64,000 nucleotides of DNA from Octopus vulgaris (Eukaryota), in NCBI GenBank assembly GCA_951406725.2, contig OX597817.1, forward strand, positions 80,600,001 to 80,664,000. Direction: 5' to 3'. Below the pieces are notes generated by a model, which ran no database searches, was not told the DNA's origin, and was given only the letters and a program-made list of their open reading frames with translations. How positions within the stretch are numbered: the first letter of the stretch is position 1; each line of letters begins with the position of its first letter. Shown here piece after piece: positions 1-64,000 of the stretch. The position numbers were made by a program, and so were the translations under genes.

Positions 1-50
<50 letters not shown>

Positions 51-53
<3 letters not shown>

Positions 54-226
54 CGAGCTATCAGAGACATTAGCGCGCCGGGCGAAATGCTTAGCGGTTA
101 CGTTCTGAGTTCAAATTCACTGAGGTCGACTTTGCATTTCATCCTTTCGGTGTGAATAAATAAAGACTTAATCCCTTTGTCTGTCTTTGTTTGTCCCATC
201 TATGTTTAGCCGCTTGTAGGCAAAAA

Positions 227-229
<3 letters not shown>
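51..229 (+). mobile_element. SINE family A copy (tRNA-like head plus conserved GCCTTTCATCCTTTCGGGGTCGATAAA-type core)
   Basis: GGCGAGCT..TTAGC head, GTTCAAATT B-box-like motif and GAGGTCGACTTTGC.TTTCATCCTTTCGG core; matches the copies at 17984, 28150 and 59799. Confidence 0.8.
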
Positions 230-261
<32 letters not shown>

Positions 262-1261
262 TATAGGGTGAGCCACAATGATAGGACACATTTTAAATGC
301 CAGTAATTTTCATTGTTTATAGGAGTTCTCAGCATGACTTAACCTGGAAATTTGCAGCATATCTAATTACATTAGACAATTAGAAAGAGAGATGTTACAC
401 TGAAATTAAAGATAAAGTTAATTACTGTCTAGGGAAGGTTCATGGAATGTTTCCAACTTTTTCTTTATAAAACGCTGTGAGTTTAAGAATTGAGAAAGAG
501 TGAAAGCGTTCATAATGCTTACGTATAATGTAACCTTTTTTCCTACTCGTAAAAAGAAAAAAATCAAAGTTTACTGATTAAAGAAAATTTTGAAACGTTA
601 CATTTCCCTGATGAATTTTTGTTGGAACAAAACAATTCTGTAGATTACGACTGCCCTCTAATTAAATCATATTTTCAATAATGCATGTAAATACAATTTC
701 CTATGAAATTAAATTGTAATTTCGTCTAATTGCCACTACGTACATTTTTTCCTACTTGCTGACTCAGGAGGAAGTTACAATGCATATGTCTCTCGCTGGC
801 TGTTCGAGACAGGTGAAACTGATGACAATAATGTTTCTCTTAACACATTAAAAATTAATACTTGGAGTAACGACATAACAGAGAAAGAGGGAGAGGGGGG
901 AAACAGAGAGAGCGGGACAGAGAGAGAGACAGAAAAAGAGGAATAGAGAGAGCGGGAGAGAGGGTGCAGAGAGACAGAGAGAAAGGGGTAGACAGGGAGA
1001 GAATACTAGTGGGTGGTTGTTCTGAGGAAGAAGGATTGGACTTAGTAGTTAATACAGGAGGCAAGGATTGAACACAAAAGCGGTGACAATAAAGTACGCA
1101 GTCACCATCCGTTGTTGCAGAGTTAGAAAAGGCAGAACAGATACAAAAAGGAAACATTGTGTTTATGGGCCCTAATTTGGAGAATATTTGTGAATACTTT
1201 TATGCTAATTAGTCAAATAATATGTGCAACAGCTAGAGACCCCCAGATGACAGATCAATAC

Positions 1262-1307
<46 letters not shown>

Positions 1308-1604
1308 TAAGAGCAACTCGGGTCATGATGATAGACATCCGGTTTGTAAAAGCAAACATCGGCTTTTACAAACTCGAGGTGACAACACCGCTAGTACTCG
1401 TCTTCGTCTGAGTGGAACGTAGTACATTGACAAAGGTCATATGAAGCAGAAAAGTCCACGAACTAAGCACATGGCAATACGATCATCGGTTAATATCCTA
1501 ATAAAAAGGTGATAGCTTTCACACAGGCATACACTTACACACCTAAACGTTTATATATATAAACATGATACAAATATACATTTGTATTATATAATATTTA
1601 CGAT

Positions 1605-2040
1605 ATGCGCAAGCGTGACTGAGTGCTGAATTTTCTTCCCAATTACATAGTCCTGGGTTCAGTCACTGCCCAAGTATATTCTACTATATCCTCGGACTAA
1701 TCAAAGCCTTGCGAGTGGGATTGATAGACGGGAACTCAAAGAAACACGTCATATGCGTGTGTGCATGTGTGTGCAAGTGTGTGTATATATGTGTGTATAG
1801 GTGTGTGCGTGTGTGTGTGGTCTTTGCGGTTGAGTTTGGCCTCCCACCATCGCTTGACGACTGGTATTGGTTTACGCCCACGTTACATACCGGTTCGGCA
1901 AAAACGGACCGTTGAAATAAGTAACAGGCCATAAATTTAATAAGTACTGGGGTCCATTTCCTTAACTAACACACTTCAAAAGAATATGCCCCACCATGGC
2001 TGCAAATGAATAATTGAAATAATTAAAGGATAAAGGAAAA
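1605..2040 (+). mobile_element. SINE family B copy (degenerate) with internal (TG)n
   Basis: GGGTTCAGTC box, AAAGCCTTG.GAGTGG..GACGGGAAC and CCACCATCGCTTGAC..GGTTCGGCAAAA blocks shared with 58138-58543. Confidence 0.7.
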
Positions 2041-2150
2041 TGTAAATATATATATATCTATGTGGATGTGCGAGTGAGTGTGTGCGTGTATATATATATA
2101 TATATATGTATATATACACGCATTTATATATATATATACATACATAATAC

Positions 2151-2209
<59 letters not shown>

Positions 2210-2253
2210 TTGTATATACAAATTTGACCAAATATGTGCGTGTATGTGTATTC

Positions 2254-2284
<31 letters not shown>

Positions 2285-2489
2285 GTTATATACATACATA
2301 TGTGGGTAAATTGAAGTGAATGTGTGTGTGTGGGTGTGTGTGTGTGTGTGCAGTGCATATTAATCGTGGAAAAACAAAAAAAAAGCTACAAACGAGACGA
2401 TTAAAGAACAACGGGATTACATCTTACGGCTGGTTACTTCCGCAAAAAAGAGAGACCAATCTAACAGAAGAAACAAACATACACACGCA

Positions 2490-2529
<40 letters not shown>

Positions 2530-2924
2530 ATGGCTTAAATAGGTAAGTTCGATAACAAATAAAACAGACATGCGGAGCGATAAAATACAACGACTCCCGT
2601 TAAGCAATAATAATAGTAATAAAAATGATGGCTTGGATGCGATTCCTTATAATCTCCTTCTAGCTAAGCTTGTATGGATGGATAAAGTAATCTGGAACCA
2701 AAAGAATGTTAAAAAGCTGACTAGTAGTTCTAAAGTATTATGCAGACATTAGCGATTTGTGGTGATGGGAATCAATTTTGAAGTTTGGTTGAGAGAAGCA
2801 GTGGAAGTACCTATCAAAAGATGACAGTTGGGTGACATTCTTAAGGAATGTAGAGATGCATTAATTTTCGTTATGATGCGACATAGAGGAGAAAGAAGAT
2901 ATTAAAGAAATTATATAAGAGCGT

Positions 2925-3400
<476 letters not shown>

Positions 3401-3979
3401 ACAGGCGACTAGCTTGATAGTTAGATACGTTTCTTTATTGGCCACACGGGGTTGAACACAGAGGGGACAAAATACAAAGTAGAGCGGGAGTAGTAGAATT
3501 TCGATCAAAAGGGATAGCGGAAAGAAAGGGAAGACAAATTGATGGATACATACGTACATACATAGACACATACTTACATAGATACATACATACTTACATA
3601 CGTACATACATATGCATACATACTCAGACACTCAAACGCACAGGTGAGGAGGTAGGTACGAAGACAGGTAGATATGCTGGTAGTAAGGCAGGTAGGAAAG
3701 TAGGGGTGTGGTTAGGCAGGCAGGTATGTATGCACATAGACTGACGAACAGAAACACACATGGACGGGTAGACAGAGAGAAACACAGCAAGACCGATATA
3801 TGTCTGTCTATCTATGTATCTATCTGTCCGTCCGTCAGTCTGCCTGTACTTCTGCCCGCGGGTCTACGTGTATATATATATATATAGGCGTATATGTGTA
3901 TGATTTATATGGTTGTACGTACAGAGACCCCACCACCACACACACACACATACACACACATACACACATACACATATTC

Positions 3980-4220
3980 TTTTTCTTTTATTTGTTTCAT
4001 GTGGCCATGCTAGAGCACCGCCATTAGTCGAGCAAATCAATCCTAGGACTTATTCTTTGTAAGCCGAGTACTTATTCTATCGGTTGCGTTTGCCGAACCG
4101 GTAAGTTACGTGGACATAAACGCACCAACATCGGTTGTCAAGCGATGGTGGGGGACAAACATAGTCACACAAATATACACACACACTCACACACACACAC
4201 ACATACACACACACACACAT

Positions 4221-4294
<74 letters not shown>

Positions 4295-4455
4295 GACGGG
4301 CTTCTTTCAGTTTCTGTCTATTATATCCACTCACAAAACTTTGTTCGGTCCGAGGCTATAGCAGAAGACACTTGCCCAAGTGGCCATGTAGTGGGACTGA
4401 AACCGGAGCCATGTGGTTGGGAAGCAAGCTTCTTACAACACAGCCATGCCTGCGC
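3980..4455 (-). mobile_element. SINE family B, full length, with internal (TA)n(TG)n
   Basis: Reverse complement of the family head GGCATGGCTGTGT..AAGAAGCTTGCTTCCCAACCACATGG and tail GGTGCTCTAGCATGGCCAC. Confidence 0.85.
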
Positions 4456-4521
4456 CTATTCTTAGCACACTCCCACGCCTATATATATATATATATATAT
4501 ATGGGTAGATGGATATACGTG

Positions 4522-4562
<41 letters not shown>

Positions 4563-4607
4563 TGTATGTATGTATATATATATATGTGTGTGTGTATGTG
4601 TGTGTAC

Positions 4608-4670
<63 letters not shown>

Positions 4671-5599
4671 GTATAGCAATATATATGTACACATACATAT
4701 ATATTTATATATGTATATGTGAGTGTGTGTGTGTCTGTGTGTATACGTCTATATTTTCACGTATAGATATAATTCTTTTTAGGAACGGTGAATCTCGAAT
4801 CGTATAACGCTGTAAATAATAGCGTATAAACATTAGGTTTAAAATCCTTTGGATAGAAAGCGTCGAAGGCCGTCAGTGTTAGTGTAAGATGCCCACGTTT
4901 TTACATTTTATTTCATTCGACAGAAAGTGACAAATGTGATTTAGAGGAACCGAGAGAAAAAAATAGAAATACTCAATACCTATATTTAAGTTGATAATAA
5001 TTAATTATTTCTTAGATAGACAGTAGATCTTAAATTTTAGAGGAGGCTTGATTGCCAAATCGGCTCTAGTTCTTGATAGGATAAAATCAAATGTTATCGA
5101 CTCTAGATAATTTTAAAAACCAAAGTGGGCTCAAATTAATTTGAACATCAGAACGTTAAAAGAAGTTACTAAATATCGCTTGGAAATTTACATTCCAAGC
5201 ATTGGGACACCCACAGTAACATCGCCGTGAAATCTCAGTTTTTAATTGGTCTTATCATGCTTTATCTATGTATTTGTAATATGCTTCTTTATGTGTGTGT
5301 GTTCATGATTTTGTGGTTAATATTGACGGATGTACGCCATTAACTTCATAATATGCAGTTTGTGTTATTTTTTTCCCTAAGACCCTGTTTTTTAAAAATC
5401 ATATTTGTTTATCTATTGAAAATATGTTACAAATTTCTTACATTTTTCCCACTGCAATATTTCTTTATTTTCCCACATTAAAGCAATGCATTAATTGCCT
5501 ATGGGCCTGAATTCCTTTCAAAGTAACTATGTCATCATTTTGCTGGCGCTCATTCCCCCACTCTGTATATACGTATTTTCTCCTACACCTGTCTCTACT

Positions 5600-5659
<60 letters not shown>

Positions 5660-5989
5660 AGTATAATCACTTCCTGTCTCTTTTTAATGACAAATCAATT
5701 GAATAAAAAATATAAATAACATACGTAATGATTTGTTTCTACAAGCCTCAAAATTTTTGCTGTGGTTGTTATTAGGCTTCTTCTTGTTAGTCGTATTATT
5801 GTTCTTGTTAGCGATTCTGTTGTTATTGCTTTTAGTTTCCTTATTATTGGATATGCGTTTATTCGTTTAAAGTACATAACTTTTTATGATAGTATGTCAT
5901 CCCTTAAAGATGCCTAAATAACCTCCCTACGGCATCATCTCAATATAAAATGTAGCTATGCAACATACGTACGTATATCCACACATACG

Positions 5990-6183
5990 AATGGTTATTG
6001 TGTGATAGGAAACTTGCTTCCCAACCACATAGTCCCCGGTTCAGTCCTACAACATGGCACCTCGGACAAGCGTCTTTTGCTATACCCTCGGGCCTACAAC
6101 AGCCTTGTGAACGGATTACGTAGACGGAAACTGAATAAAGGAGTTATATGTAATAACCATTATTTTAACTTGTCTCTCATATG

Positions 6184-6262
<79 letters not shown>

Positions 6263-6510
6263 CGTCGGCCGACCAATGCCTTGTGTGTGTGTGGAAACTT
6301 CGTATATTTGTGTGTCTGTGTTTGTCCCCCTAGCATTGCTTGACAACCGATGCTGGTGTGTTTATGTCCCCGTTACTTAGCAGTTCGGCAAAAGAGACCG
6401 ATAGAATAAGTATTGGGCTTACAAAAGAATAAGTCCCGGGGTCGAGTTGCTCGATTAAAGGCGGTGCTCCAGCATGGCCGCAGTCAAATGACTGAAACAA
6501 GTAAAAGAGA
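5990..6510 (+). mobile_element. SINE family B, full length, with internal (TA)n
   Basis: CTTGCTTCCCAACCACATAGTCCCCGGTTCAGTCC head and GGCGGTGCTCCAGCATGGCCGCAGTCAAATGACTGAAACAAGTAAAAGA tail. Confidence 0.85.
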
Positions 6511-6520
6511 AAACAGAAAA

Positions 6521-6567
<47 letters not shown>

Positions 6568-6571
<4 letters not shown>

Positions 6572-6985
6572 CGTGGTGGAAGCAAATATACACCCCATAA
6601 AACATCTTTTTATGTTTATTTTAATCTGTACAGGTTTATATTTTTCATTGACATGTTTATGTTTCAGGTTCTATATGTGACTGTTTTAATCGTGCCATGT
6701 ACAAAAGAAACTTAAGAGTCGTCTGAAATTCAAAGAGGCCGTATTGTGGGTCATTCTGAAGGTGGACATAGTCAGCGTAAAATCGCAGAAAATCTTAGAT
6801 TACCGCTTTCTACGGTGATTGTGATTGTGCAATTCACTAGAGAGAGAAGGAGTCCACTGCACCTCGCCCAGATCAACAAGGGCCTTCTGATAGGACCCTT
6901 TGCTTTGCTAAGAGAACTGTGGAGGATAATCCTCGTTGCAATGCCTCTGACATAGCAGAACAAGTTGATGTCAGTCCCAGTCAAG
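6568..6985 (+). mobile_element. Tc1-like transposon 5' fragment (decayed paired-HTH N-terminus)
   Basis: Starts TA|CAG after (TA)n. Translation [32 protein letters not shown] resembles the first HTH of Tc1-type transposases. Contains a stop and a frameshift; no DDE domain. Confidence 0.7.
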
Positions 6986-7126
6986 TTTGAAAATTGACCG
7001 TTATAATATATATCTTGTAAGCCTTAATTATAAACCGTTATTCATCAATATATTTTTTTAATGTATATTGCACATTGGCACATGTATATCTGCACCTACT
7101 TACTCACACGTATTCATTTGAATAGC

Positions 7127-7179
<53 letters not shown>

Positions 7180-7619
7180 TTATATTCATATATATATATA
7201 TTTATTCATTTATATATACATATACATATAAACAAATGCACATGATGCGTATATCAACACAACTTATATAGCTATAATTATATATATAGACTCTTTGTCA
7301 AGTTATATGATTTTAATAAATAAATACTAATAGAAAAGATAAGTTGTTAGGGTTACGTTTTGGGATGCTTAATGATTAGAATTGTTCAGTTAATACGTTA
7401 GAAAAGGAAAAAATATATGGGTATTTGTTATAATGTAGTAAATATGTTTGTAATTATTAATTATTAGCTATATAAATATGTAAATAGGAGATTATTCGAT
7501 TGTAAGAAGGAATAGCTTATTACGTAATATGAGGAGAAATAGATTATCTATATTTATGTATTATAGTCAATAGGTTACTAAAATACAGTAGGAAAGCTGA
7601 GTCAGAGCACTTGATCTGG

Positions 7620-8470
7620 GAGTCATAGTAATTCCTGATTTAGTTTAAGCTCCCTTTATTATTTGTGCTTCACTTTTACTTTCATGTCTCATATCCAGCC
7701 CATTTCAATTTTTAGATACTTTGATTTCGACAGCTTTCTCTCAGCTCCCTTCGGGCAACGTTTTTGTTAGAACGGAAGGCAATGTCTAACAGCGAGTTGG
7801 TATTATATTTCAAGGCCCAGATTATTTTATCTGGTTCTTTTCCTTTGATGTCTTTATCATTTTCACCTGCCACAATCCAGTTGGCTTTCACTGATTGTAG
7901 TCAAATACCGTATATGATGCAAGTTTCTACTATTACTTTTCACGTCGAATGGATAGTATATCTATACATCTGCATGTATTCGTAATTGAAGACTCCGCAG
8001 ATTCAGACAGTATGATCACATTCTGAACTGAACTGGTCGCATACTCATCATGTGATGTTAACATTCACTTTCACTACTTTACTTTGTGATTGTTTGTAAG
8101 TTGTCAGTGGTTTTGTACCGCTAGAACCAGGTCTGTATGAGCTTTCAACCATTTATAGATTTCGCTCTCGTCTAATTCCTCTCTGTTGAGGCTTGAGATT
8201 TCAGCCATGGTAAGTTTTTTTAGTCTAGTTTCCGCCAATAAAGTTTGTAATTCTATTTTCATTTGCCCTTTTTTTTCTTTTTTATTTTCGAATAACAAAA
8301 ATTTGCAATTGAAAGAAAGCCCGACAAATATATTTTAGTTTCCACCGATCAAGGGCAGTTATACGAGATTTATGTTTCATCTTCAAGACCGAGATAGGTC
8401 ATACAACTTCCAAAACTTTTATGGAGTAATATATGAGATGGTGGAACACAAGGTGTGATGGCAAATGCAT
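7620..8470 (-). pseudogene. Heavily decayed R4/Dong-type (RLE) non-LTR retrotransposon 3' part
   Basis: Minus-strand fragments TYLG (YKYLG-like), KWLK..TDLVLAVQNH (ETE..I.AAQ.Q-like) and LDIAFRSNKNV..EKLSKSKYLKIEMGWI (RLE IDIA.P.D..EK..KY..L..E-like), in the expected order. Confidence 0.55.
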
Positions 8471-9463
8471 TGTTAGTGATATTTGACATTGGTTTCCTCA
8501 TCAGTATGTGGCACAGTAGGAGCAGGTTGTGAGGGCAGAGTTGACCAAACTGATGTATTGCTAAGTGACCGTCTGCATGTACATGTAAAGCCTGATAGTT
8601 CATCACCCCACACAAGTCACAAGTATTCTACGGCTATACTCCATCATAGACATAGAACAAAGCGATATGATTATTGATACAGAGTATTGAGATTATTTGC
8701 TATTCATATAGCTGTAATATCCACTTGAGAGCTTTTCACTCTAAAGAACTGAATAAGCAGGTGAAGAGGAAAATTACACAAAGCAATATAGGCTACAACA
8801 ACGACAGCTATCCCCAAAACTGGAGGCTCTATAAAATTCCAGATTCTATAAAATTTCAAGGACACCCATAAAACGGTCTCACCTTTACTGACATCGCTGT
8901 AACTAGGTGGCTGACACCCAGAAAACACAGCCTCCTCCTCTCATCCGAAGAGCTATACGCCATCATCTTGGAATTATTGAGTGGATAGAGAAGCAAAAGA
9001 GATTTCAGACAGTGGCTGACGGCAAAAAGAAGTGCGAAAATGAAAGATGATCCTAACAAATAGTGTCAAAGACTCACGGGTTCCAGAAGGATCTGTTTAA
9101 GTATCTATAGGAAGACAATACAGACGATGTGCTAACTGAAGACAATCAGGTTTATAGTAATGGACTGCTCTGATCTAACTTTGAAAATAGTTTCTCACCA
9201 GTGACGAGATGTGTTACCTAATTTGCCCTTTACATACTTTTTAAAAATTTATCTCATTTTAATTCGTCTATAGTTTTATATAATCTTTTATTTTATTTCA
9301 TTTCGCTGTTTTAATTAATTTCAATTTTTAGTATAAGCCTTATATAATATTTCTACACCTTCCCTAGTTTGTATATAGCTGTCTTTTGTACAGCCACTCA
9401 CGGTTTTGTAACGCCCATATATGTTTTATGTGTATATAAGAACCCTTGAGGCTAACAAAGACT

Positions 9464-9530
<67 letters not shown>

Positions 9531-9579
9531 TGTTGTTGTTGTTGTTGCTGTTGTAGTTGTTGTTGTTGTTATTTTTTTT

Positions 9580-9640
<61 letters not shown>

Positions 9641-10484
9641 CTCACATCTTTCTAACGGATTCTGTGTAATCATTTTCTGAGAATGAAATATTGCATATTA
9701 GAATTTTCATTTCTGTTTCCGTGTTGGCTTCATTTTTATTTTCTTGTTTTTTTTTTAAAAAATAGAATTTTAAAAACGGATGTGAGAAAATCTTTATACT
9801 TTTAATCTTTTATTATTATCCTTAATGTTAATTTTTGTTGTTGTTGTTGTTGTTGTATCTACTTATTTGTACTTTAATGTCACATTCTCTCCCCTCCTTT
9901 CTACTTGTTTTTCTGTTATTTGATTTGATTTCTTCAAGTTTTTCCTTTAATAATCAAAAAATAACGTTTGGGTATTAACTTTGCATACCTTCATAACGGG
10001 TGCTTTTTTCTTTCTTTTCCGATTTTTTCCTTTTGTCTTTTTTTTTGCAATTGCAAGAAAGAATTTTAGTTTTTAATTCCAAACGTAAGCGATATAATTT
10101 CACGACGATAAATATTTATAAAATATTTAAAATATTTGTCTTTTCATTCAATACTGTTTTTTTTTTTTTATAATTTATATTTCAAATATTTTGAAAATTA
10201 TTTAAAAACTTTAGTAATTACATACAATTATATAAATCATTGAAAATACCAGCGAGTACAAAAAATATTTCATTTAGGCATCTTGATTTCGGTGATGACC
10301 AGAACATCAGCTCTAAATGCTGGCTGGTAACTCTGATTTAGTATATTACTGATGCTTTATGTCTGTGTTTCGCAACATTCTTACCCTTAAAATAAATTAC
10401 ATGTCGCAATATTACAATAACCAATATGTTGTGCAGGTATAGTAACATTACGATCATGAAATTAGCATTAGCTTATCTCACTCT

Positions 10485-10553
10485 TTCTCGCGGAACCCCT
10501 AGGAACCTTTTACGGAACCCTGGGGTTCCGTGGAATCCCGGTTGAGAAACTCT
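10485..10553 (+). mobile_element. hAT-MITE 3' end fragment
   Basis: CGCGGAACCCC..GGAACCCTGGGGTTCCG.GGAA.CCCGGTTGAGAAA matches the right end of the MITE at 58694-58911. Confidence 0.6.
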
Positions 10554-10909
10554 ACTTTATATAGTGAATTTGTGACTATAATCTGTGTATAAGTGATATA
10601 TGTTCAACTAGACATTACTCACAGTTATTCTAGGTTATATTACATATAATTCTCTGCAATAGTTCTAACATTTGGTTAAAAGATGTGATCTTTTGTATAA
10701 AACATATTACTGAAAGCGATTCTAGCCCCTTTTCACCAAGCTAAATGTAAAAGTTTACTAAATTTAATCATGAAAGCGATAAAAAGGATATTGAGATTTC
10801 GTATGAAACTGTTTCTATCTACATATACTGTATGTCTCCTCTCCATTACTCTTTCCACATACACAGAACATATATTGTTTACACACACACATATATATAT
10901 ATATATATA

Positions 10910-11107
10910 CTTTATTTAAAAGCAGCAGAACTTCAACAAAACTGTTACTCGGAGTTTCCCGTTCCCGTTCGTCCGACAAACGGGAACGTGAAACTCCGAG
11001 TAACAGGTCTTGTTGAATTTCTGCTGCTTTTAAATAAAGCATATTACTCTACCCCTGGTATTTGAGTACTCTTTTTCCACCTTGTTTCACATTTATGTGT
11101 TTACTCC

Positions 11108-11110
<3 letters not shown>
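10910..11110 (+). mobile_element. Penelope-like pLTR remnant with 5' inverted copy and HHR-like motif
   Basis: Arms 10910-10969 and 10979-11039 form a near-perfect palindrome. The minus strand at 10943-10978 reads TGT-CGGACGA-ACG(GGAA)CGG-GAAAC-TCCGA-GTA-ACA. Flanked by (TA)n on both sides. Confidence 0.6.
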
Positions 11111-11154
<44 letters not shown>

Positions 11155-11493
11155 TCAAATACGTTATATATATATATATACATACACGTATATAAGTATA
11201 TATACACGTATATAAGTATATATACAGGGATAGGAAAACATTGGTATACAGTTGTTTGACTCAAATATTTAATCAAAGTAACCAGAAACCATAAAAGAGA
11301 ACTTCCAATGGACCAGGCGTCTGCCGCATCTCCCATAGTCGATGTATGAATTGCTTAGGTTTAAAAAAAATGGAGAAACGAAAAGAACTCATATTAAGCA
11401 ACTATGTACCTACTTTTGCCCACGCTACGCTCTATGAACTTGCACAAAGTTTTATATATAAATATGCAAAGATACATATAGGTGTGTGTGTGC

Positions 11494-11575
<82 letters not shown>

Positions 11576-11879
11576 TTTACGCAGATATAAATATATGTAT
11601 GCATTTATGTGAGTTCGTTCTTATAAACTAAGCTGTCACTGAAAAAGTAAACTACTGAAAACTTCAAGAAGGAAAAATATGGATGTGTTTAATTACAGAA
11701 TTCTTCAGAGCATATCCTATTGTGATGCTATGTAATCTTGTTCACCCCCTCTTTGTACAGACAGTAAATTATTTATCTTTTTTTAATTTGCTTATCTGTT
11801 TGTTTGTCTTTGGTGTTGACAAGATTTAAGCTATCGCTGTCAGTTCTTTTTAATTATTTTTTTGTCATAGATTTGTTAA

Positions 11880-12300
11880 TCTCTCTATATATAAACGGCA
11901 GTTTGTCTGTCTGTGTGTCTGTCAGGTTGTACCCTCACCCTGACCACGGCTTTCAACCGATTCTCATGAAACTTGACACACACATAGCCCAATGTCATAA
12001 TTCAAAACTAACGCAGCGAAAATTTTGAAAAGTTCCCCCAGTTCTGAAAAAAATCGATAAATTCGACATGGATTCGAGAATCTAAGCTTTTTATATGCAA
12101 CACATTTTCTGTCTAGGGGACACAACTCGACAGCTAGGGACAGCTAGGAACATCGTATACACAGAAGTATTCGAGTGAAGAGAAGACATTGCAACCTACA
12201 CATGCGCCTTCGTTCCCTAGAGGGAAAGGACTGGATTGGGATTAGTCGTTGCCTACTAGGGGCTCTTACATACCCGGGCAACGCCGGGCTATGCTGCTAG
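11880..12300 (+). mobile_element. Non-autonomous Helitron (421 bp)
   Basis: 5' A|TC start (TCTCTCTATATATAAA), subterminal hairpin CCCGG-GCAACG-CCGGG at 12273-12288, 3' CTAG|T end, no TSD. Confidence 0.85.
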
Positions 12301-12735
12301 TCACTGATAAAAGGTATTTGTGGAAGTTAATATGACTCATAGGAAAGATTCCTTGTTTTGTACCAACGGTTTTATATACGCTGAAAGTTCATAATACATA
12401 TTTCCTCCTCGAAAGTCTTCCAGAAACTATACCTAAAGTTTCGAAATTGAATATCGCCAATGAGAGAAATAAAGGAGAATGATGAATGATATTCGTCAGA
12501 CGATTGTAAAGTTTTTGCATTTTATAATGTTATACTCTAAAAAGTATTTTTCACCTCTTGAAGGTTATAAAAACGTAATAACAATTATATATATATATAT
12601 ATATACATACACATATATACATACACATATATATACATACAAACACATACATATTTATATTCATATATAGATGCATACGGTAAAGCAATAATGCATACAG
12701 GCACACACGCACATGTGTGTATGTATGCATATCTG

Positions 12736-12783
<48 letters not shown>

Positions 12784-12822
12784 CATATATAAGCGCCTAT
12801 ATATAAGTATATATGTATGTAG

Positions 12823-12891
<69 letters not shown>

Positions 12892-12893
<2 letters not shown>

Positions 12894-13270
12894 TAATTAA
12901 ATCTCAGAATGAGATTGAAACAGTAATCGCTCGATAATGTAAAGTATAGAAGCCATCTTATCATGGCTAACCACATTGGGGAGAGGGTGTTACTGTAGCT
13001 TTATAGCCCCAAGAGATCTTCGTCTCTAGCTGGCTCTAGACTTTCATCGCTACCTGGTGGTTACCGCCCGTTGACGAGGGACAACAATCCCGAAACTTCC
13101 TCGTATCACTCAGGCTTGCGAGGAAGGGATGGCCTCCCTTTGCAAATACTCCAAGGACAGATATTGTGTCTAGAGCCAGCTAGAGACGAAGATCTCTTGG
13201 GGCTATAAAGCTACAGTAACACCCCCTCCCCAATGTGGTTAGCCATGATAAGATGGCTTCTATACTTTAC

Positions 13271-13273
<3 letters not shown>
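12892..13273 (+). mobile_element. Penelope-like pLTR remnant with ~105-bp inverted repeat and non-canonical HHR-like motif
   Basis: 12936-13041 is the reverse complement of 13168-13273. Between them is TTGACGA-GGGA(CAACAA)TCCC-GAAA-CTTCCTCG..CGAGGAAG. Embedded in (TA)n. Confidence 0.55.
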
Positions 13274-13323
<50 letters not shown>

Positions 13324-13329
13324 AAGTAT

Positions 13330-13375
<46 letters not shown>

Positions 13376-13411
13376 GTATGTATGTATACAGGTATATGTG
13401 TGTGTGTGTGC

Positions 13412-13442
<31 letters not shown>

Positions 13443-13714
13443 TGTATATAAGGAGTGAGGGAATGTGACTGAACTAGAAAAAGTGAAAGTAAGCGAAAAG
13501 TTATTTAAACAGAAAAAATATTTGACGGTCCGCCTGATTTGTTTCTTTTGTTTTTGTCAGTTTATGGACCGCAGGTTATAGGTACACTTCACAAAATACA
13601 CGTTGCTCAGCTTGTTTTCTGTACATTAATTGTAACATTAGATCTTAAAACAATGCCTTGGTGCTTTGTTGATGGAGCTTTTATGAAGTTAAGCAGCTAG
13701 TTATTATTATCATC

Positions 13715-13925
13715 GTTCAGACGGTGTACTCGCAGAATAATTTGTACACCGGACAAAACCTTTAACAGCATTTCTTACGGCTTCTGAGTTCAAAATACCA
13801 CTGAGGACGACTCTGCCCTTCATCCTTTCGGGATCGATAAAATAGCGTACCAGTCTGTACCGGAGTCGTTGTAATCGATTCAATATCTCCTCCAAAATAT
13901 CAGGCATTGTGCCTATATTAGAAAT
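13715..13925 (+). mobile_element. SINE family A copy
   Basis: TTCTGAGTTCAAAA..GCCTTCATCCTTTCGGGATCGATAAAA core followed by an (ATT)n tail. Confidence 0.7.
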
Positions 13926-13926
13926 A

Positions 13927-14013
<87 letters not shown>

Positions 14014-14345
14014 CATTATTATTATTATCATTATTATTATTATCATTATTATCATCATTATTATTATTGTTGTCGCCACAGCTTGTGGTGTGTTTTGGAG
14101 CGCTGTAAGTTTATGACTAATTGACTTGTTTAAAAGGTTCTATACTGTATGTTGTTGTTTAAATCGTTTTGCAAGCCAGCTGCCCTTCTTTTAACCAAAG
14201 CCCCATTTTAGGGATGATACAAACCTTTTTGTTTTCAAATTTCTTCGAAAATTTGCTTTGCAGAAAGTAAACATTGAAGATGACGACGAAAAGCGGGAGG
14301 GAGGAAGGTAGCAGCAGCAGCAGCAGCGGCAGCAGTAGTAGTAGC

Positions 14346-14415
<70 letters not shown>

Positions 14416-15453
14416 TTTTAATCATAATCACCTTCGTCTTTTTTAGAACATTAGGTTGGCAGCAGCGTTAGAGATTTGGAAAAATGTCTCGCTGTATTTA
14501 TTCCGGCTCTGTACGTTCAAGTGCCACCGAGGTCAAGTTTGCTTTCTGGTGCCAATGAAATAACGCACCAATGAAGTAGTACTAAGGTCCTTATAATCGA
14601 CTAACCCCACTGCACCCAAATTTAAGGTTTTGTATTTATGTTAAGAGCAATTAATATGTCATCTTTATGTAGACGTATGTCTTGGATTTCCTAGAGTGGA
14701 TTAAGTGAGTAAATGTGAATCTATGTTTTGTAGAATGTCTGTATTGATCGCGTGCGCATGTTTGTATGTGAGAGAGAAAGAGAGACTGAGCAAGTCTTAT
14801 GTGTCAGGAAGGATCGTTTGATGTATGCTTTTATTTATTTTCATGGATATTCAGTTTCTTTTTATCTTTTCCAGTTTTACTTCTGTTTGTCTTGATACAT
14901 TGTATGAATGGATGTCTTTGAAAGTTTCTATTGATTTTACTTCGTTTTTGTTTTACTTTCGTCTATTTTTTTCTCAGACAGATATCTCTTTTGAAGAGTT
15001 TTAATCTCTAACTTTCCGTTCTAAACAACAGATCATCAATACACTGTATATATTACCACTAACATTTCCCAAACCAAATCGTTACCACAGGGTTGAAGTA
15101 ATAACTATTTCTCCGTCCAGTTCAACTCTCTTTGTACCAATAGCATTGATGTTGGTAAAACCAAAATTGCCGCCGTCGATATACCAGCAGCACCACTGGT
15201 TCAAAGACACAAATATGTCACTATGCGTCCAGCAGTATCTTGCCTGCGTACCCTTGTTTTTCCTTAGTTTTTATCAAAACACACTTGACTGTACCAATAT
15301 AATATATATCTATGTACCAATATAATATATATCTATGAAGGAAAGTGATTGATTTATGATTGCCTTTTATGTATTGTGGTCATTTCTCGTGGTCATTTCA
15401 TTTCCATACAACACACACACATATGTATATATGTATGTATATATGTATATATG

Positions 15454-15512
<59 letters not shown>

Positions 15513-15675
15513 GTTATCGCCATACTAATATGGCATTCTTATAAAAATAAGAAAAAAGCTGTCCGCTTATTAGCTCCATGAGGCCATCGCCTTAAGTTAG
15601 CTATTTGATACACAAACTGTATCCATATAACCTTCGAACAAGGGAGGTCAGTCGCTCCACACTACTTGACCGGCA

Positions 15676-15717
15676 GCTACAGACGCGTTTCGGGGTATTG
15701 CCCCTTTTCAATGCAGC
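15676..15717 (-). ncRNA. Minimal type-I hammerhead ribozyme, U3-A8 core variant (inverted copy)
   Basis: Minus strand: GCTGCA-TTGAAAA-GGGG(CAATA)CCCC-GAAAC-GC-GTC-TGTAGC. Confidence 0.75.
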
Positions 15718-16195
15718 GTAGCCAGCCAGTAGGTGTCGCTTCCGACAATCTCTGTTCGATGGTTTTATTTACCTAGTTTCGGTGGAATACATCCACTTGT
15801 TTTCAATAATAGAAATATTAAAATAACTAAGTCTCTCTAAAAGAGAACAGCAATACCCCGAAACGCGTCTGTAGCTGCCGGTCAAGTAGTGTGGAGCGAC
15901 GGACCTCCCTTGTTCGAAGGTTATATGGATACAGTTTGTGTATCAAATAGCTAACTTAAGGCGATGGCCTCATGGAGCTAATAAGCGGACAGCTTTTTTC
16001 TTATTTTTATAAGAATGCCATATTAGTATGGCGATAACTATTATTTTCCGGGAACGCTGCCGCTGTTCTCTTTTAGAGAGACTTAGTTATTTTAATATTT
16101 CTATTATTGAAAACAAGTGGATGTATTCCACCGAAACTAGGTAAATAAAACCATCGAACAGAGATTGTCGGAAGCGACACCTACTGGCTGGCTAC

Positions 16196-16237
16196 GCTGC
16201 ATTGAAAAGGGGCAATACCCCGAAACGCGTCTGTAGC
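16196..16237 (+). ncRNA. Minimal type-I hammerhead ribozyme, U3-A8 core variant
   Basis: Stem I GCTGCA/TGTAGC, core TTGAAAA (16202-16208), stem II GGGG/CCCC, GAAA, palindromic stem III ACGCGT, GUC triplet (predicted cut after 16231). Confidence 0.75.
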
Positions 16238-16463
16238 TGCCGGTCAAGTAGTGTGGAGCGACTGACCTCCCTTGTTCGAAGGTTATATGGATACAGTTTG
16301 TGTATCAAATAGCTAACTTAAGGCGATGGCCTCATGGAGCTAATAAGCGGACAGCTTTTTTCTTATTTTTATAAGAATGCCATATTAGTATGGCGATAAC
16401 TATTATTTTCCGGGAACGCTGCCGTTGTTCTCTTTTAGAGAGACTTAGTTATTTTAATATTTC

Positions 16464-16525
<62 letters not shown>

Positions 16526-16832
16526 CAACTAAAATTCAATATCTTCAACAAAGTGTTACTCAAGGCTTCGCATCCACAAAGCAAATACTTGTCCACAGCT
16601 CGTCGGACTCTATATAAATACAAAATTCAAAATAGGTATAGCGCAGACGTGAGAAAACTCAGAACTTGAGGAATACTTCCTAACAAAGAAACGTTAATGA
16701 AGACGGATTATCTCCCCTAAATCAGAGACGAAGAAAAAACCTTAATAACCCGAAGAAGCCTAACTACCAAACGAGGAAATCCAATTTTCCAATAACTATA
16801 TATAAAAAAATTTATATATACATATATGACGC

Positions 16833-17028
16833 CATGATAGATCGTTAGCCACTGCACACATTTTTTTCTCTCCATGTTTCTCTCCTTGGTTTTTTCTGTG
16901 TTCCTTTCTGTAGAAGAGCGTAGGCTCGAAACGTAAAAGACTTTTTCTATTCCTAAGCGTTATACTAATACATCTGTTTCTTTTGTACACCACCTGTCTT
17001 CGTCTTTTGTTTTTTTCGTAAACTCTCC

Positions 17029-17031
<3 letters not shown>
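16833..17031 (+). mobile_element. ~200-bp dispersed HHR-like element (other copies at 25274-25412 and 50314-50497)
   Basis: Shared start CATGATAGATCG.TAGC and end CTTCGTCTTTTG..GTAAA.T.TC. Motif CTTT-CTGTAGA-A-GAGC(GTAG)GCTC-GAAAC-GTA-AAAG at 16904-16939. (TA)n flanks. Confidence 0.65.
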
Positions 17032-17102
<71 letters not shown>

Positions 17103-17157
17103 TTACTTGGAAATGGATGCGTGACATTGAATGAAATAATAATGTAAATAATATATA

Positions 17158-17218
<61 letters not shown>

Positions 17219-17219
17219 G

Positions 17220-17425
17220 GGGGTCGTTGTGTTTATGTTTGTCCCTACCACAACTTGACGACCACTGTTGTTTTGTTTACGTCTCTGTAAGCTAGTGATT
17301 CGGCAAAACGACTGACAGAATAAGTACGAAATTTATAACATAAATACTCGGGTCGACTTGCTCGACTTTCCCTCCTCAAGACGGTTTCACAACATGGTCG
17401 CTCGCAGTCCTCTGACTGAATCAAG
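17220..17425 (+). mobile_element. SINE family B 3' half
   Basis: TTTGTCCC..CTTGAC..TTCGGCAAAA..GAATAAGTAC..GGGTCGAC.TGCTCGAC blocks. Confidence 0.7.
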
Positions 17426-17449
17426 TACAAATACATAAAGATAGAGAGA

Positions 17450-19250
17450 TAGCGAGGTGGTTTGTCAAAGTTGTTATTACGTCGGACAAAACAGCATGCT
17501 CTTTCTGTTCGCACCCCGAGCAAAATAATTAGTGGCATTTCGTCCGTCTTTACCTTCTGATTTCAAATTCCGCCGTGGTCAACATTTTCCTTCATTCATT
17601 CGGGACCGATAAAATAAGTACCAGTTGTACATTGGGGTCGATGAAATCGACAAACAGCTCCTACATATTTTCAGATCGTGTATTTTAGTTGAAATGATTA
17701 TTATTAATGTTATAAGGCGGCGTGCCGGAAGAATCGTTAGGATGCCGAACAAAATGTTTAGCAGTATTTATTCCAGCTTGGTACTCTGAGTTCAAATCCT
17801 ATTGAGGTGTGAACTTTACGGCTTATCCTTATGGCTTCGATAAACTAATGAGCCAGTCAAGCACTGGGTCCATGTCATCAACTACTCGCTTCCTCAACGT
17901 TGCAGACTTTGTATCCAAATCCCAAACATAATTCATATTGCTGTTGCAGTTAATTTTTCTCATCATTATTATTATCGTGAAGAAGGCGGCGAGCTGGCAG
18001 AAACGTTAGCACGCCGGCCTAAATGCTTTGCGGTATTTCGTCTGCCGTTACGTTCTGAGTTCAAACTCCGCCGAGGTCGACTTTGCCTTTCTTCCTTTCA
18101 GGGTCGATTAAATAAGTACCAGTTACGCACTGGGGTCGATATAATCGACTTAATCCGTTTGTCTGTCTTTGTTTGTCCTCTCTGTGTTTAGCCCATTGTG
18201 GGTAGTAAAGAAATAGGTATTTCGTCTGCCGTTAATTCTTAGTTCAAATTTCGCCGAAGTCGCCTCACCCTTCATCCTTTCGGGGTTGATAAATTAAATA
18301 CCAGTGAAACACTGGAGTCGATGTAAGGAACTAGTCCCCTCCTACCAAATTTCTGACCTTGTGCCTTTAATAGAAGGGATTGTTATTATTGTCAGTGTCC
18401 TCATTATAATCATAAAAAATTAAAGCATCAACAGTTCCAGGATTATCATCAAAACATTGACGATATTCTTCATCATCATCATCGTTGTCATCATCATCGT
18501 CGTCATCATTATCATCATCATCATCATTATCATCATTATTATCACTCTGAAAGTCATAATTTCGCATCACCACGACTATCGTCTCTATAGTGACTATCGT
18601 CTCTATATAGCCACTGCAGAGCGTCAAACGAAATGGCTTGCGGTATTTTTTCCAGTACTTTCCGCCTGGTTTCATACCCTGCTTATGTCAACTTTGCCTT
18701 TCATTCTTCCGAGGCCGGGAAAGAAGGGTCGATAAATAAAGTTCCAAATCTTGTGTGGCAGACTGGCGGAAACGTTTGAGCGTCGTAGGTGCATTGGGAT
18801 ATTTCATTCGGGTTTTTGTGAATTCAAATTCTGCCAGAACCTATTTGAATGAACACCATCACCTGACTGTTGGGTAACTTTAGCGGACTCCAATCTGCGG
18901 TAAACATTCCAACCAAGCTTCTAGTTGTAGAATATTTTCCTTTCACTGTCATTCTTGGAGGCCCGTTAAGATTCGTGAGTACTGAATTCTTTATACTGCA
19001 CAAACAATTTTGAAAGATCATTATCACTATCAACAGCATCAACGTCAGTTGTGAATGCCATCATTAATATTATGAATGAGGGAGGGCAGCGAGCTGATAG
19101 TATCCTCACCGCGCCCGGTAAAATGCTCAGCGGCATTTCGTCCGTCTTTACGATCTGAGTTAAAATTCCGCCGAGGCTGATTTTTGCTTTTCATCCTTTC
19201 GAGGGTAGGGGTCTATGAACTTGCTGGCCTTCTGCCAAAATTTGAATCCA
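17450..19250 (+). mobile_element. Cluster of head-to-tail SINE family A copies (best copy 17984-18385)
   Basis: Repeated GGCGAGCTGGCAGAA heads and GTTCAAA..GAGGTCGACTTTGCCTTTC cores at about 17450, 17715, 17984, 18610, 18755 and 19085, several separated by (ATT)/(ATC) tails. Confidence 0.8.
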
Positions 19251-19424
19251 ATATTATTTGTGAGGACCATTTTCATCAAATCATCGACATCATTATTCTC
19301 ATTACTCATAAGTTTCGTATTTCACCATCGTGTTTATGTCATTCGTTATACTCTCATTTTATCTTACATAGTCCTTCGTAGTTTCTTAATGCAGTGTTTA
19401 TTTCTATTTCTTACATTTTTATTA

Positions 19425-19730
19425 TTTATGCGTCCTTTTCAAGCCTAGCCAGGCTCATGGACCCGATTTCCCGGTTTCTATGGCGTATGTGTTCCCCCAG
19501 CTGGACGGGACGCCAGTCCATCGCAGTGTTACTCAAGAAACAGGAAGAAAGGGTGAGAGAAAGTTGGGGCGAAACAGTACAACAGGGGTCGCCACCATCC
19601 TCTGCCGGAGCTTCGTGGAGCTTTAGGTGTTTTCGCTAAATAAACACACACAACGCCCGGTCTGGGAATCGAAACCGCGATCCTCCGACTGCGAGTTCGC
19701 TGCCCTAACCACTGGGCCATTGCGCCTCCA
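19425..19730 (-). mobile_element. SINE family C (tRNA-derived head)
   Basis: Minus strand starts GGAGGCGCAATGGCCCAGTGGTTAGGGCAGCG..GGTTTCGATTCCCAGACC (A and B boxes); tail shared with 27621-27850. Confidence 0.85.
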
Positions 19731-20591
19731 TAATTCTTACATTACTATTTCTTTTTTTCTTTTCTTTTTCTTTTTTACTTTCTTGGTATTGAAGAAACAG
19801 CAGTAGTCATTGATCTCGCAGACGGTCTGGGACTGGTGAGATCGTTACCGTTAATATTCCATTTGACGCGTGCAGGGAAGACATTATCACAAGAGAAATT
19901 GCGGATGAGGAAATACTGGGAAGAGGCACTAACGCCAAGTGTTACACGTTGGACGCAATATGAGTGATGAGATCAGGGTAAACGTGTGTTTCGGGAGTGA
20001 GCAGTGTGAGATTATTATAAGGCCAGCTATGGGGAAGGAAATGAGGTCACTAGAGCAATTTTAGGTAAGGTACAGCCTGTGAGAAGTATGTGGAACGTGC
20101 CATTGGGTGATTACAAGCCGAACAGTTGAGTAAACTTTCTATGAACCAACTGTAGGATTCGTTTGTGTATAACAGCAGCTGTATCATTTCAAATGCGAAG
20201 CAATGTTCTGCCGTCTCTCTCATCTCAGTAGAAAAGCAATGACTGTCTCCTTTGTTTAGGACACTGGTGTTCTTCAATCCTCTAATACGGCAGTCAGAAA
20301 TGAACATAAAGTTGTATCATAAGGGATTTTTTATCAATCTAATATTGCAGAAATGACATGAACACACCGTGTCGCTTAGTTTCACTGGCGGCAAACCGAT
20401 ATATTGAGAGTCAAATATCTTCTTTATGGTCCTAGCGCAGTAACGCGACATTCGGTGACGGGATACGATCCAACGTCATCTCAACTAGTAGTCCAGCGTT
20501 ATATCGGCACAGCTGTCAGTATTATGATCATAGGAAGTAACAGCAGCAGCAACATCTGCATCAGCATCATCATCATCATCATCATCACATT

Positions 20592-20638
<47 letters not shown>

Positions 20639-20803
20639 AATCATCATCATCATCATCAAGTATAAAAAATATATAATATCTCAAGGCAATAAAATATTAA
20701 ACAAAGAATAAAAAATGATTTAAATGGTATTATCAATATATATATATATATATATATACATCCATATATTTGTATGTATATACATATAAGTAATATGCAT
20801 GCG

Positions 20804-20855
<52 letters not shown>

Positions 20856-20885
20856 CATATAAATATGTATATCTCTATACACATG

Positions 20886-20931
<46 letters not shown>

Positions 20932-22083
20932 TGTATGTATGAATGTATATACACATTATTTGATAAATGAAAAATTCTTTGTTAAAAATATTTTAATAAA
21001 AACAAATAGAAGGCGAAAAAAATACGAAATTTACAAACAAAATAATTGTCAACCAGAAGAAAAGAAAACATCTATTCTTGTTTCTTGAAGTATTAAATGC
21101 AGTAGGGTGGGGCAGAGCAGCAGGGGAGGAGGGGTAGGCAGAAATATCGAGAGGCGGGCGGTAGAGAGGGTTGGAGGTAGGGGACGGGAAGAAGGGAGGG
21201 AGTCAGAGCAGAAGTGAGAAATTTCGAAATCATGAGTGAGACAGAAAGAAGACGAAGAAATATATATATATGTACATACATATATATAATTTTATAATTT
21301 TCTTCTCGAGAATGGCAGACAGAAAATAAGGCAAAAAATATAATTAATAAATAAATAAATGGTAAGTTTTCTTTTTCTTTTTGGATTATTTTGTTTGTTT
21401 GGCTTTTCTTTCGCTTATTTATTTATTTTTTTTTTTTTCATCTTTGGCGAGAAACTTTAGACATAATCTACCTGAAATTTCTGTCAAAATATAAAAAAAT
21501 AAGAAATAAATAAAATTAGAAAAAACTTTAAAATAACGAAAATGCAACGAATTTTTTTTTTTTTGTTCAAAAAATATATAAAAGGAAAAAGATATTACAA
21601 AAGACATTATTTAATATGAAAAGCGATAAATAAAAATTATTCACTTGGAAAAAAGTGTTTAGTATTTTCGTCTTCTTTTTCAACTACATTTATTTTTATT
21701 TTTCCTCCTCCTCCTCCTCCTCGTCTTCTTCTTCTACTTCTGTTCCTTCACTTTCTACACGTTTTTAGTCTGAATCTTAGACTTCTTCTTCATGCTTCTC
21801 TTCTTTTTCATCTTCGTCTGTTCCCTCTTAATCTTCTACCTCTACTCTTCTAACACTTCTCTTCGTCCCCTCCTTGACCTTATTTGTATTTTCATTCTTC
21901 TACTCATTCTTCTTTTTTTCTATTTCATTTTCCTTCCTCTTCACTCACCCCCCTTCTCCTCTTCCTCTTTATTCTCATTCTTAGTCTTAATATTTCACTT
22001 TTCCTCCTATTTTCCCTAGTCCTGCTTCTTCTTCCCCCTCTTTTTCTTCTTTACCTTATCCTTCGTCTTATATTTATATTAGA

Positions 22084-22114
<31 letters not shown>

Positions 22115-22560
22115 CTTCTTCTCCTTCTTCTTTTTCTTCTTCTTCTTCTTCTTCTTCTGCATTCCATTTTATTCTTAGTGTTTTATACTTCTTCTCCTTC
22201 TTTTCCTCCTCGTTCATCTTATTGTTACTCCTAGTCTTATACTTTTTCTTTATCTTCTATAGTCTCTCCTTGCGTTTCTTCGTTTTTCTACTTTGCATTC
22301 TTCCTTTTCTTTGTAATGTTTAATTTTCCTTCACCGTCTTCTTCTTCTTCTTCTTCTTCTTCTTCTTCTTCTTCTTCTTCTTCTTCTTCTTCTTCTTCTT
22401 CTTCTTCTGGTACGATTTCTATATTTTCATTTCATTATTCTTCCTATTAATCTTCTCATTCATATTCTTATTTGTTTCCAGTCTCCTCTCGTTCTTCTCC
22501 TCTTCCCACTACTCCTAATATTTCTTCGTCTTATTACTATTATTATTCACTACATCTCTT

Positions 22561-22600
<40 letters not shown>

Positions 22601-23183
22601 TCTCTCATTATCTCTCTCTCTCTCTAGCTCTCGCTTTCTATATATTTCTCATTGTTTCCCCACACTCACCCTATAGATCTTATCTCACATGGAACTTTTG
22701 GCGCATTTTAGTTCTGATCAAAAAAAGTTTTCCTATCAGTATTGTAAATATAAATGATAGACAAACTTTCAACATTATTCATATATTTAATATATCTCTG
22801 CAGGTGTGTGCATATGGGAGTGGGGTTGCGCATATATATATATATATATACACTCACACACATATACAGACACATTTATATAAATAAGGGGGTAGCGTAG
22901 ATTTGTATACATTTCATTTTCTTTCATTTATTTGCTGCATTTATTTGTGTCAATGTGATCATTATCTTTAAAAAAAAAGCGCAAGGTAAGTAATCTTTTT
23001 GATAATACCTGTGATGTAAACGTATCCGCACATAAACGTACCACTTTATCAATATTTGGTAGAGATATTACATATACGAACACACACACACACATATATA
23101 TACATATATATATTATATATGATATAATATAATATAATATATATATGTATGTATGTATGTATGTGTATATATATATATATATA

Positions 23184-23243
<60 letters not shown>

Positions 23244-23246
<3 letters not shown>

Positions 23247-23460
23247 TTTACTTGTTTCAGTCATGTGAGTGCAGTCATGCTGGAGTACCACTTTCAGCCT
23301 AACAAATCGACCCCAGGATTCATTCTTTGTAAGCTTAGTACCTATTCTATCGGTCTCTTTTGACGAACCGCTAGATTACGGGGACGTAAACACACATCAA
23401 GCGATAGCGTGGGGACAAACACAAGCACACACACACACACACAAATAAACATATAGACGT
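23244..23460 (-). mobile_element. SINE family B 3' half
   Basis: Reverse complement of the family tail ..CTCCAGCATG..TGACTGAAACAAGTAAAAGA. Confidence 0.75.
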
Positions 23461-23525
23461 ATATATATATGTGTGTGTGGGTGTGTGCATGTATTTATGT
23501 ATGTATACATGTATACATGTATGAG

Positions 23526-23574
<49 letters not shown>

Positions 23575-23617
23575 ATGTATGCATATATATATATATATGA
23601 ACGTATACATATGTATG

Positions 23618-23667
<50 letters not shown>

Positions 23668-24061
23668 CAAAAATCCATATATATATGTATGCAAAATTAC
23701 ATATATGTTTACATATATAAATACATATATTCACGTACATACACTTACATTCACATAAATACTTCTCTGTGTGTGTGTGTTCATGCGGATGTGAGCGTGC
23801 ATGTGTATGTGAGTGTGAGTGTGTGTTTGTGTGTGTGTATGTCAGTGTGTGCGTGTGTGTGTGTAGAATTAGTAAAATGTGTTCAACACAGACTAGTAAG
23901 AGTAGCAACAATTAAAACTCATTCTATGAATCTCTGCTGTTGCTTTGGCTTAATGGTAAACCAAAGAAGGTATACAATTTACACCATATGCGGCTTTCGA
24001 ATCCTTCAGGCTATGTCACGCCTCTTTTATCCGTCTCCTTACAAGCACACTGACACGCATA

Positions 24062-24100
<39 letters not shown>

Positions 24101-24139
24101 ATGTATGAATGTATGTATGTATGTGTGTGTATATGCATA

Positions 24140-24361
24140 TTCTTTTATTCTTTTACTTGCTTCAGTCATTTGACTGCGGCTATGCTGGAGCACCGCATTT
24201 GGTCAAAAAAATCGACCCGAGGACTCAATCTTTTGAAGTACTTATCCTATCGGTGTCTTTTGACAAACTGCTAAGTGGGGCATAAACGCAAACGCACTAA
24301 CATCGGTTGTGAAGCGACGTTGGGGAGGACTAACACAGACGCACAAACATATATATTCATA

Positions 24362-24413
<52 letters not shown>

Positions 24414-24572
24414 GAGCTTCTTTCAGCTTCCATCTACCAAATCTACTCACAAGGCTTTGGTCGGCCTGAGGCTATAGTACAAGACATTTGACCAAGGTGC
24501 CACATAGTGAAACTGAACCCAGACTCATGTGGTTGGGAAGCAAGCTTGTTACTTCACAGCCACCCCTGCACC
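24140..24572 (-). mobile_element. SINE family B, full length, with internal (TA)n
   Basis: Head and tail both match 58138-58543 in reverse orientation. Confidence 0.85.
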
Positions 24573-24637
24573 TATACATACATACATATATATATATATA
24601 TGCATATATATGTATACATATATATATATTTATACAC

Positions 24638-24773
<136 letters not shown>

Positions 24774-25002
24774 AGTACAGGGCCCAGTTGTATAATCGAT
24801 CCTCTTTCGTCTAAATCTCTTAATTTCGACAGTCAAATTTATGATGTTGGTATGGCGTTATTACCAAAAGTGCAGAAACGACATACTCAGAGGGAATTTG
24901 AAGGTACCGTAATCCAAGGGTAGTGTAACAATCCTTGAATCAGGTACTCCAAATAATCAGTCGCAAGGACTTAGACGGCCCGTGTGAGCTTGCAGTAATG
25001 GT

Positions 25003-25260
25003 CAATTCAAATAAACAATCAATTCAAATGCACAAGGAATGTATTAGCGAGCTGTTTGCGATTTCTTTCCCTTCTGCGAATTTTTCTTCTTTCGCCTTTC
25101 AGACGAAGAGCTATAATCGAAATATGAAACTCGCTCTTTTCCCCGAGCGTCATGCTAATTCATTCCTTGTGCACGTCCTCTTGTTTTCTGTCAATTTTAT
25201 TATTTCAATTTACTGTCTATTTGAATTGATTATATATATACTGTTTATTTGAATTGATTA
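25003..25260 (+). mobile_element. Decayed pLTR-like element with 5' inverted segment
   Basis: 25003-25047 is inverted relative to parts of 25155-25258. Degenerate CTTT-CAGACGA-A-GAGC..TC-GAAA at 25096-25122 parallels the 16.9/50.4 kb motif. Confidence 0.45.
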
Positions 25261-25489
25261 TATATATATTCACCATGATAGATCGCTAGCCACTAAACTT
25301 TATCTATTTTCTCTCCCTGTTTACTGCCTCTCTTGCCAAGCGTTAAACTAATACATCTGTTTGTTGTTTACACACCCGTCTTCGTCTTTTGGTTTTTGTA
25401 AATTCTCACTATATATATATGTACATAGAATTCTTGTGAACAACGAGTTGTAAGATGACCCTGTTGTGCTCGCGTAAACACGAAAGTGG

Positions 25490-26290
25490 TCTAACACTAA
25501 CCCCAACTACAAAAACATATACAAAATTATGGTCTTTCTCATTCCATTTTTCAATCATATTATAACCAGAGCAATAAAACAATTCATCTTTCTCGCTACA
25601 GACACATGCACAAAGGGAACAAGCTTCATAAAAATTTTCAGCATGAAAAATATAACATCCAGTTATAGCTTAACAACTTCAAAGAAAATAATTTACAGTA
25701 GAAACTAAATTGAAAATAACTATAATAGTTGAAACATTGAGTTTTGTCCGGTGGACAGCTAATTCCTGAATAGCTGCCTCGTGTATGAGGCCACTATAAG
25801 TGAAAAAACGTCAACTACACGGTATGTTTCACAGGCTTAACAGAAAACTCATTTAAAAGCAAATTATATCAGCGTACGAACTCACACAATCTCCATCAAA
25901 AAGTAATTGCTACATCGTTTTCGAAGCACATCTGGAACAAGAATGATAGACGTAGATACCTGGAATTTAAGATTTAACATAATTTGATACATCTATGCAT
26001 GAAAAACTAGTTTAATTACACTTAAAACGGTTCGTATTTTCCTTTTGCAGTTTATATATTGTGAGATGTTCAATAGGATTAGGAAAGTAAATAAGATTAG
26101 CTTTAACAGTTGCCGGCAACGTCGTCAGTTATTTATCTGATGCTGACTTTTATGTCTAGTTTACGTTATCCAGTTTGAATGGTTATAATGATTCTGTCTC
26201 AGATACTCATTTGCTAACTGAATAGAAAAATCATCAGTATAACGTCAGTAGAACGTGGAAAACATTTCGAAAAGTCTGGCAATTATTTTT
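25490..26290 (+). pseudogene. Decayed Penelope-like element: linker/GIY-YIG endonuclease C-terminus plus 3' pLTR with degenerate HHR
   Basis: Frameshifted translations KLHKIFSMKNITSSYS, CPVDS*FLNSCLVYEATIS, TGLTENSFKSKLYQRTNS, TSFSKHIW and SCRQRRQLF match the PLE pattern LHKIFN.NT.K.SYS / CPL.G.CL...VY.A / YIGLTE..FK.R...H..S / T.LSK.IW / KCRH..KF. Confidence 0.75.
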
Positions 26291-26384
26291 TGACAAATGG
26301 TACTAGAAATAACAGTTTGTATCGCATTATAAAGATGATGTTATGCTCTAGTAGCTGTTGCTCATTTACAAGGAGCTGAATTGT

Positions 26385-26880
26385 TATGACCCACTTCAGT
26401 TATGACTGACCATGGGATTGCACCTAGAAATTTATCCTCCGAGGCACAAGTCTGGGCACGGTTGTTTATGGAAGACTATCAGTCGCCCATGCATACCAGC
26501 CTCCCCTCTCCACGCCACCGATGTTATCCAAGGGAAAGGCAAAGGCCGATACAGCTTGGCAACAGTGACGTCGCAGCTCGTTTATTAACGTGCAAGTGGC
26601 CGAGCATTTCACAGACACATGTACCCTTACCATAGTTCTCGGGAAGATTCAGCGTGACATAGAGTGTTACAAGGCTGGCCCTTTGAAATACAGGTACAAC
26701 AGAAACAGGAAGAAAGAGTGAGAGAAAGTTGTGGTGAAAGAGTACAACAGGGTTCACCACCACCCCTGCCGGAGCGTCGTGGATCTTTAGGTGCTTTTGC
26801 TCAATAAACACTGACAGTGCCAGGTCTGCGAATCGAAACCGCGAGTCCGCAGCCCTAACCACTGGGCCATTGCACCTTCA
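26385..26880 (-). mobile_element. SINE family C composite with tail shared with 34854-35185
   Basis: Minus-strand head GCAATGGCCCAGTGGTTAGGG..GGTTTCGATTC. Tail (+ strand GACCATGGGATTGCACCTAGAAA..GGCAAAGGCCGATACAGCTTGGC) matches 34876-35028. Confidence 0.8.
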
Positions 26881-27620
26881 CAATGAGCTGAATAAACTGA
26901 ATACAAATAGCGTCCATAATTATCTACTGATAATTACGGAGGCCAATAAATTAATATTTTCCTAACTAAACATCAGTCTTAAAAATGTTTATACGGAGAG
27001 GCTTTATATACCATTTATCAGATAAATATACTCAATAATTAATGCTAAAATCCTTAAACGCTTCACCATTATACGAAACATTATGAAGTTTGCATCTAGC
27101 ATAAAGTGAATCCATATAATATTGTTGGTTTTGTATTATAAGTTTTCTTACTGCTACAATAACTAATGCTAGATGTAATTACTATGTCGTTACCATCACC
27201 TGTCCAAAATTTGAAATATGTTAGAGCTTGTGTTGTAATCGTTAGATATGTTATTCTGGTTTCTCTCCTTTATAGTAATTATCTAATTAAAATTATCATT
27301 GGAGTTAGTACAAACCGCACACTAATTATAAATCTTCGTAATATTTGATTGATTTTATGAAGATAATATAATTATATAGACCTGAATATTTGTGCATATA
27401 TTTGTTTTTATTGCGCTGGTGTGAAACTGTTATTTGCTGTAGGTTAGCTTATCAGAAAAATTTATGAACACTAGTATTGCTGTCTCTTCTTTGATTAAGA
27501 ATAACTTTTTATGTGTCTCACTTCTTTACAATGTGCTGTGCTGTTTGAAGATATTTGATTAGATTCATAAACAATGCCAAAATAACAAAGGTTTTATGTA
27601 TATGTATCCTCAAATTTCAG

Positions 27621-27850
27621 TGGAGGCGCGTGGCTTAGTGGTTAGGGTGTTGACCTCATGATCGTATGGTTGTGGTTTCGATTCCTGGACCGGGCGATGT
27701 GTTCTTGAGCAAAACACTCCATTTCACCTTGCTCCAGTCCACTCAGCTGGCAAAAATGAGTAATGTTGCGATGGACTGGCGTCCCGTCCAGCTGGGGAAC
27801 ACATACGCCGGGCCCGTGAGCCTGGCTAGGCTTTAAAAGGGCGCATTTAT
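27621..27850 (+). mobile_element. SINE family C
   Basis: TGGAGGCGCGTGGCTTAGTGGTTAGGG (A box), GGTTTCGATTCC (B box), TTCTTGAGCAAAACAC core. Confidence 0.85.
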
Positions 27851-28149
27851 TTATTATTTATCCTCAAAGTTCACATTATGTAACAGTTAATGCCATTGTT
27901 ATTGTTGGTGTATAACATCAACACTACCCTGAGGGAGAAACAAGAAAAGGCTTTCTCGCAAATCCACCTTATTTTCAAACAAACTGTATCGTGGACCAGA
28001 TTATTATCCAACAATCTATTTCTACAATTTCTAAGGATATTTGGTTATTTCTAGCACTTTCAGCAACTATGTAGAATCTAAGAGGTTAGCTTTTTCTTGT
28101 TGTTGTTGTTTTATCTTTTCTCAGAAACCCTCTCTCTTATATTGATTTC

Positions 28150-28878
28150 AGGTTTTGGCACAAGGCTAGTAATTTTGTAAGAGGGGCAAACCGATTGCAT
28201 CGACCACAGCGCTCAAATGGTACTTATTTTATCAGCCCCGAAAAGATGTCACTCGATCTCGGCGGAATTTGAACTTAAAACACAGACGGACGAAATACCT
28301 ATTTCTTTACTACCCACAAGGGGCTAAACACAGAGGGGACAAACAAGGACAGACAAACAGATTAAGTCGTTTATATCGACCCCAGTGCGTAACTGGTACT
28401 TATCTAATCGACCTCGAAAGGAAGAAAGGCAAAGTCAACCTTAGCGGAATTTGAACTCAGAACGTAGCGGTAGACGAAATACCTATTTCTATTTCTTTAC
28501 TACCCCCAAGGGACTAAACACAGAGAGGACAAACAAGGACACACAAACGGATTAAATCGATTATATCGACCCCAGTGCGTAACTGGTCCTTAATTTATCG
28601 ACCCCGAAATGATGAAAGGCAAAGTCGACCTCGGCAGAATTTGAACTCAGAACGTAGCGGCAGACGAAATACCTATTTCTTTACTACGCACAAGGGGCTA
28701 AACACAGAGAGGACAAACAAGAACAGACAAAGGGAATTAAGTCGATTACATCGTAACTGGTACTTAATTTATCGACCCCAAAAAAATGAAAGGCAAAGTC
28801 GGAAATTGAACGTAACGGCAGTCGAAATACGGCTACGCATTTCGCCCGGCGTGCTAACGTTTCTGCCAGCTCGGCGCC
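28150..28878 (-). mobile_element. SINE family A with tandemly multiplied internal ~160-190-bp module
   Basis: CGAAATAC anchor recurs at 28291, 28475, 28665 and 28823; a single head at 28840-28878. Confidence 0.85.
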
Positions 28879-29324
28879 TTCTCTATCTTGTTATATTAAC
28901 ATTCAATCTTTAACACTCTTCTCTTTAATAAGATGAAAGATGACGTTGTGTCTTATGAGATTTAAACATATAATGCAATGGTGAAACAAACAAAATATAT
29001 TGCAACGTCTTTTCATCTAATGTTTCATTGTTTCAGACAGACGGCCATCTTAAAGGGGGCTGTAGAAATATAATACCGAATGAGAAATGTTTTCTGTAAG
29101 AAGGACGATTGTAGTGGGTTTCCTTTCTCCGGAATTCCAAACCCTTAATCTGCCTACATTTCGTGACGTCTCTGACAACGTGAAATCTCTGATAACATTG
29201 ATTAAATGCAAGTTTTATAAAGAACGGTATTTTAGAGACAAGTTCGTGTCTTGAGAACTGTTAGCACCATGACACATTTGCAGGAATAATACGAGACTAC
29301 GAAGAAACGCGGGTGGTTCTCGAA

Positions 29325-29546
29325 AGTGGTGGTAGTGGTGGTGGTGCTGGTGGTGCTGGTGGTGGTGGTGCTGGTGGTGCTGGTGGCAGTGGTAGTAGCG
29401 GCAGCTGCCGTGGTGGCGGTGGTGATGGTGGACGTTGGTGGTAGTCGTCGTATCGTCGTCATGTTATCGCGGTGGCTGTGGTGGCCGTGGTGGTGATGGC
29501 GATGGTGACGGTGGTGGTCATCGTCGTCGGGTTGGACGGTAGTGGT

Positions 29547-29578
<32 letters not shown>

Positions 29579-29770
29579 TGGTGTTGGTGGCGTTGGTGTC
29601 GATGGTGGCGGTGATGTCGTTGGTAGTGGTGGTGTCGATGGTGGCGGTGATGTCGTTGGTAGTGGTATTGTCGATGGTGGCGGTGGTGTCGACGGTGGCG
29701 GGGGGGCGCGATGATGATGGTGGTGGTGGTGGCCGTCGTCGTCGTGATCGTCTTCGTCGTTGCCGTCGCG
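29325..29770. repeat. GC-rich (GGT/GGC/GTC)n trinucleotide low-complexity tract
   Basis: Read directly; open in several frames as poly-G/V/P/T. Confidence 0.9.
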
Positions 29771-30346
29771 ATAGTGGAAATAAACATACTGGAGCATGAA
29801 AATAAACACAAGCAATAAGAACAAAAGCGCATGAGCAAAACTACAGAATAATTAGGGAGGTACCTCTTGTCTATATGGAACCTTTACCCATGTATTTTGT
29901 CCAGTGCGTTGTGTTGTTAAACTGTATCTCGTCATTTGTTTGTCTATAATTTGATATACTTTCTATGGCCAGAAAATCCGCCATCTTCTTGCAGTTTATC
30001 AACACTGAGTAGAAGGAAATATGTATACGCATGCGTGTTTGTAACTACACACAGAGGCAAACAGTCATATGCATACGAACATAGAAATGTGTTTGTGTAT
30101 ATATGTGTACAGATACACAAACACACACACACACACACACAACATATTTATGTATGTAAGTACACACACACAAAAGATAATGCATATGTACATACATACA
30201 TATATACATACATACGTATATATATATAATTGAATATGTATTTGTATATATGTGTATATATACATATACATATATATATATAAATGTATACGTATGTATA
30301 GATGTATATAAATGTATATAATTCTATATGTATGAATATTTATACA

Positions 30347-30395
<49 letters not shown>

Positions 30396-30597
30396 GCATG
30401 CATACACATATGAGTGGTCTGTGTTTTAGTGTCTTTTGTGTGTGTGTGTGTGTGTTTAAGTCGGGTTCTTAGTGTGGCTGGTATCAGGCAGTGTAGTTGT
30501 CAATAAATGGGCATGTTTAGTCGCGTGAATTCCACTGGAACTGTATGTATGCAAGCATGTTTGTATATGGATGTACATATGTACACATATACACACA

Positions 30598-30694
<97 letters not shown>

Positions 30695-30766
30695 TATCTA
30701 TGTGTATGTAAGTATATATATATATGCACGTCAGTATGTATCTATGCAGGTACATATATCTGCATG

Positions 30767-30803
<37 letters not shown>

Positions 30804-31085
30804 GTAAGTTGTCATGTGGATATTCATTCCCGCCTTTTCTTATGTCCGTCTGAGATGCAGGCATTTATCTGCGTAAACTGAAGGATTAATAAATAGGTAG
30901 GTATATATATTGGAGTGCTTCTTAGTGCATCTATGTCTAACGTCTACATGCCTATACATGTATGTATCTATAACGGTCGATGTCTGCAAGTTTAGATGGC
31001 TAAAGTTAACGATGTATATTCTTTATTCCTGGGTAAGTTCATTTAGACGTCTAGGCTGCCTAAGAATATATACACACACACACAC

Positions 31086-31173
<88 letters not shown>

Positions 31174-31296
31174 TTATTTATTTATATATGTATGTAAATG
31201 TATTTGTATGTATAGATAGATAGATAGGTAGGGAGATAGATAAAATGACGTGAGTATATTTAAGTGAATGTGTGTGTGTGTATATATATATATATA

Positions 31297-31335
<39 letters not shown>

Positions 31336-31707
31336 GTGTGTGTATGTGTGTGCGCGCACGGGTGTGTATATCTTAGTGTCTACATGTGTTTGGGTGTGTA
31401 GAAGAATGCAATTAGTCTATATAATTGTGTTCCAATGAGTCTCCGTATGTGGACATTTGTCTTTATGTACAAATATATCTATAAATGGATGAATGGATTA
31501 TCCAGTGATTGCTGTGTCTGTGTTGATTGTCTCAAAATACACATACACACAGAAAAATGCTCATATATGTTCTTACGTGCTGTGTGTATAGGGGGGGGTA
31601 CAAACTGGCGCGTGTGTGTTTCTCTAAATGTGGGAATAAGCAAAGTTGCAGAGTTTAAGAGACAATACTAGACTGATGCACATAAACAGACGCACATATG
31701 CATGTGC

Positions 31708-31751
<44 letters not shown>

Positions 31752-31898
31752 AGTTTGTGTATGTATATATATATTTACATATTTATGTATATATATATAT
31801 ATATATACATGCATATATACATATACACATACATATATACATAATAATATATATTATATATACTGATATACATATTAATATATATAAGTAAAATATAT

Positions 31899-31930
<32 letters not shown>

Positions 31931-32333
31931 CTGTGATAACTAATTACACTCTCGCGCATGCATACCGATATATTCATGATTTACTAATATGCGTATAATT
32001 ATCTGTGATGTGGGTTTTTATGCGTATGTGCATGTGTGTGTCTATGTGTGTGAGTGTATGCGTGTGTGTGTGTGTGTGTGTGCACGTAGATTCTTAAAAC
32101 TGATGTGCATTCCTCAGTGTGTCCCCACGCGTGTATATATTTTCTTGTGTATATAAGTAAATGCATATAATCGTGAGTTTATGCAGTGAGACATTAGTCT
32201 GCGTATGTACGCATAAAATTATTCCTGTATGTATATTTTTCGCGTGCATATGTACACTCAGCCCATATGCATGCATATCCGTCTGTATATATGTCAGCAT
32301 GTAAGTGTGCATGTATGTGAATATGTATATAGA

Positions 32334-32372
<39 letters not shown>

Positions 32373-33090
32373 GTATGTATCTATGTTTATGTATCTATAT
32401 ATATATATATATATGCCTGTATGTATCTATGTTTATTGGTGGTGAAATATGTGTTCCACTATGTGACTCTGTAAACGTGCGTGTGTTAGTTTTTCAGTAA
32501 CTTCATGCGTGTGCCCGTACGTGCGTGTGCGTGTTTTTACTCGCGCTAATTTTTCTCAAACTGTAAAACAGCTTCCCTTGCAGCAGCATTCTTTGAACAA
32601 GGGGTGTCATTCCATCACAATTATCATTCAAGACAGTTCCTTTTCATATCCCCCTCCCATCCGAACGAAAAAGATTTATACCTGCAGGTAAGCGATCCAT
32701 CACTTCTCTTTTCTCCTTTCCCGCCAAGAATACCGTTCTGTTCTTAAAAGATACGAATCATCGGTTTGGTGAATACAGATGGAATCTTTATGTGGCTGCA
32801 GGCAAGACCAGCATTAATTCTGAAAGCAAAATCCCTATTATTTTTGCACATTTATAATAGAAGTCTCATCTTTCTTCAACACTAGCATTTAAGTCCTTGA
32901 CTATTATATGTGAGCATGTATGAATGGATGGATGAACGTACGTATGTATATGCATAAACGCCAGTGCGAATATAAATATCAGTTATCAAATATGCGCATT
33001 TTTACATATATATATATACGTGTGTGTTTGTGTGTGTACGCGCGTGCCCGTGTGTGCGTGTGTATACATATTTATGTATGTACATAAATG

Positions 33091-33140
<50 letters not shown>

Positions 33141-33200
33141 TATGCATATCTAGGAATACACATGCACTTATATATATACATACATAGACATATACATATA

Positions 33201-33310
<110 letters not shown>

Positions 33311-33489
33311 TTAAGCTCCTTTCGTTCAGTTACCGTTCCTTCATTTTGACATCTTTGATGCTTTTCGCTGTGTGATGATCAATACAAAGTCAAATCTGTG
33401 AAACACCGTCCTTCAATTTTACTTCCGTCCTAATTTAGAGTGATTTTCACAAGTCTGCCATTTTTTCTCTTCCTTCGCACATTTACAAA

Positions 33490-33538
<49 letters not shown>

Positions 33539-34853
33539 TCACATACATGCATATGCACATAATACATAGTGTTATACATACATATTTCTCATTGTTACTT
33601 TTTTTCATTTTATTTTACTTTATTGTTTTATATATATTCTATTATTTTTTATATGTTTTTTTATTCATCACTTATCTTCTTTTGACCACAATTTATATTT
33701 GAATAGCTGGAAGGATACTAATGCCCTTCCAAGCCAAATGATTCAAGTCAGCCTAAGAAAGCTTTTCATCTTTCTGTGTTACGAATTACGGCTGTGAAAC
33801 GTACACTTGCACATTTTCTCAGAACCTTAAGCTGTCTAATTGATTTGGAATTTATCCAGGCCTAGTGACAGCAGTTTACTGTTTGAGTGGTTCAAGATAA
33901 ATTCAGATGCGATGAGACGGGACGAGACGAGACGAAACGAATTGGTGCGGGGTGGGTGTGGTGGCTTTAAGACGATTGATAGAAAGCGGTAGAACAGAAC
34001 AGGTGGAGAGGGAAGGCAGTAAGGCGTGTGTTTTGGAACGATGTAAGCGATCGATAAGGATAAATGAGTTGATAAAGAATCAGATTATGATTGAAATGAC
34101 GTCAGTTCGCATTAGCTTATAGATATTGAGAATCGTATAATTATGTAAAAGTGTAATACTGTAAAATTACTTACAAAATCAAAAGTGCCTCAGATTTAAA
34201 GGAGGAGAAACGAGAATTTGTGTCGCTTACGTTCGTTTAATCAAGATTATTAATTGAATAAACGACGCGTGCTTCAACAGGGAATTGAAGTTGGAATCGA
34301 AACTGAAAAGCCAGATTCAAAACGCTAATCAGTGATCGTACATTCTGACCGGCTTGATCCATGAGTTCATTGTTGAAGTTTAATTTAACGTTGGTTAATT
34401 TGAAGGGTAACAAATTTATTCCAGGATGAGGCACAGGTATGTCTCATGGGTAGTTTAGTTTTTGTTACAAATGGAGGAATTTAATTCATCTTTGCAAGCT
34501 ACCGAAATATGTATTAGTACATGGTGGTGGTGATGGTGATGGTCCTGCTGCTGCTGCTGCTGCTGCTGCCGCTGCTTATATCGGAGTTGCGAGTATACCA
34601 ACAGACCCTCTACTGGCTATGGAATCAATCATGCATAAGAGGGAAAACAGAGTGGTAAGTGAGGTAAGAGACACAGAGACATGCGCGCACACACACACAC
34701 ACACACACGCACACACGCACACACATAAATGCACTAATTAATATTTCAGTATCAATATATGTATGTGAATTTATATATGACTTTATATTTATATAAATAT
34801 TTATATGTATATAAATATATACTTATATAAAAAAATCTATATCAAAATTTATA

Positions 34854-35185
34854 AGACTCCTTCGGTCATGGCACAGACCATGGGATTGCACCTAGAAAGT
34901 TACCCTCCCAGGCACAAGTCCGGGCAAGGTTGTTTATGGAAGACCAGCAGTCGTCCATGCATACCAGCTTCCCCTCTCCACGCCACCAGTGTTATCCAAG
35001 GGAAAGGCAAAGGCCGATACAGCTTGGCCCCTGTGACGTCACAACTCATTTCTACAGCTGAGTGAACTAGAGTAACGTGAAATAAAGTGTCTTGCTCAAG
35101 AACACAACACAGACTGGTCCAGGGATCAAACTCACTATTTCGTGATTGTGAGCCCGACGATCTAACCACTAAGCCATGCACCATA
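34854..35185 (-). mobile_element. SINE family C variant
   Basis: Minus-strand head GTGCATGGCTTAGTGGTTAGA..GAGTTTGATCCC, core TTCTTGAGCAAGACAC, tail shared with the copy at 26385. Confidence 0.8.
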
Positions 35186-35254
35186 CATATGCATATATAT
35201 TGCATGTGTATTTGTATATTTGTGTGTCTGTCTATCTGCTTAACTGTCTGTCTG

Positions 35255-35301
<47 letters not shown>

Positions 35302-35624
35302 CCACTTTCCTCGAAATATTCTTATCTGGCTGGGTATAAATTGACCTTGTTCTCAGTAAATTCATCCGTCGTGCTTTACGAGCGTTATTTTCTCTACATA
35401 ACTAGTAACATTTTACTTGTAGTCACAAGCAGTGACAAACGTTTCTTTGTTTACATCACCATATGAGAGACAGAGTTCTTAAAACAGAACATTTTAAAGG
35501 CGAGCAGTAGCTACTATGTAAGCTTATCCATATATTTTATATCCTGTACCGCGAGCTGAACCTCTTTATTCATTGATTGGATTGTCTACATATCGTAGCC
35601 CAAAATAATTCGTAATTTATATGA

Positions 35625-35795
35625 ACGCGGCTGTGAAGGTAAGACGTTTGCTTAACAACTTAACAATCATGCAGTCACAGGTTCATCCTCATTGTGCAAT
35701 ACCTTGAACAAAAGTACCTTTTAGTCTAGCCACGGCTTGACCAATGTCTCTTGAGTGAATTTGGCCGATGGAAATTGAAGGAAGCCCATAAGTAT
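35625..35795 (+). mobile_element. SINE family B 5' half
   Basis: GCGGCTGTGAAGGTAAGA head..GTGAATTTGG..GGAAATTGAAGGAAGCCC, ending in (TA)n; 3' half absent. Confidence 0.6.
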
Positions 35796-35797
35796 CG

Positions 35798-35849
<52 letters not shown>

Positions 35850-35986
35850 CAGAGATGTACTTGCATAGCAAGTGACCTGATCTGAGATCGTGCGCTGGAA
35901 CGAAAACAATTGCAGCGTGGAAGGTGTTTATAAGCCATTTAAGAAACACACAAAAACTGTTAGATTCACTTCAACATTTAATTTAA

Positions 35987-36037
35987 TTTGTCAAAATATT
36001 TTCGTCGCTTTGAGACTGCGACCTGTTCACTGACAAA
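35987..36037 (-). ncRNA. Minimal type-I hammerhead ribozyme, G3-C8 core variant, within a ~200-bp element (35849-36051)
   Basis: Minus strand: TTTGTCA-GTGAACA-G-GTCGC(AGTCTCAAA)GCGAC-GAA-AATATT-T-TGACAAA. 7-bp stem I, 5-bp stem II, palindromic stem III, UUU triplet. Confidence 0.65.
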
Positions 36038-36051
36038 ATTCCGTGCTGCAT

Positions 36052-38510
36052 CTCATTTTCCACGGCAAATGATTCGGAGAGCCTACCACCAAAGTTAACT
36101 CTAGCTTTCATATCTTGATGCAAAGCCCTGATCATGTTTACAAATTTTTCTGGGCAACCTCTTTTCCTTAGATTTAGCTATAGAGCATTTTGATTAACAG
36201 TATCGAATGCTATGCTCAAATCAACAAAGCAATGGTATAGAGCAAGATTCTGTTCAATGCATTTTTCTTGCAATTGTCTGACAGTAAAGATACAATCAGC
36301 TGTACCCCTGGAGGAACGAAAACCTCACTGACACTCAGACACTATATTTGGAACTATAAAGGTATTTAAACGTTCTAACAAAATGCGGGCAAGTACCTTT
36401 CCAACCACAGACAAAAGCGAAATCCTTCGAAAATGCAACACGGATCCTTTGGCCCCGATTTATACAAGGAAACTAAAATGGCATCAATCCAGTCTTGGGG
36501 CACTTTCTCAGTTTTCCGACAGTGACAAATTAATATATTTAAGAGTTCAAACATTTTGTCACCACCATATTTCAAGACAGATTCCATCAGATCCTGGAGA
36601 CTTATTGTTATTCAGCTTATTCACAGCTAAATAAATGTCATTTAGAGTTGGTTCAAATACCATCTATTCTATAACTGGAAGGTGTTCGATTTTTTTTTCT
36701 ATCGTCCTTATGTCAGCGGATGATGGTCCATTCAAAAGTGCAGAAAAATGTTCTACCCAGCGTTTATGAATAGGAGTGGTGTCAGTCAGAAGCAAACATC
36801 TATTTGCTGTTCTCACTGGAGCTACTGAAGAAGATTTTGGGCCATATACCTCGTTAACATGAGAGTACAAACCCTTGGCATCATTTGTATCAGCTGCTTC
36901 TTTAGCCCCTTTTGCTCTATCATTCCACCATTCTTGCTTAATTTTTCTTAGAGCAGTCTGCACTTTCCTTTTCAGCTTTCTGTAAGCTTCGTTTGAGTTG
37001 GAGTTCAAGGACTGAGAAAGAAGAGTTTTGTTTTTCTAAAAGTAGATCATGAATTTCTGCTGATCTATCTGAGAACCAGTCACTGGGCTCACATGATTTA
37101 AATCCACTGAGGAACGTGTTGCCTGAAATACTTTTGTTTTGAGATCTTCCCATAGATTGTTTGGGTCAAGATTGATACTTTCTGTAGCATCGTGGAAGTT
37201 CTGTAGCATCGTTTGCAAGTTGCTTGATAATTTAAAATTTGCAACATTTAACGTTTTGGGTACCTTAAGACCAGGCTGTCGATTTTTAGGCATTGTCGAA
37301 AAATCTATATTTCCACGCAATAGATGATGGTCAGTCCAGCTCTCTGTCCCTCTCATGACCCGAACGTTAGAAACGTCTTTCATACCACGTTTTCTGATCG
37401 GAATATAGTCTATGAGATGCCAGTGCTTAGATCTTGGGTGCATCCAGGGGGTTTTATATTTACTTTACTGCTTAATCAGAGTGTTGGTGACAACCGGATT
37501 ATTCTCAGTACAAAACGTCAAAAGAGCTACTCCATTTTTACATTTTTCAATCCTATGTCCACCTAAAACATGCCATGAAACATAGTCCTTTCCAATTCTT
37601 GCATTGAAATCTCCCAATATGATCAGCTTGTCAGAAATTGGTACTTTCCTCAAAAGTTGTGCTAGATCATCATAGAAATATCCTACAGTTTCATCAGAAT
37701 GGAACATTTTTGGAGCATGACTACTGACAGCGGTAAGAAACCTACCTTTTGTCAGTTTAATACGGCGTGACATGATCCGTTCAGATATACCACTTGGAAA
37801 CTCTGCAATGGAGAATACTAATCTATTCTTGAGAGCACACCCGAAACCAGATTCTCCACACTGACCCTTAGGTAGGCCTCCCCAAAATATAGTATATCCA
37901 TAAGTAGGTTCATTTACCTGACCCTCACCAGAGAGACAAGTTTCAGAGACTGCAACTATATCAAGGGAATATTTCTTAAACTCACATGCAATAAGTGCAG
38001 TACGCCTTTCTGGCCTCTTGTTGAAATTATCATCAAGAAGTGTGCGCACATTCCAACAACCAAAATTCAAAGGATGTTTATTTTTACTTTTTCTTGAAGA
38101 TTGACCACAGAATGACGACCGGGCCCAGCCTGTGATACACTGGGACACCTGCCGAGCCAGACGTGTTTCCCTGACGTTCCCAAGCCTTTTTTGCCATTTA
38201 CTGAGTCTGTTTGAAACATTTTACAGTAAGTTGAAAGTGCATTTTTAGGTTTCTGCCAACCAACCAATTCAATGATTTTAGTAAGATTTGGTGTACAGAA
38301 AGTACCTGTGCAGATAAATAATTTTCCGTGGGTGTAGCTTGCACTGCACTACCGCTACCTATTGGCCCAAGAAGACTTTCGCCTGTGTGACATAAAAGTT
38401 CACAAAATCACGAAGATCCAAGGCCTCAGGTTTTATTTCGGAGATTTCCCTCTCCTAGGTAGATTACTAACCAAAGTAAAAGAGCTTCTACCTGCCCATG
38501 GTAAACTATC
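36052..38510 (-). mobile_element. RTE-clade LINE, 5'-intact and 3'-truncated, decayed (APE endonuclease plus N-terminal RT)
   Basis: ORF 37465-38148 has CWNVRTLLD..RPERRTALIA..VSET..LGDFNARIG; then HPRSKHWHLIDY..TDH, VPQDWIDAILVSLYK, GFRSSRGTADCIF..FVDLSIAFD. RTE-like 5' UTR motif TACCTAGGAGAGGGAAATCTC. Multiple frameshifts and stops. Confidence 0.93.
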
Positions 38511-38598
38511 CCATGGCTTCGGCACATTTTTTTCCTGTGTCCTTATATATTTACGAAGGGGAGACAAATACCCCCAGCAGCCAAATATATGAAAGTCG

Positions 38599-38671
<73 letters not shown>

Positions 38672-38677
38672 TGTATG

Positions 38678-38718
<41 letters not shown>

Positions 38719-38769
38719 ATATATATACATATATTTGCTTATTTACTAAGTATATACATGCATACAAGT

Positions 38770-38905
38770 GAAGGCGCGTGGCTTAGTGGTTAGGGACATT
38801 TGGCTCATGATCGTAAGGTCGTGTTGTGTCCTTGAGCAAGACACTTGATTTCACGTTGCTCCAGTCCACTCAGCTGGCAAAAAATGGGAAGTACCTGTAT
38901 TTCAG
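38770..38905 (+). mobile_element. SINE family C, truncated
   Basis: GGCGCGTGGCTTAGTGGTTAGGG..CCTTGAGCAAGACAC..CCAGTCCACTCAGCTGGCAAAAA. Confidence 0.8.
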
Positions 38906-39041
38906 TACATTATAGTACATACATACAAATATATATATGCATATATATATGTACACATTATATATATATACATATATACATACCCATATATATATGTACA
39001 CATATATACATACATGTATATATCTACACGTATATGTATGT

Positions 39042-39087
<46 letters not shown>

Positions 39088-39267
39088 ATATATATATACT
39101 TGCATGTATGTATGTATTATGTATGTATTATGTATGTAAGTATCTATATGTGCTTGTATGTATGAACATGCATGCATAAGTACATACATAATGTATAAAC
39201 ACATATAAATATTATGAGGTAGTATTTCAGGCTTACATTGTTCACATTCTTCTCTCTCTTTCTTCCG

Positions 39268-39308
<41 letters not shown>

Positions 39309-39487
39309 TACCTGCCTGTATGTATGTGTGTGTCCGCTTCATACACACTCGCATTATGTTCGTTTTTCTCGCTTTCTCTCCCTCTTTCTCTTTTACTTTC
39401 ATGTCATGTGGATTTTCACAAAAAAGTTACGTTCCACCTGGCAAGAATCCATATGATATACACATATATATATAGATATTTATATAC

Positions 39488-39550
<63 letters not shown>

Positions 39551-39671
39551 CCTACATACATACATACATACATACATACATACATACATACATACATACA
39601 TACATACATACATACATACATACATACATACACACACACACATCATGCTGCATATATCCATCCATACATGG

Positions 39672-39721
<50 letters not shown>

Positions 39722-40653
39722 GTATGTATGTATGTATACACACATACACATATACACACATATACATGTATATATATATTCCTTCCATGTCAATGGCCAT
39801 TCTTCTTTCTCTCTTCAATTCACTTCTACTTCTCCTTATTGTATATTGACTTTTTCAAGTGTAGTGTCAATCTATCTTAGCAGCAACAGAAAATTAGGAT
39901 AAATACCATTAAGTTAAACCAGACGAGTCAGACGGTCTGATACTATGAGATAACCATTTCTTCTTTCTTATTTTCTTTCTTATTTTTTTACTTCCTGTTT
40001 GCTGAACTTACTTAACGCATCTCAATACTTTTCCATATCATTCTTCATTCGGTTTTCTTCTCATTTTTCATTCGTTTTTCTGCACTTTATTTTCTTCTTT
40101 TTACCCTTGTTTATTCATATTTTTTGTTTGTTTCTGTGGTTTTGCCTTGTTTTGTGGAGATTTTGTTTTTGTTTTTGGCTTCATATATTTCTGTTTTATT
40201 ACTTTATATTATTTTCCCTTTACTTTCTTCTTCTGAGTTTTCTTCGTCTGCATCATGCTCTTCATTTTCATCTTCCTTCGATTTTCTTCTCAACTTTCTT
40301 TCCTCTCGTTGCTGCTCATATATACCTATGCTCTTATTTTCCATGTCCTTAATTTTTCTTTTTTTGGTTAAATTTTCTTCGCTACTATAACTATCATTGT
40401 CACTTCTTTGGGTTCTTGATGTCTTACTGCAATAACTATTACCAATAATAATACTATTACAACTAATACTTCTTCTGCTACTATCAGAGGTACTGAGACC
40501 TTACTTTATCCACTTATTCTACAGCAATATGGATGTGCAGACACACACACACAAACGTACGCACACGCACACTCATACCACCCCACACACGCATATGTAT
40601 ATATATATATACACACACACATATATGTGTACATACATATTTGTATGTAAATT

Positions 40654-40729
<76 letters not shown>

Positions 40730-40816
40730 TATGTATGTATGTCTTTATATGTATATTTACACATATATGTATGTATGTTTGTGTATGTATATATAAATAT
40801 ATATTATTATTATTAC

Positions 40817-40851
<35 letters not shown>

Positions 40852-40991
40852 GTAGTATTATTATCATTATCATCATCATCATACAAAGAAAACATTCAAC
40901 ATAAAAATATTAATCTAAAATCAAATAAAGTATAAATTGAACAATAAAAATTTATATCATAATATAATGTATAAAAGTAAGTACTTGTACA

Positions 40992-41111
40992 TTGACTACG
41001 CGCGTTTCAGGGCTGAAATAGGACTATATAAAATCATATAAGAAACCATATCCAAGTTCATTAGAACGGAAAAGTTATTTTACTCTCAAAATCAGTCACT
41101 CCTCAGGTCAA
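40992..41111 (-). ncRNA. Type-I hammerhead ribozyme with canonical core and ~75-nt stem II insertion
   Basis: Minus strand: TTGAC-CTGAGGA-GTGACTGA..TCAGCCCT-GAAAC-GCGC-GTA-GTCAA. Palindromic stem III ACGCGCGT; stem II has two mismatches. Adjacent 30-bp inverted repeat at 41119-41148/41384-41413. Confidence 0.7.
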
Positions 41112-41419
41112 ATTCCTATTAACTTACCTCATAATATGATAAGGAATATTTAAAGACATACGTCTTTTATTAACTTTATACACTAACACGTATTTACATT
41201 TATTTACATTCTCCATAATGACTTAATCATGTTCACAATAATACTCCATTTGAATTTTTTTAATTCGTAACTGTTAATAATATTAATGCCTTTAACTTAG
41301 GGATTACATTACAGGCTTTGTTTCTTTATATATATTTTTATTCCTTATTATTTTTTTATTATTTTATTATCTTATTATTTTTGTATTCCTTATCATATTA
41401 TGAGGTAAGTTAAACTTTT

Positions 41420-42672
41420 AGTTTTAGGGTTTTCTGCAAGTGCTCCGCCCTTATTGCAGCCCCTATTTGTTCCACGTACTTCTCAAGAATTTACTCACTG
41501 TACTCAGGGCTCCGACAATTATTGGTACTACTACCACCTTTTTCCTCAACCACAACTGCATAACCTATCATATCTCTCGACTTTTCTTTCTTCCTCATCG
41601 CATACCTTATTGTCAGCTGGGCAAGCTTTATCTATGATCCAGCATAGTTTGCTTTCTTTCTCAATGAAGACTATGTCTAGCTTCCTATTCTCCACCTTAT
41701 GGTCGCACTGAATCATAAAATCTCATAGGGTCTTTGCATTGTCATTTTCGATGATGCCTTCGGGTTTGTGGTCGTACCAATTTTTTGCTCTGTTGAGTCC
41801 ATACTTGTTGCAAAGTGTCCAATGGACAAGCCTGGCTATATTGTCGTGGCGTCTCTTATATTCCTTCAGGGCTAGTGGCGTACATTGACTGGTAATATGC
41901 CATACAGTTTCACCGTTTTGTCCACAGATTCTGCACTTATCACTTTCTGCTGTGTTGTCTGTTCTGTATTTTATGTAGGTTGTTCTTAGTGCTTGCTCTT
42001 GAGCAGCACAGATTAGAGCCTCTTTTCCGGTTTTAAATCACTTTTTGTCATCTACAGCCATCTTTTTTCTCTGTCTGTCTTATCTTCACCATATCTGTGA
42101 AATTCTACATGCGTTCTTTGCTTTACCCACCTATTTTCAGTTTCATTCGTTTTCAGTTGCTTGTACAGTGCTGTATCTTTGCAATCTTTCATCCTACACA
42201 AGCCAAACCTTTTTACCACTAATAATAGTGGTTCTGTGGCTTGTTTTTACATACCATGCTATGTTGTTTTCTTCTGCTTTAATACTGTCTTCGCATCCAG
42301 TAATTCCTCTTCCCCCTTTTTTTTCTTGGTACATACAGTCTATCTGTGTCATTTTGGGGGTGGAGTATCCCATATCTAGTTATCAACTTACTTGTCTTTC
42401 TAAGCTGTGTAGTCCGTCTACTGTCCATATTTAAGGAGTGAAACCGTCCAGGTGTTAATAGCTTCAATCTTATTCTGACCGTTTAATTTCGACTTAAGGA
42501 TCAGTCTCAGTATGCGCAAGTACTCCACCTTAAATTTTTCTCTCATTTCTGTCTCTATCAATTTATCCATTTCCAATATCCCCAAGTACTTATGAACCGT
42601 CTCTTCTATCTGCCACATAACTTCCCCCGATGGTATCGCTAGCTCGTCCATACCTTTGATTTTCGCCTCTTT
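41420..42672 (-). mobile_element. R4/Dong-type RLE non-LTR retrotransposon 3' fragment (decayed)
   Basis: HKYLGILE..EYLRILRLILKSKLNGQNKIEAINTW; LHPQNDTDRLYVPRK; ICAAQEQALRT; CCHC knuckle CRICGQNGETVWHITSQC..RRHD; RLE NRKLDIV..IIDKACPAD. Confidence 0.9.
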
Positions 42673-42779
42673 TTTTCCGTTGAAATTTTTCGTTTTTGTT
42701 TTATAAGTTTTGCTGTGGTTTACAGTTTTTGTAATCGTGCAGCATGTATATATTGGCAGGTGCTTACCTCCTTAATTTT

Positions 42780-43200
42780 TTTTATCGCGCATTTGGTTGT
42801 GTTGTTACAATAAAAGGCATGTTTACATATTCGGGTAGTCAGGGAGAAAAGAAAGATAACATTTTCACACAAAATTGTAGATATTAAAGTTTTAAAATTT
42901 TCTAGAGATGTTCGTTTGTATGTCCGATCAGAGAAAACTGTAGTGTTTTTGCAATAAAAACGATGTTTACATTTTCGAATACTCAGGGAGAAGAGAAAGG
43001 AAAGGAAAGAAAAGGAGGGTGAATTTTTCACAGCAAATTTTAGATGTTAAATATTTAAAATTGACTAAAAATGATCTTTTGCTTGTCCGAACAGAGAAAA
43101 CAGTAGTGTTCTTAGAATAAAAAGGATGTTTACATTTTCGAATGAAAAGGATAAGTATTCACAGAAGTTGTAGATATTAAAGTTTTTAAAGCTGATCGTT
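42780..43200 (+). repeat. Degenerate tandem repeat, three units of ~145-165 bp
   Basis: TGTTTACA.(A/T)TTCG anchor at about 42820, 42964 and 43127, with shared TAGATATTAAA and TGTCCGA.CAGAGAAAAC blocks. Confidence 0.6.
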
Positions 43201-43280
43201 TGTGTATTCGAAATCTGTAGACAGTTTTTATTATTATTATTATAATTGTTATTCTTCTTCTTTTTCATCTTCTTCTTCTT

Positions 43281-43380
<100 letters not shown>

Positions 43381-44328
43381 GGATAGTGAACTGGTAGAAT
43401 CGTTTACACATCGAGCAAAATTTCGTCCGGCTTTACCATCTGAATTCAAATGTCTTTCACCCTTTTGGAGTCAATGAAACAAGTACTGTACCGGTGGTGG
43501 TGGTGGTGGTGGTGTCGGTGTCAGTGGTGGTGCCGGCGGCGATGGTGGTGTCGGCGGCGATGGTGGTGCCGGCGGCAGTGGTGGTGTCGGCGGCGGTGGT
43601 GGTGCCGGCGGCGGCGGTAGTAGTGGTGGTGGTAGTGTTGATGGTGGTGATGGTGACGGTGATGAAGGTGATGAGGACGACGACGACGACGATGATAATG
43701 TTGCTGTTGTCTTATATTGTTTACTTACCTGTTTCCTATTAGAAACGCCACGTATTCATTTATTTATTTACTCATTCACCTGCTATCGACCACACCTTAC
43801 TTTAATCTCACCGGTCTTCAACATAGAAGGAAATTATTAGAACTTTCAGACCAGTAGAACTAATAGACTAGCTATCCCTCTGTGGCTGGTACGTTAAATG
43901 CGATTTCGTTGCCTTTCTATACAATACATTGTTTGTAACATGGTTTAGTAAACATGATGAACCTTGTGGAACAGAGCGGTAGGAAGGTTGTTTTCACTGA
44001 TATGACAATCAACTGACCGACTCCCCAACTCACCATCACGCCATCACACGAACGCACCATGCCCGTATATAGATGCGTACTTGCAACACCATCTCACCTA
44101 AACCTCTAGAATGAGAGAAAGTGAATAAATGGAGAGACAGGGAGAGGTGGGAAGAGGGAACGAGAAAGAGAGAGAGGGAGGGAGAGAGGGAGGGAAGTTA
44201 CTGGCGTGGTTATAATTGCACTATCTTTATAATTGCATAATGTCCCTTGATTAGGTTTTTGTTCGAAAGATTCTTTAAAGCGATCAATGAAGCAAACAGG
44301 ATACTACCACCATTACCACCACCATCAC

Positions 44329-44359
<31 letters not shown>

Positions 44360-44447
44360 ACTACCTCTGTCACTACTGTTTCATATAGTGCTAGTATTGT
44401 TACTGCTGCTACTACTATTTCCAATACTGTTATAACTACTACTGATG

Positions 44448-44520
<73 letters not shown>

Positions 44521-44656
44521 TTATGATAATTAAAAGGAGAGCAGAGGAGCAGGACATTACAAGGACAGTTTATAACTGGTGAGAGGAGATTACATAAAAA
44601 CATAAAGGCAAGAAAGGGAGACAATAATAATAATAATGATAATGATGATGATGATG

Positions 44657-44709
<53 letters not shown>

Positions 44710-44993
44710 TAATCGAAATATAAAGAGACTGAAAAATAGAGGTAAACGCAAATAGAAAAATATTAAAAGCAAAAACATAAACAAAAGAGCGTTAGATAGA
44801 AGAAACAATTATATTATATTTGTAATTATATATGTATATGTATGTATATATATATATATATATATATATTATATTATATATGTAGATATATATATATATA
44901 TATATATTCCTGTTTCATTAAAAACAAAAATTCAACAAGAACAAAATCAACAAATCTAATAACCTTAATTCAACAACAAAACAGCAAAGTAAA

Positions 44994-45072
<79 letters not shown>

Positions 45073-45077
45073 GTAAA

Positions 45078-45200
<123 letters not shown>

Positions 45201-45625
45201 AAAGGAATAAAAGACCAATTATAATATTCTGTTTAGTTACATATTTCGAATTTTTTTTTAACATGCATAATTGTACTCTCGTGTTTGTATTTTTTTATTT
45301 GGATATTAGCTCACTAGAGAAATGAAATGACTGTATGGGTTTACTAGGGAACGGTTTTATTGAAGGATTATTCTCTCCTGTTGGCACCAATCTAATGTCT
45401 GCTGAGATCTCTTGAGTATTTTATGAATAAACTGATAATTTCTTCAGATGGTTACACAAAACAATATAAGAATAATTGTATTAAATTTTAAAACAAAACA
45501 CACACGTTCATAACCGCCTGCAGTTTGTACCTTTATAGACATGTATGTGGGTATGGGCGTGGGCGTGTGCGTGCGTGTATGTGTGTGTGCGTGTGTGTGT
45601 ATATGTGTGCGTATATTTGTGCGTG

Positions 45626-45689
<64 letters not shown>

Positions 45690-45719
45690 CATATATATAT
45701 AAATATATAAATGTATACA

Positions 45720-45900
45720 TACATATATGTATGTGTGTATGTGCATATGTGTTAATACATATTCATATATATATATATATATATATACATACATATATGC
45801 ATGTGTGTATGTGCATATGTGTTAATACATATTCATATATATATATATATACATACATATATGCATGTGTGTATGTGCATATGTGTTAATACATATTCAT

Positions 45901-45932
<32 letters not shown>

Positions 45933-45970
45933 GTATGTGTGTATGTGCATATGTGTTAATACATATTCAT

Positions 45971-45990
<20 letters not shown>
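45720..45990 (+). repeat. Minisatellite (~65-70 bp x4) built from microsatellite parts
   Basis: GTGTATGTGCATATGTGTTAATACATATTCAT(AT)n repeated four times. Confidence 0.85.
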
Positions 45991-46021
<31 letters not shown>

Positions 46022-46089
46022 CACACACACATATATATATATATACAAGAGAGAGAGAGAGAGACAGAGAGAGTCACAGAGATTGAAAG

Positions 46090-46266
46090 AAAATGGAATT
46101 CACGGGATTGTTTATTATTCACTATGATCGTTTCGACCCACCGTGCACCAGTGCCTCGCAGGACGGTTGTTGTGCATCGTAGGTGCAGATGTGTCCCAGG
46201 TGATTTGTCAAAAGTACCTCGTTTTTTAATCTCCGTTTCGATTATTTACATTGTAAGACATTTTGT

Positions 46267-46346
<80 letters not shown>

Positions 46347-46600
46347 TGCTACGCGTCTACACTAGGATTCAGTTACTGAGTTACATATTTTTACTTCTAT
46401 TTTATATTACATTTTATTTTATTTTCGATTCTTGGTAAGTTATCTTATGGCTCATATGAGAAGAGTTCTACATTATAACTGGGTTCCTAGCGTAGACGCG
46501 TAGCAGACTACAACTACTACTACTGCTGCTGCTGCTACCAAAATGGATTGCAACAGAAATAAGCAAAGCGGAGGTTAAAAGAAACGAGGTACCTGCAGTG
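46090..46600 (-). mobile_element. Decayed pLTR-like element with inverted segment
   Basis: 46214-46375 is inverted relative to 46478-46594. Minus-strand remnant TCAC-CTGGGAC..GAAAC-GATC-ATA-GTGA at 46119-46203. Confidence 0.45.
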
Positions 46601-46699
46601 TCATAGTGGTTCCCCATCTCTGTGAGGTACTTCCTCATCCGCCGTGACCATGTGACATATGACGGACCAACACCAGCCATCTCCCAGATGGATTCTCAA

Positions 46700-47085
46700 G
46701 AACTCAACACGTTACGCAGGATCTGACTCAGAAAATTGAGCAACAAGAGAAAACAGCTCCCGAATCATACAAGTAGCAGGATGCATCACAGTTCCTCAGT
46801 TTTGGGGTTGGCCGTATACAAAATCTGACCAATGATAACCCATTATCATGGAAAGCTTATTGGTACCGAAGGAATTCAGTTGGCTCCTAAGGGCCCGGGC
46901 AGTGTCCAAGTCTTGCAACTATAAAGCAAGACAGGGAAGACCAAAGATCTGCAAAGCCAAACCTTTGTTCTCCTGCTTAGATAACCGCAGCACCAAACAA
47001 CTATGTCCATTGAATCTACAACTGCACCAATACGTCCAAGTCTCCTTAAGACTTCAGATTTGCTGCTAATGCTGCTATTGGTCAC
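46700..47085 (-). pseudogene. RTE-clade LINE C-terminal fragment
   Basis: SEVLRRLG..LSRRTKVWLCRSLVFPVLLYSCKTWTL matches the RTE post-RT motif TK..L...VFPV.LYG.E.WT. Confidence 0.75.
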
Positions 47086-49377
47086 AGGGTCAAGGTAAGC
47101 TAAGTAAAGCGGTTGATACCTTCTCCACTGTCAATCTACTACCGACCTCATCGTCTCTATGCCTACTATTACTCTCACTTCAGCAAAAAGAGTAGAAGAA
47201 TTGTCATTGAATAGTGAGAGAGGCGTCAAAGTGTGACACACTGACACACAGAAATTCGTTTTGGCATTTTTTTAGTATAGATATATATACATGTGTGTGT
47301 AGGTATATATGTGCGTGTATGTAAGTGTGTCTTTGTGTTGTATATGTCCTCTACCATCGCTTGACAACCGCAATATAGCGGTTCAGCAAAAAATACCGAT
47401 AGAATAAGTGTAAACTCTTCAAGGCGTTGCCCTTGAATGGCCGTAGTCCAATGACTGAAACAGGTAAAAGATAATATGTGGCGAGGCAGGACATTAAAGG
47501 GAGAGAATGTCATGACTTACTTGGTGAATGAAAACAGATTTAAAGTGTTGTGAGATAATGCCGAGAATGAATTTAGTTCAGTTAATTTAAATAGAAGCAG
47601 GTTTGGGGAGAGATAATTAGAAGGAAGTACATGAAATGAGAGAAGGAGGGAGAAGTTTCTTTGAGAAACAGGAAGAGAAAAGGAGAAGGAGGAAAACAAA
47701 TGAATCTTTTCAACATCACACCTGATGCAGATAAATAAACATCGATTTCTTATAGAGGCACAAGGTCTGAGATATTTAAGAGAGAGCAGTTTGAGATTGT
47801 GTGACATTCATAGGTTTCTTATTGTTACGAAGTTGCTATGTTATGTGAAATGGCTGCAATGTTTAGTCAAGATTACGTTGTAAATCTCCTCACTAACAAC
47901 TTGGCCAGTAATCTGTACCGTTCGGTACGCAAGTCAATAAATAATGGCTGCCTTTCATTGAATACATGTGGTAAACATTTTGAGACTTTGATACATTTCA
48001 TAAGAACGTCTGTGAAAGAATCTGTGGAAAAACAGTTTTGAAATTATATAGGACCAGATGACTTTGTGGCTGCGGCGAACCTTTCGTTATAATTTGCTCA
48101 GAGTGGCCAAGATGGTACCTGTGGCTTTTGAAGCAGCCCATCTCACACTATACTGTAATGATGCAGTGATCAATGTTCAACTCGAGAGTCTACGAGAAAA
48201 ATGTAGATGCTGGAGAGAATTTGGTTTCTGGTGGGAATGTTTGAAAAACAATGTAGTTGTGAGGTTTACAGACAGTATAGGATTATTAAACGGAACAACT
48301 CTTTGGTAAACCAACAAATATTCAGCATAATCATTGTTTTTATTTTTAGTTGGAAAAAATCTTCTAAGAACAGGTGAAAAGGTACAATTATAAAGCGTTG
48401 CTGTAATTGTTTCACTTTCTGAGTTCAAATCCCACCTTAATTTTGAGGACATACAGGAATACCACGAAAAGTACTAGGGTTAATATGACCGACAAAACTC
48501 ATTGACGCCGGTTCTCCAGCATGAGCACAGCGCAAAGACTTAAACCAGTAAAAGAATAAAAATTCGTTATGTTTTTATTGTTTTATAAGACTTTCTATTT
48601 TAACGAACAAGGAACGCGGTATTGTGGCGGTCATGCCTTACTCAGCAGCATCAGTGACGGAAGTCAGTTAGTTTCATTCAAGAACTGGAACTTGAATTTT
48701 CCGCGGTTAACCCCGTACTACCCAATGATTGACAGGTTGAAATAAATTCCTAGTACCAGCAAAAGACAAGAATTTTAATAGAGGGTTAAGAATAGTTGAT
48801 CCCATTCACTCAAATAGTTAGCCGTTAACTATTTTATACAAACCCTCCAGAATAATGAATACTAAAGTCGGCAAAGTAGGATATCGTACACAAAATACAA
48901 AAATTTGCAACAAAAAAAAGACATGAAACATCTTCTCAAAACAAAACAAAAAAATGAAGCCTCTTCTCAATTCAGCCAATTCGTATTTTGTTAGGTATAT
49001 ATTTTTGCCTTTTAGAAATAACTCAAAACAAGTAAAAAAAAATTAACAAGAACAATTCTACCATCCACACCCTTTGTTTAAATAAGAATGTAGCCATTAC
49101 TTTTTTAGAAATTGACAAGTGATTTCTGAGCTTATCTCCTAACGTCTCTACTAATTACCAGCACATAGCTTTTGGATCAACATGAAAGATGCTTTGCGGT
49201 AGACGTATTAGGATGGCTAATTGGTTATAAGTTGAAGCTACCGTGACTACAGTTTCATTAACAGATCAAAAGTTATTCCTTTCAAATAGAGAACCAGAGG
49301 ATCATTGCTTTGGCATACTAAACGAAAAGATTCGGTTTGCCCTGAATACGGGTATGAGTGCATGTATGTAATGTCTT

Positions 49378-49446
<69 letters not shown>

Positions 49447-49605
49447 CACAGAGAGAGAGAGAGAGAGACAAACGGACAGACAGACAGACAGACGGACAGA
49501 GAGAGAAAGATAAATAGAAATGGTAAGACAAGAGAATGAAAGAGACCTTGATATTATGTAATTAGGGGAAATTATCTGTAAATATATGTGACAATTATTC
49601 GGTAG

Positions 49606-49672
49606 CCATGATAAAATTCAGAGTTTCGGATGTTGAGGCGGAAACCCACGCCAGCATCTCTTCAGTTAATGG
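49606..49672 (-). ncRNA. HHR-like motif with canonical CUGAAGA core (partly decayed)
   Basis: Minus strand: CCATTAA-CTGAAGA-GATGCTG..CAACATC-C-GAAAC-TCTGA-ATT-TTATCATGG, within a ~230-bp element between microsatellites. Confidence 0.5.
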
Positions 49673-49909
49673 GCCATCGAAAAAAATGCTATCCACATAA
49701 AATGCTATCCACATATTATATTTACAAATATATATATATATATATATATATAAGTTCGTTAATTTAAATGTCGATCATATTAAGTGGCCAGCATGGGAAT
49801 AAAACCTTCAAAGGTAATAATTATTATTAAAAATAATAATTTAGGGTATCTATGGCTGCTATTTCCAGCGTGGCAGTATCTCTTAGATACCCTAAATTAT
49901 AATTAAATG

Positions 49910-49980
<71 letters not shown>

Positions 49981-49989
49981 ATAAAATCA

Positions 49990-50256
49990 TGTCAATGATT
50001 TTTAACAGGTAGTTAGCATGCAATAAAAATTTATAGGTAATTTATACATTAAATTAATAATTATATATATATATATATATAATTATGTTAAGGGAGCAAG
50101 GGCCAAAAGAACGACCTATGTCCATTCGGATACTACCCTGTATATCTTTAGAGTTTTTCGGTTGCATCGACATTCAAGCATGTTGGAGATAGGTCGTTCT
50201 TTTCGCACTTGCTCCCTTAATATAATTATGTACATATATATATAATTATTAACTTA

Positions 50257-50316
<60 letters not shown>

Positions 50317-50496
50317 GATAGATCGTTAGCTCCTACACGCATTTTTTTCTCTCCTGTGTATCTTTCTGTCGAGGAGCGTAGGCTCGAAACGTAAAAGACT
50401 TTTTTCTATTTCTTTTCCTGAGCGCTATGCTAATACATTTGTTTGTTTGTACTCCACCTGCCTTCGTCTTTTGTTTATTTTCGTAAACTTTCCCGT

Positions 50497-50532
<36 letters not shown>

Positions 50533-50888
50533 TGTATGTGTGTGTGTATACGTGTGTGTGTATGTGTGTATATATATGTGTGGATGTGTGGGTATGCGCA
50601 TATGTATGAATGTATTCCATTTGGATCAGGAGCTTGGAGTGTACTTTCCAAAGCCCGTCCATACACACACAGAGGTATGAGTGCATGTATATTATGTGTG
50701 TGTATGTGTGTGTGTGTGTATTTATATATATATAACTATTTCACGTTCGTACGATAGATTATATATATATGTTGGAGATAGGTTATTCTTTTCACCCTTT
50801 GAGATAATTATATACATATATATATATATATAATTATTAATTTAATGTATAAATTACCTATAACTTTTTATTGCATGCTGACTACCTG
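49990..50888. mobile_element. Fragmented inverted-plus-tandem element in (TA)n
   Basis: 50081-50124 is inverted relative to 50184-50227, and 50005-50062 is inverted relative to 50830-50888. 50770-50850 repeats 50182-50262 directly. Confidence 0.55.
50314..50497 (+). mobile_element. Copy of the 16833-17031 HHR-like element
   Basis: TCTTT-CTGTCGA-G-GAGC(GTAG)GCTC-GAAAC-GTA-AAAGA at 50361-50398. Confidence 0.65.
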
Positions 50889-50907
50889 ATATATACATAT
50901 ATATATA

Positions 50908-52155
50908 TTAGGTTGTTTCACATGAAATGTAAAGGGAGGTAACAATGGTATGTTTCAGAAGTGTGAGAAAACTAATTTATTTAATCAAGGTGTGATCCAT
51001 GTTCATTTATGACGTTTACCCAATGTTTCTCTATGTCATATATTCAATCTTTAAAAAGAATACTTTTTTGCTGTCATAAACTGTCCGAAAGCTTCAATTA
51101 CCTCTTCTCTATCTAAGAATGTTTTGTTGCTTATGAAAAGCTCAAAATGCTTAAATAAGTGATGATCAGTAGGAGAGATATCATGGGAAAAGGGAGGATG
51201 TTGCAAAATCTCATAATTCAGGCTTTGAAACTTTTGAACCGTAGATTGATGTGTATGAGGATGTGCATTGTCGTGAAGCAAAATTGAGTCGTCTATATCC
51301 ACTAGTCTAGTTTGATTCATTTTCAAATTCTCTTCCATACAATCCTTTTCCTGGCAATACGATGTTGATGTAACCGTTTTTCCATGTTGCAAAAATGAAT
51401 AATGAATAACTCCCTCCGCAGGCCACCATACAGTGACCACTAACTTTTTAGGGTGCAATGGTGGGTTTGGGTAGTGTTTAGGTGACCCTCCTGCATCTAA
51501 TCACTGTCCTGTTCTCCAGCTGTTGTCCAAGAATATCCATTTCTTCTCACAAGTAATAATTTGATACAAAAATGGTATTTTTCCAATCGAGAAAGCAATA
51601 AGGATTACACTTCGAAGCGTGTTTTTTTTTTGGGGGGGGGTTAATCTCGTTCAGTTGATGTGGATCAAACCTATCTGTTTTCTTGACTTATCCAATTTTT
51701 TACAGATGTCCAAAATCAGTTGTGAGAGGTGTTTGAAATTCTGATGAAAGTTTTTGAACCCTTGTTCGCGGATTTTGTCCAACCAAAGCATTTAATCCAT
51801 CATCCCGAATAACTGATTTTGGCCTACCCCTTGGTTTATTTTCAAGGCTATCATCGAGAGCTTTGGAAACATCTCTGAACAGTTCTGATGTCAACAAAAC
51901 CATTACCAAAGGCCTGCATGATTTTCCGTAGAGCTTCTGCGGCAGAATGAACCAGTTTGTACTCATACGAGAAAATCACTCAACATAGTTTGGTTGTTAT
52001 CATTTTCAAAATGTCTGTGGATACGAATTTTAGATCCCGATATTGTTGGGAAGGAAAAAGAGTCAAGATTAAATGCAAGGTATACATAATTGAGTTTTTA
52101 AATGACTGAAATAACAAGTAATTAAAAATGCGACATTTCATGAGAAACAACTTAA
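50908..52155 (-). mobile_element. Full-length decayed mariner (DD34D), 1248 bp
   Basis: TIRs TTAGGTTGTTTCACATGAAATGT / ACATTTCATGAGAAACAACTTAA with flanking TA. Transposase pieces PRGRP, HPKKLVVTVWW..GVIHY and LLHDNAHPH..PFSHDISPTDHHLF, with 34 residues between the catalytic Ds. Confidence 0.93.
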
Positions 52156-52409
52156 TATATATAGTCTTTATGAATATAGCATAATTAACGCGTGTATGTA
52201 ATAGAAAAGCCAAAGGTTGCAGTTTCCTTCCTGGAGAAATCCAGTTATAGACGTATAGAAAAAAGACGAGTACGTAATTTTGAAAGCCGTAGAAGGGCGA
52301 AAAACATATGTGCTACGCGTGTGGTTACTTCTGATGTGATTTCATTACACATACCTCTGAAATATATTGTATTACAAAACAATACACTTCTATTATTGCA
52401 TAATTCTAA

Positions 52410-52454
<45 letters not shown>

Positions 52455-53313
52455 CACAAACACGCATATGTATGTATATATTTATACATATTCCTATTTG
52501 ACGTACATATGTGAGAAACATTTGAGAAACGCAGGTGAAAATATGTAAAGTAATATCAATAAAAAAACAAAGAGAAGAGATATTTAATTTATTTTTGCAA
52601 ATGGATTGATGCACCTATATTTCGGAAAAAAATGTCCTTATCAAATGTGAGAAGAAAATAATCCGTCGTATGCATTATTATGCGCGCGTGCATGTAGGAA
52701 GATTTACATGCAGGTAGATAGCTAGATGTATACACGTAGATATATACAAATATGTACATATACGAAAAATCGATATGGGTGCTTTAGGGACTTCAGTTCA
52801 ATGTGACAGTGGACAAGTAGGAAAACTCATCGAATACTAAGTAGCCAACAGTTTACTGGACTTCTGTAACGGCCGAGGCTACGTCTACATTGACCTTTAC
52901 GAGCAAACGTTCTGCACCAGAATAAATAGGAATATTCAAATTATTAACCATTGATAATTACTGGTATTTAACAGCTCGTTCATTGGGGAAGAAAAATTGA
53001 ATTAGTTCCTTCAGTATTTGAAATGATTGCGTAAATAGATGAGAGAAATATATTATTTCGTGTGAAGTTCTAACATATTATCCAATACGATTCCTTTCGT
53101 AAGAGCCAGTATTAGTGGTTTAAAACGTAAATCAATTTACATAAAAGTCATTTTCATTCGGATGTTCCGTGAAACTGAGCAAAGACATATTTCTCTGTAC
53201 TTTTACAATCACACGCTAAATTTCTAGACATTTAAAGCTTATATCTGTCTCTAAAATGACGTTTGTGTTTAAACATAATACTCACACACGTACACGCATA
53301 TGCACACACGTAT

Positions 53314-53357
<44 letters not shown>

Positions 53358-53446
53358 GTCTGTGTTTGTGTGTATACATTCACACACACACGTATTTATA
53401 TATATATATATATATATATATGATATTTATGATGTAACCATGCGTA

Positions 53447-53500
<54 letters not shown>

Positions 53501-53580
53501 ATAGATACGAATACATTTAAATGAAATTTAGTATGTCATATTAAATACATACATATTTACATTCAGGTGACTATATATGC

Positions 53581-53611
<31 letters not shown>

Positions 53612-53777
53612 CCTTTTTCTCTCTCTCTCTCTAAATATATATATATATGTGCGTGTGTGCTTATACATATATACATACATATATATGTATACATAAACAC
53701 ATGCATATATATATATCATCATCATCATTATTTGCTATTCAATATGCATCTCTGTGCAATTGCAGAAAGAATGTTTG

Positions 53778-53847
<70 letters not shown>

Positions 53848-56000
53848 CATACATACATACATGCATACATACATGAATACACACTAAACAATACATACAT
53901 AAATACCTATATACGTACATTCATACACGCACATACCTCCATACATACAACTACGTATGCCTCTGAGATAAAGACAGAGTGAATGAAAATATATGTAACT
54001 GTGAATTGATTACAGTTCCAGAACTTCGTACTATATATATTTCTCGCAACAAGTTTCATTTCTCCATGCATCATGTAACTAACTCGACTGATTTTCTTTT
54101 CCAAAGTATTGACCACTTCCACACAAACTGCACCACCATCTTGTAACACCAACACCACCTATACTCGACTACTTTTACTACTACTAAGCCACGAACAACA
54201 TCATCAGGAAATTCCGCTACCGCTGCCATTTCGACAACCACCTAACCGCTGCAGTTGTCGTCAAATCACCCGATGTTAAACTGGTTGAAGCCAAAGTGAA
54301 TATCGTCTTTTGAACTCGATTGCAAAAATAGATTTTCTCAAAGAATTCTGACCTAAAATTATAATGAAATTAGCTGCAATTTTAGTAACAGACAGCAAAA
54401 CAATAAGTTCAAAGAAATGTCTACATGGCTCTTCTATAATAATGCATTTGTTGAGTACAGTCTATAGAAAAATATGATTATTAATTCGATTAGAACAACT
54501 GTTAATGCGCCTCGGGTTATAGTTGTAGACTCTCTCCACATTGCTGTGATTTAATAAATGAGAAAGAATACAACATCACGATATGGAATTGGCTGAAATA
54601 TTAAGCCAATCAACTTAAAGACGGTTGAAAGAAAGCAAGGAAAAGCAAATCCAGGAGTAAACTAGAAATAAAGCAGTTTCTTTTTTCTCTCTTCAAAAAC
54701 ATTATATCGAGTTCTTGGTCTTATTTACGTTCGTTTTATGCTTTGATTTGTTTTTGGTTTTTTGTCCTTTTATTGTTGATTTCTTTAAATTTTTAAATAA
54801 TATTTCGTAAATGTGAATATGTCATTTAAAATCTGTTTGAAGACCTAAATATGATATTCTTAAATTCAGATTTATATTATCAATGTCTGCAAGTTTAATG
54901 TTTGTTATACGCCATATTTTTCTCAGGGCGACCGTTTGCACTGTCAGTACGGGCTATATCGCACAGATATATTGATGACACCATTTTGCACACGTCTCTC
55001 ATATTTACTCGCTTGGACCACCCACATAAAACTTATACACTTCCGGCTAAATAAGTATGTGATCTATAAAGGAGGTGGACAGCAAAATAATAATTATTCT
55101 CTAATAGAAATTTAACAACTTAGTTGCAGTTTAGAGAGCCAAAACAAAATATAACATATTTCAAAAAAAAATTGCTATAACATAAATTTTATGCAATGTT
55201 AGTATATCGCTTTTGTACTCCATTTTCGCACTCCATTTATACTTGTACTCCTTTTATATTTTAGTAACAAACAATGCATTTGTCATTACAACATCACTTG
55301 CTCTCTCTGAATCATCACATGGTAAATAGATCACATGTTTTGAATATTCAGCTACATCATACCCAATGAAGTTTGCATCGTGATTACTTGTAGTCAATCT
55401 TATATTCACTTATTAACATTTGTTTGATTTTATACACCGCCGGCCTTTTTCTGAGTCTCTGCCACTTTTTCATAGTTACTGATACTTTAAATTATTTCCT
55501 TTACGTTTACTGTCATCTATCTTTTTGTCTATATTTCACATTGATACTCCATACTAAGCAATTTTCTCAAAGACGTCTATCACAAAACTGATTTATCGCA
55601 AACTTATCTCTTCGTCCATGTAATTTCATCACCTACTCATCTACAGCAACTCAAACGAAACACCAATTACTACATTCACTCAACATTTTTGTTCCTTCAG
55701 TTTAGTCGGGTGAAATTTAGAGGTTAATGTCTTCTCTACCATCTCACCTGTTAAAGGTCATTGTACATTTAAAAACAAAGGTAAGTAGTGTATTCAAAAT
55801 TGGGTTAAGTGCAGAAAAATTAATGATGAGAAACGAACATTTTAATTCAATGTATTTTTGCCAACGTAGACTTGTGAGTTTTGAGGTCTTGCCAACGCAA
55901 CTAAGATTCTCATTTCATTGTCATTTTGTTTAATTCTAACTTATGTGTTCATAGTTAATGTGTAGTGAATTATATATTCATAGTTAACTGTTCTTTCTCC

Positions 56001-56208
56001 ACATCACATTTATAACCTATACAGACATATCCCAGGGTAAATGAGTATTTTTGCTATAAATAACTTTAACAAAATCTACTCTAATATCACATCCGTTTAT
56101 AACCTATACAGACATATACATCACATTCATTTATAACCTATATACACATATTCCAGGGTAAGTGAGTATTTTTGCTATAAATAACTTTAACAAAAACTAC
56201 TCTAATAT
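56001..56208 (+). repeat. Local tandem duplication (~120-bp period)
   Basis: TTTATAACCTATA.A.ACATAT..CCAGGGTAA.TGAGTATTTTTGCTATAAATAACTTTAACAAAA occurs twice, with a third partial TTTATAACCTATACAGACATAT between them. Confidence 0.85.
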
Positions 56209-56632
56209 GAGATTTCGCCAGACCGCATGGAGGTTGACCATATATTATTTATAGAAGTGTGAAGGGCATCGTTGAACCAATAATAAAGTCCTGAATGACG
56301 AGACGGAGAGCTAGTTTCAATTGGTTGTGTGTTTAAGTTCAACCTATGATAACGTGACAGCGGAATCGATCTCAATTCCATGGTACACTAAGCCAATATC
56401 TTCTACAACGGTCTTAACTCAAAGCGATTAGTGTAAGTAAAAGTGGGTATGTCTAACGCTGCCTGGTTATTGGATGCAGGCATGGTTGTGTGGTTAAGAA
56501 ACTCGTTTAGAAACCAAGTAGAAACGCAGTTCCACTACGTGACATCTTGGGTAATTGTCGTCTGCTATACTCCGGAACTGATCAATGTCTTCTGAGTGAA
56601 TTTGGTAGATGAAAAGGGTTAGCAAACCCGTC

Positions 56633-56674
<42 letters not shown>

Positions 56675-56737
56675 CTAGCGTTCTGTCGATTACGACGATT
56701 ACGGAACAGCCTGCTCGAGAAATTAACGGGCAAGTGG

Positions 56738-56832
<95 letters not shown>

Positions 56833-56853
56833 TATACATATACATATATATAC

Positions 56854-56971
<118 letters not shown>

Positions 56972-57480
56972 GTCACTAATGTGGCTGAGGGCGCTATTCA
57001 GCACCAGTATTGCTAGAAATAATAGTCAAAACAACTCATCGCTACTATAACGCACCGTCTTATTTACTGACAAGGGAGGCAAGCTCCCTAAGCACCAGGC
57101 ATAGCCAGACCACCAGTGATTTCGCGTTTACATTAACGCCCGTCAGTGGCCCTCACCGGCGCCTAGGGTTAAACTCAACTAGCCTCGTCAGCTTATAAGA
57201 TCACCGTAGAAATCATACGCTGATTTCATAAATGGTAAAGATGTAAATTATAAATAATAAGTGTAGTTTATAGCAATTTTTCAGCCGAAAGGCAAAAGTA
57301 TGTATACATCACTAAAGCGACTGTGGGCTTGTCAGTAAATAAGACGCTGCATTATTGTGGCTCTAAGTTGTTTTGACTCGTATTTCTAGCAATACTGGTG
57401 CTGAATATGACCCTCAGTTGCTTCAGTGACATATATTTTTGCCTTTCGGTTGAAAAACTGCTAACAAACCACTCTTATTA
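56972..57480 (-). mobile_element. Retrozyme/pLTR-like element: ~336-bp unit, start of a second unit and an inverted copy
   Basis: 56972-57074 is inverted relative to 57328-57430, and 57256-57305 relative to 57431-57480. The unit start GTCACTAA..GGGC recurs at about 57308. Abuts a long (TA)n. Confidence 0.7.
57104..57150 (-). ncRNA. Type-I hammerhead ribozyme with A9G substitution
   Basis: Minus strand: GCCA-CTGACGG-GCGTT(AATGTA)AACGC-GAAA-TCAC-TG-GTG-GTC-TGGC. All three stems pair; GUC triplet. Confidence 0.7.
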
Positions 57481-57494
57481 TACATACACACACA

Positions 57495-57554
<60 letters not shown>

Positions 57555-57651
57555 GATATGATGCATATTCTGTTGTGTCTGGGGAGAGGGACTAAAAGAG
57601 AATGATTCTTCCCCAGACACAACAGTATATATATATATGAGTGCTTGTATA

Positions 57652-57707
<56 letters not shown>

Positions 57708-58137
57708 CAAGAGAAGAGAGATACATACATACATATATATAATGTACGAGCGCACTTGTATACGTATGTGTTTTTTGTGTTTGTTTTTGTCACCCTACCA
57801 CCTGGCAACCACTGTTTGTTTGTTTACATCCCCATAACTTAGCATTAGCGGTTCAGCTTGATAGAGGATAGAAGAATTGCCAGATTATCAAAATAATCAA
57901 AGCACGTACTGAGTTCCATTTGTTTCGACCAAAACCATTCAAGGCGGCGCCTCAGTATGGCTATAAACCAATGACCGAAACAAGTAAAAGATGAAAGATT
58001 GTGTAAATTCCGTACCTGGCTTAACAGCAGAAGTTAAATTTCGGGCACCTTTAGCAAGCCCCAACACCCAATTATATGAATATAGCGCTGATGCAAAAAC
58101 TGTATGTGAATCTGGAGAGTGTAATAGGTAACTAGGC

Positions 58138-58315
58138 TCAGGCGTGGCTGTGTGGTAAGTAGCTTGCTTACCAACCACATGGTTCCGAGTGCATTCCCAC
58201 TGCGTGGCACCTTGGGCAGGTGCCTTCTACTATAGCCTCGGGCCAACCAAAGCCTTGTGAATGGATTTGGTAGACGGAAACTGAAAGAAGCCCGTCGTAT
58301 ATATATATATATATA

Positions 58316-58374
<59 letters not shown>

Positions 58375-58543
58375 ATTTTTGTGTCTGTGTTTGTCTCCCC
58401 AGCATCGCTTGACAACAAATGGCAAAAAGGACCGATAAAATAAGTACTAGGCTTCCAAAGAATAAGCCCTGGGGTCGATTTGCTCAACTAAAAGGCAGTG
58501 CTCCAGCATGGTCGGAGTCAAATAACTGAAACGAGTAAAAGAG
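58138..58543 (+). mobile_element. SINE family B, best full-length copy, with internal (TA)n(TG)n
   Basis: GGCGTGGCTGTGTGGTAAG head, CACCTTGGGCAGGTG CORE-like block, GAAGCCCGTCG-(TA)n(TG)n, tail GTGCTCCAGCATGG..GTAAAAGAG. Confidence 0.88.
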
Positions 58544-58693
58544 TAATGAGTAAGAGTAATTGATTACTCTGTGTATTTGAATCAGGACGACAGAAACATT
58601 TCGTAAGTGGTGTCTGAATTATCACCAGAGTTACGATACACTCTGGTGGGGTCCGCATTATATTAGGCTACAAGTGTGTTAGAAATGTTAGAT

Positions 58694-58911
58694 CAGTGCT
58701 TTTCAAACTTTTTGCTGGAGCGGAACCCCAAGAAAACATTCCACTGGCTCGAGGAACCCCTGTGCAATAATTTAATAGTCTTATGCACACATATCTGCAC
58801 AGGAGAATTAAAAATTACTGCCGATTTTAGCAGTTTTGTAACTTCTTGCGGAACCCCTGCATTGTACTGCGGAACCCTAAGGTTCCGAAGAACCCTGGTT
58901 GAAAACCACTG
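58694..58911. mobile_element. hAT-superfamily MITE (218 bp)
   Basis: TIRs CAGTGCTTTTCAA / TTGAAAACCACTG; perfect 8-bp TSD TGTTAGAT at 58686-58693 and 58912-58919. Confidence 0.92.
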
Positions 58912-58994
58912 TGTTAGATAGTGAAAAGAACGGTGCTTGTGAAAAGTCTAGATCCTTAGACTCCAGTGGGGAGGGTAATATTTCTTTATTCTTT

Positions 58995-59255
58995 TATTTC
59001 TTTTACTTGTTTCAATCATGAGACAGCTTCTATGCTGGGACACCACCTTGAAGGGTCTTAGCTGAACAAATCCTCACTAGTATCTATTTTTTAAGCCTAG
59101 TATTCATTATATTCGTCTATCCCAGTCTATCATTGCTCTCTCTCTACGGTGACGTAAACACACATAAGAAGACACGTACCAATGATGCCACACAGTTGGG
59201 CTGAACCTGGAAACATGTGGTTGGGAAGTAAGCTTCTAACCACGCAGCCATGCTT
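58995..59255 (-). mobile_element. SINE family B, internally deleted
   Basis: Head (reverse of GCATGGCTGCGTGGTTAGAAGCTT..CCCAACCACATG) joined to tail TGAAACAAGTAAAAGA. Confidence 0.7.
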
Positions 59256-59798
59256 CTCTATACCTGGCTTTTATTACCTAAAAAACAATTCGATATTTTA
59301 AAGGAACTTGAATAAATTGCAATGATATTCATGCCTTTTCCAAGAGAATTTCATGATGTAAGATAAGTGAAATGACTAATCACGAAAGGAAACTCTGTAA
59401 CGATTTTGTCTTATTCGTTGGAGCTTTATGTTTTGCTTTACAGCTACAGATATACAATACACTGATGTATAATGTTTGTATATCATCATTAGCTTCGAAA
59501 TATTTTAGAAGCTGCTTTCGTCAGACATTTAAACGGGAACAACGCGTCAAAAGGTGGGCGGAGATTTGAAATAAGATATTGGTACAGCCTAAAGAATGTG
59601 AATTCATAAGTAATGAATGTACATTTACTAGCATTTTATCCGTAACTGTGATACGGTTTAAGAATACAGATATGCTGTGAGGAAACCGTGTTGTCTTTAG
59701 ATTATAAAGATTTCTTAATTTGGCACAATGCTAAAAATTTATACGGTAGTGACTGAATTGATGTTGCTAAGTAAACATTATTGATGTGTTATTTATTA

Positions 59799-60144
59799 GT
59801 ACGCCGGGCGAAATGCTTAGAGATATTTCGTCTGTCGTTACGTTCTGAGTTCAAATTCCGCCAAGGTCGACTTTGCCTTTCATCCTTTCGGGGTCGATAA
59901 ATTAAGTACCAGTTACGCACTGGGGTCGATATAATCGACTTAATCCGTTTGTCTGTCCTTGTTGGTCATCTCTGTGGTAGTAAAGAAATAGGTATTTCGC
60001 CCGTCGCTACGTTCTAAGTTCAAATTCCGCCGAGGTCAACTTTGCCTTTCATCCTTTCGATAGATTAAGTACCAGTGAAACACTGGGATCAATGTAGTCG
60101 ACTAGTTCCCTCCTCGCAAATTTCAGGCCTTATATCTTTAGTAG

Positions 60145-60175
<31 letters not shown>

Positions 60176-60192
60176 TATTATTATTATTATTA

Positions 60193-60223
<31 letters not shown>

Positions 60224-60556
60224 CATCATCTTCATCACTAAGGTGGCGAGCTGGGAGAATTGTTAGCACGCCAGGCAAAATGCTAAGCGGTACTTCACCC
60301 GTCGCTACGTTCCGGGCCCAAATTCTGCCGAGGTCGACTTTGCTTTTCATCCTTTTGTAGTCGTTAAATTAAGTACCAGTGAAGTACTGAGGTCGATATA
60401 TAATTATTATCATTATTATTGAAAAATTCTGCTGAGGTCGACATTGCCCTTCATCCTTTTGGGGATCGATAAATTAAGTACCAGTGAAATAGTGAGTCGA
60501 TGTAGTCGACTATCCCCGTCCACCAAATTCCAGGCTTTGTGCCTTTAGTAGAAAAA
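59799..60556 (+). mobile_element. SINE family A cluster with duplicated internal module
   Basis: GTTCAAATTCCGCC.AGGTC.ACTTTGCCTTTCATCCTTTCG core at about 59850, 60020, 60320 and 60425. Confidence 0.85.
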
Positions 60557-61519
60557 ATTATTATTACTAGCGGCGCCCGTGAATATTTCACGCAATTATT
60601 GGTAATCTCAATGGATTATTTCTGAAAACTTTATCCAAAAAACCTGAAAGCGTAACCTGTGTTGTGTCTGTATGGAAAGATAGTCGCTCATCTGCTACTC
60701 ACTGAAAAGTGAAAGAAATTGGAATACGATGATTACTTAATGCACTTTATATATACACTTTATTTAGTTTATGCACAATTGTTTAGACTTAATACAGAGC
60801 ACTCATAAAATAAATATTTCACTTATATTTTTCCATTGTTCTCATATACAAACAAAAAATATATCCCGTACATATGATACAACCTTTAGTTAAATTGCTT
60901 ATGTATGCCACGGGAATAAGCATGAATATTTCACGGAATTGCACTTATTGCACATGCGTTAAGAAATAGGTAATATAAAAAATTCAGTTCAATTTTTAAA
61001 TACACTTTTCACTATCCAATTACCACCGCCACCTCCACCACCACCACCTCCACCACTACCACATTCATCATCTCTCTCCCCACTTCTCTCTCTTCCTCTC
61101 TCACTCACTCCTCTCTTTTTCTGCCTTTCTTTAAATTTACCATCAGAACATCACCCCCCTGCTAAAATTATATTTTAAAATCTCAGCCTCTACCTTCAAC
61201 TAACTTTTTAAACCACGTAATAAATATTACGCTACTCCTACGTCACGTTATGGACAGCTCCTCTCTCCCACTTTTCTTTCTCCCTCTTTCTGCCTCACTC
61301 TTCGCCTCATCCTCTTTTTCTTTGTCCTTTTTCTTTGTTATCTCTTTCCCTTCAACTAATCGCGTGAAAGCGCTACAATTACATTCCCTCTACCTCATGT
61401 CATGGACGCTTCTCTCTCCCTCTTTTTCTCTAATCACATGAAAGTGTTACTAACGGGTTAAGTAACGCAATGACAAGTAAATTTATTATAAGATTTTTGA
61501 AAGCGGAAAAGAGTAGTGG

Positions 61520-61870
61520 ATTGGCAGAATTATTAGAGCATCGGGAACATGCTTTGTGATACTTAGTTATGAGACCTTTCGTTCTGAGTTTAAATCCCTA
61601 CAAGGTCAGCTTTGCCTTCCATTTCTCCAGAGTCGATAAAATAAAGTACTAGAGATATACTGGGGTCGATAGCATCGGTTAAACCCTTCCGCCAAATTGA
61701 TAGCCTTGCACCTAAATTAGAAGTAATTACTAGGCAGCGGACTAACAATGACCTGGCAGTATGTTGGATAAACTGTTTTACGGTATTTCTTCCGAAATTT
61801 TACGTTCTGAGTACAAGTACCACTGAGATCAAATTTGCCTTTCACCCCTTTGATGTCAATAAAATAAAGT
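61520..61870 (+). mobile_element. Two decayed SINE family A copies
   Basis: TTGGCAGAAT..GTTCTGAGTT..TTTGCCTTCCAT..GTCGATAAAATAAAGTAC pattern twice. Confidence 0.65.
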
Positions 61871-62269
61871 AATAGGTTAGATAGTCCGCCAATAAGCTCT
61901 ACAGAATTTATTAACGTCGCTTTAATTTCTTTGCCTTTCATTTGATCGGAGATCGGAGACGCTAAACTGATTACCACGTAAATAAGGGAAAATATTTGAA
62001 TCAACTACGCCCCTATTTCTAAATATTGAACGATGTACCTAAGTTAAATTGATTATATCATTCAGTCGGAAAAGCATGCCTAACAGGATTAATTTACTGT
62101 CCTAGTTAGAATTTCGTCAGGTCCGGATCTGTATTTTTGTATTTTCTCTGGTTGATGATATGAGTAGCTAATTTCTCGACAGTGTTAAGATAGAGTAGAA
62201 AGTTGATTCTGGCGACCCTTTAGCTTTGAACGTAAATTAATGAAGCCAAATCAAACATTTAAACACATC

Positions 62270-62600
62270 ACCTCTCCTTAGGCTCTGTCGACGATCTCAT
62301 TTCTCTCATCCTTATTTTGGGATTTCCTTTCCAATTTCCCTCACTTCTGTTCATATATTTTCATTCGATTCTCCATATACCGACGCCTTCTTCCGTTTGC
62401 TTTACAGGTTTCATCAGTTTAACTGCCCGTCGACGTTGTGTTGCGATTTTCTAATTGTATACCCAACATAATGCCTCTTTTTGCTTCATTTCCTTGTCTA
62501 GGAGGGTTTGCTGATTTGCTCTCACAAGGCAATGTTGCTGAGTTTGTCGATCAATGGATTCTGTTGAGTCAAGATGTGGAGATGTATGACAGCCGCTCTA
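62270..62600 (-). pseudogene. Decayed RTE-clade LINE 3' end
   Basis: Minus-strand remnants RIH*SDKLSN (frameshifted), VGYTIRK..TTS and KRKK..R..W resemble the RTE C-terminus W.DKISN..WIGHTLRK..GKRKRGR..W. Confidence 0.45.
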
Positions 62601-63324
62601 ACAATAATCCAGATTTTCATTAACCAATGTCTCGAGATGAAAGTAGGAAGCCATCAAACTAAAACTAATTAGCAATTGCAAAATTAAGCAAAAATGAGCT
62701 AAGAGAAAAACTAGGTTAATGGCCATTTGTATGTGAACGAATAATATAGACAAATGCAAATCTATCAAATAGCCTACAATATAAATTTTGGATTTATTAA
62801 AATCAGTCTTGGCCTCTGGAAGATGTGTCATAATTACCGACTGACAATTAAGACCAGCTTCATTTGAAAAGGGAAATAATTCTGACTTTAGTGAGTCTAC
62901 CTCCTAAGGATGATGGATTAAAACAGCATCAATGCAGTTTGAACTCCAAATCTACAAATTTACAGTATTTGTTTAGTTACTTTAACAGTTTTAAGTAACA
63001 TGTACATAATCAAATATTAGTTTTCTTTCTTTCTTTCAGCCCAATTTGCACTTCTTTTCATCTCACAATAAATATCAGTGAAAACTATGAATACTTGTAG
63101 ACTCAGGATAATCTACTATATAATGTTACACATGGCTTTCCTTATACATGTTTAATTATTAATTTCGGAGTAATGGAAATTAAATGGGTCAGTAGCCAAA
63201 AAGAGACAATATTGATTCGTCAGGAAAAGCAGTTTTCATTTCAATGTTTATAAAACTATTTCTTGACAGGAAGAAATTAATTATCACTTTCTTATCGAAG
63301 GATTTCATTACAAGTGATTGATTA

Positions 63325-63819
63325 CCGTATTTTGTGGCTTGGTAGATGCTGCAATTGTGGAAGATGCATCTTGATTTTGGAAATGTAATTCTTGAAGTAA
63401 AGTTTGTTATAGTCACTGAAGCCTCGTCAAAACGATCAAGTAGAGCCTAGCTCTCAGTCACTAAATGCCTGTTAACAATCAAAATTTATGGGTAAGTCTG
63501 AGGAGCGGTCATACCTGTCTATAAGCGAAATCACTAAACAATGATCATTTACCTGATGGTTTGATACTCTTCTCTTTAACTGTTGATTCTCAGCTAGTAT
63601 TGTGGAAGAGTCTTGGTAACTTTCATGGTATCATATTTGATGGCATATAAACCGAACTTTTTTTTACTCCAAAAGATCTAAAAAAGTTCTATCTCCAATG
63701 TGCGAAGTCAGGCCAATATTACGTGCTTTAATATATTAAGAAATTTTTTCCTAAATATGCGCTGCTGAAAGTGGGGTGCGTCTAATACGCTTGCGTGGCT
63801 TTTATGCCACTAAATATGG
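63325..63819. mobile_element. Possible pogo/Tigger-like MITE
   Basis: TA-CCGTATTTTGTGGC ... GCCACTAAATATGG-TA imperfect TIRs; subterminal GGGGTGCGTCTAATACGC. Confidence 0.45.
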
Positions 63820-64000
63820 TACTTTTGCCAAAAAGAAAGTGTATCTTCCAGGATGAAGTTCACGGTAACTGTATTTTTGTGCAAAATAATCTCTCTCTTC
63901 TTCTCTTTCCTTCTCTCCTTTTACCTGTCATAACCTTAATGTAATGCTTCAAGTTTGTGGGGACTATGAAGGTGAGAATCTCTACTTGTGACCACATATG

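Follow-up and report, generated by a model that had tools for sequence, protein, structure and literature searches.

A two-armed insertion of a 362-bp hammerhead retrozyme in Octopus vulgaris, probably written by a Neptune-type PLE

What process could have written one inverted copy and 1.71 direct copies of a non-coding 362-bp unit between two (TA)n tracts, and which part may the hammerhead ribozyme of the unit have played in it? This question is raised by positions 15507-16469 of a stretch of Octopus vulgaris DNA that was analysed over its whole length of 64,000 nucleotides (hereafter the window). With good confidence we regard the array as a young insertion of a non-coding 362-bp non-LTR retrozyme, the arms of which were likely written in trans by the reverse transcriptase (RT) and GIY-YIG nuclease of a Neptune-type Penelope-like element (PLE).

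Architecture of the locus and its ribozyme

The features of the locus are collected in Table 1. Unit positions are counted from window 16232, the first base after the predicted cut; genome-wide counts are pattern matches in the 2.8-Gb assembly, and L-numbers denote fetched loci.

Table 1. Features of the two-armed insertion, in window coordinates
Feature	Position	Strand	Basis or remarks
Left (TA)n-type microsatellite, target site	15421..15509	.	sequence
Inverted arm, 0.95 unit	15507..15849	-	runs from the junction (unit 195, 5') to the short site (unit 175, 3'), into (TA)n
Complete U3-A8 type I hammerhead of the inverted arm	15676..15717	-	mirror of 16196-16237; predicted cut between 15682 and 15681
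Direct arm, 1.71 units	15850..16469	+	runs from unit 343 (5') to the tailed site (unit 238, 3'), into (TA)n
Hammerhead, 3' half only	15850..15875	+	GUC ending at 15869; 5' core strand gone through 5' truncation
Cut-to-cut monomer, 362 nt	15870..16231	+	42% GC, without coding capacity; predicted to fold as a long rod that closes a branched domain
Complete type I hammerhead	16196..16237	+	sequence, covariation; predicted cut after 16231
Short-end site CTATTAT, unit 169-175	16400..16406	+	inferred reverse-transcription start 1; second occurrence at 16038-16044
63-nt tail between both end sites	16407..16469	+	on one arm only
Tailed-end site CTATTAT, unit 232-238	16463..16469	+	inferred reverse-transcription start 2
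Right (TA)n microsatellite, target site	16467..16523	.	sequence

The arrangement of inverted and direct copies described in an earlier note on this DNA was reproduced in its coordinates, its spacing and its two differences. The segment 15507-15851 (345 nt) is 100% complementary to 16062-16406, the direct copies 15850-16107 and 16212-16469 are spaced by 362, and where these copies overlap they differ at exactly two positions (15901 G/16263 T and 16063 C/16425 T). Because the final two bases of the inverted arm overlap the direct arm, the junction was placed at 15849/15850. The arms meet 5' to 5', both 3' ends face outward into (TA)n, and the claimed (TA)n borders are present on both sides. The proposed lack of coding capacity was also confirmed, the longest stop-free frame in a trimer of the unit being 55 codons, and the RT plus GIY-YIG frame that marks an autonomous PLE is absent from it. 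Elsewhere in the window, 16830-17038 and 50344-50503 are short 3' fragments related to the Neptune family Nep-A (78% and 90%), the first of which contains a minimal hammerhead-like motif 360 bp from the retrozyme array. A 251-codon stop-free frame at 37468-38220 on the minus strand is presumably LINE apurinic endonuclease-like.

The direct arm holds one complete hammerhead motif, and the UUGAAAA core expected for it was found at 16202-16208, with U3 at 16202 and A8 at 16207. A 6-bp stem I (16196-16201/16232-16237) and a stem II of 4 bp with a 5-nt loop (16209-16221) are joined by a GAAA-CGCG-UC segment, with a palindromic stem III at 16225-16230 and C17 at 16231. The two GUC sites end at 15869 and 16231 and are indeed 362 nt apart; the 15869 site is without the 5' half of the core, in agreement with its supposed need for the core of the downstream copy. 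As for the suggested release of a monomer, the double-hammerhead geometry is coherent for this first site, but release from the locus itself is doubtful since its single intact sense ribozyme is predicted to be fully paired with the inverted arm in a through-transcript. On the same prediction the locus is likelier a product than a donor and probably a poor donor, and a monomer from it would need a sense-only transcript.

The hammerhead match is not a matter of chance, because the core pattern, with any base allowed at positions 3, 7 and 8, has 787 exact matches in the genome and its reversed control has 0, and because folding of the monomer gives z = -6.45, with 0 of 100 shuffles as stable. 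The proposal of a young, multi-locus retrozyme-like family is also borne out. The size of this family is estimated at ~1,000 loci, since the 3' motif has 2,320 genome matches and the first 100 of these group into 44 clusters. Among the 141 matches listed as best candidates, 46 reach the top score and are full units identical to this unit. The stem III pattern ACAUGU has 812 genome matches (control 13), and 22 of the 30 loci fetched with it belong to an older sister family, which is 77-88% identical to the unit, is likewise U3-A8 and has the same two ends. The palindromic stem III pointed out earlier is preserved in this sister family by a double change (ACGCGU/ACAUGU). No C3-G8 version of the family was seen among 20 C3-G8 matches with the same stem III, none of which carries the family's stem II; one copy of the family is C3-A8 (L184).

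In 19 aligned variants of both families U3, U4, G5, A6, A8, A9, GAAA, U16.1 and C17 are invariant and N7 varies. The type I structure pairs 95% of cells over these variants, against 31-48% in slid controls, and double changes are present at 4 pairs, including the first base pair of stem II and the middle of the palindromic stem III; this covariation largely reflects a single contrast between the two lineages. Across the full length of the unit, each of two sister monomers has 5 double changes beside 11-12 broken pairs, and substitutions affect 12-13% of paired against 21-24% of unpaired sites. Rfam hammerhead models gave no hit on this copy. On a sister copy HH9 aligned at all 77 positions (20 bits against a cut-off of 52), with canonical helix lengths and similar loop bases. 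U3-A8 is the family consensus; the sister family retains it, with compensating changes in the helices, and it sits within a canonical type I hammerhead fold. The earlier note had listed another consensus than TTGAAAA among the sequence-level results that could refute it; UUGAAAA is present in every one of the first 100 listed of the 787 matches, and none of those results occurred. An internal Pol III promoter in the unit was not established by eye.

In two sister-family loci (L182:828-4918 and L181:1666-5822) a 1.6-kb segment interrupts the units near unit 304, accompanied by a short duplication. The segment contains AATAAA and a 376-450-codon frame with a CCHC-like knuckle; this frame gives no Pfam hit, and we take it to be LINE ORF1-like. 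The two loci are 95% alike, L182 ends at the tailed site in (TA)n, and together they represent a cargo-carrying retrozyme.

In raw sequence data, 20 of 24 listed entries have 94-100% of the words of the unit (12 studies, 10 organism labels); 7 entries are possibly the source and none is recorded as RNA, which bears neither way on expression. Contigs were obtained from four runs guessed to be RNA, and three of these contain pieces spanning the cut site. From one run came just one contig, of 392 nt (362 + 30), closed to a loop in the assembly graph; a circle and tandem DNA at low coverage would account for it equally well.

Insertion ends and shared variants

The most informative feature of the locus, which is absent from the earlier note, is its PLE signature of two fixed 3' ends, one per arm, running into (TA)n. 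Among 99 insertions examined 72 are two-armed, of which 9 have a non-standard end and 63 have both ends classifiable, and 61 of these 63 combine one short end (near unit 175) with one tailed end (near 238). By sample the combination is found in 17/19 (hand count), 27/27, 6/6 and 11/11 cases, and for the 27/27 sample, which was chosen solely by the 3' motif, the binomial p is 7e-9. In the unbiased sample 32 of 43 loci are two-armed. The two exceptions to the end rule, L005 and L013, are both at rearranged loci. L013 is a compound locus. L005:402-3362, with two tailed ends, lies at the centre of an inverted duplication in which more than 1 kb of flanking DNA is repeated (98% alike); this may be a rearrangement that the insertion itself brought about. 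TATTAT is present at two places only within the unit, 170-175 and 233-238, which are 63 nt apart. TA-rich DNA follows 103 of the 120 standard ends, and neither type of arm is the longer one (23 vs 21).

The inner ends of the arms were found to be variable. Junctions have 1-5 nt of overlap in 27 of 44 cases; unrelated DNA is caught between the arms at L157:1788-1923 (136 bp) and L158:1402-1651 (250 bp). A cut site is crossed by 35 of 69 arms, and two or more by 15 of 69. The cut site shows no accumulation of arm 5' ends (6 vs 4.8 expected at unit 1-30), and hence there is no genomic footprint of cleavage. These ends are enriched at unit 31-66 (20 vs 7.0 expected). As unit 1-62 forms one strand of the predicted rod, this enrichment can be read as stalling of the RT on entering the rod; it may, on the other hand, mark a transcription start there.

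Allele comparison at 13 polymorphic sites in 97 insertions, two of these sites lying at the short end and possibly reflecting edge effects, showed that copies within an insertion are nearly uniform. Copy pairs differ in 34 of 2,795 cases (1%) within an insertion, including 12 of 1,076 on opposite arms, and in 13,825 of 47,443 cases (29%) between insertions. At sites covered at least twice, rare alleles are limited to one copy in 143 cases, shared by some copies in 8 and by every copy of an insertion in 18; 6 of these 18 span both arms, and 4 of the 6 are absent from the other sampled insertions. Since the copies of an insertion share one variant even across opposite arms, the simplest reading of these sequences would be a single RNA variant as the template of both arms and of all units, and a circle would explain this. 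Donor arrays that were already homogeneous, or gene conversion after insertion, are possible sources of the same homogeneity.

Candidate helpers and the mode of insertion

Frames near the sampled loci revealed several RT plus GIY-YIG families with a CxxC linker, which the accessible text of Craig et al. 2021 (PMC8557442) assigns to Neptune; Pfam recognized RVT_1 and weak GIY-YIG only. Group 1 of these (Nep-A and Nep-A2) is very young, with long frames, a single 3' end and almost no inverted arms. All 150 scored Nep-A hits are identical over 110 aa with frames up to ~1,200 codons, the Nep-A2 frames have 1,008 codons, and both, being the youngest PLEs found, target (TA)n. No close inverted pair of group 1 was present among the first 100 of 1,932 matches listed, 1 of 30 group 1 loci has an inverted piece (35 nt), and the ribozyme cores are C3-G8. 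Two very young Neptune families at L236-L255 and L377-L385 have 4.47-kb and 6.2-kb periods with frames of ~1,000 codons, and the minimal hammerhead of Nep-A has U at position 6. The unit was seen fused directly to Neptune endonuclease-coding DNA at L256:2232-4316 (Nep-A, 99% to young Nep-A) and L307:1420-3201 (Nep-A2), and template switches are a possible origin of these fusions.

Group 2 of the Neptune families has two ends 35-46 nt apart, and its two-armed insertions in (TA)n are short plus tailed in 9/9 resolvable cases (L322, L337, L339, L446, L447, L449, L451, L452 and L453), a count that leaves out five further pairs which the 135 nt inspected do not resolve. In several families of group 2 the 3' UTR contains U3-A8 cores. 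Further U3-A8 cores with ACCGGU as stem III have 11,503 genome matches (control 60), and the 50 loci fetched (L416-L465) include at least 5 families of (TA)n-targeting Neptune-type elements, some of them coding. The U3-A8 pair, which had been treated as surprising, loses this character with so many more cores in the same genome and with the natural cases given in the available text of PMC3088659 and PMC4209133. In L447 the RT frame spans 736 codons, the nuclease is frameshifted and the two arms are 98.6% alike. Some of the 3' ends of Nep-C agree to 99-100%, and Nep-B copies to ~94%. The tailed terminus of Nep-B matches that of the unit at 12 of 13 terminal bases, and over the final 110 nt 19 of 300 shuffles score as well. 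Between the unit and the Neptune, Poseidon-like and Naiad copies fetched, no alignable DNA was found beyond the core heptamer and these 13 terminal bases.

An intact and equally young member of group 2 was not found with 50 of the 11,503 U3-A8 loci fetched, the longest frames seen being broken, and a tree of 9 proteins gave the two-ended group only as an unsupported fork (83/87). For these reasons the candidate helper stays at the level of the group. Other PLEs were rejected as helpers. An old family of Poseidon-like elements, with 150 of 7,838 candidates scored and stops in many of them, has inverted arms, yet its flanks are of AAT type and it has no homology to the unit. Naiad_Ovul (58 motif matches, 30 fetched) has best pairs that are mostly 68-92% alike and likewise no homology.

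The 3' UTRs of Nep-B and Nep-B2 (L316-L345, L366-L376) contain a hammerhead-like motif with complementary stem I, a stem II of 2-3 bp and a palindromic stem III, in which A3 and U8 are present in 19 of 21 matches, the search filter having had A3 fixed. By its sequence this A3-U8 is a putative third natural form of the 3-8 pair in a genome that also has C-G and U-A. Nothing on A3-U8 was found in a literature search, which had subscription papers and most supplements outside its range.

The following course of insertion is proposed. The Neptune protein would cut both strands of a (TA)n tract, and each DNA 3' end could then anneal through 2-4 nt to one of the two UAUUAU sites, priming cDNA synthesis at unit 238 in one case and at unit 175 in the other, on the same RNA variant. 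Synthesis would end at variable positions, mostly where the RT enters the predicted rod (unit 31-66), and the cDNAs would be joined 5' to 5' via a few bases of overlap. As regards the template, we lean slightly towards a hammerhead-cut monomer which was circularised and copied for more than one round, giving the tandem units. The scheme in its most complete form is put forward tentatively: a Neptune protein pair may copy a single 362-nt circle from two UA-rich sites into both ends of a (TA)n break, rolling past the re-ligated hammerhead site and so producing the tail, the inverted arm and the tandems, and the U3-A8 ribozyme may have been taken from a Neptune group that toggles its 3-8 pair between U-A and A-U. 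If the ribozyme was taken from this group, the family would be a ready 362-nt substrate for reconstituting two-ended PLE integration.

The circle has a competitor in an uncut linear multimer from a homogeneous donor array, which would be copied by the same helper with the same two-site priming, the hammerhead being slow, protein-dependent or unused. This template, to which we give a minor share of our belief, is consistent with the lack of a pile-up of arm 5' ends at the cut site and with a stem III of just 2 bp in a monomer. As far as the available texts tell, hammerhead mutants of the anole PLE had no effect on insertion with uncut RNA as the main substrate (PMC11167929), and 8 of 9 Xenopus retrozyme dimers remained uncleaved in vitro (bioRxiv 10.64898/2026.07.22.740005), which points the same way. 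However, 5' truncation should shorten linear arrays in each generation, yet arms of 5-7.5 units exist; alleles unique to one insertion repeat in every unit of long arms, and the core, helices and palindrome have been kept across 17-20% divergence. The helper itself may be questioned too. A role of the very young, single-ended Nep-A or Nep-A2, with the two-ended pattern arising from the retrozyme RNA alone, is improbable in our judgement. These are the youngest PLEs found, with long frames and the (TA)n target, and the fusions at L256 and L307 join the unit to their endonuclease DNA. That both fusions with coding PLEs involve the single-ended Neptune group counts against a two-ended helper. But the insertions of Nep-A and Nep-A2 themselves have a single 3' end without inverted arms, their ribozymes are C3-G8, and two fusions in ~100 loci may be template switches or deletions at shared (TA)n targets.

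Two further explanations dispense with a retrozyme. The repeat could be a terminal repeat (pLTR) that became detached from an undetected coding PLE and is observed in 5'-truncated copies; its anatomy is the same as that of PLE insertions, and Xenopus retrozymes are homologous to pLTRs according to the accessible portion of bioRxiv 10.64898/2026.07.22.740005. We consider this very improbable, as the arms run head-to-tail into the same unit up to 7.5 times, 0 of 99 insertions continue into an ORF of their own at a fixed point, and helix lengths and loops fit the full canonical HH9 model and not the minimal PLE motif. Least credible of all is a DNA-level satellite or fold-back/MITE-like repeat with a chance likeness to a hammerhead, a notion to which the near-perfect inverted repeats and the absence of an Rfam hit would lend themselves. 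The short arrays are dispersed, their 3' ends being fixed and their 5' ends random. Their two termini are not the same, as those of terminal inverted repeats would be, and within the core only N7 varies while the helices covary; all this speaks against such a repeat.

Comparison with known systems

Metazoan non-LTR retrozymes are described in the available text of Cervera and de la Pena 2020 (PMC7229834) as units of 150-450 bp (350-390 in mussel) with GC below 50% and one type I hammerhead. The octopus unit resembles them as a non-coding tandem unit of 362 bp with 42% GC, one type I hammerhead and a self-paired monomer. It differs in having U3-A8 in place of the consensus C3-G8 core and in being known from DNA alone, and the same text gave no description of short two-armed (TA)n insertions with two fixed ends. 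By every testable feature except the C3-G8 consensus the sequence is that of a metazoan non-LTR retrozyme. Plant LTR retrozymes, with a type III hammerhead in LTRs and PBS/PPT, are unlike the octopus unit, which is type I and tandem. Li, Clavereau and Pollet 2026 (bioRxiv 10.64898/2026.07.22.740005) have proposed non-LTR retrozymes to be non-autonomous PLE derivatives; in the accessible part of their paper the link is made in Xenopus through co-occurrence and pLTR homology, with no mollusc among the groups listed as sampled. Whereas they rely on such homology, the octopus unit has no alignable pLTR homology and is linked to PLEs through its insertion ends, its target and its ribozyme core.

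The inverted 5' copy, the one-sided tail and the (TA)n bias are given as PLE hallmarks in the text of PMC8557442. Like the Neptune clade and non-autonomous PLEs such as MRC1 described there, the octopus family has partial tandems, an inverted 5'-truncated copy, a tail at one end and a microsatellite target; unlike those PLEs it has a tail of 63 nt against 30-40 and no ORF. Relative to the same text, the rule of one short and one tailed end is here quantified. A literature search on one-sided tails with inverted copies gave nothing within its range, subscription papers and most supplements being outside it. As far as the available texts go, the origin of tandem-plus-inverted PLE insertions with a one-sided tail was posed as a question in PMC8557442 and partly answered in vitro in PMC11167929. 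The latter (Frangieh et al. 2024) describes for the Anolis Poseidon PLE two internal RT starts that define the tail, and a purified protein that cleaves and extends both strands. In the octopus unit, too, two putative start sites downstream of a hammerhead define the tail, and cutting and extension of both strands are likewise proposed. Those of Poseidon are, by the same account, non-homologous to the cut DNA, whereas the octopus sites are UA-rich and can pair with a (TA)n primer.

Natural U3-A8 hammerheads were reported by Perreault et al. 2011 (PMC3088659), and ~1,300 U3-A8 motifs in Schistosoma Cercyon PLEs by Cervera and de la Pena 2014 (PMC4209133), so far as their accessible texts extend. 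The octopus ribozyme shares with these cases the compensated 3-8 pair, the association with PLEs and the palindromic stem III; it has U3-A8 in the canonical-length type I fold of a tandem retrozyme, in contrast to the minimal pLTR motif of those texts.

The family thus offers a short RNA with two defined start sites together with candidate helpers in the same genome, and therefore asymmetric two-ended priming and the use of a circle are directly testable. The retrozyme class, its proposed PLE dependence and the U3-A8 swap have already been described; our study adds to them the near-strict end rule (61/63), the evidence for a single variant per insertion and the tie to a Neptune group that shares both the core and the ends.

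What the first reader, a model, noticed from the sequence alone, without database searches (positions are those of the whole stretch)
35987..36037. G3-C8 hammerhead variant completing a C-G / U-A / G-C covariation series in one window
Seen: core GUGAACA, an extra G before a 5-bp stem II, then GAA, palindromic AAUAUU and a 7-bp stem I. With CUGAGGA (41.1 kb), CUGAAGA (49.7 kb) and UUGAAAA (16.2 kb), three Watson-Crick versions of the 3-8 pair occur. Inference: double changes that preserve the pair argue for selection on catalysis, and standard CUGANGA searches would miss these motifs. The UUU triplet predicts weak cleavage.
Basis: partly seen in the sequence, partly recalled or inferred. Interest (0 to 1): 0.8.

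Follow-up and report, generated by a model that had tools for sequence, protein, structure and literature searches.

The report
Retroelement hammerhead with reversed core pair
This is the end piece of a jumping gene with thousands of copies, and it carries a hammerhead RNA motif whose two paired core letters read G-C instead of the usual C-G; related jumping genes have C-G or U-A at the same spot, so the pairing is likely kept by selection, but self-cutting is untested.

Summary
The motif is real: minus strand 36037-35987, core GUGAACA, inserted G, 5-bp stem II, palindromic stem III, 7-bp stem I (0 hits in 200 shuffles). It lies in a ~205-bp repeat with 2,952 strict matches; 93 of the first 100 listed have G3 plus C8, none C3-G8. 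The repeat is the terminal repeat plus ORF start ('tail') of a Penelope-like element; a full-layout copy has two hammerheads 4.26 kb apart around an RT-endonuclease frame. The four window motifs belong to unrelated repeats, so they are not covariation. Homologous covariation exists elsewhere: the sister family and two metagenome relatives have C3-G8, two have U3-A8. U17 is shared with the closest relatives and may permit G3, since G3-C17 would be a stronger trap. Many copies start at one site with an extra G, consistent with capped, uncut templates; ends are not enriched at the cut site. Minimal PLE hammerheads, natural U3-A8 and lab G3-C8 are published; natural G3-C8 was not in the papers I could read, but three key papers were unavailable. 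The scan noted G3-C8 hammerheads before on other DNA of this genome. New variant of a known kind; cleavage unshown.

The parts
35849..36053 (-). Short insertion of a Penelope-like element: from the inferred transcription start to the outer reverse-transcription start; about 205 bp, thousands of genomic copies
35987..36037 (-). Minimal type I hammerhead motif (stem I 7 bp, stem II 5 bp, palindromic 6-nt stem III, inserted G between 9 and 10.1)
36024..36030 (-). Core GUGAACA with G3 (36030) and C8 (36025)
   Evidence: G3+C8 in 93 of the 100 matches listed and 155 of 174 copies
35993..35994 (-). Predicted cleavage site after U17 (triplet UUU), 60 nt from the inferred start and 55 nt before the ATG
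   Evidence: position by hammerhead numbering; cleavage not shown
36053..36054 (-). Inferred transcription start (A at 36053) preceded by G; across the family an extra G here is consistent with a copied cap. In this copy the G could also be target DNA
35849..35938 (-). First 30 codons of the element's RT-endonuclease frame (ATG at 35938)
   Evidence: the same ATG opens the long frame in L227, L228, L198, L199
35849..35904 (-). 'Tail': 56 nt between the two 3' ends seen in the family (element positions about 143-150 and 197-203)
35798..35848 (.). (TA)n run at the 3' junction, as in many other copies

Best explanation
The motif is a minimal type I hammerhead fold with G3-C8 as the family state in the terminal repeat of a Penelope-like retroelement, and it likely acts as a slow self-cleaving ribozyme that needs a partner copy or the element's protein and is not required for most insertions. 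Shown: the layout is terminal repeat, hammerhead, ATG, RT plus GIY-YIG frame, terminal repeat, hammerhead; the window holds only the short 5' piece. Inferred steps: (1) transcription starts about 16 nt before stem I; (2) the element's RT starts inside the first codons at two sites 56 nt apart and copies back to the capped 5' end, giving the ~150 and ~205-bp inserts and head-to-head pairs; (3) in a read-through transcript of a full or tandem copy two motifs pair through AAUAUU, or the protein folds the RNA, and cutting after U17 follows at a low rate, removing a 60-nt capped leader 55 nt before the ATG; (4) G3-C8 arose on this family's branch from C3-G8 and was tolerated because the clade already had U17, which pairs only weakly with G3.
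For: Family state: 2,952 exact matches to a pattern open at 3, 7 and 8, control 0; 93 of the 100 listed are G3+C8; no other letter at 5% or more at 36021-36037 in four runs from four studies and four organism labels. Element: 28 of 30 loci found with the RT-EN DNA carry the repeat on the same strand about 1 kb after the stop; L228 has repeat-frame-repeat with hammerheads 4,261 nt apart; GIY-YIG E=1.6e-05. Two 3' ends and inverted pairs in 27 of 45 loci match the 'tail' mechanism in PMC11167929. Homologues at the same place before the ATG or after the stop: sister family C3-G8 (RT 61%, sister at 100/98 support), L290 C3-G8, L291 U3-A8, L294 C3-G8, L292 U3-A8 (weak stems); 6 of 6 families Watson-Crick, all with G10.1-C11.1, the inserted G and a self-complementary stem III, and stems that change on both sides. 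C3G/G8C partly restores cleavage in a PLE hammerhead, which cuts only with protein and is dispensable for insertion in vitro (PMC11167929). Predicted 3-17 pairing 0.67 with U17, 0.98 with C17, 0 for C3-G8; PMC3884650 reports that G3-C8 is more active with G17 than C17 (data not shown there). Extra G: 39 of 46 non-C letters before the start, p=3e-20.
Against: No cleavage is shown. 5' ends are not enriched at the cut site: 3 of 79 segments, p=0.14. Inside the family no copy carries a compensatory change; 19 of 174 copies have lost G3 or C8, and only one of these (A3-U8) still has a Watson-Crick pair. Constraint across subfamilies is weak evidence: 0 of 42 core and stem positions differ against 10 of 152 outside the motif, p about 0.06, and the subfamilies were defined by loop II. 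The sister family and L291 have C at position 9, which suggests relaxed catalytic demands in this clade. G3 still pairs with U17 in the lowest-energy fold. Only six families were compared, and four metagenome loci in the tree showed no motif. No single copy with an unbroken full frame was seen.
Confidence: 0.68

Rival explanations
1. The motif descends from a hammerhead but no longer cleaves at a useful rate; the fold is kept for another job (binding or positioning the RT, promoter or 5'UTR function) or has simply hitch-hiked with a successful family.
For: Copies come from apparently capped, uncut RNA. Cleavage is dispensable for insertion in vitro (PMC11167929). C9 in two relatives. Naiads spread without canonical hammerheads (PMC8557442, passages). 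G3-G8 recurs in 7 of 174 copies.
Against: The 3-8 pair is a tertiary contact of the active fold (PMC3088659 section 8); it is Watson-Crick in 6 of 6 families although three different pairs occur, which a non-catalytic hairpin would not need. Going from C-G to G-C takes two transversions.
Confidence: 0.23
2. The motif cleaves efficiently and sets the ends of a small circular or monomeric RNA, as in retrozymes.
For: Retrozymes occur in this window (362-bp U3-A8 tandem). Tandem runs of the repeat exist (L025, L204).
Against: Copies stop 60 nt upstream of the cut site at one start, do not wrap round, and are not enriched at the cut. In the L025 array stem I is broken and the spacer is unrelated repeat DNA. 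The family has its own RT-EN frame.
Confidence: 0.06
3. The fixed 5' end with G comes from splicing of a very short first exon to the acceptor-like sequence just upstream, not from a copied cap; the hammerhead reading is unchanged but the promoter lies further up.
For: 463 exact copies continue upstream through a branch-point-like CTAAC, a pyrimidine run and CAG. Penelope and Chlamys have 5'UTR introns (PMC4209133, PMC8557442).
Against: No GT donor after GAG was found in the repeat. The G also appears one to three bases further up in 7 of 19 C-class copies (counted by eye). No joint to this acceptor among the listed joints of four runs (contigs, weak).
Confidence: 0.12
4. A chance look-alike or a decayed copy of a canonical C3-G8 motif.
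For: No Rfam hammerhead hit.
Against: 0 hits in 200 shuffles; G3-C8 is the family state with no C3-G8 copy among 100 listed or 174 held; homologous position in related elements.
Confidence: 0.01

Closest known systems
Minimal type I hammerheads in pseudo-LTRs of metazoan Penelope-like elements (Cervera and De la Pena 2014, PMC4209133; read: main text parts 1-2 of 4, supplement file 2 parts 1-2 of 3; file 1 not searchable)
   Same: Place in the terminal repeat, extra nucleotide between 9 and 10.1, G10.1-C11.1, short palindromic stem III, mostly solo or opposite-strand copies, a U3-A8 variant.
   Different: G3-C8 core; none of the 56 motifs in their Fig. S3 text starts GUGA. The inserted base is G, where their consensus has H.
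Poseidon element PAc of the green anole (Frangieh et al. 2024, PMC11167929; read: parts 1-2 of 4)
   Same: Hammerhead next to the ATG, two RT starts inside the frame that make the tail, AT-rich targets, uncut RNA as template; the C3G/G8C mutant partly cleaves.
   Different: There G3-C8 is a laboratory mutant of a C3-G8 motif and the ATG lies inside the ribozyme; here G3-C8 is natural, the ATG is 55 nt after the cut site and the tail is about 56 nt.
Natural hammerhead core variants (Perreault et al. 2011, PMC3088659; read: section 8 and passages)
   Same: Natural covariation of the 3-8 pair.
   Different: Only U3-A8 is named in that section; figure and supplements not seen.
Nematis and Neptune PLE clades (Craig et al. 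2021, PMC8557442; read: passages and supplement passages)
   Same: C-terminal GIY-YIG with a CX3CxxC linker; the short linker resembles the Nematis rows of Fig. S2.
   Different: The RT has a long insertion between motifs A and B (about 60 aa by eye) that the three Nematis rows lack; clade not settled.
Non-LTR retrozymes (PMC7229834, passages; bioRxiv 10.64898/2026.07.22.740005, part 1 of 5)
   Same: Type I hammerhead in a short high-copy repeat linked to PLEs.
   Different: This repeat is the end of an autonomous element and is mostly solo or inverted, not a tandem monomer.

Membership tests
Hammerhead ribozyme, minimal type I | Core U4 G5 A6, A9, G12 A13 A14, A15.1-U16.1, H17 | tested here: met
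Hammerhead ribozyme, minimal type I | Watson-Crick pair between 3 and 8 | tested here: met
   G3-C8 in the family; C-G and U-A in five related families
Hammerhead ribozyme, minimal type I | Literal CUGANGA consensus or an Rfam hammerhead model score | tested here: not met
   core is GUGAACA; no hammerhead hit at E<=10. Published natural U3-A8 motifs also depart from the literal string
Hammerhead ribozyme, minimal type I | Stems I and II with G10.1-C11.1; self-complementary stem III for a dimer | tested here: met
   stems change on both sides in relatives
Hammerhead ribozyme, minimal type I | Site-specific self-cleavage | not testable with these tools
   only contigs were available; copy ends are not enriched at the cut
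Penelope-like element, C-terminal EN | Single frame with RT and C-terminal GIY-YIG | tested here: met
   GIY-YIG E=1.6e-05; RT motifs read by eye, Pfam RVT_1 not hit; 183 relatives, two of the listed ones named RT-domain proteins
Penelope-like element, C-terminal EN | Pseudo-LTRs on both sides of the frame | tested here: met
   L228, L227
Penelope-like element, C-terminal EN | Tail extension and inverted 5' copies | tested here: met
   two 3' ends 56 nt apart; inverted pairs in 27 of 45 loci
Nematis clade | RT groups with reference Nematis RTs | not tested
   no reference Nematis sequence was in the tree; linker similarity only
Non-LTR retrozyme | Non-coding head-to-tail monomers with an intact hammerhead in each unit | tested here: not met
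   mostly solo or inverted copies tied to an autonomous frame

The most novel reading that the evidence does not exclude
One clade of Penelope-like elements has explored C-G, U-A and G-C at the catalytic 3-8 pair, and C at position 9, because an earlier U17 removed the 3-17 trap. The natural G3-C8 ribozyme is an active, protein-gated switch that cuts off the element's own 60-nt capped leader just before its start codon, sorting transcripts between template and message use. This would give the hammerheads of these elements a testable job and a natural case of a permissive change in an RNA enzyme.
Probability: 0.22. Interest if true: 0.72.

Novelty: new variant of a known kind. Interest (0 to 1): 0.46.

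Why it matters
The role of hammerheads in Penelope-like elements is open (PMC8557442, PMC11167929). A family that spread to thousands of copies with a core pair otherwise seen by me only as a partly active lab mutant, next to relatives with the other pairs, gives a ready set of natural sequences to test whether the 3-8 pair, U17 and C9 are tuned for slow cutting. It also shows that CUGANGA-type descriptors and Rfam undercount hammerheads in animal genomes. It is not a new ribozyme class or a new kind of element.

Tried and rejected
Whole-window Rfam and repeat scans were swamped by microsatellites. The first GIY-YIG search returned mostly other PLE families; the one overlap, L059, is a truncated insert. 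The PLE frame beside L123 belongs to another family that is cut at the junction and was not used. The 426-bp array in L025 is not a retrozyme: stem I is broken. The structure string was out of register and the alignment misplaces three rows; those counts are discarded and replaced by the parse. No RNA holder on record was listed; runs guessed to be RNA are contigs and show neither ends, strand nor level. G3-G8 copies as relics of an intermediate: slightly more diverged, p=0.06, 7 copies, not shown. The open frame that runs through the motif itself was dismissed; the real frame starts at 35938. No motif was found in L289, L293, L295, L296, L297; several of these contigs end near the frame. Not held and so not read: Lunse et al. 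(PMC5785218), Przybilski and Hammann 2007 (PMC1986816), Hammann et al. 2012 (PMC3334697); these and their supplements may already report natural G3-C8.

Full report
Observation. The minus strand at 36037-35987 reads as a minimal type I hammerhead: 7-bp stem I, GUGAACA, an inserted G, 5-bp stem II closed by G10.1-C11.1, GAA, AAUAUU and U17. A descriptor free at positions 3 and 8 found 3 motifs in the window and 0 in 200 dinucleotide shuffles (set after seeing the motif). The 55-nt stretch folds at -13.7 kcal/mol, z -2.59. Rfam has no hammerhead hit there at E<=10. The host is a 2.8-Gb microsatellite-rich animal genome; a protein labelled Octopus vulgaris matches it at 100%. The copy sits at a (TA)n run next to a decayed LINE with an endonuclease domain.

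Family state. A pattern open at 3, 7, 8 and loop II has 2,952 exact matches, control 0; of the 100 listed, 93 are G3+C8, 3 changed at 3, 4 changed at 8, none C3-G8 (counted by eye). Among 174 distinct copies held, 155 are G3-C8, 7 G-G, 5 G-U, 3 A-C, 2 G-A, 1 U-C, 1 A-U. Four runs from four studies, labelled organisms A, B, D and E, show no other letter at 5% or more from 36021 to 36037. So G3-C8 is the state of the source elements and not decay of this copy.

What the repeat is. In 79 segments from position-ordered samples (three duplicate loci dropped) the 3' ends fall at element positions 142-150 (27) or 197-203 (46), and 27 of 45 loci hold head-to-head pairs. Three copies shared sequence upstream; that junction has 463 exact matches and leads through about 1 kb of microsatellite-rich UTR to a frame with RT motifs, a CX3CxxC linker and GIY-YIG. 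28 of 30 loci found with that coding DNA carry the repeat on the same strand about 1 kb after the stop; the other two have only inverted pieces. L228 (G000:C4:22955000-22963000) has repeat, frame and repeat, with the two hammerheads 4,261 nt apart; L227 is similar but 5'-clipped. The ATG at window 35938 opens this frame in L198, L199, L227 and L228. Both long copies have stops or shifts; L191 holds an unbroken 999 codons without the start. This is the layout and the tail described for the anole element, where RT starts at two sites inside the frame (PMC11167929). The window copy is therefore a short product: start of transcript to outer RT start.

5' ends. 43 of 79 segments reach the first 9 bases of the element; 3 of 79 begin within 2 bases of the predicted cut, against about 1.3 expected, p=0.14. 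Of 100 listed genome matches that include the start (792 in all), 35 continue into the native upstream sequence, 39 have G, 19 C, 6 A and 1 T before AGATG (counted by eye); 39 of 46 non-C letters are G, p=3e-20. I read this as a copied cap at an initiator-like TCA(+1)GAT; that RTs can copy caps, and the initiator consensus, are recalled. A spliced micro-exon is the rival: the upstream sequence looks like a 3' splice site, but no matching donor was found. Either way most templates were not cut at the hammerhead, as in the anole study.

The covariation claim. The 16.2-kb motif (U3-A8) belongs to a young 362-bp tandem repeat, and the 41.1- and 49.7-kb motifs (C3-G8) to two other families whose window copies are damaged. 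They are separate families with different stems, loops and flanks, so the set in one window is a sample of what the genome holds. Other PLE loci here also carry C3-G8 and U3-A8 motifs. Homologous evidence came from relatives of the RT. A young sister family in the same genome (61% over 380 aa, 99% among copies) has the motif before its ATG with C3-G8, C9, inserted G and U17, seen 50 times in 30 loci. Of 14 metagenome loci, L290 has C3-G8/U17, L291 U3-A8/C9/U17, L294 C3-G8/C17, and L292 a weaker U3-A8/A17 found by eye. All six families keep a Watson-Crick 3-8 pair, G10.1-C11.1, the inserted G and a self-complementary stem III, while stem letters change on both sides. In the RT tree this family and the sister group at 100/98; L290 and L291 sit in an open fork; L294 is on a long branch (18 rows, five short loci left out, 6 of 120 listed proteins used). 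By parsimony G3-C8 is derived on this branch. Six families are few, and this is not a formal covariation test.

Constraint inside the family. Five loop-defined subfamilies differ at 0 of 42 core and stem positions and at 10 of 152 positions outside the motif, p about 0.06; the loop differences follow from the grouping. A stem I change A to G in 27 of 184 copies keeps a G-U pair. This is suggestive only.

Mechanism. Established: C3-G8 is a core pair and U3-A8 occurs in nature (PMC3088659 section 8; PMC4209133). Minimal PLE hammerheads do not cut as monomers and cut weakly as dimers. In a PLE hammerhead C3G and G8C each abolish cutting, the double change partly restores it, protein is needed, and insertion does not depend on it. 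G3-C8 was more active with G17 than with C17 in unpublished data quoted in PMC3884650, which fits a 3-17 trap. Computed here: G3 pairs with position 17 with probability 0.67 for U17 and 0.98 for C17, and the trap is worth 1.3 against 3.5 kcal/mol; C3-G8 has no such pair with U, C or A (secondary structure only). U17 is shared by the sister, L290 and L291, so it likely came first and eased the change to G3. The best reading is a slow, dimer- or protein-dependent ribozyme kept in the source lineage (0.68); a dead or repurposed fold is the main rival (0.23).

Novelty. The element type, the minimal hammerhead, the inserted base, natural U3-A8 and laboratory G3-C8 are in print. Natural G3-C8 was not found in paper searches, in section 8 of PMC3088659, in passages of PMC6155905 and PMC6765202, or among the 56 motifs of Fig. 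S3 of PMC4209133. Three papers most likely to mention it were not held, and figures are not visible to me, so the claim is limited. After my reading was fixed, the scan's notes showed eight reports of G3-C8 hammerheads on other DNA of this genome; they are unchecked and not used as support. Verdict: new variant of a known kind, interest 0.46.

Noticed in passing
L264:4637-4688 (G000:C17), and L291:2488-2539: The young sister family and one metagenome relative have C instead of A at core position 9, followed by the inserted G. The sister has open frames of about 1,310 codons and 99% identical copies, so it looks recently active.
   Followed up: partly
window 15507-16470: Very young 362-bp tandem repeat with a U3-A8 hammerhead and no inserted base; copies 99-100% identical, arrays of up to about ten units, with inverted 5' pieces like those of PLE insertions. 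Looks like a retrozyme.
   Followed up: partly
window 40981-41125 (minus): Hammerhead-like family with an 8-nt palindromic stem III, a loop II of about 70 nt and U at 11.1 in 11 of 12 rows.
   Followed up: partly
window 49600-49690 (minus): High-copy family (3,055 candidates) with C3-G8, a long imperfect stem II with a bulge beside G10.1-C11.1, a 9-nt stem III and U17.
   Followed up: partly
L073, L126, L202, L203, L204, L257: C8 is G in 7 of 174 copies from several loop subfamilies, about as often as C8 to U; possibly a minor source lineage or a relic intermediate.
   Followed up: partly
L228:1700-1721: A branch-point-like CTAAC, pyrimidine run and CAG lie right at the inferred transcription start, so one stretch may serve as splice acceptor and initiator.
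   Followed up: partly
L204:1741-3084: Run of eight short copies of the repeat (seven of about 146 bp, one cut by the locus end) spaced about 170-190 bp apart next to an inverted frame start.
   Followed up: no
L038, L040, L041, L044, L049, L055: A Neptune-like PLE family in the same genome carries a U3-A8 hammerhead with A17 after its GIY-YIG frame.
   Followed up: no
window 18032-18226 with 28289-28673: 195-bp inverted repeats at 92-93% about 10 kb apart.
   Followed up: no
window 36052-38220 (minus) and 41723-42037 (plus): Decayed LINE with an endonuclease domain directly upstream of the insertion, and a fragment of another non-LTR element at 41.7 kb.
   Followed up: no
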